DNA from: Candidatus Eiseniibacteriota bacterium
GTDB lineage: Bacteria > Eisenbacteria > RBG-16-71-46 > JABDJR01 > JAWXBZ01
DNA length: 15,852 nucleotides
Assembly (NCBI GenBank): GCA_034440375.1
Contig: JAWXBZ010000090.1
Coordinates: forward strand, 1-15,852
Direction of reading: 5' to 3'
Position numbers and translations under genes: made by a program. Positions 1-15,852 of this stretch are shown piece by piece. The number at the start of each line of letters is the position of its first letter. Positions within the stretch are counted from its first letter, which is position 1. The notes beneath the pieces were generated by a model that saw only the letters and a program-made list of their open reading frames with translations, did no database searches and had not been told where the DNA came from.

Positions 1-327
1 CGCCGCGATGACCAGCTTCGGCGTCTGCTCGAGGCGGTTCAGGGTCTCGTTGGCATGCAGGCAAAAGAAGAATTTAAAGCGCGGCGTCACCGAGTTGAGC
101 ATGGCGATGTTCGCGCCGGCGCTGAAGAACTTGTCGCCGTGGCCGCGCAGGACGATGACGTGAACGGATTCGTCCATGCGGGCTTTCAGGATGGCCTGGT
201 CGAGTTGGGTCATCATTTCATAGGTGTAGGTGTTGGCGGGCGGGTCGTTCAGCGTGATGATTCCCAGGCCGTCCTGGGAAGTGAAGTCGACGAGCGTCTT
301 CTCGGCGACGAGCGTGTTATCGGACAT
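1..327 (-). CDS. Enoyl-CoA hydratase/isomerase (crotonase) family protein, 5' part only (runs off the left edge)
   Basis: Not in the ORF track. Manual translation from ATG at 327: MSDNTLVAEKTLVDFTSQDGLGIITLNDPPANTYTYEMMTQLDQAILKARMDESVHVIVLRGHGDKFFSAGANIAML...RLEQTPKLVIAA. It carries the crotonase motifs ITLNxPxxN, VIVLxGxGxxFxAGA(D/N) and PKxVIAA. RBS AAAGGAG lies 8 nt upstream. Confidence 0.93.
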   Translation of the reverse strand, partial: MSDNTLVAEKTLVDFTSQDGLGIITLNDPPANTYTYEMMTQLDQAILKARMDESVHVIVLRGHGDKFFSAGANIAMLNSVTPRFKFFFCLHANETLNRLEQTPKLVIAA

Positions 328-456
328 GAGCAAGACTCCTTTCGATGGTCGGGTGCCGTCGAGATATCCGCGACGGGTCTGGTGTCACACGGAGCCGCCG
401 CCGCGCGGCGCTCCACTCTCAATGAAATCAGCTGCGATGCGGTCCTGCCAGGTCAG

Positions 457-518
457 TTGAATAGCGTCGTTCAAGGATTGAAATGGCAGTCAAGTTGTTA
501 CATTGAAACAAGTTAGGT
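457..518. promoter_or_regulatory. AT-rich putative promoter/operator region upstream of the crotonase gene, with several inverted repeats
   Basis: TTGAA-N8-TTCAA (457-474), TTGA-N8-TCAA (478-493) and TTGTT-N7-AACAA (495-511) occur in an AT-rich patch within GC-rich DNA. Confidence 0.45.
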
Positions 519-650
519 CGTTGGCGAAGTTCGCACACAGCGCCGCACGACGCGAAGGAGTTCACTGTACCGTGCGGACGGCCCCCCGGGCAAGATCAGT
601 CTCAGGCAGGCAAAACGGCGCCCTCGTAGGTACGGAGCGCCGCTCCGCAT

Positions 651-686
651 AAAAATACGGGGAGCGGATCGGTGTCCGCCCCCCGC
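651..686 (-). terminator. Rho-independent terminator (possibly bidirectional)
   Basis: On the minus strand GCGGGGGGCGGA-CACCGA-TCCGCTCCCCGT forms a 12-bp stem (2 G.U pairs) followed by ATTTTT. On the plus strand the stem is followed by TTCTCTTCT. Confidence 0.75.
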
Positions 687-773
687 TTCTCTTCTCCACC
701 GTGGCCCGGGACGGAGACACGGCAGTTCCTGCGCAGCCGGGTGGGTCAACTGTCCAGCCAACCGACCCGTCCC
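651..773 (-). ncRNA. Candidate structured RNA element of unknown family
   Basis: GGGACGG (773-767) can pair with CCGTCCC (714-708). An inner 10-bp hairpin GGGTCGGTTG-GCTGGA-CAGTTGACCC (768-743) overlaps that arm by 2 nt. A -10-like TATACA (785-780) lies upstream and the terminator (686-651) downstream. No family recognised. Confidence 0.3.
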
Positions 774-811
774 TACTACTGTATAGAAGCGTCAAATCGT
801 GACGAACCGGG

Positions 812-1012
812 TCATTTTTCCGCCACAATCAGCTTTTTCGACACCGTATGCCCCCCTGCAGTCAGCCGGTAGAGGTAGATGTCCGAAGGAACCTCGGAGC
901 CGGCCCCGTCCCGGCCATCCCACTCGATGGAAAGGCTGCCCGCGTCGAATGTGTCCTTGACGAGGGTCCCACCGGCCACCGGGTTCGGAACATTCTGCGT
1001 GGGAATTTTGAT
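812..1012 (-). pseudogene. Remnant of an FlgD-Ig / T9SS type A-like C-terminal sorting domain
   Basis: Open frame with no ATG: IKIPTQNVPNPVAGGTLVKDTFDAGSLSIEWDGRDGAGSEVPSDIYLYRLTAGGHTVSKKLIVAEK*. This matches the QNxPNP...TLV...WDGRDxxGxxVPSGxYxYRL...KKL signature, but the segment that normally follows PNP is missing. An upstream in-frame stop lies at 1027-1025. Confidence 0.75.
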
Positions 1013-1014
1013 CG

Positions 1015-2469
1015 TCAGTTCAGGTCAATCCAGACCGTCTTCGTCTGCGTGTATTCGCTGAGCGCATGCATGCCAAGTTCGCGGCCGAATCCGCTCTGCT
1101 TGTAGCCGCCGAACGGCGCGGCGGGGTCGTAGAAATTGTAGGTATTGACCCATACGGTGCCGGCTTCGAGACGGGCAGACAGGCGATGGGCGCGCCGGAG
1201 ATCGTTGGTCCAGAGCCCCGCGGCCAGGCCGTACATGTGGTCATTGGCCAACGCGATGGCGTCGTCGTCGCTCGAAAATTTCATGACGGCCACGACCGGA
1301 CCAAAAATTTCCTCCTGGGCGATGGTCATGCCCGGGGTCACGTTATCGAAAATCGTCGGCTTCACGAAGAAACCGTTGCCGATGACGTTGCGCTCGCCGC
1401 CGGTCACGAGGCGGGCGCCCTGATCACAACCCTGGGCAATGTAGGCCAGGATGGAGTTCATGTGCGCTTCGCTGACCTGGGCGCCGATGCGGGTCTTGGG
1501 ATCGAACGGATCGCCCTGTTTCATTCCCTCGGCGGTGGTCTTCAGCATCTCGACGAATTCGTCGTGTATCGACTCGTGCAGGAGCAGGCGCGAGCCGGCC
1601 GTGCAGATTTCACCCTTGCCGTAGAAGATGCCGTTGATGGCGCCCCGCACGGCCGCCTTGAGATCGGCGTCACCGAAGACGATGTTGGCGCTCTTGCCGC
1701 CCAGTTCGAGCGATAGGCGCTTCAGCGTGTCGGCCGCGCTCTTCATGATCGACTTGCCGACCGGCGTCGAACCCGTGAAGGCCACCTTGGCCACGCGCGG
1801 GTCCTCGAGCAACGCCTGCCCGGCCACCGAGCCCTTGCCGGTCAGGATGTTCAGCACGCCCGGCGGCAGGCCGGCCTCGATTCCCAGTTCCCCGAAGCGA
1901 AGGCACGAAAGTGGTGTCAGTTCCGCCGGCTTCAGAACCACCGTGTTCCCCACCGTCAATGCCGCGGCCACCTTGTACACCGACAGGAGCAGCGGAAAAT
2001 TCCAGGGCGTGATGGCTGCTACGACACCGAGCGGTTCGTGCCGCGTGTAGGTGTGGAACTGTCCACGCACCGGCAACACCTCGCCGTGCACTTTGTTGGC
2101 CCAGCCGGCGTAGTAGCGCAGCGCCTCGACGGCCAGCGGCACATCGATCCGACGGCTCTCGAAAAACGGCTTGCCGTTGTCGAGCGATTCCAGCGTGGCT
2201 ACCTCATCGGCGTGCGTTTCGAGGAGGTCAGCCAGCTTGTACAGAATTCGCCCTCGCTCCGTTGCCGGCAACCCCGGCCAGGGACCGTGTCGAAAGGCGT
2301 TGTGCGCCGCATCCACGGCCTTGCGCGCATCCTCCGCCGTGGCCGAGGCCACATCGATCAGCTTTTCGGCCGTGGCCGGATTGATCGTGGGGTGCACCGC
2401 GCCATTGGAGGCGGGGAACCGCTCGCCGGCAATGAGGAGATTGGTATTGGGAAAGACTGGTGTGGTCAT
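1015..2469 (-). CDS. NAD(P)-dependent aldehyde dehydrogenase
   Basis: 484 aa with ITPWNFP, KPAELTP, FTGSTxVG, LELGGKS (catalytic Glu), GEICTAGSR (catalytic Cys), EEIFGPV and PFGGYKQSGFGRE. RBS-like AAAGGG upstream. The substrate cannot be assigned. Confidence 0.97.
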   Translation of the reverse strand: MTTPVFPNTNLLIAGERFPASNGAVHPTINPATAEKLIDVASATAEDARKAVDAAHNAFRHGPWPGLPATERGRILYKLADLLETHADEVATLESLDNGKPFFESRRIDVPLAVEALRYYAGWANKVHGEVLPVRGQFHTYTRHEPLGVVAAITPWNFPLLLSVYKVAAALTVGNTVVLKPAELTPLSCLRFGELGIEAGLPPGVLNILTGKGSVAGQALLEDPRVAKVAFTGSTPVGKSIMKSAADTLKRLSLELGGKSANIVFGDADLKAAVRGAINGIFYGKGEICTAGSRLLLHESIHDEFVEMLKTTAEGMKQGDPFDPKTRIGAQVSEAHMNSILAYIAQGCDQGARLVTGGERNVIGNGFFVKPTIFDNVTPGMTIAQEEIFGPVVAVMKFSSDDDAIALANDHMYGLAAGLWTNDLRRAHRLSARLEAGTVWVNTYNFYDPAAPFGGYKQSGFGRELGMHALSEYTQTKTVWIDLN

Positions 2470-2515
2470 GATCGCACCCTTTCAGGGGATGGTTGCCGGG
2501 TTGGCAGGGGCGGGC

Positions 2516-2521
2516 AGTATA
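2516..2521 (-). promoter_or_regulatory. Putative -10 element of the aldehyde dehydrogenase promoter
   Basis: TATACT on the minus strand, about 46 nt upstream of the ATG, in GC-rich DNA. No clear -35. Confidence 0.4.
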
Positions 2522-2569
2522 GCCAGCGGGGGGGCACGGGGGCTATCCCAGCCTCTCGTCGGCTCCGGG

Positions 2570-2845
2570 CTAACGTCGAAGCAGCCGTGCGGCGTGAAAG
2601 ACGGTCACGATCTCCACAGACTCGTCGACAAGGCGGTGCACCAGCCGATAACTATCATGGATGACCTCCCGCAGTCAGTCGCTGCCAACTTCGGGGACGA
2701 CCCGGCCAGACCGCGGAAACTGCTCAAGTCGACTGACTGCCTGAATCAATCGATCGACCAACAGGCGGGCGTAGAGGTCCGAGTCACGTTGGACGTACAC
2801 GCGGATGGCCTCGACGTCTTCAACAGCCTGGCGGGTCCAGATCAC
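2570..2845 (-). pseudogene. RelE/ParE family type II toxin with an internal nonsense codon
   Basis: Not in the ORF track. Translation from GTG at 2845: VIWTRQAVEDVEAIRVYVQRDSDLYARLLVDRLIQAVSRLEQFPRSGRVVPEVGSD*LREVIHDSYRLVHRLVDESVEIVTVFHAARLLRR*. This is a full-length ParE/RelE pattern (WTxxAxxD, FPxSGRVVPE, YRLxxR, IxTVFH) with TGA at 2677-2675. Confidence 0.9.
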
Positions 2846-3033
2846 CTGGGTCGCCGGAGCAGGCGTTTCCTGGCTTCCTCATGGGTCATGGTATCCCCCG
2901 CATCAGCCTGTTCCAGGCCTTTCTGAACTTTTGCCAGGGAAAAAAGGCGCTCCATGGCGTCTTCGATCGTGGCATCGGCGGGTAATGCCTCCACGGCATC
3001 GAGAACCTGTTGTTTGACGCTAATCGGGGCCAA
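2842..3033 (-). CDS. Small antitoxin of the type II TA pair (partner of the RelE/ParE toxin)
   Basis: 63 aa: KQQVLDAVEALPADATIEDAMERL...KVQKGLEQADAGDTMTHEEARKRL. TTG start with RBS GGAGG 5 nt upstream. Its stop overlaps the toxin-frame GTG (GTGA). Confidence 0.85.
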   Translation of the reverse strand: MAPISVKQQVLDAVEALPADATIEDAMERLFSLAKVQKGLEQADAGDTMTHEEARKRLLRRPR

Positions 3034-3161
3034 GACAACCTCCAGTGGTTGGCGGAGGGACGAGGTACAGGGTACGGCTGGCCCATCATTCCTTCAAGCC
3101 GGTTTGCCCGTCCGGCCCCCTGGCTGTTTCCCGACGCCTGCTTCTGAAGTAACCTGTGGCC

Positions 3162-3653
3162 ATGAAGCCACTGGTCGGGATCATCATGGGTTCGAAAAGT
3201 GACTGGGAGACGCTGCGGCACACGGCCGCCCAGCTTGACGATCTGAAGATCCCGTATGAGGTGAAGGTCGTTTCGGCTCACCGGACGCCGGATCTTCTGT
3301 TCGAGTATGCAGCCGGCGCTGAAGGGCGTGGGCTTGAAGTCGTGATTGCCGGGGCCGGCGGCGCTGCCCATTTGCCGGGCATGACCGCCTCCAGGACGAT
3401 CCTGCCGGTCATCGGCGTACCGATTCAGTCGGCCGCTCTGAATGGTCTCGACTCGCTCCTGTCGATCGCCCAGATGCCGGGCGGGATTCCGGTGGCCACC
3501 ATGGCCATCGGGCGTCCGGGTGCCGTGAACGCGGCACTCATGGCCGCGGCCATCCTGGCCACTCATCACGCGCCCGTTCGCGAGGCGCTTCAGAAGTTTC
3601 GCGCCGAACAGACCCGTTCCGTTCTCGATCATCCTGACCCGCGCGAAGCATGA
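3162..3653 (+). CDS. purE: N5-carboxyaminoimidazole ribonucleotide mutase
   Basis: [50 protein letters not shown]. Start is ATG 3162, alternatively GTG 3156. Confidence 0.98.
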
Positions 3654-4747
3654 GGATCGGCGTTCTAGGCGGTGGCCAGCTCGGGCGAATGCTGGCCCTG
3701 GCCGGACTGCCCCTGGGACACACGTTCACCTTTCTCGACCCCGGTGATGCGGCGCCCATGGCGCCCGTGGCCCGCCAGATCCGGGCCAGGTACGACGACA
3801 AGGCCGCGCTCGACCAACTCGCCGCCGCGTGCGATGTCGTCACCTGGGAATTCGAGAACGTTACGGCGGGCCCGCTGCTTCATCTGGAGGCCGACGGCGT
3901 GCCGGTGCGGCCCGGGCCCCGCTCCCTGGAGCCCAAGCAGGATCGCCTGGATGAGAAACTCTTCTTTCGTCGCCTCGGCATTCCCACCACGGACTTTGAG
4001 CCGGTTGATTCCCGATCGGAGTTCGACGGGGCGCTGAAGAGGCTCGGAACGCCGATCGTGGTCAAGACACGTCGCCAGGGGTACGACGGCAAGGGACAGG
4101 CGGTCATTGACCGGCCGGATCAGATCGAGGACGCCTGGGCCGGACTCGGTGGCCAGCCGTTGCTGCTCGAGAGGAAGATCCCCTTTGATCGAGAGCTCTC
4201 GATACTGGCCGTCCGCAGTTTGTCCGGCGAGTGTCGCTTCTGGCCGCTTGTCGAAAACAGGCACGAGTCGGGAATGCTGGTGAGAAGCGTGGCGCCGATG
4301 GCGGACGATACACCGCAGCTTGAAGCGCAGGCCGACGACTATGTCCGGCGCATTCTTGATTCGATTGGTCATGTCGGGGTGCTGGCGCTTGAGCTCTTCC
4401 AGGTGGGAGACGATCTGCTGGCCAACGAGATGGCACCCCGTGTGCACAACTCCGGCCACTGGACGATTGAGGGGGCGGTGACCAGCCAGTTCGCCAACCA
4501 CGTCAGGGCGATCACGGATCGACCGCTTGGTTCGTGCGAGGCGGTGGGCCTTTCCGTCATGATCAATCTCATCGGGACGGTCCCGGACGAGCACGCCTTG
4601 CTCACCGTCCCGGGAGCCTCGTTACATCTTTATGGGAAGTCAGAAGCTCCACGACGGAAGTTGGGTCATGTCACGGTGGTTTCACGGACGATCGAGGAAC
4701 GGATGAAGTCCCTCGCAGTCCTGGACTCGCTGCAATCCAAGGCTTAG
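3650..4747 (+). CDS. purK: N5-carboxyaminoimidazole ribonucleotide synthase (ATP-grasp)
   Basis: [46 protein letters not shown]...RKLGHV. ATGA overlap with the purE stop. Confidence 0.98.
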
Positions 4748-4983
4748 TTGACCAATATTGTATTAGAGTAAAACTCTTGATGGGCCACGGATAAAACGTG
4801 TGTCACCACGTTAATCGGGTCAATGGTGAATTCAAATTGAAACCGTAAACTTGTCAATAAAAGCCATTAACTTGTTTATAACACTCAAGTTAGGTTCTTG
4901 GCAGCCGATCACCACGCCAGACAAGAAACTGGGCAATTTGAACCAAATTGTCGCGAATCGACCCCCGTCGGGCTGGAGATGCA
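4748..4983 (+). promoter_or_regulatory. AT-rich promoter/regulatory region of the DUF11 operon
   Basis: Visibly AT-rich 236-bp intergenic region. Inverted repeats: TTCAA-A-TTGAA (4831-4841), TAACTTG-N11-CAAGTTA (4868-4892), CAATTTG-AAC-CAAATTG (4934-4950). RBS GGAG at 4975-4978. Confidence 0.6.
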
Positions 4984-6000
4984 ATGACTTCGTGTTTCAA
5001 CAAGAGAAATCCTGTTTGGGCAACATGGGTGACAGCCGCCATCGTCGTCAGCCTCTTCCTCGGCACCGCTTCGGAATCCGGAGCCGCCGGCACCGCGGCC
5101 TGCCGCGAGATCGTCAACCAGGCTACGGCCAGCTGGACGATTGGAATCACCGACTTCTCCGTGTCCAGCAATTCGGTCACGACGACCGTGGCGGAAATTC
5201 TGGATGTCGTCACGACCTGGCAGGATGCCTCGGCGGTGGTGGTGACCTCGGCCGCCACATCGCAGGTGCTGACGTTCCTCGTCACGAACATCGGGAACGG
5301 TACGGATTCCTACACGCTGACGCCGGCCGACAACCTGGGCGGCGACAACTTCGACCCGGGCTTCGTCCGCCTTGTGCTCGACAGCAACACCAACGGCATG
5401 TATGACGCGGGCGTCGACCAGCCATACCTGGCCGGCGTTGACGATCCGGTACTGGCCGCTGATTCGTCCGTTGTCGTCTTTGCCCTGAATGATGTCTCGG
5501 CCGGTCTGAATGATGGCGATACCGGCGACTTTCAACTGACCGCCACATCCAGAACCGGAAGCGGCGCCCCGGGCACAGTCATTCCCGGGGGCGGCGAATG
5601 CGGCAACAACGCGGTGGTCGGTAATTCCGGCGGCGAATCGTCAGCCATCGGCACCTACGTCAAGTCGGACGTTGTCGTCGGCATGACCAAGTCCGCCCAG
5701 GTCAGCGACCCGTTCGGCGGAACCGAACCGGTCCCAGGCGCCACCGTCACCTACACCATTCAGGTCACCATTTCAGGAACAGGGACGGCAAACAATCTCA
5801 ATATCGTCGATCCGATTCCGGCCAACACCACCTACGAGACTGGCTCGCTGACGCTCAACAGCGCCGGGCTCTCGGACGCCCTCGACCTGGACGCGGGAGA
5901 TGTTGGCGGAACGGCGGCCGACACGATCACCGTCCAGATGGGCAATGTCGCCGCCGGTGGTGGCGTTCACACGATCACGTTTACCGTCACCATCGATTGA
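4984..6000 (+). CDS. Secreted DUF11-family protein A, putative pilus shaft/minor subunit (N-terminal donor hairpin + middle Ig-like domain + C-terminal incomplete DUF11)
   Basis: ATG 4984 with RBS. Sec signal ends ...SESGA|. Mature N-terminus AGTAACREIVNQATASW...SSNSVTTTV. Middle domain has TNIGNGTD and DSNTNGMYDAGVD. C-terminal domain MTKSA...PGATVTYTI...IVDPIPANTTY...TITFTVTID*. The subunit role is inference. Confidence 0.85.
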   Translation: MTSCFNKRNPVWATWVTAAIVVSLFLGTASESGAAGTAACREIVNQATASWTIGITDFSVSSNSVTTTVAEILDVVTTWQDASAVVVTSAATSQVLTFLVTNIGNGTDSYTLTPADNLGGDNFDPGFVRLVLDSNTNGMYDAGVDQPYLAGVDDPVLAADSSVVVFALNDVSAGLNDGDTGDFQLTATSRTGSGAPGTVIPGGGECGNNAVVGNSGGESSAIGTYVKSDVVVGMTKSAQVSDPFGGTEPVPGATVTYTIQVTISGTGTANNLNIVDPIPANTTYETGSLTLNSAGLSDALDLDAGDVGGTAADTITVQMGNVAAGGGVHTITFTVTID

Positions 6001-6013
6001 GGGGGATGAACCG

Positions 6014-6496
6014 ATGACACGATTCCGCACGCTGCTGATGATGGTCGTTCTTGCGGTCGGCGCGACTGAAGTTCTGGCCGGCGAAGCCGTCACGCTCCAT
6101 ACCGAAGCCCTGACGGAAGTGACCCTGGTCAACGAAGAGGGCAAGACCGAAGTCCGACTCGTCGAGGCGGCCCGTGTGGCTCCCGGCGACGAGGTGGTGT
6201 ACGCCATCCACTGGGAAAACTCCGGCCGGAAGCCAGCCGAAGCTGTGGTGATCACCAATCCGATCCCGAAACACATGGTCTGCACGACGATCGAGGAGGC
6301 CGCCCCCGCGCGAACAACCGTGTCGGTGGACGGCGGCAAGTCGTTTGGCCCCCTGGCACGTCTGACGGTGGCCGGACCGAACGGGACGACCCGACCGGCG
6401 ACGGCCGCCGACTGCACACATGTGCGTTGGAATTTCGATCAGCCGCTTCCCCCGGGCCACAAGGGGACATTTCATTTTCGCGCCAACCTGCTCTAG
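6014..6496 (+). CDS. Small secreted DUF11-like protein B lacking the isopeptide residues (putative chaperone/cap)
   Basis: ATG 6014 after GGGGGA. Signal peptide ends ...TEVLA|. Sequence APGDEVVYAIHWENSG...VVITNPIP...SVDGGKSF...THVRW...FHFRANLL*. The role is inference. Confidence 0.82.
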   Translation: MTRFRTLLMMVVLAVGATEVLAGEAVTLHTEALTEVTLVNEEGKTEVRLVEAARVAPGDEVVYAIHWENSGRKPAEAVVITNPIPKHMVCTTIEEAAPARTTVSVDGGKSFGPLARLTVAGPNGTTRPATAADCTHVRWNFDQPLPPGHKGTFHFRANLL

Positions 6497-6523
6497 CCCC
6501 CACACTTCAGAAGGAGAACATCC

Positions 6524-7636
6524 GTGACGTTCCCGAACATCCACATTCCACTCGTTCGAGCTATACGCATCGTTGGCGCGGGGGCGCTGGTGATCGGCCT
6601 CGACATCGTGACGGCTCATGCGGCCGGCACGCTTTCCGGCACGGCCATCGACAACCATGCCACCATCAACTACAAGGTCGGCGGACTTGATCAGACACCG
6701 GTCGACAGCGATACGGCATCGTTCGTCGTCGACAGCAAGATCGACCTGGCGGTCTCGACCAGCGACGGAGCCGCCGTCCCCGTGACGCCCGGATCGAGCG
6801 ACCAGGTCCTGACGTTTCAAGTGACCAACGAGGGAAACACCACCCGCGATTTCTCGCTGACCGCGCCGAACTCCGCCACCCCCGCTTTTGCGGAGCCGTC
6901 GGAAGACTTCGATGCCGGCAACATTCGCATTTTTGTTGACGCCAACGGCAACGGCACCTACGACTCCGGTGTTGATCTGGCCACCTACATCGACGAACTC
7001 GAGCCCGATTCGTCGGTCACGGTCTTCGTCGTCTCGAACATTCCCCTCTCCGTGGGCAATGGTGATGTGGCCTCCACGGATCTGATCGCCCAGGCCGCCA
7101 TCGGCGGTACTCCCCTTTCGCAGGGTGTTGATGTGCTGAGCGATGATTCCGGTTCGGCCGACAATCCGGCCACGGTCCAGACCGTCTTCGCGGATGGCGC
7201 GGGCTCGGCGGATCCAGCCAATGACGGTCGCCACTCTTCGAAGGATGCCTACAAGGGCCGCTCGGCGGATCTGAACGTGTCGAAGACCGCGGACGTGTCA
7301 TTCGATCCGGTCAACGGCGGCACGAACCCCAAGGCGATTCCCGGTGCCACGGTCGATTACGGCATTCAGGTGGACAACAACGGCACCGTGTCGGCCACCA
7401 ATGTGGTGGTCGTGGACGCGGTTCCGGGTTCGACCTCATTCCTGGTCGGGTCGACGGCATCCACCCCGGGCGGCACCACCATCGAGTATTCCGACGACGG
7501 CGGAGCCACGTGGAGTTACTCGCCGGTGGCGGGCGTCGATGGCTCCGATCCGAGCGTCACCCATCTGCGCGTCACGTTCGCGTCCATCGCGAACGGGGCC
7601 GGTGGCCAGGTTGATTTCCAGGTCCTGATTCTCTAG
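6524..7636 (+). CDS. Secreted DUF11-family protein C, putative major pilus subunit
   Basis: GTG start with strong RBS AAGGAG. Signal ends ...TAHA|. Mature AGTLSGTAIDNHATINY...SDTASFVVD. Middle domain has TNEGNTTRD and DANGNGTYDSGVD. C-terminal domain LNVSKTA...KAIPGATVDY...VVDAVP...QVDFQVLIL*. Paralogous to protein A. Confidence 0.88.
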   Translation: MTFPNIHIPLVRAIRIVGAGALVIGLDIVTAHAAGTLSGTAIDNHATINYKVGGLDQTPVDSDTASFVVDSKIDLAVSTSDGAAVPVTPGSSDQVLTFQVTNEGNTTRDFSLTAPNSATPAFAEPSEDFDAGNIRIFVDANGNGTYDSGVDLATYIDELEPDSSVTVFVVSNIPLSVGNGDVASTDLIAQAAIGGTPLSQGVDVLSDDSGSADNPATVQTVFADGAGSADPANDGRHSSKDAYKGRSADLNVSKTADVSFDPVNGGTNPKAIPGATVDYGIQVDNNGTVSATNVVVVDAVPGSTSFLVGSTASTPGGTTIEYSDDGGATWSYSPVAGVDGSDPSVTHLRVTFASIANGAGGQVDFQVLIL

Positions 7637-7686
7637 TTCGACGATTCAGGCCTGTGTGTTCCTGACATTCATGCTGCAGTCAATGA

Positions 7687-7725
7687 ACGCGGTGGAACTG
7701 GCGTCGGTCGCCGGTTCCACCGCGT
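7687..7725 (+). other. Strong intergenic stem-loop (mRNA stabiliser or partial terminator)
   Basis: ACGCGGTGGAACTGGCG-TCGGT-CGCCGGTTCCACCGCGT: 17-bp stem (one G.U pair) with a 5-nt loop and no U-tract. Confidence 0.75.
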
Positions 7726-7752
7726 CGTCCTGATCGAAAGACGAGGGTCTTG

Positions 7753-10700
7753 ATGGGGTGGATTCGACCGTTGCGACGAAGCCTGGCGCTGGGACTGTTG
7801 CTGGCGGCAGTTGTCGTCGGCCAGGCTCGCGGCAGCACGCCCGCCGGCACGACCATCACGAACACCGCTTTCGGGGCCTACCATCTGGTCGGAGTTGCGG
7901 ACACAGTTCGAACCCCCTCCAATTCGGTGACACTGATCACACGGGGTGGCCGCACCCCGGCCATATTGGAATTCCTGCGCCATGCGCCAGGTGCGCCGGA
8001 TGCCGAGTGGGTTCGGGTCAGCCGCATCGACACAACCCTGTCGCTGCCCCTCTTGCCGGCGGTGACCTTCTCACCGGGTGACGTTGTCGTGATGCGACTC
8101 ACCGATCGGGATCAGGACATCCAACGCAGTTCTGGTGAAACGGTCGCCGTCGAACTGGCGGTGAATCCGCTGGGTGATCACGAACTGGTTCTCCTCCACG
8201 AAACCGGTCCAGGCACCGGTGTGTTTGCCGGTTCCATGCCCAGCCGACTCGCCGCGCGCGCCATCCCGGGCAACGGCCGGCTGGAGGCGCGCACCATGGC
8301 TGAAGTCACCGGTCACTACGTCGATTTCGTCGACCCGACCGACACGGCTGCCGACATCGCCCTCTTTGCCGGCGAGGGGGCGCGGCTTCACCTGGACAAA
8401 TCGTCCGCACGGGCACGCGCCGCCATTGGCGACATCGTCGAGTACACGCTGCGCGTCGCGAATCCCGACCCATCGGAATCGGCCGAATCGGAGCGGGCGA
8501 CTTTGGTTCGCCTCGTGGATGATCTTCCCCGCGGCTTTCGCTACCGGCCGGGCACGACCCTGCGGGATGGACGACCAACCGGGAACCCCGAAATTTCCTC
8601 CGACGGCCGACAGCTTGTCTTCTCGATCGGCGACCTGGAGCCCGGTGAACCCGCTGCCATACGCTACGCAGTTGAAATCGGTGCGGGAAGCCGCTCGGGC
8701 GAAGCCATCAACTCCGCCGAGGCCGTTTCCTCCTCCGGACTGACATCGAACAGGGCCAGCGCATCGATTCTGGTCGCGGACGATTTTTTCCGCCACGGAT
8801 TCATCAGCGGCCGGGTGACCGTCGGTTCGTGCGATTCCACAGCGGTGCGAATCGGTGTTGCGGGAGTCCGGCTGTTTCTTGAAGACGGTACGTGGACGGC
8901 CACCGATGGGAACGGGCGCTACCACTTTCTGGGAGTGCCGGGCGGGATGCACGTGGTGGCATTGGATCGGGAAAGCCTGCCCCCGGGATTAATCCCCGCC
9001 GACTGTCCAACGACGCATCGGTTCGCCCGAAGTCTGGATTCGCAGTTTGTGCCGCTTTCCGAAGGGACTCTGTGGCGCGCGGATTTTCTCCTCGAACGAG
9101 GCGTTGGAGAGCGAGGCGGCACAGAGGGCGACGCTCCCGTCCATTCGGTGAGAGGTAATATTTCCGCGCACGATTCGACCCGGGCGGCGCCGAAGATGGC
9201 ACCGCCGACGGTTTTGATTGAATCATTGACTCCAGGCGACGAATGGCTCTGGCCGACCGAGGGATACAACCCTTCGATTCCAGGGCTCGCCGTCATGGTG
9301 AAGCACGCCGCCAAAGCGACAATCGAACTCACGAACAACGGCCGCGCCGTACCCGCGGTCAACCTGTCGGGAACATCCCGCAATGCCGACGGCACGGTGG
9401 CCGTTACCAACTGGGCCGGCATCGACCTGGTCATTGGTGAAAACCGGCTGGTAGTTCGCCTCGAGCAGGACGGCACCGTCACGACCTTGACTCGCACGAT
9501 TCACTACTCCGGGCCGCCGGTTGATGTATCGCTGGCAACGGGCGAATCGCGGCTGGTGGCGGATGGGCTCACCTCGCCGATCGTGGCGGTCCGCCTTGTC
9601 GATCGTGACGGACACCCCGCACGCGAACGTGTGGTCGGCACGTTTCATGTCGATCCGCCATACCGTTCCATGAGTCAGCTCGACGCGCAACGGGATAACC
9701 CTCTGGCCACGACGCCGGCACCCCAGTATCAGGTCGGACCGGACGGCATCGCCCGGATCGCGCTCGAGCCGACGCACCGGGCGGGTGAGGTCGTGCTGCG
9801 GTTTCCATTCGATGGGCGCATGAAGGAAGTGCGCGCCTGGCTTTCCCCGTCGGATCGCGGCTGGATGCTGGTGGGACTGGCCGACGGCACCGTTGGCTAC
9901 CGAACCATGTCCGACCATACCGAGTCGCTCGACGCCAACACCTCGGACGGTGATTACTACAGCAACGGCCGGCTGGCCTTCTACGCTCGCGGACGCGTCA
10001 AGGGTGAATGGCTGCTGACCCTGGCCATGGACACGAATGGGGGGCGGCCGGGTCCTTCTGCGGACCTCGACCGGGTCATCGATCCGGACAGCTACTACAC
10101 ACTCTACGGCGATGCCACCGCGCAGGATTACGATGCGCCGACATCGGGCAAAGTCTACGTGAGAATCGAACAGCGTCAGTTCTACGCCCTGTTCGGTGAC
10201 ACCGACGCGGGGCTTGCCCGGACGGAACTCAGCCGCTACAACCGACGGATCAGCGGTTTCAAGTCGGAGTACCGGGGACGACATGCCGGCTGGACGGCCT
10301 TCGCCGCCGAGTCCGAGAGCCGCTTCGTTCGCCGCGAGATTCGGGGCAACGGCACCTCCGGTCCCTACGACCTCGACCACCTGGAGATGGTGCTCAACTC
10401 TGAGCAGGTCACGATCGAAACGCGGGACCGCTTTCGGAGCGAAATCATTCTCCGCTCGGCCATCATGCATCGACATACCGACTACGACATCGATTATGCG
10501 GCCGGCACACTTTTTTTCCGTGAACCGATCTTCAGCCAGGATGCTGAATTCAACCCGATCTTCCTGGTTATCACATTCGAGTCCCGCGATCCGGAATCGA
10601 ACCGCATCCAGGCCGGTGGACGCGCGTCGCTGCATCTGGCCGGCGGAGCCGTCGAGACCGGCCTGACCGGCATCTACAATGAAGACGGCACCTCGCCGGG

Positions 10701-12312
10701 TCGACTGGCCGGTGGCGACATCCAGTGGCATGTTGACCCGATGACGACCGTTCGCGGCGAAGGGGCGTGGAGTGAGAATGGTGACGGACGGCAGGGATCG
10801 GCCTGGTTGGCCCAGCTGGAACGTCACGGCGGGCGGCTCGATGGCACCGCCTGGTTTCGACGCCAGGCAGCCGGCTTCGGCCTGGCACAACAGAATCAAA
10901 GCGAGCAGGGAATCGAGAAGTACGGCGCTGATCTGTCCTGGCATGCAACCCGGGCCGACCGCGCCACCTTGCAAGCCTGGCGCGAGCTCAACCTGTCCAG
11001 CGGGTCGCGCCGCGATGTGGGCGCGGTCGGCATTCAACATGACGCCGGACGACTGAATCTGCGCGCCGGGTTGCGGCACGCCGAGGATGATATCCCGGGC
11101 CGGCCCGAGGCCATTTCGGATCAGCTGACCGCGGGTGGTGATGTGCGTTTCTTCCGCGGCCGACTGAGCCTCAAGGCCGATCATCACCAATCGATTGGTG
11201 ATCGAGGTGCCAATGTCGACTACCCGACCCGAACCCTCCTCGGTGCCGACTGGCGCGTCATGCGAAATCTGAGCCTGATCGTGGCCCAGGAATTCACCAA
11301 CGGACCCTCGGTCGACACCCGTGCCACCCGTGTGGGCCTTACTTCGGAACCGTGGAGCGGTGGGGAAGTGGCCACCTCGCTCAGTCGCCGCGGCACGGAG
11401 GAGGGAAGCCGACTCTTCGCCAACCTGGGCCTGCACCAGAAGTGGCGCCTTTCGGATCGCTGGTTCATGGATGCTGGACTGGATCATAGCCGCACGATCG
11501 GCACGCCCGAGAGCCTCCGGGTCAACCCGGCCGCTTCTCCCGCGTCGTCCGGCGTGGCCGACTTCGTATCCGCTTCCGTAGGCGCGGCCCGCCACGGGGA
11601 CAAATGGCAGTGGAACGGGCGTGCCGAGTATTTCAATTCCAGGGGCGAGAGGCGCTGGACATTTGCCCCGAGTTTTCTCATTCAGCCCCGCGAGGCACTC
11701 GGCGTGGCCTTCGGTGGTCGGCTCTTCCTGACGCGCGGCCCGGTGGAACGGACTCGCGCCGACCTTCGTGCCAGCCTGGCCATTCGGCCGGACGATTCCC
11801 CCTGGGTGGCACTCAATCGTCTTGATCTGGTCGTGCTCGATGAGTCGGGCGGAAGCTCCGAAATCCGCGAGTGGCGCCTCATCGACAACCTTCACATCAA
11901 TCGTTCGATCGGGTCACATCTCCAGGCAACCGTTCAGTACGGCGGCAAGTACATCGAACAGACCGTGATGGGCCGGATTCTTTCCGGATATACCGACCTC
12001 TGGGGGCTCGATCTCCGCCGGGATATTGCGGATAACCTGGATGTTGGCCTGTCCGGTGGAGTCCGACACAGCTGGACACCCGGCCTCCGGGATTACCATG
12101 CCGGCGTTTCAGCCGGGTACATTCTGGCCCGCGGCGTCTGGTTGCAGGGCGGCTACAACATCACCGGGTTCGAGGACGAGGACTTCAGCGGGTCCGCGGT
12201 AACGAGTCACGGTCCCTACCTGCGACTGAGCGCCATCCTTGTCACCGATGCGCTGACCCGCCTCGGCTTCGGTGGCCATTCGAAACTACGGCGGAACGGG
12301 GGAACTCCATGA
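7753..12312 (+). CDS. Large outer-membrane protein D: donor hairpin, complete DUF11, SdrD-B-like and Ig-like domains, C-terminal beta-barrel (putative usher/anchor)
   Basis: About 1519 aa. Signal ends ...QARG|, then STPAGTTITNTA...SNSVTL. Complete DUF11: LDKSS...GDIVEYTL...VDDLP...AINSA...SNRASA. SdrD-B-like segment GVAGVRLFLEDG...TDGNGRYHF. From about 9860 it contains ~800 aa of alternating, Gly/aromatic-rich amphipathic strands ending GYNITGFEDEDFS...GPYLRL. Confidence 0.85.
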   Translation: MGWIRPLRRSLALGLLLAAVVVGQARGSTPAGTTITNTAFGAYHLVGVADTVRTPSNSVTLITRGGRTPAILEFLRHAPGAPDAEWVRVSRIDTTLSLPLLPAVTFSPGDVVVMRLTDRDQDIQRSSGETVAVELAVNPLGDHELVLLHETGPGTGVFAGSMPSRLAARAIPGNGRLEARTMAEVTGHYVDFVDPTDTAADIALFAGEGARLHLDKSSARARAAIGDIVEYTLRVANPDPSESAESERATLVRLVDDLPRGFRYRPGTTLRDGRPTGNPEISSDGRQLVFSIGDLEPGEPAAIRYAVEIGAGSRSGEAINSAEAVSSSGLTSNRASASILVADDFFRHGFISGRVTVGSCDSTAVRIGVAGVRLFLEDGTWTATDGNGRYHFLGVPGGMHVVALDRESLPPGLIPADCPTTHRFARSLDSQFVPLSEGTLWRADFLLERGVGERGGTEGDAPVHSVRGNISAHDSTRAAPKMAPPTVLIESLTPGDEWLWPTEGYNPSIPGLAVMVKHAAKATIELTNNGRAVPAVNLSGTSRNADGTVAVTNWAGIDLVIGENRLVVRLEQDGTVTTLTRTIHYSGPPVDVSLATGESRLVADGLTSPIVAVRLVDRDGHPARERVVGTFHVDPPYRSMSQLDAQRDNPLATTPAPQYQVGPDGIARIALEPTHRAGEVVLRFPFDGRMKEVRAWLSPSDRGWMLVGLADGTVGYRTMSDHTESLDANTSDGDYYSNGRLAFYARGRVKGEWLLTLAMDTNGGRPGPSADLDRVIDPDSYYTLYGDATAQDYDAPTSGKVYVRIEQRQFYALFGDTDAGLARTELSRYNRRISGFKSEYRGRHAGWTAFAAESESRFVRREIRGNGTSGPYDLDHLEMVLNSEQVTIETRDRFRSEIILRSAIMHRHTDYDIDYAAGTLFFREPIFSQDAEFNPIFLVITFESRDPESNRIQAGGRASLHLAGGAVETGLTGIYNEDGTSPGRLAGGDIQWHVDPMTTVRGEGAWSENGDGRQGSAWLAQLERHGGRLDGTAWFRRQAAGFGLAQQNQSEQGIEKYGADLSWHATRADRATLQAWRELNLSSGSRRDVGAVGIQHDAGRLNLRAGLRHAEDDIPGRPEAISDQLTAGGDVRFFRGRLSLKADHHQSIGDRGANVDYPTRTLLGADWRVMRNLSLIVAQEFTNGPSVDTRATRVGLTSEPWSGGEVATSLSRRGTEEGSRLFANLGLHQKWRLSDRWFMDAGLDHSRTIGTPESLRVNPAASPASSGVADFVSASVGAARHGDKWQWNGRAEYFNSRGERRWTFAPSFLIQPREALGVAFGGRLFLTRGPVERTRADLRASLAIRPDDSPWVALNRLDLVVLDESGGSSEIREWRLIDNLHINRSIGSHLQATVQYGGKYIEQTVMGRILSGYTDLWGLDLRRDIADNLDVGLSGGVRHSWTPGLRDYHAGVSAGYILARGVWLQGGYNITGFEDEDFSGSAVTSHGPYLRLSAILVTDALTRLGFGGHSKLRRNGGTP

Positions 12313-13949
12313 AGCCGCGGGGAACCGGCGTTGCGCTGCTGGCCGCCTGGCTGTTTTTTGGCGTTGGTTCGGCCATTGCCGTGTGTGTTTGCGGCTACGG
12401 CGACGGATTTTTTACCACGCATACAAACATCGTGATCGATGGCAGCATGGTCGACTGGGCCACGGTTCTGCTAGACACGGACAACACGTCCTGTGATGGC
12501 GCCACGCCCAATGTGCCACCCCAGCCGGATCGCGACGCGCCAGTCCAGTCGACCGGGCGCGATCTGAGTCAGTTCACCTACACATGGAACGGCACCCATG
12601 TTCAGACCCAGACCGTGAGGGCCGCCAGCTCCACCAACGTGCAACGCTTCATCTATTACGCGGATCTGGATAACGACGGTTTCATGGAAACCGGTGAGCG
12701 GGTCATCGTCGCCGGCTGGAAGGGCTCCAACCGCAACGTCGAGCTGTACCTGGGTCACTATGTGGCCAGCGCTCCCGCCGGTGATCCAATGGTCGACACG
12801 AACGGCTTTGCCGATGGTTACACCCTTCCGGGAAGGGTTCCCGACCTTCCGTCAGCCGGTCAACCCCACTACTCGGGAAACTGGGGATCGCTGGATGGCG
12901 TCTCCATGGAGTGGCGCGTGTCCTGGGCCGATGCGCCGGGAGCGCCCGGCCTTGGCGTCGCCCCCGGTTCGGCCTTCACGTTCCACGTGTCCAGCACCAA
13001 TTCCAATCCGGGGGCCGCATCCTTCCCGGACCAGGTGGACGACAACATGGCCGGATGCGGCGGTGGCGCGGCCACGACGCAGTATGCCCAACTGGACTTC
13101 TTTCCCGATCGAAGCCTCGTGACGACGGCCGGATCGGTCGTCCACGCCGCCCATCGGGTCGCGAACCTCGGAAATGGTAACGACCTCTTCGACCTGACGG
13201 CGGGAACGCCTTCGGGCGCCCATTCGCCGACCATGACTTTCCTGCGGGATGTCGATCGAAGCGGCACCTGGACGGCCGGCGACCTGGCCCTCGTCAACAC
13301 CGGCGGCGGGTCCGCGGTAGACACCGGCACGATGGCGCCGGGCGATACCCTCTGGGTTCTGATCCGTTACACCGTGGCCGGGGGTGCCACCGGAACCGCG
13401 ACGATTGTTTCCACTGCACGGTCCGGCTTCAATCCAAACCGGACCAACATCGTGACCGACACCGTGGCCATCACCCAGCTTCCCAAACTGTTGGTCACCA
13501 AGAGCTCGCAGACGATTTACGATCCGGTGGCCGGTGTCAGTGCCACGGCCAAGGCCATACCGGATGCCCGCGTGGACTACACCATTCGCATCGAGAACGA
13601 AGGGACTGGAAGCGCAGATGCCAACACGGTCACGATCACCGATCCGTTGCCGGCCACGACCCGGCTCTACGTGGGCAATCTGGGTGGAATCGGTTCGGGC
13701 CCGGTTGCCTTCACGGACGGTTCACCGGTCAGCGGGCTGGTGTACATCTTCATCAGCCTGGCCAGCCCGGTGGACAATGTGGCGTTTTCGAACGATGGCG
13801 GAGCCACGTTCACGTACACGCCATCTCCGGATATCGAAGGTTTCGACGAGTCGGTCACCCACCTGCGAATAAGCTTCCTGGGTTCGATGAATGCGGCGGC
13901 GGGGGGCAACCCGTGGGCCAGGGTCCGCTTCCGGGTGGCCGTAAGGTAG
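12309..13949 (+). CDS. Secreted DUF11-family protein E, putative tip adhesin (unique Cys-containing N-terminal domain + middle domain + incomplete DUF11)
   Basis: ATGA overlap with the D stop. Signal ends ...SAIA|VCVCG. About 230-aa unique N-domain with 4 Cys. Middle domain has ANLGNGND and DVDRSGTW. C-terminal domain LLVTKSS...KAIPDARVDY...ITDPLP...FSNDGGATF...VTHLRI...VRFRVAVR*. Confidence 0.85.
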   Translation: MKPRGTGVALLAAWLFFGVGSAIAVCVCGYGDGFFTTHTNIVIDGSMVDWATVLLDTDNTSCDGATPNVPPQPDRDAPVQSTGRDLSQFTYTWNGTHVQTQTVRAASSTNVQRFIYYADLDNDGFMETGERVIVAGWKGSNRNVELYLGHYVASAPAGDPMVDTNGFADGYTLPGRVPDLPSAGQPHYSGNWGSLDGVSMEWRVSWADAPGAPGLGVAPGSAFTFHVSSTNSNPGAASFPDQVDDNMAGCGGGAATTQYAQLDFFPDRSLVTTAGSVVHAAHRVANLGNGNDLFDLTAGTPSGAHSPTMTFLRDVDRSGTWTAGDLALVNTGGGSAVDTGTMAPGDTLWVLIRYTVAGGATGTATIVSTARSGFNPNRTNIVTDTVAITQLPKLLVTKSSQTIYDPVAGVSATAKAIPDARVDYTIRIENEGTGSADANTVTITDPLPATTRLYVGNLGGIGSGPVAFTDGSPVSGLVYIFISLASPVDNVAFSNDGGATFTYTPSPDIEGFDESVTHLRISFLGSMNAAAGGNPWARVRFRVAVR

Positions 13950-13954
13950 GAGGC

Positions 13955-14548
13955 CTATCGTCCCGGGTGTTCGACCAGGCCTAGTTCGCCCGGCGGCAGC
14001 GGCCGGGTCGGCAGCACGCCGGCGGCTTCCATTCCTTCAGCCACCTCGACAAAAAGCGCCTGCATCGTCTCGTCAGCGAGAACGATGACCACCCTGGTCA
14101 GGCTCGACTGATTGTTGAGATACCGGATAATCGTGTCGAGAATGATCTCGGCGGCCCGTCGGGGCGGGAATCCAGACTCGCCGGCCGAAATGGCCGGCAT
14201 GGCCAGACTCCGAAGGCCGTTCTGGTCGGCCACACGGAGAATTCGGTAAATGGTCGATCGGAGTTTTTCGTCTTCGTCCCCTTCACCCCAGCGTGGCCCG
14301 ACCGCGTGGATGACATGCAGCGCCTTGAGCTCGCCACCGCTGGTGATGACCGCGTCGCCGGTCGGCACGGGGGCCTTCCGGTTGCACTCGAGCTGGATCA
14401 TCTTGCCGCCCTTCTGGCGGATCAGGACGGACACGCCCGACTTGAGCACGAGCCCGGAGTTGGCGGGATTGACGATGGCGTCTTCCTCACGCTCCGTCAG
14501 GTCGCCGACGGTAATTTCGAAAGTGGCCCGATGCAGTTGGCGTTTCAT
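13955..14548 (-). CDS. Macro domain protein (MacroD/YmdB-like ADP-ribose-binding fold)
   Basis: GDLT...DAIVNPAN, GDAVITSGGELKALHVIHAVGP, SLAMPAISAG..GFP. Convergent with gene E across a 5-nt gap. Confidence 0.92.
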   Translation of the reverse strand: MKRQLHRATFEITVGDLTEREEDAIVNPANSGLVLKSGVSVLIRQKGGKMIQLECNRKAPVPTGDAVITSGGELKALHVIHAVGPRWGEGDEDEKLRSTIYRILRVADQNGLRSLAMPAISAGESGFPPRRAAEIILDTIIRYLNNQSSLTRVVIVLADETMQALFVEVAEGMEAAGVLPTRPLPPGELGLVEHPGR

Positions 14549-14626
14549 AGGGCGGAAAGCCTACCACAGCCCCGGGGCCTCGGCTATTCTAGGGTCTCCT
14601 GCCAATCACTTCCTCCTGGAGATGCC

Positions 14627-15076
14627 ATGAGCCTGCTCGAAACGCTGACGGAAGACATGAAGAACTCAATGCGCGAACGTGATGCCCTGAAGACATCCGT
14701 CCTCCGGATGGCCATCTCGGATTGCAAGTATGGCAAGGTCGAGAAGATGCGCGAGCTGACCGACGATGAGGTCGTGGCCGTCATCAAGAAAGGCATCAAG
14801 AGTCGCGAGGACTCGGTGACGCAGTACCGAAATGCCGGGCGGGACGATCTGGCCGACAAGGAAGCCACCGAGGCTCTCATTCTGAAAAAGTACGTGCCAG
14901 CAACCATGGGTGGTGCGGAGCTGGAAGCCATCGTTGTTCAGGCCATCGCCGAGACGGGCGCCGTGAGCACCAGGGACATTGGCAAGGTCATGAAAGCCGT
15001 CCTTGCCGCACACGGTGCCCGGGTCGACGGCAAGGATGTCCAGAAGCTTGCCGCGGCCCGTCTCGGCGGTGCCTGA
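14627..15076 (+). CDS. yqeY: GatB/YqeY domain protein
   Basis: ATG 14627 with RBS GGAG. 149 aa: LTEDMKNSMR...LRMAIS...KSREDSVTQYRNAGRDDLADKE...DIGKVMK...VDGK. The 256-aa ORF in the track is over-extended at its 5' end. Confidence 0.93.
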   Translation: MSLLETLTEDMKNSMRERDALKTSVLRMAISDCKYGKVEKMRELTDDEVVAVIKKGIKSREDSVTQYRNAGRDDLADKEATEALILKKYVPATMGGAELEAIVVQAIAETGAVSTRDIGKVMKAVLAAHGARVDGKDVQKLAAARLGGA

Positions 15077-15089
15077 GTTTTTGGAATTG

Positions 15090-15852
15090 TCAGTCGTGGC
15101 CGTGATGGGAGCCGTGCCCGCCGTGACCGAAACCCGCACCGCGAACGCCCAGACCCGCCGGCAACAGCCGCCGCAGGCTATCGAATCGAACGACCTCATC
15201 CGGTGACAGCACGGCACGAATAGCCGTTCTTGCGTTCTTCTCGATCTGAATCCCCTGGTACAGGACGTCTTCCGGTGCCATCCCGTCGTTCGCCATCTGT
15301 TCGATGAGCTGACGGCGGGCCGGCTCTGTCTGTTCGATTGCGGAAGACAGCCGGGCCCCGCCCGCCTCGTCGAGTCGAAGGGCACGACCGAGGCGATCTG
15401 CTTGCCTTGCCATGCGCCGATCGAGATTCTCGGCGCGTCGATCGAGCGCCTTTTCCTTCATTTCATCCCGGCGTTCGTGCAGGCGATTGAAGATATCCTC
15501 GCCAAGGGCGCTCTTCATCCGGCCTTCCGTGTCCAGTCGAATCGCCCGCAAACCATCGCGAAGCTCTTCGTCGCTCAGCTTCCCTTCGGCATAACCGGTG
15601 TGCAGGTCCCGCATCCGGCCGGCTGCTTCGCGATGAATCACTCCGATCTGCTTCATCTCCTCGGTCGAAACACCCAGGTGACCGGCAAGTCGTTTGGCCA
15701 TCGGGCGCATGGATGATGCGTCATCCGTGCCGCGATGCGCCTTTTGGTCCGCACGGCGCGCCGCGCGCCGCTCTTCGATGTAGGTCGCGAAATTGTCCAG
15801 CTGGTCATTGTTCAGAACGGCTGCCGCATCCACCAGGTGATCAAATCCCGGC
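15090..15852 (-). CDS. Hypothetical alpha-helical repeat protein (Spy/CpxP-like LTxxQ-type repeats) with His-rich C-terminal tail; 5' end outside the window
   Basis: The frame is open to the window edge (PGFDHLVDAAAVLNNDQL...). Repeated motifs VLNNDQ, ALGEDI, VLSPDE and LGVSTEE/LRLDEAG occur among charged helices. It ends GHGGHGSHHGHD*. Confidence 0.7.
   Translation of the reverse strand, partial: PGFDHLVDAAAVLNNDQLDNFATYIEERRAARRADQKAHRGTDDASSMRPMAKRLAGHLGVSTEEMKQIGVIHREAAGRMRDLHTGYAEGKLSDEELRDGLRAIRLDTEGRMKSALGEDIFNRLHERRDEMKEKALDRRAENLDRRMARQADRLGRALRLDEAGGARLSSAIEQTEPARRQLIEQMANDGMAPEDVLYQGIQIEKNARTAIRAVLSPDEVVRFDSLRRLLPAGLGVRGAGFGHGGHGSHHGHD

Follow-up and report, generated by a model that had tools for sequence, protein, structure and literature searches.

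Five adjacent genes of an uncultured diderm bacterium (A to E; Candidatus Eiseniibacteriota, contig JAWXBZ010000090.1) appear to encode the parts of a surface fibre in which one CLIPPER/DUF11 (CnaA-type) domain is divided between neighbouring chains. On balance, we think it probable that these proteins join into a chain, E-(A/C)n-D, by hairpin complementation and predicted Lys-Asn isopeptides. Within this reading, we infer the isopeptide bond itself, how long the chain is, which way it grows, and what B and the D pore do. A broader proposal is tentative, namely that the operon represents a new diderm pilus pathway of five genes (minimally four), without chaperone-usher, sortase or type IV parts, in which folded Ig-like subunits polymerise by exchange of donor hairpins, a process powered and made irreversible by autocatalytic isopeptides, B, as a catalytically dead acceptor, is an inverse chaperone, and the D barrel is at once translocon, terminator and covalent anchor. 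The genes lie as follows in the window (i.e., the whole stretch of 15,852 nucleotides that was analysed):

4984-6000, forward strand: gene A, 338 aa ORF, secreted subunit with donor and acceptor
6014-6496, forward strand: gene B, 160 aa ORF, small secreted acceptor-like protein
6524-7636, forward strand: gene C, 370 aa ORF, secreted subunit with donor and acceptor
7750-12312, forward strand: gene D, 1520 aa ORF with signal peptide, donor hairpin, Ig-like domains, complete DUF11 domain and giant barrel
12309-13949, forward strand: gene E, 546 aa ORF, acceptor-only subunit

The start of E overlaps the stop of D by 4 bases, and the database copy of D (P0241) has 1519 aa, starting at the ATG at 7753. 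As read from their sequences, all five proteins carry signal peptides of the Sec type, none of which has a lipobox Cys where it is cleaved.

In the proposed mechanism, the operon would specify a self-contained, Sec-dependent fibre. The acceptor would be a C-terminal domain that lacks its last two strands, carrying the Lys on its first strand and the catalytic Asp, while the donor would be an Asn-bearing N-terminal hairpin given by the following subunit. Docking would restore the domain and bring Lys, Asn and Asp together, so that a Lys-Asn isopeptide should form with no enzyme involved. The order of subunits is deduced from the donor/acceptor content of each protein. E, which is acceptor only, would be the distal tip; C, plus A where present, which have both, would form the shaft or an adaptor; and D, as a donor only, would end the chain and tie it covalently to its own giant barrel, which may double as the exit pore. 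In the periplasm, B would keep donor hairpins in a reversible complex until a real acceptor takes them over, with the irreversible bond driving hairpin exchange from B.

Related loci were collected with C as the query family, giving a set of 80 loci from many phyla; when one genome per species is counted, there are at least 512. Such loci occur in named isolates, among them Novosphingobium arvoryzae KCTC 32422, Erythrobacter litoralis SNB-035 and Sphingomonas sp. IC-56, and we also found D homologues in Microbulbifer species and C homologues in Desulfosudis oleivorans. No sixth conserved gene was found across the 80 loci. Types A/C, D and E occur together in 24 of them, a number that is low largely because the contigs are short.

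Anatomy of the split domain

The elements of the divided domain in A, C, D and E are:

5089..5190, forward strand: A donor hairpin, directly after the signal peptide, Asn45 at 5116-5118 (iterated profile, 33.8 bits)
5668..5997, forward strand: A acceptor domain, K236 at 5689 and D276 at 5809 (profile to last residue, tail 0)
6626..6730, forward strand: C donor hairpin, Asn44 at 6653-6655 (profile, 51.5 bits)
7175..7252, forward strand: C linker VFADGAG...DGxHSSxD, between middle domain and acceptor
7244..7633, forward strand: C acceptor domain, K254 at 7283 and D298 at 7415 (profile match, tail 1)
7837..7935, forward strand: D donor hairpin, Asn38 at 7861-7863 (profile, 24.8 bits)
8386..8763, forward strand: D complete DUF11/CLIPPER domain, K217, D257 and N321
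13461..13946, forward strand: E acceptor domain, K398 at 13500 and D445 at 13641 (profile to last residue)

All 12 Lys, Asp and Asn positions cited in the sequence-only reading that preceded this work are the first base of an in-frame codon for the named residue (K217, D257, N321 and N38 in D; K236, D276 and N45 in A; K254, D298 and N44 in C; K398 and D445 in E). That reading had also claimed that the DUF11 domains of A, C and E stop before their last two strands and that the missing Asn hairpin forms the mature N terminus of A, C and D, and both claims hold. The Pfam DUF11 profile (PF01345, 114 positions, cut-off 24.6 bits) is covered almost entirely in D (2-112, 30.0 bits), while the matches end earlier in A (residues 247-335, profile 11-96, 25.9 bits), E (11-48, 26.6 bits), C (9-67, 23.6 bits) and B (8-51, 22.9 bits), the last two being under the cut-off. 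All five proteins score over the cut-off of TIGR01451, including B (27.8 bits). The C termini of A (...TITFTVTID), B (...TFHFRANLL), C (...QVDFQVLIL) and E (...RVRFRVAVR) correspond to ...AIRYAVEIG in D, where the Asn-bearing hairpin comes next. This tail of the D domain, composed of the last two strands with the isopeptide Asn, aligns with the mature N termini of A, C and D. Among A, C, D and E, only the internal DUF11 of D has Lys, Asp and Asn in one contiguous domain; that of A, C and E breaks off ahead of the Asn strands, and the Asn is at the opposite terminus or in a different chain. Per operon, the donors number three (A, C and D), as do the covalent acceptors (A, C and E).

The triad of the split domain is the same as that of a solved CLIPPER domain, 9IFR, which consists of Lys715, Asp748 and Asn806 (PMC12617251). 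The AF2 model of C is similar over residues 214-337 to CnaA-type pilin domains, with Z-scores of 8.6 for Mfa5 (rmsd 2.9, 97 aligned), 7.5 for SpaA (rmsd 2.4, 100 aligned) and 7.2 for RrgB. In A, there is a match to TIGR04226 (RrgB_K2N_iso_D2) at 23.3 bits, under the cut-off of 30.

The same arrangement is seen in homologues. The hairpin match starts within the first 100 residues in 191/191 database proteins, a signal-peptide-like hydrophobic run precedes it in 192/199, and the donor column is Asn in 354/368 distinct hairpins, although these counts describe rather than test the motif since the hairpin profile was iterated on the very sets that were then used for counting. Complete acceptor matches finish 0-6 residues ahead of the stop codon (156/156), and the Asp column is D in 229 of the 237 acceptor rows other than B-type. 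Neither the acceptor nor the hairpin profile matched any of 5891 reversed sequences, which, together with the N-terminal position of 191/191 hairpins, shows that the donor/acceptor split is not due to chance.

Conservation of the three residues and recurrence of the five roles across homologous operons, on which the sequence-only reading depended, were both found. C has 791 homologues (E<=1e-5). Across 47 C homologues, K254 and D298 never vary, and conservation of N44 is at least 90%. In the 80-locus set, 110 donor-plus-acceptor ORFs are found in 75 loci, with K and D present in 105 of the 110, and the role pattern holds across the set. Both columns are occupied in A as well, where the acceptor runs to the stop codon. 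Among the 37 loci with enough upstream DNA, 28 have two donor-plus-acceptor genes and eight a single one, which makes one of the pair dispensable. C is the constant subunit and probably forms the shaft. A, whose homologue is the first operon gene in loci L013 and L014, is probably a minor or adaptor pilin.

Hairpin docking and competing readings

The complex that we modelled, from our own alignments, pairs E 250-522 with the whole mature C. As the sequence-only reading had predicted for successive chains, the hairpin of C completes the acceptor of E in trans in the model, even though C's own acceptor was also on offer. Its ipSAE, which is the model's own confidence, is 0.85, 0.86 and 0.85, compared with 0.00 for the best of three controls; the mark used is reached by 58/80 solved complexes and 2/110 mismatched pairs. 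The runs share at least 99% of contacts, with a partner pLDDT of at least 91. The interface is formed by the C hairpin (mature residues 1-3, 5, 7, 9-21, 24 and 27-39) on the first strands and the Asp strand of E (mature residues 365-427, 503 and 521-522), and includes K374 and D421 of E and N11 of C (mature numbering). In addition, the linker of C touches the E acceptor through mature residues 175-180, 182, 186, 188-190 and 200. A search by sequence found no like complex among solved chains.

A different outcome would be expected if A and C were circularly permuted monomers, each locked by its own hairpin. Only E and D would then be joined, as an adhesin tethered to a barrel, and A and C would be separate secreted proteins. 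The AF2 monomer of C is indeed compact and confident (pLDDT 93.7, pTM 0.79), including the hairpin (pLDDT 88-95), as would be the case if it docked within its own chain, and self-completion of A and C is therefore conceivable. With a linker of about 40 residues (mature 161-202), the acceptor could fold back, and AlphaFold monomers of archaeal tafi are also closed and self-complemented (PMC11821415, in its available text). However, a monomer model can satisfy the hairpin only in-chain and so is no test of self-completion, whereas with two acceptors offered the model docked the hairpin on E. Moreover, the linker is conserved, with six invariant residues (V188, F189, D191, D201, G202 and S205, mature numbering), and it is in contact with the partner's acceptor in the trans model. 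Permutation within a chain cannot account for the asymmetry of donor and acceptor roles and leaves B unexplained, and A and C are kept beside B, D and E in 75/80 loci. We regard self-completion as unlikely.

There might also be no complementation at all, the acceptor being a stable seven-strand Ig variant and the N-terminal motif a sorting signal that the D barrel recognises, in a dedicated secretion system for Ig-like adhesins. DUF7507, a related Pfam family to which C has a weak match (22.9 bits, under the cut-off), is described as a compact seven-strand form (PMC12617251, in its available text), and the motif is located exactly at the mature N terminus, as sorting signals are. Nevertheless, the motif aligns with the last two strands of the D domain including the isopeptide Asn, and in the complex model it becomes strands of the sheet of E. 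D itself has the motif (45/49), and E keeps Lys and Asp invariant although it lacks an Asn partner within its chain. We regard this reading as quite improbable. We give the least credence to an outer-membrane-anchored surface layer or sheath, in which D would be a porin-like anchor (cf. Deinococcus SlpA) with Ig-like proteins attached non-covalently, and which we consider highly improbable. The best Foldseek matches of the D barrel point to it, namely Deinococcus radiodurans SlpA/SDBC (8agd, 8ae1 and 7zgx; E 7.5e-9 to 2.5e-8), but with low TM-scores of about 0.2, and the VIA matches are tied over all barrel classes. A faint match to an anammox S-layer model is far under its cut-off (13.8 bits against 1400), and a surface layer would leave three things unexplained: the split domain, the conservation of K/D/N and the asymmetry between donors and acceptors.

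Chain ends and protein B

The features that lie outside the split domain in the two terminal subunits of the proposed E-(A/C)n-D chain are:

9865..12255, forward strand: D outer-membrane beta-barrel module (about residues 706-1502, ~800 residues)
12381..13133, forward strand: E N-terminal domain, containing a DxDxDG-like loop and four Cys that are invariant

The distribution of roles is consistent with E and D being the two ends. E has 278 homologues, and a profile search of 120 of them found no donor hairpin. In 48 E homologues K398 and D445 are nonetheless invariant, although E has no donor Asn, and acceptor-only proteins of at least 390 aa with K and D number 33, in 33 loci of the 80-locus set. 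E would thus be the distal tip or adhesin. Its N-terminal domain, in which the invariant Cys are C2, C4, C38 and C226 (mature numbering), is a candidate binding module, with weak leads only (FG-GAP_3, E 0.075; atlas matches below 0.9).

Conversely, among 49 D-type ORFs of at least 1200 aa from related loci, an N-terminal donor hairpin is found in 45 and not detected in four, and none has a terminal acceptor. When 120 D homologues were searched with the hairpin profile, 76 passed, all with the Asn (76/76), and 44 did not, some of them because they are cut or mis-started. The K/D/N triad of the complete domain is kept in 106/120, and this domain is predicted to hold an intramolecular isopeptide. 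D would therefore be the base, anchor and terminator of the chain.

The C-terminal part of D models as a very large outer-membrane barrel. The AF2 model of residues 490-1520 (pLDDT 79.6, pTM 0.73) has more than 30 long strands, and for model residues 217-1013, the best 34 of the 50 VIA matches listed, as most of the 50, are outer-membrane barrels. These include maltoporin (Z 13.9) and the FimD translocation domain (Z 12.9, rmsd 6.5, 309 aligned), and TonB receptors, SlpA and SprA match as well. Since all barrel classes are roughly tied (porins, FimD and TonB receptors at Z 12-14 and rmsd 5-9 Å), a translocon role for D, while possible, is a guess. The module, for which a Pfam scan found no family, matches 3026 clusters at 50% identity (E<=1e-3), and many D homologues have an additional C-terminal OmpA peptidoglycan-binding domain. 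In the host genome, six Omp85 matches are over the cut-off.

B had been described as an acceptor without Lys or Asp, which is confirmed: there is no Lys in its first strand, and Asn occupies the position of the catalytic Asp. A B-type gene is found once per locus in 76/80 loci, and its Asp column is mostly Asn (N 60, D 8, S 5, I 3; n=76), with chains that end 3-5 residues beyond the profile. The 21 acceptor-only ORFs in which Asn takes the place of the Asp have a gap, T or S in the K column. B would be a non-covalent decoy acceptor or a chaperone for donor hairpins.

Comparison with known fibres

In the textbook picture, covalent pili are Gram-positive and sortase-dependent, and Gram-negative fibres are held non-covalently. 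In sortase pili (SpaA, RrgB), the intradomain Lys-Asn bonds are intramolecular and sortase makes the inter-subunit bond at LPxTG. The A-E system would resemble these pili in its CnaA/CnaB-type domains and predicted covalent fibre, but here the intradomain type of bond is predicted to link the subunits. LPxTG is absent from all five proteins, and the last element of A, B, C and E is a beta strand. The absence of a sortase, a PapD-like chaperone and an usher, claimed earlier for the window, extends to the host genome (93.66% complete), in which sortase (PF04203), PapD_N (PF00345) and Usher (PF00577) have no matches; the E. coli control for PapD_N was positive, and there is also no PapD-like chaperone among the window ORFs. 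Type V pili (FimA/Mfa1) have a lipoprotein precursor, a protease-released N-terminal strand and a C-terminal donor strand. A-E were rejected as type V pili: they have no lipobox Cys at the cleavage site, and their donor is N-terminal. SpyTag/SpyCatcher is a split isopeptide domain, to which A-E would be similar in concept, as a natural split of such a domain.

Chaperone-usher systems (Fim, Pap) are Sec-dependent, use no ATP and have an outer-membrane barrel at the base; an N-terminal donor fills the unfinished Ig fold of the subunit before it, their tip adhesin is an acceptor without a donor, and a last, donor-bearing subunit ends the chain (PMC9715654 and PMC11821415, in their available text). 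The proposed system would likewise be Sec-dependent and ATP-independent, with an outer-membrane barrel at its base, and in the E:C model an N-terminal donor completes the incomplete Ig fold of its partner, the putative tip E having no donor. It differs in that the donor, a hairpin of two strands, comes from a CnaA-type domain and has the residues for a covalent lock, and in that B, the sole chaperone candidate, is an acceptor rather than a strand donor. Unlike an usher, D itself carries the terminating donor, and its barrel of ~800 residues is larger, with no Pfam family.

Two systems come closer in principle. In BsaA of Clostridium perfringens, an N-terminal donor enters the neighbour's sheet and a spontaneous Asn-Lys isopeptide locks it (N35 and K74, with E56 as acidic catalyst), oligomers being lost in alanine variants (10.1101/2024.11.04.621531, in its available text). 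BsaA has a Gram-positive host, a TasA fold, Glu in place of Asp and a single donor strand, with no outer-membrane base protein, acceptor-only tip or dead acceptor in that account. A TasA/BsaA-type identity was rejected for A-E, in which neither the proteins nor their parts match a TasA-related Pfam family and the triad is the K-D-N of DUF11. The Saci_0406 threads of Sulfolobus acidocaldarius assemble head-to-tail by donor strand complementation, with proposed isopeptides between subunits for which no enzyme is known, from the N-terminal amine of Asp24 to Asn57 of subunits n and n+2 (PMC9715654). Unlike A-E, the threads as described there are archaeal, without an outer membrane, without a Lys-Asn bond in one rebuilt domain and without a Pfam family. 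The CLIPPER/DUF11 stalks of fibrillar adhesins (9IFR) share the domain family and the Lys/Asp/Asn triad with A-E, but in the survey DUF11 is an intramolecular domain, each complete within a long adhesin of one chain, and split or intermolecular DUF11 is not discussed in its available text (PMC12617251).

The earlier claim of novelty stands in part. We found no description of this system in the literature, but since the covalent donor-strand principle has been demonstrated for BsaA and proposed for the Sulfolobus threads, in the sources as available, the principle is known; what is new is the fold, envelope and machinery of A-E. If our reading is correct, enzyme-free covalent fibres, covalently tied to an outer-membrane protein, would exist in many diderm phyla, and if the broader proposal holds, covalent pili would be widespread among Gram-negative phyla (in Eisenbacteria, Zixibacteria, sphingomonads, Campylobacterales and Gammaproteobacteria). 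This would add an assembly pathway with its own outer-membrane platform and would assign a function to a large barrel family without a Pfam model. It would also provide natural orthogonal Tag/Catcher pairs, including B as a non-reactive catcher.

A split DUF11 domain in a five-gene cluster

The cluster comprises five genes, A to E, which share one orientation, are closely spaced and are flanked on both sides by housekeeping genes.

Upstream of the cluster: aldehyde dehydrogenase and purK genes
4984-6000, plus strand: gene A, 338 residues
6014-6496, plus strand: gene B, 160 residues
6524-7636, plus strand: gene C, 370 residues
7750-12312, plus strand: gene D, 1520 residues
12309-13949, plus strand: gene E, 546 residues, its start overlapping the D stop by 4 bases
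Downstream of the cluster: macro-domain protein and YqeY-like protein genes

The macro-domain gene (13955-14548, minus strand; PF01661, E 1.7e-32) adjoins E in convergent orientation and is not kept beside related loci. As read from the sequences, all five proteins have a Sec-type signal peptide at their N terminus, and a motif look-up in the five found no LPxTG. A promoter scan of 4600-14200 placed no site ahead of gene A, and in the same interval terminator-like sites were rarer than in shuffles. The locus is present as a single copy in the host genome.

Each of the 12 codons to which a sequence-only reading had assigned a Lys, Asp or Asn is in frame and encodes the residue named. The Pfam profile for DUF11, now named CLIPPER according to the available text of PMC12617251, is nearly fully covered in D (positions 2-112 of 114, 30.0 bits), and its match ends at position 96 in A, 67 in C, 48 in E and 51 in B; TIGR01451 scores above cut-off in all five proteins. 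The domain of A, C and E had been described as cut before its last two strands, and these chains, as well as that of B, indeed end just past the counterpart of the ...IRYAVEI strand of D, which in D is followed next by the Asn-bearing hairpin. The missing piece lies where it had been located, at the mature N terminus of A, C and D, all three of which align with D's hairpin. This confirms the observation made in the sequence-only reading. We refer below to the truncated C-terminal domain, with its Lys and Asp, as the acceptor, and to the N-terminal hairpin, with its Asn, as the donor. In the part of PMC12617251 available, the 9IFR crystal structure is described as having an intramolecular Lys715-Asn806 isopeptide with Asp748, and the spacing of K217, D257 and N321 in the complete domain of D is comparable to that triad.

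The residues proposed to form the bond are strongly conserved. K254 and D298 do not vary among 47 homologues of C, and N44 is kept in at least 90%; in 48 homologues of E, K398 and D445 are invariant; and the internal triad of D is retained in 106/120 D homologues. The families are large: 791 homologues of C at E<=1e-5 among 7999 scored candidates, 278 of E, 127 of the N-terminal part of D and, for the C-terminal module of D, 3026 clusters (50% identity) at E<=1e-3 and 1179 at 1e-30. Their source annotation reads only "DUF11 domain-containing", "TIGR01451 family" or "OmpA family". The split-domain pattern is thus conserved, and beyond chance.

Searches against known structures and families returned little. 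Neither C nor D had a phmmer match among solved structures at E<=1, and the sole match of a profile of 47 C homologues among solved chains was an Asp-box-like stretch of BNR/Asp-box sialidases (E 0.27 or worse). A corresponding motif, S/N-x-D-G-G-x-T/S-W/F, is seen in the acceptor domains of C (7487-7513), E (13785-13811) and B (6320-6346). Foldseek with the C model retrieved generic tandem-Ig folds only (integrin legs, antigen I/II, CfaB fusions; TM <=0.34), which we set aside. Pfam found nothing above cut-off in D 29-210, D 340-1520 or the N-terminal parts of E, A and C; the weak sub-threshold leads were CarboxypepD_reg (E 0.038), FG-GAP_3 (E 0.075) and GEVED (E 0.017).

Five roles across related loci

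Scanning one genome per species yielded at least 512 related stretches, of which 80 loci were kept for a census. They span Eisenbacteria, Krumholzibacteria, Zixibacteria, Fibrobacteraceae, Thermodesulfobacteriota, Campylobacterales, Spirochaetales, Chromatiales, Steroidobacteraceae, Moraxellaceae, Burkholderiales and many sphingomonads, with named isolates among them, such as Novosphingobium arvoryzae KCTC 32422 and Erythrobacter litoralis SNB-035; the closest match among the 80 listed is a Candidatus Eiseniibacteriota MAG. We constructed three profiles, one representing the hairpin and two the truncated domain; in 5891 reversed sequences, none of the three had a match. A loose hairpin regular expression, which matched 113/120 D homologues, was too permissive and was replaced by the profile. 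Since the hairpin profile was counted in the very sequence sets used for its iterative training, its counts are descriptive and do not constitute a test.

The two halves of the domain occupy opposite ends of the proteins. All 156 complete acceptor matches (score >=30) end 0-6 residues from the stop, and all 191 hairpin matches in database proteins start inside the first 100 residues; a signal-peptide-like hydrophobic run precedes the hairpin in 192/199, and the isopeptide column is Asn in 354/368 distinct hairpins. The five roles assigned in the window recur across these loci. Donor plus acceptor ORFs, the A/C type, number 110 in 75 loci (K and D in 105/110). D had been read as a free donor, and 45 of the 49 ORFs of at least 1200 residues have an N-terminal donor, with a terminal acceptor in none. 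The acceptor-only role of E agrees with the absence of the hairpin from all 120 E homologues, versus its presence in 115/120 for C and 76/120 for D; there are 33 acceptor-only K/D proteins of at least 390 residues, in 33 loci. A B-type protein is found once per locus in 76/80 loci. That B lacks the Asp holds for most of these 76, whose Asp column is N in 60, S in 5 and I in another 3, but not for the 8 that have D; in the other acceptor rows this column is D in 229/237. At the Lys column, the 21 acceptor-only ORFs whose Asp column is Asn have a gap, T or S.

All of the A/C, D and E types are present in only 24/80 loci, many contigs being short. A D-type gene with sufficient sequence ahead of it is present in 37 loci, where donor plus acceptor genes number two in 28, one in 8 and none detected in 1; this split suggests a core of B, C, D and E, with A as an additional subunit. 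Clustering of ORFs of at least 120 residues from the 80 loci gave no sixth conserved gene; apart from alternative-frame shadows, it yielded lineage-specific housekeeping genes and a response regulator, the latter in 11 loci.

Several variants were seen among the relatives. In ten loci of Steroidobacteraceae and other Pseudomonadota (L048, L052, L054, L062, L065, L067, L070, L073, L084 and L093), the E-type gene (870-1180 residues) lies on the opposite strand rather than downstream of D, so the putative tip gene can be transcribed separately. Two more distant relatives (genomes G038 and G034) encode, in loci L019 (about 5554-6870) and L020 (about 5503-6782), two small secreted proteins of ~190-215 residues upstream of the D-like gene; their mature N termini read A-A-D-N-T/S-A-T/Y-G..., which is not the hairpin motif, and these proteins may represent a variant type of subunit. 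Two D-type database proteins, P0300 and P0301, have Asp in place of the donor Asn (..I-D-S/Q-P-A..). Lys-Asp isopeptides occur in CnaB-type domains, and these two proteins may use such chemistry.

Structural models of docking, barrel and head

Whether the hairpin docks onto its own chain (in cis) or onto another (in trans) is the point that decides the interpretation. AF2 predicts monomeric mature C with confidence along its whole length (pLDDT 93.7, pTM 0.79, hairpin blocks 88-95), which fits a hairpin completing its own chain, a monomer model permitting no other docking site. We also modeled E mature 250-522, an acceptor with no donor, together with whole mature C, which has both. This competition favours neither outcome, since one acceptor stays empty either way. 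The E:C complex model, a pairing among those that the sequence-only reading had proposed to model, supports trans binding, with ipSAE values of 0.85, 0.86 and 0.85 against 0.00 for the best of three controls; the ipSAE mark was reached by 58/80 solved complexes and 2/110 mismatched pairs, a calibration that is only rough for E:C because custom alignments were used. Contacts agree between runs to at least 99%, with partner pLDDT of at least 91. On the C side, the interface consists of mature residues 1-3, 5, 7, 9-21, 24 and 27-39, which belong to the hairpin and include N11 (N44 in the full protein), plus parts of a conserved linker; on the E side, it consists of mature residues 365-427, 503 and 521-522, including K374 and D421 (K398 and D445 in the full protein). 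A memorised result is unlikely, since by sequence no similar complex exists among solved chains. Moreover, independently of any model, at least one inter-chain junction is required because E is acceptor-only with invariant Lys and Asp and D is donor-only. The reading of A-E as a hairpin-complemented, isopeptide-locked chain is supported in silico.

The linker of C (7175-7252), ~40 residues between the middle domain and the acceptor, has six invariant residues (VFAD..., DG.HSS) and contacts the partner's acceptor in the E:C model. It may set the angle or choose between cis and trans docking.

The AF2 model of D 490-1520 (pLDDT 79.6, pTM 0.73) has Ig-like domains followed by >30 long strands. 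Foldseek ranked Deinococcus SlpA/SDBC first, ahead of LptD and TonB receptors, with TM values near 0.2. In a wide VIA search, residues 217-1013 of the model aligned only to outer-membrane barrels, all roughly tied: maltoporin (Z 13.9, rmsd 5.5, 233 aligned), the FimD translocation domain (Z 12.9, rmsd 6.5, 309 aligned), SlpA (448 residues aligned) and SprA (419). The membrane barrel attributed to D is therefore upheld at the level of the predicted fold, and these alignments, together with the lack of a Pfam match, make it a barrel of very large size that belongs to no described family. Among the D-type proteins of other phyla, many are larger (1800-2400 residues; P0246-P0329 and others), with more Ig-like repeats (PF13620, PF17210) and a C-terminal OmpA peptidoglycan-binding domain (PF00691), which is missing from D of the window and its closest relatives (about 1500 residues).

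The N-terminal domain of E (12381-13133) contains four invariant Cys (residues 26, 28, 62 and 250 of the full protein) and a DxDxDG-like loop. Neither Pfam nor the protein atlas named a family for it, the atlas feature scores all being below 0.9. The domain is a candidate head for ligand binding, which would contain two disulfides and a calcium site.

Proposed assembly and comparison with known systems

The likely order of assembly that we infer begins with Sec, which would carry the subunits over the inner membrane. B, as a dead acceptor, would hold donor hairpins reversibly and so prevent premature joining. At D, the hairpin of an incoming subunit would complete the acceptor of the last subunit in the chain, and the rebuilt domain would form the Lys-Asn bond, by which each step would be irreversible without ATP. 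E would enter first and become distal, followed by C, plus A where present, and the hairpin of D would terminate the chain and attach it to the outer membrane by a covalent link. In its topology, the completed fibre would match a single-chain DUF11 stalk adhesin, with isopeptides bridging the chain breaks, and it would be a pilus if the number of A/C subunits is large or a defined stalk if it is 1-2. The chain may pass through the lumen of D.

None of the A-E parts is ordinary. The system would share donor/acceptor logic and tip-first order with chaperone-usher pili, but it is set apart from them by the lack of PapD and of an usher family in its host. The absence of a sortase, PapD-like chaperone or usher, initially noted for the window, extends to the host genome (93.66% complete), in which a family profile search gave no match to Usher, PapD_N or Sortase; there are six Omp85 matches. 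Sortase pili have the CnaA-type domain in common with A-E, which is, however, without sortase or LPxTG. Similar in principle are BsaA of Clostridium perfringens, for which the accessible text of 10.1101/2024.11.04.621531 describes "exchange and lock", and Sulfolobus threads, in which, according to the portion of PMC9715654 available, complementation is combined with proposed covalent links; both differ from A-E in fold, envelope and machinery. The pathways listed in the isopeptide passages of a 2026 review of bacterial surfaces (PMC13721041) are chaperone-usher, type IV, sortase and curli, with no such system among them, and a literature search, with subscription journals mostly outside its reach, found no description of one. 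We rate A-E as falling among strand-exchange fibres with a covalent lock, a kind already known; it has a fair chance of being a new class of Gram-negative pilus pathway.

Follow-up and report, generated by a model that had tools for sequence, protein, structure and literature searches.

The window (the whole stretch of DNA that was analysed, 15,852 nucleotides) contains five genes on its forward strand, here called A to E. Their coordinates are collected in Table 1, together with those of the parts of gene B, with which this analysis is mainly concerned.

Table 1. Genes of the window and features of genes A and B (positions are those of the window; stop codon included for gene B)
Feature	Position	Strand	Details
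Gene A, fibre subunit	4984..6000	+	338 aa; ATG at 4984, listed ORF starts at TTG 4948
Donor hairpin of A	5086..5211	+	residues 35-76; Asn45 at 5116-5118; segment used for docking
Gene B, predicted secreted acceptor-only, bond-dead half-CLIPPER protein	6014..6496	+	160 aa
Signal peptide of B	6014..6079	+	residues 1-22; predicted cleavage V-L-A/G, read from the sequence
Strand 1 of B	6089..6109	+	residues 26-32, VTLHTEA; site of the isopeptide Lys in live acceptors
B-specific beta-hairpin arm	6110..6166	+	residues 33-51; Glu35 and Gly43 conserved
Loop and strand 3 of B	6230..6277	+	residues 73-88, P-A-x-x-V-V-I-T-N-P-I-P, including Asn82 (6257-6259)
Most conserved module of B	6323..6430	+	residues 104-139, outside the predicted groove
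Gene C, second subunit	6524..7636	+	370 aa; donor hairpin Asn44 (6653-6655); live acceptor with Lys254 and Asp298
Gene D	7750..12312	+	1520 aa; N-terminal donor hairpin with Asn38 at 7861-7863; one complete DUF11 domain
Gene E, acceptor-only	12309..13949	+	546 aa; Lys and Asp retained (V-T-K-S and T-D-P-L-P motifs, by reading of the sequence)

DUF11 has been renamed CLIPPER, and is described as a CnaA-like Ig domain of nine strands in which an Asp-catalysed isopeptide bond joins a Lys of the first strand to an Asn of the penultimate strand; in the structure 9IFR this triad is formed by Lys715, Asp748 and Asn806, and the triad is absent from some DUF11 domains (PMC12617251). In the window, the pieces of such a domain appear to be divided among proteins. 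The product of gene A consists of an N-terminal donor hairpin, a complete middle Ig domain and a C-terminal live acceptor. Its full-length AF2 model (mean pLDDT 91.5) includes a confident N-terminal hairpin, with strands at residues 42-53 and 56-68, and among 69 A orthologues Asn45 and Lys236 are each found in at least 90%, while every one has Asp276. In the C family (71 orthologues), each of the Asn, Lys and Asp columns is conserved to at least 80%, and the same fraction (at least 80%) of 58 D orthologues keeps the N-terminal hairpin motif I-x-N-x-A...S-N.

By reading of the sequences, A, C and D each carry, after their signal peptides, a two-strand segment of the form I-x-N-x-A...S-N-x-V similar to the final pair of strands in the complete DUF11 domain that D itself carries, and the C-terminal domains of A, C and E are truncated and retain the Lys and the Asp. 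The premise of a split CLIPPER domain thus has sequence support in the conserved donor hairpins of A, C and D and the conserved sockets of A and C. On this basis the subunits are probably cross-linked within the fibre. E is a probable tip subunit, held covalently; its TIGR01451 match spans residues 413-453. The complete DUF11 domain of D has a Lys, an Asp and an Asn of its own. The approximately 1000 C-terminal residues of D gave no family match, and are presumed to form an outer-membrane barrel platform or anchor.

The product of gene B is predicted to be exported via a Sec signal peptide. Its N-terminus, inspected by eye, has a basic n-region, a hydrophobic core and the sequence V-L-A/G at residues 20-23, and an A-x-A-like cleavage site is kept in the family (A20 in 84 and A22 in 59 of the 123 representatives defined below). 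The initial annotation had described B as a signal peptide followed by the acceptor part of the fold only, with no donor hairpin, and both points hold: the mature protein is a single domain whose C-terminus coincides with those of the A and C sockets in hhalign comparisons, and no I-x-N-x-A donor motif is present at its mature N-terminus. The acceptor motifs that were said to be shared with C and E are real, but looser in those two proteins than had been written. The PGDxVxY motif reads PGDEVVY in B, PGATVDY in C and PDARVDY in E, and the SxDGGxxF motif reads SVDGGKSF, SDDGGATW and SNDGGATF in the same order; the THVRW of B corresponds to THLRV / THLRI in C and E, and all three proteins have an end strand of the F-x-F/V type. 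B scores 27.8 bits against TIGR01451, above the curated cut-off of 24, and 22.9 bits against Pfam DUF11, under the gathering score of 24.6 and over residues 50-93 only. A, C, D and E match the same two families, and in the ESM Atlas B matched only clusters of small proteins like itself, either labelled DUF11 or unnamed.

The AF2 model of B (mean pLDDT 91.2; 94-98 in blocks from residue 31 onward and approximately 60 at residues 1-20) is a single domain of about 138 residues, with strands at residues 26-39 and 45-51 in the region of the hairpin arm. Alignment of residues 53-160 by hhalign with the C-terminal domains of A and C, each represented by its orthologue family, gave probabilities of 95.6% and 97.3%, respectively. 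A structural comparison (VIA-align wide) matched the B model to 9ifr_A with a Z score of 8.1 and an rmsd of 2.7 over 91 residues (chain range 18..109), a match from which other Ig-like chains, among them AP mu subunits and YcnI, differ by less than 1 Z. For comparison, a complete Ig domain (the middle one of A) covers residues 18..140 of 9IFR. With the 9IFR chain numbering read as 18-140, as inferred from this middle-domain match, and with the match of B ending at 109, B stops approximately 30 residues early, before the Asn strand. As modelled, B is the first seven strands of a nine-strand CLIPPER domain, a CnaA-like Ig sandwich, and its end after strand seven is precisely the point at which the C-terminal domains of A, C and E stop.

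Two elements are added to this core, namely the hairpin arm (residues 33-51) and an Asp-box/hairpin insertion (residues 104-131). B therefore resembles CLIPPER (PF01345, TIGR01451, 9IFR) in its sequence family, its CnaA-like Ig fold and its core motifs (P-G-D...Y...N-x-G...x-P-I-P), but differs from it in several respects: it is a free-standing single domain, whereas CLIPPER is a repeat in long adhesin stalks; it has fewer than nine strands and does not have the Lys/Asp/Asn triad, the Lys, the Asp and the Asn strand all being absent; and it carries the extra hairpin arm and Asp-box module. A Foldseek search of the PDB with the B model returned no match at E up to 0.001, and sequence searches of the PDB with the B-family profile and with the complete DUF11 domain of D found no CLIPPER entry. 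A tandem B-B protein occurs naturally, which argues that the B domain is stable without added strands.

An all-against-library HMMER search with B recovered 2520 proteins at E up to 0.001. The best 150 of these, plus 30 from a word-index search, were taken as the family set, in which 123 proteins are small (130-210 aa) like B; the B family so defined corresponds to at least 123 clusters at 50% identity, plus 80 genome loci. It had been claimed that the catalytic Asp of the DP(I/L)P motif is replaced in B, and this was borne out: codon 6257-6259 is AAT, encoding Asn82 in I-T-N-P-I-P, and this residue falls in hhalign on the Asp column of D-P-I-P / D-x-x-P in the A and C acceptors. The catalytic Asp is carried at this place by A, C, D and E. 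Of the 123 representatives, 106 have Asn at position 82, 10 have Asp and 7 have some other residue, and the B orthologues from the 80 genome loci divide into 75 with Asn and 5 with Asp. Three close orthologues in the window's phylum have T-N, S-N and V-D at positions 81-82, and a distant clade has T-L there in 8/8 copies inspected (hence Leu82), with a strand 1 that also lacks Lys. Asn at position 82 is, on these alignments, clade-specific rather than essential.

The isopeptide Lys is absent more uniformly. Strand 1 of B (VTLHTEA) has no Lys, as the initial annotation had noted, and its inward positions 26, 28, 30 and 32 are Lys in 0/123 representatives, with Leu, Val or Ile at position 28 in 119/123. 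Two other lysines were considered as equivalents of the socket Lys and rejected. Lys44, which MAFFT pairs with it, is Lys in 37/123 representatives only, belongs to the B-specific arm and lies outside the hhalign match; Lys29 points outward, judging from how hydrophobic residues alternate along the strand, and its column contains Lys in 17/123 representatives, together with Asp82 in 5/123. Orthologues thus lack the inward Lys throughout, but the Asp only in most members, given the 10 representatives and 5 loci that keep it. The arm is itself well conserved (Glu35 in 104/123 and Gly43 in 115/123), and is shorter in the distant clade. The persistence of these features across at least 123 clusters and 80 loci indicates more than chance, and since the residue losses are kept family-wide, the loss of bond chemistry is ancient and maintained.

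We examined gene order at 80 genome loci seeded with B. The arrangement A-B-C-D was found at 45 loci, A-B-C-D-E at 9, small variants at 19 and B alone at 7; at least one of the operon neighbours A, C or D therefore lies beside B in 73/80 loci, and E-like ORFs are present in 14/80. The taxa represented include Sphingomonadales, gamma- and delta-proteobacterial MAGs, Bacteriovoracaceae and Gemmatimonadales in addition to the window's own phylum, and one distant locus that was inspected keeps the A-B-C-D order. To lessen the bias of seeding with B, 206 genomes of the window's phylum were searched with the C-terminal 1020 residues of D and, separately, with the B profile. D-like matches at E up to 1e-20 were found in 64 genomes and full-length B-like matches in 52 (hand count); 51 of these 52 are D-positive, and 38 of the 51 genomes having both carry B and D on a single contig (hand count). 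The phylum counts include one unpublished genome (G072), without which they become 63 for D, 51 for B and 50 for both. Full-length B is absent from 13 of the 64 D-positive genomes, several of which are fragmented or incomplete. We conclude that A-B-C-D(-E) is a conserved operon to whose core B belongs.

Two further observations concern relatives of B outside this arrangement. When the neighbours of orphan B-like paralogues (N-N-P-I/V-P) were scanned in two Sphingomonadales loci (L025 and L067), these genes were found to follow GH25, cytidine deaminase and dCTP deaminase genes, away from fibre genes. A 306-residue protein (P0070) that had been considered as a fusion of B with a receiver domain was discarded, because its B signal peptide is internal and the fusion is probably a gene-calling read-through.

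Binding of a donor hairpin by B was modelled using residues 35-76 of A (with a 69-row alignment) and residues 23-160 of B (with a 123-row alignment), with B as the scored partner. The complex runs gave ipSAE values of 0.82, 0.82 and 0.83, as compared to 0.02 for the best of 3 controls (verdict 'supports binding'), shared at least 94% of their contacts and had a partner pLDDT of 90. The mark for binding attained here is reached by 58/80 solved complexes and by 2/110 mismatched pairs, rates that are approximate for the present case, in which our own alignments were used. In the model, the first donor strand (residues 47-51 of A) pairs antiparallel with strand 3 of B (residues 82-78), Asn45 of A contacts Asn82 and Tyr63 of B, and the second donor strand (residues 60-70 of A) lies on strand 1 of B (residues 24-32); the arm at residues 33-51 is outside the confident interface. 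The docked geometry is, in the model, that expected for completing a CLIPPER domain, with the edge of B open and complementary to the hairpin.

The initial annotation had suggested that B could bind Asn-bearing donor hairpins without cross-linking them, and this is partly supported: of the conditions it had named as refuting, those on the groove, on binding and on the orthologues were examined here, and none spoke against it. The groove itself is upheld, in that B matches only the first seven strands of 9IFR and the A hairpin docks on strands 1 and 3 of B. Non-covalent binding of donor hairpins is supported in silico, by the complex model of the A hairpin alone; against it, the docking may be mere completion of a common fold by a homologous fragment, and the model is silent on affinity.

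The distribution of conserved residues on B does not single out the predicted interface. The 36 interface positions have a mean entropy of 2.00, versus 2.15 for the rest of the mature protein, and an entropy this low is reached by 2095 of 10000 randomly drawn sets of positions, such that the interface is not unusually conserved. Only 7 of the 30 most conserved positions fall within it, and the 23 outside mostly cluster at residues 104-108 (S-V-D-G-G) and 117-139 (L, V, G, R-P-A, D and T-H-V-R-W). The module to which they belong comprises the Asp-box S-V-D-G-G, followed by L-x-V...D-G-x-x-R-P-A...D-x-T-H-V-R-W, and the cluster persists in the distant clade having Leu82. When compared with the BNR/Asp-box motif S-x-D-x-G-x-T-W (PF02012), the S-V-D-G-G-K-S-F of B has an invariant Ser104 and an Asp106 that is kept in 118/123 representatives. 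The only Pfam match to BNR (PF02012) among the genes is a weak one in C (E 0.077), located at the place equivalent to the B module, and the B-family profile gave weak matches in the PDB to sialidase Asp-box regions. These conservation patterns point to the cluster at residues 104-139 as a second binding surface of B. Because the most conserved residues lie outside the groove, the picture drawn in the initial annotation is at best incomplete, and the key interaction of B may be another one.

The pilus chaperones PapD and FimC block premature polymerisation of periplasmic subunits, which they then pass by strand exchange to a platform in the outer membrane. We take chaperones of this type to correspond to Pfam PF00345 and PF02753, with two Ig-like domains and a G1 donor strand; neither family is found among the Pfam matches of B at E up to 0.1. 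The role proposed for B is alike, but B is not homologous to these proteins and has one domain rather than two, and it would accept a donor hairpin, whereas PapD donates a strand into the groove of its subunit. A man-made counterpart is provided by SpyDock, which is SpyCatcher with its catalytic Glu77 changed to Ala, and which binds SpyTag reversibly with Kd values of 0.75 and 0.073 uM (PMC6465384). By analogy, a catcher that has no catalytic residue and binds its tag reversibly is what B might represent in nature. SpyCatcher is derived from CnaB2 and takes a one-strand tag; B is CnaA-like, would take a two-strand tag and has lost both the Lys and the Asp. When set beside the live sockets of A and C, B has the same truncation after strand 7 and the same location in the operon, but the conserved Lys and Asp are missing from it.

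The role that we propose for B draws on one in-silico docking result and on patterns of conservation that agree with it only in part, and is as follows. The sockets of A, C and E, which keep the isopeptide Lys (on strand 1) and the catalytic Asp (on strand 3), would be completed by two missing strands that include the reactive Asn and that would be supplied by the mature N-termini of A, C and D. Given a hairpin at the N-terminus and a socket at the C-terminus, subunits would plug together head to tail and would probably cross-link. Because B has an open edge, a hydrophobic residue in place of the Lys and an Asn in place of the Asp, it would take in a hairpin in the normal register and leave it unbonded. 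In our preferred reading, B is accordingly a periplasmic holdase or escort that binds donor hairpins non-covalently until they are handed over to a live socket at D, a reading to which we assign a probability of roughly 0.4. B would keep the reactive hairpins of A and C, and possibly that of D, covered prior to hand-over, and covalent capture by a live socket at the D platform would make the exchange irreversible; the compartment, the reversibility, the hand-over and the timing of B's action are parts of the scheme that we infer. Several observations weigh against it. The docking may reflect only completion of the fold and was modelled for the A hairpin alone, the interface is no more conserved than the rest of B (with the strongest conservation elsewhere), 13/64 D-positive genomes of the phylum are without full-length B, and orphan B-like paralogues occur far from A, C and D. 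Moreover, a cap that binds reversibly is not enough on its own to keep free live sockets in the same compartment from capturing a hairpin covalently, and a holdase would therefore need an excess of B, fast export or some further block.

The same docking geometry would serve a protein that is built into the fibre. Since B has a socket and no donor hairpin, the far end is the only place that it could occupy there, and it might be a non-covalent distal cap or first subunit that shields the first hairpin or primes assembly at D, in fibres or operons without an E-type adhesin. B is acceptor-only, as is E, and most loci have no detectable E, which fits such a role; yet a non-covalent tip on a cross-linked fibre would be a weak link under shear, the window encodes a live acceptor-only E as well as B, approximately one copy would be needed per fibre of a protein whose gene is second in the operon and conserved as strictly as those of the subunits, and the second conserved surface would be left unexplained. 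We regard this arrangement as unlikely. More doubtful still is a function for B in termination or length control, already raised as an alternative in the initial annotation, in which it would cap the hairpin of D so that D locks the basal socket only after B has been displaced. The hairpin of D has the same I-x-N-x-A...S-N form as those of A and C, and B and D co-occur tightly, but there is no sign that B prefers D over A or C, and its gene sits between those two rather than beside D. The conserved module raises a different prospect, namely that B is a stable accessory Ig protein that acts through its Asp-box/R-P-A...T-H-V-R-W region on a partner such as a glycan, the cell wall or a portion of D that lies in the periplasm, and that the docked hairpin is an artefact. 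That only a minority of the 30 most conserved positions belong to the predicted interface, leaving 23 elsewhere, that the module is retained in the Leu82 clade, that orphan paralogues sit beside housekeeping genes and that the tandem B-B protein shows stability without added strands are all in keeping with this idea, to which we nevertheless give only a small chance, as the truncation point matches the live sockets exactly, the complex score is high with clean controls and B is syntenic with donor-bearing genes in 73/80 loci.

A bolder version of the holdase reading can be put forward tentatively, although we consider it rather unlikely in full. B would be the first natural 'donor-side' pilus chaperone, acting in a mirror image of a chaperone-usher-like pathway in which a non-reactive catcher holds an Asn tag for a live catcher at a giant outer-membrane platform. 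Assembly would be driven by spontaneous isopeptide formation rather than by completion of the fold alone, and the platform would recognise B, once loaded, by its surface at residues 104-139.

A full-text search, which covers few subscription journals, found no publication describing a split CLIPPER fibre or a dead socket protein; on donor strands in DUF11 proteins it yielded only papers on DUF1102 archaeal tafi and on endospore appendages, which are not relevant. The fibre system is widespread, and the role proposed for B on the strength of the models would be new. Should B not bind hairpins, it would be just a degenerate Ig-domain accessory protein. If it does bind them reversibly, this would explain what keeps an enzyme-free fibre that ligates itself from polymerising in the wrong compartment. 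The family would also then offer natural live and dead catchers for a two-strand tag, of use in protein engineering and giving covalent and reversible capture from one scaffold, as do SpyCatcher and SpyDock, and the fibre system would represent a new assembly logic for the surface fibres of Gram-negative bacteria.

Within the B family, conservation is highest in a module comprising an Asp-box, S-V-D-G-G, followed by a hairpin that reads L-x-V...D-G-x-x-R-P-A...D-x-T-H-V-R-W. This module lies outside the predicted donor groove (the edge of B, strands 1 and 3, at which the Asn hairpin of A is docked), and it is possible that it forms a surface for a second partner. Proteins C and E of the window carry shorter versions of it, and it is also retained in a distant clade of B-like proteins from the window's phylum, in which Leu occupies the catalytic-Asp position, the arm (the B-specific hairpin of residues 33-51) is shorter and the C-terminus is extended by ~10 residues.

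Features of the operon and of B-like genes at other genome loci (L-numbers)
Feature	Location	Positions (nt)	Residues
A, listed TTG start	window	4948-4986 (TTG at 4948)	
A, middle domain	window	5191-5667	70-228
B, conserved module	window	6323-6430	104-139
D, listed TTG start, then ATG	window	7750-7755	
D stop/E start overlap (ATGA)	window	12309-12312	
E, T-T-H-T-N-I-V	window	12414-12434	36-42
Orphan B-like paralogue	L025	9914-10399	
Orphan B-like paralogue	L067	8946-9425	
Orphan B-like paralogues	L006, L022, L024		
Asp82-type B	L003, L040, L049, L050, L080; also L085		
Distant-clade B (genomes G076, G079, G088, G095, G096, G127, G144, G145)	L086-L093		

The middle domain of A is in itself a complete CLIPPER-like Ig domain, and its alignment to the solved CLIPPER domain chain 9ifr_A spans that chain in full, with a Z of 7.6, an rmsd of 3.2 and 112 aligned residues out of 123. 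The listed start of A is probably wrong; an ATG at 4984 is a better fit to the signal peptides of its orthologues. In D, an ATG directly follows the listed TTG. D and E overlap by an ATGA, and translational coupling of the two genes is therefore suggested. The initial annotation had classed E as acceptor-only; within its mature N-terminal region, T-T-H-T-N-I-V bears a faint likeness to the donor motif (T-I-T-N-T-A in D), and by sequence is a candidate donor strand.

Orphan B-like paralogues, bearing N-N-P-I/V-P, were found with no A, C or D gene adjoining. At the two of these loci for which neighbours were scanned (L025 and L067), the orphan directly follows genes for a glycoside hydrolase 25, a cytidine deaminase and a dCTP deaminase; the source MAG of L025 also carries a full operon (L071). 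The search of representatives further returned a secreted protein of 319 aa (P0126) with two B-type domains in tandem, whose strand-3 motif reads V-T-V-P-V-P in domain 1 and V-V-D-P-V-P in domain 2.

Many genomes carrying the distant clade contain 2-3 D-like genes each, and may for that reason run several such systems. Asp82 is retained by a minority of B orthologues (5 of 80 loci; 10 of 123 representatives), in which the inward-facing Lys is absent all the same. In evolutionary terms, these Asp82-bearing orthologues may stand between live and dead sockets as intermediates.
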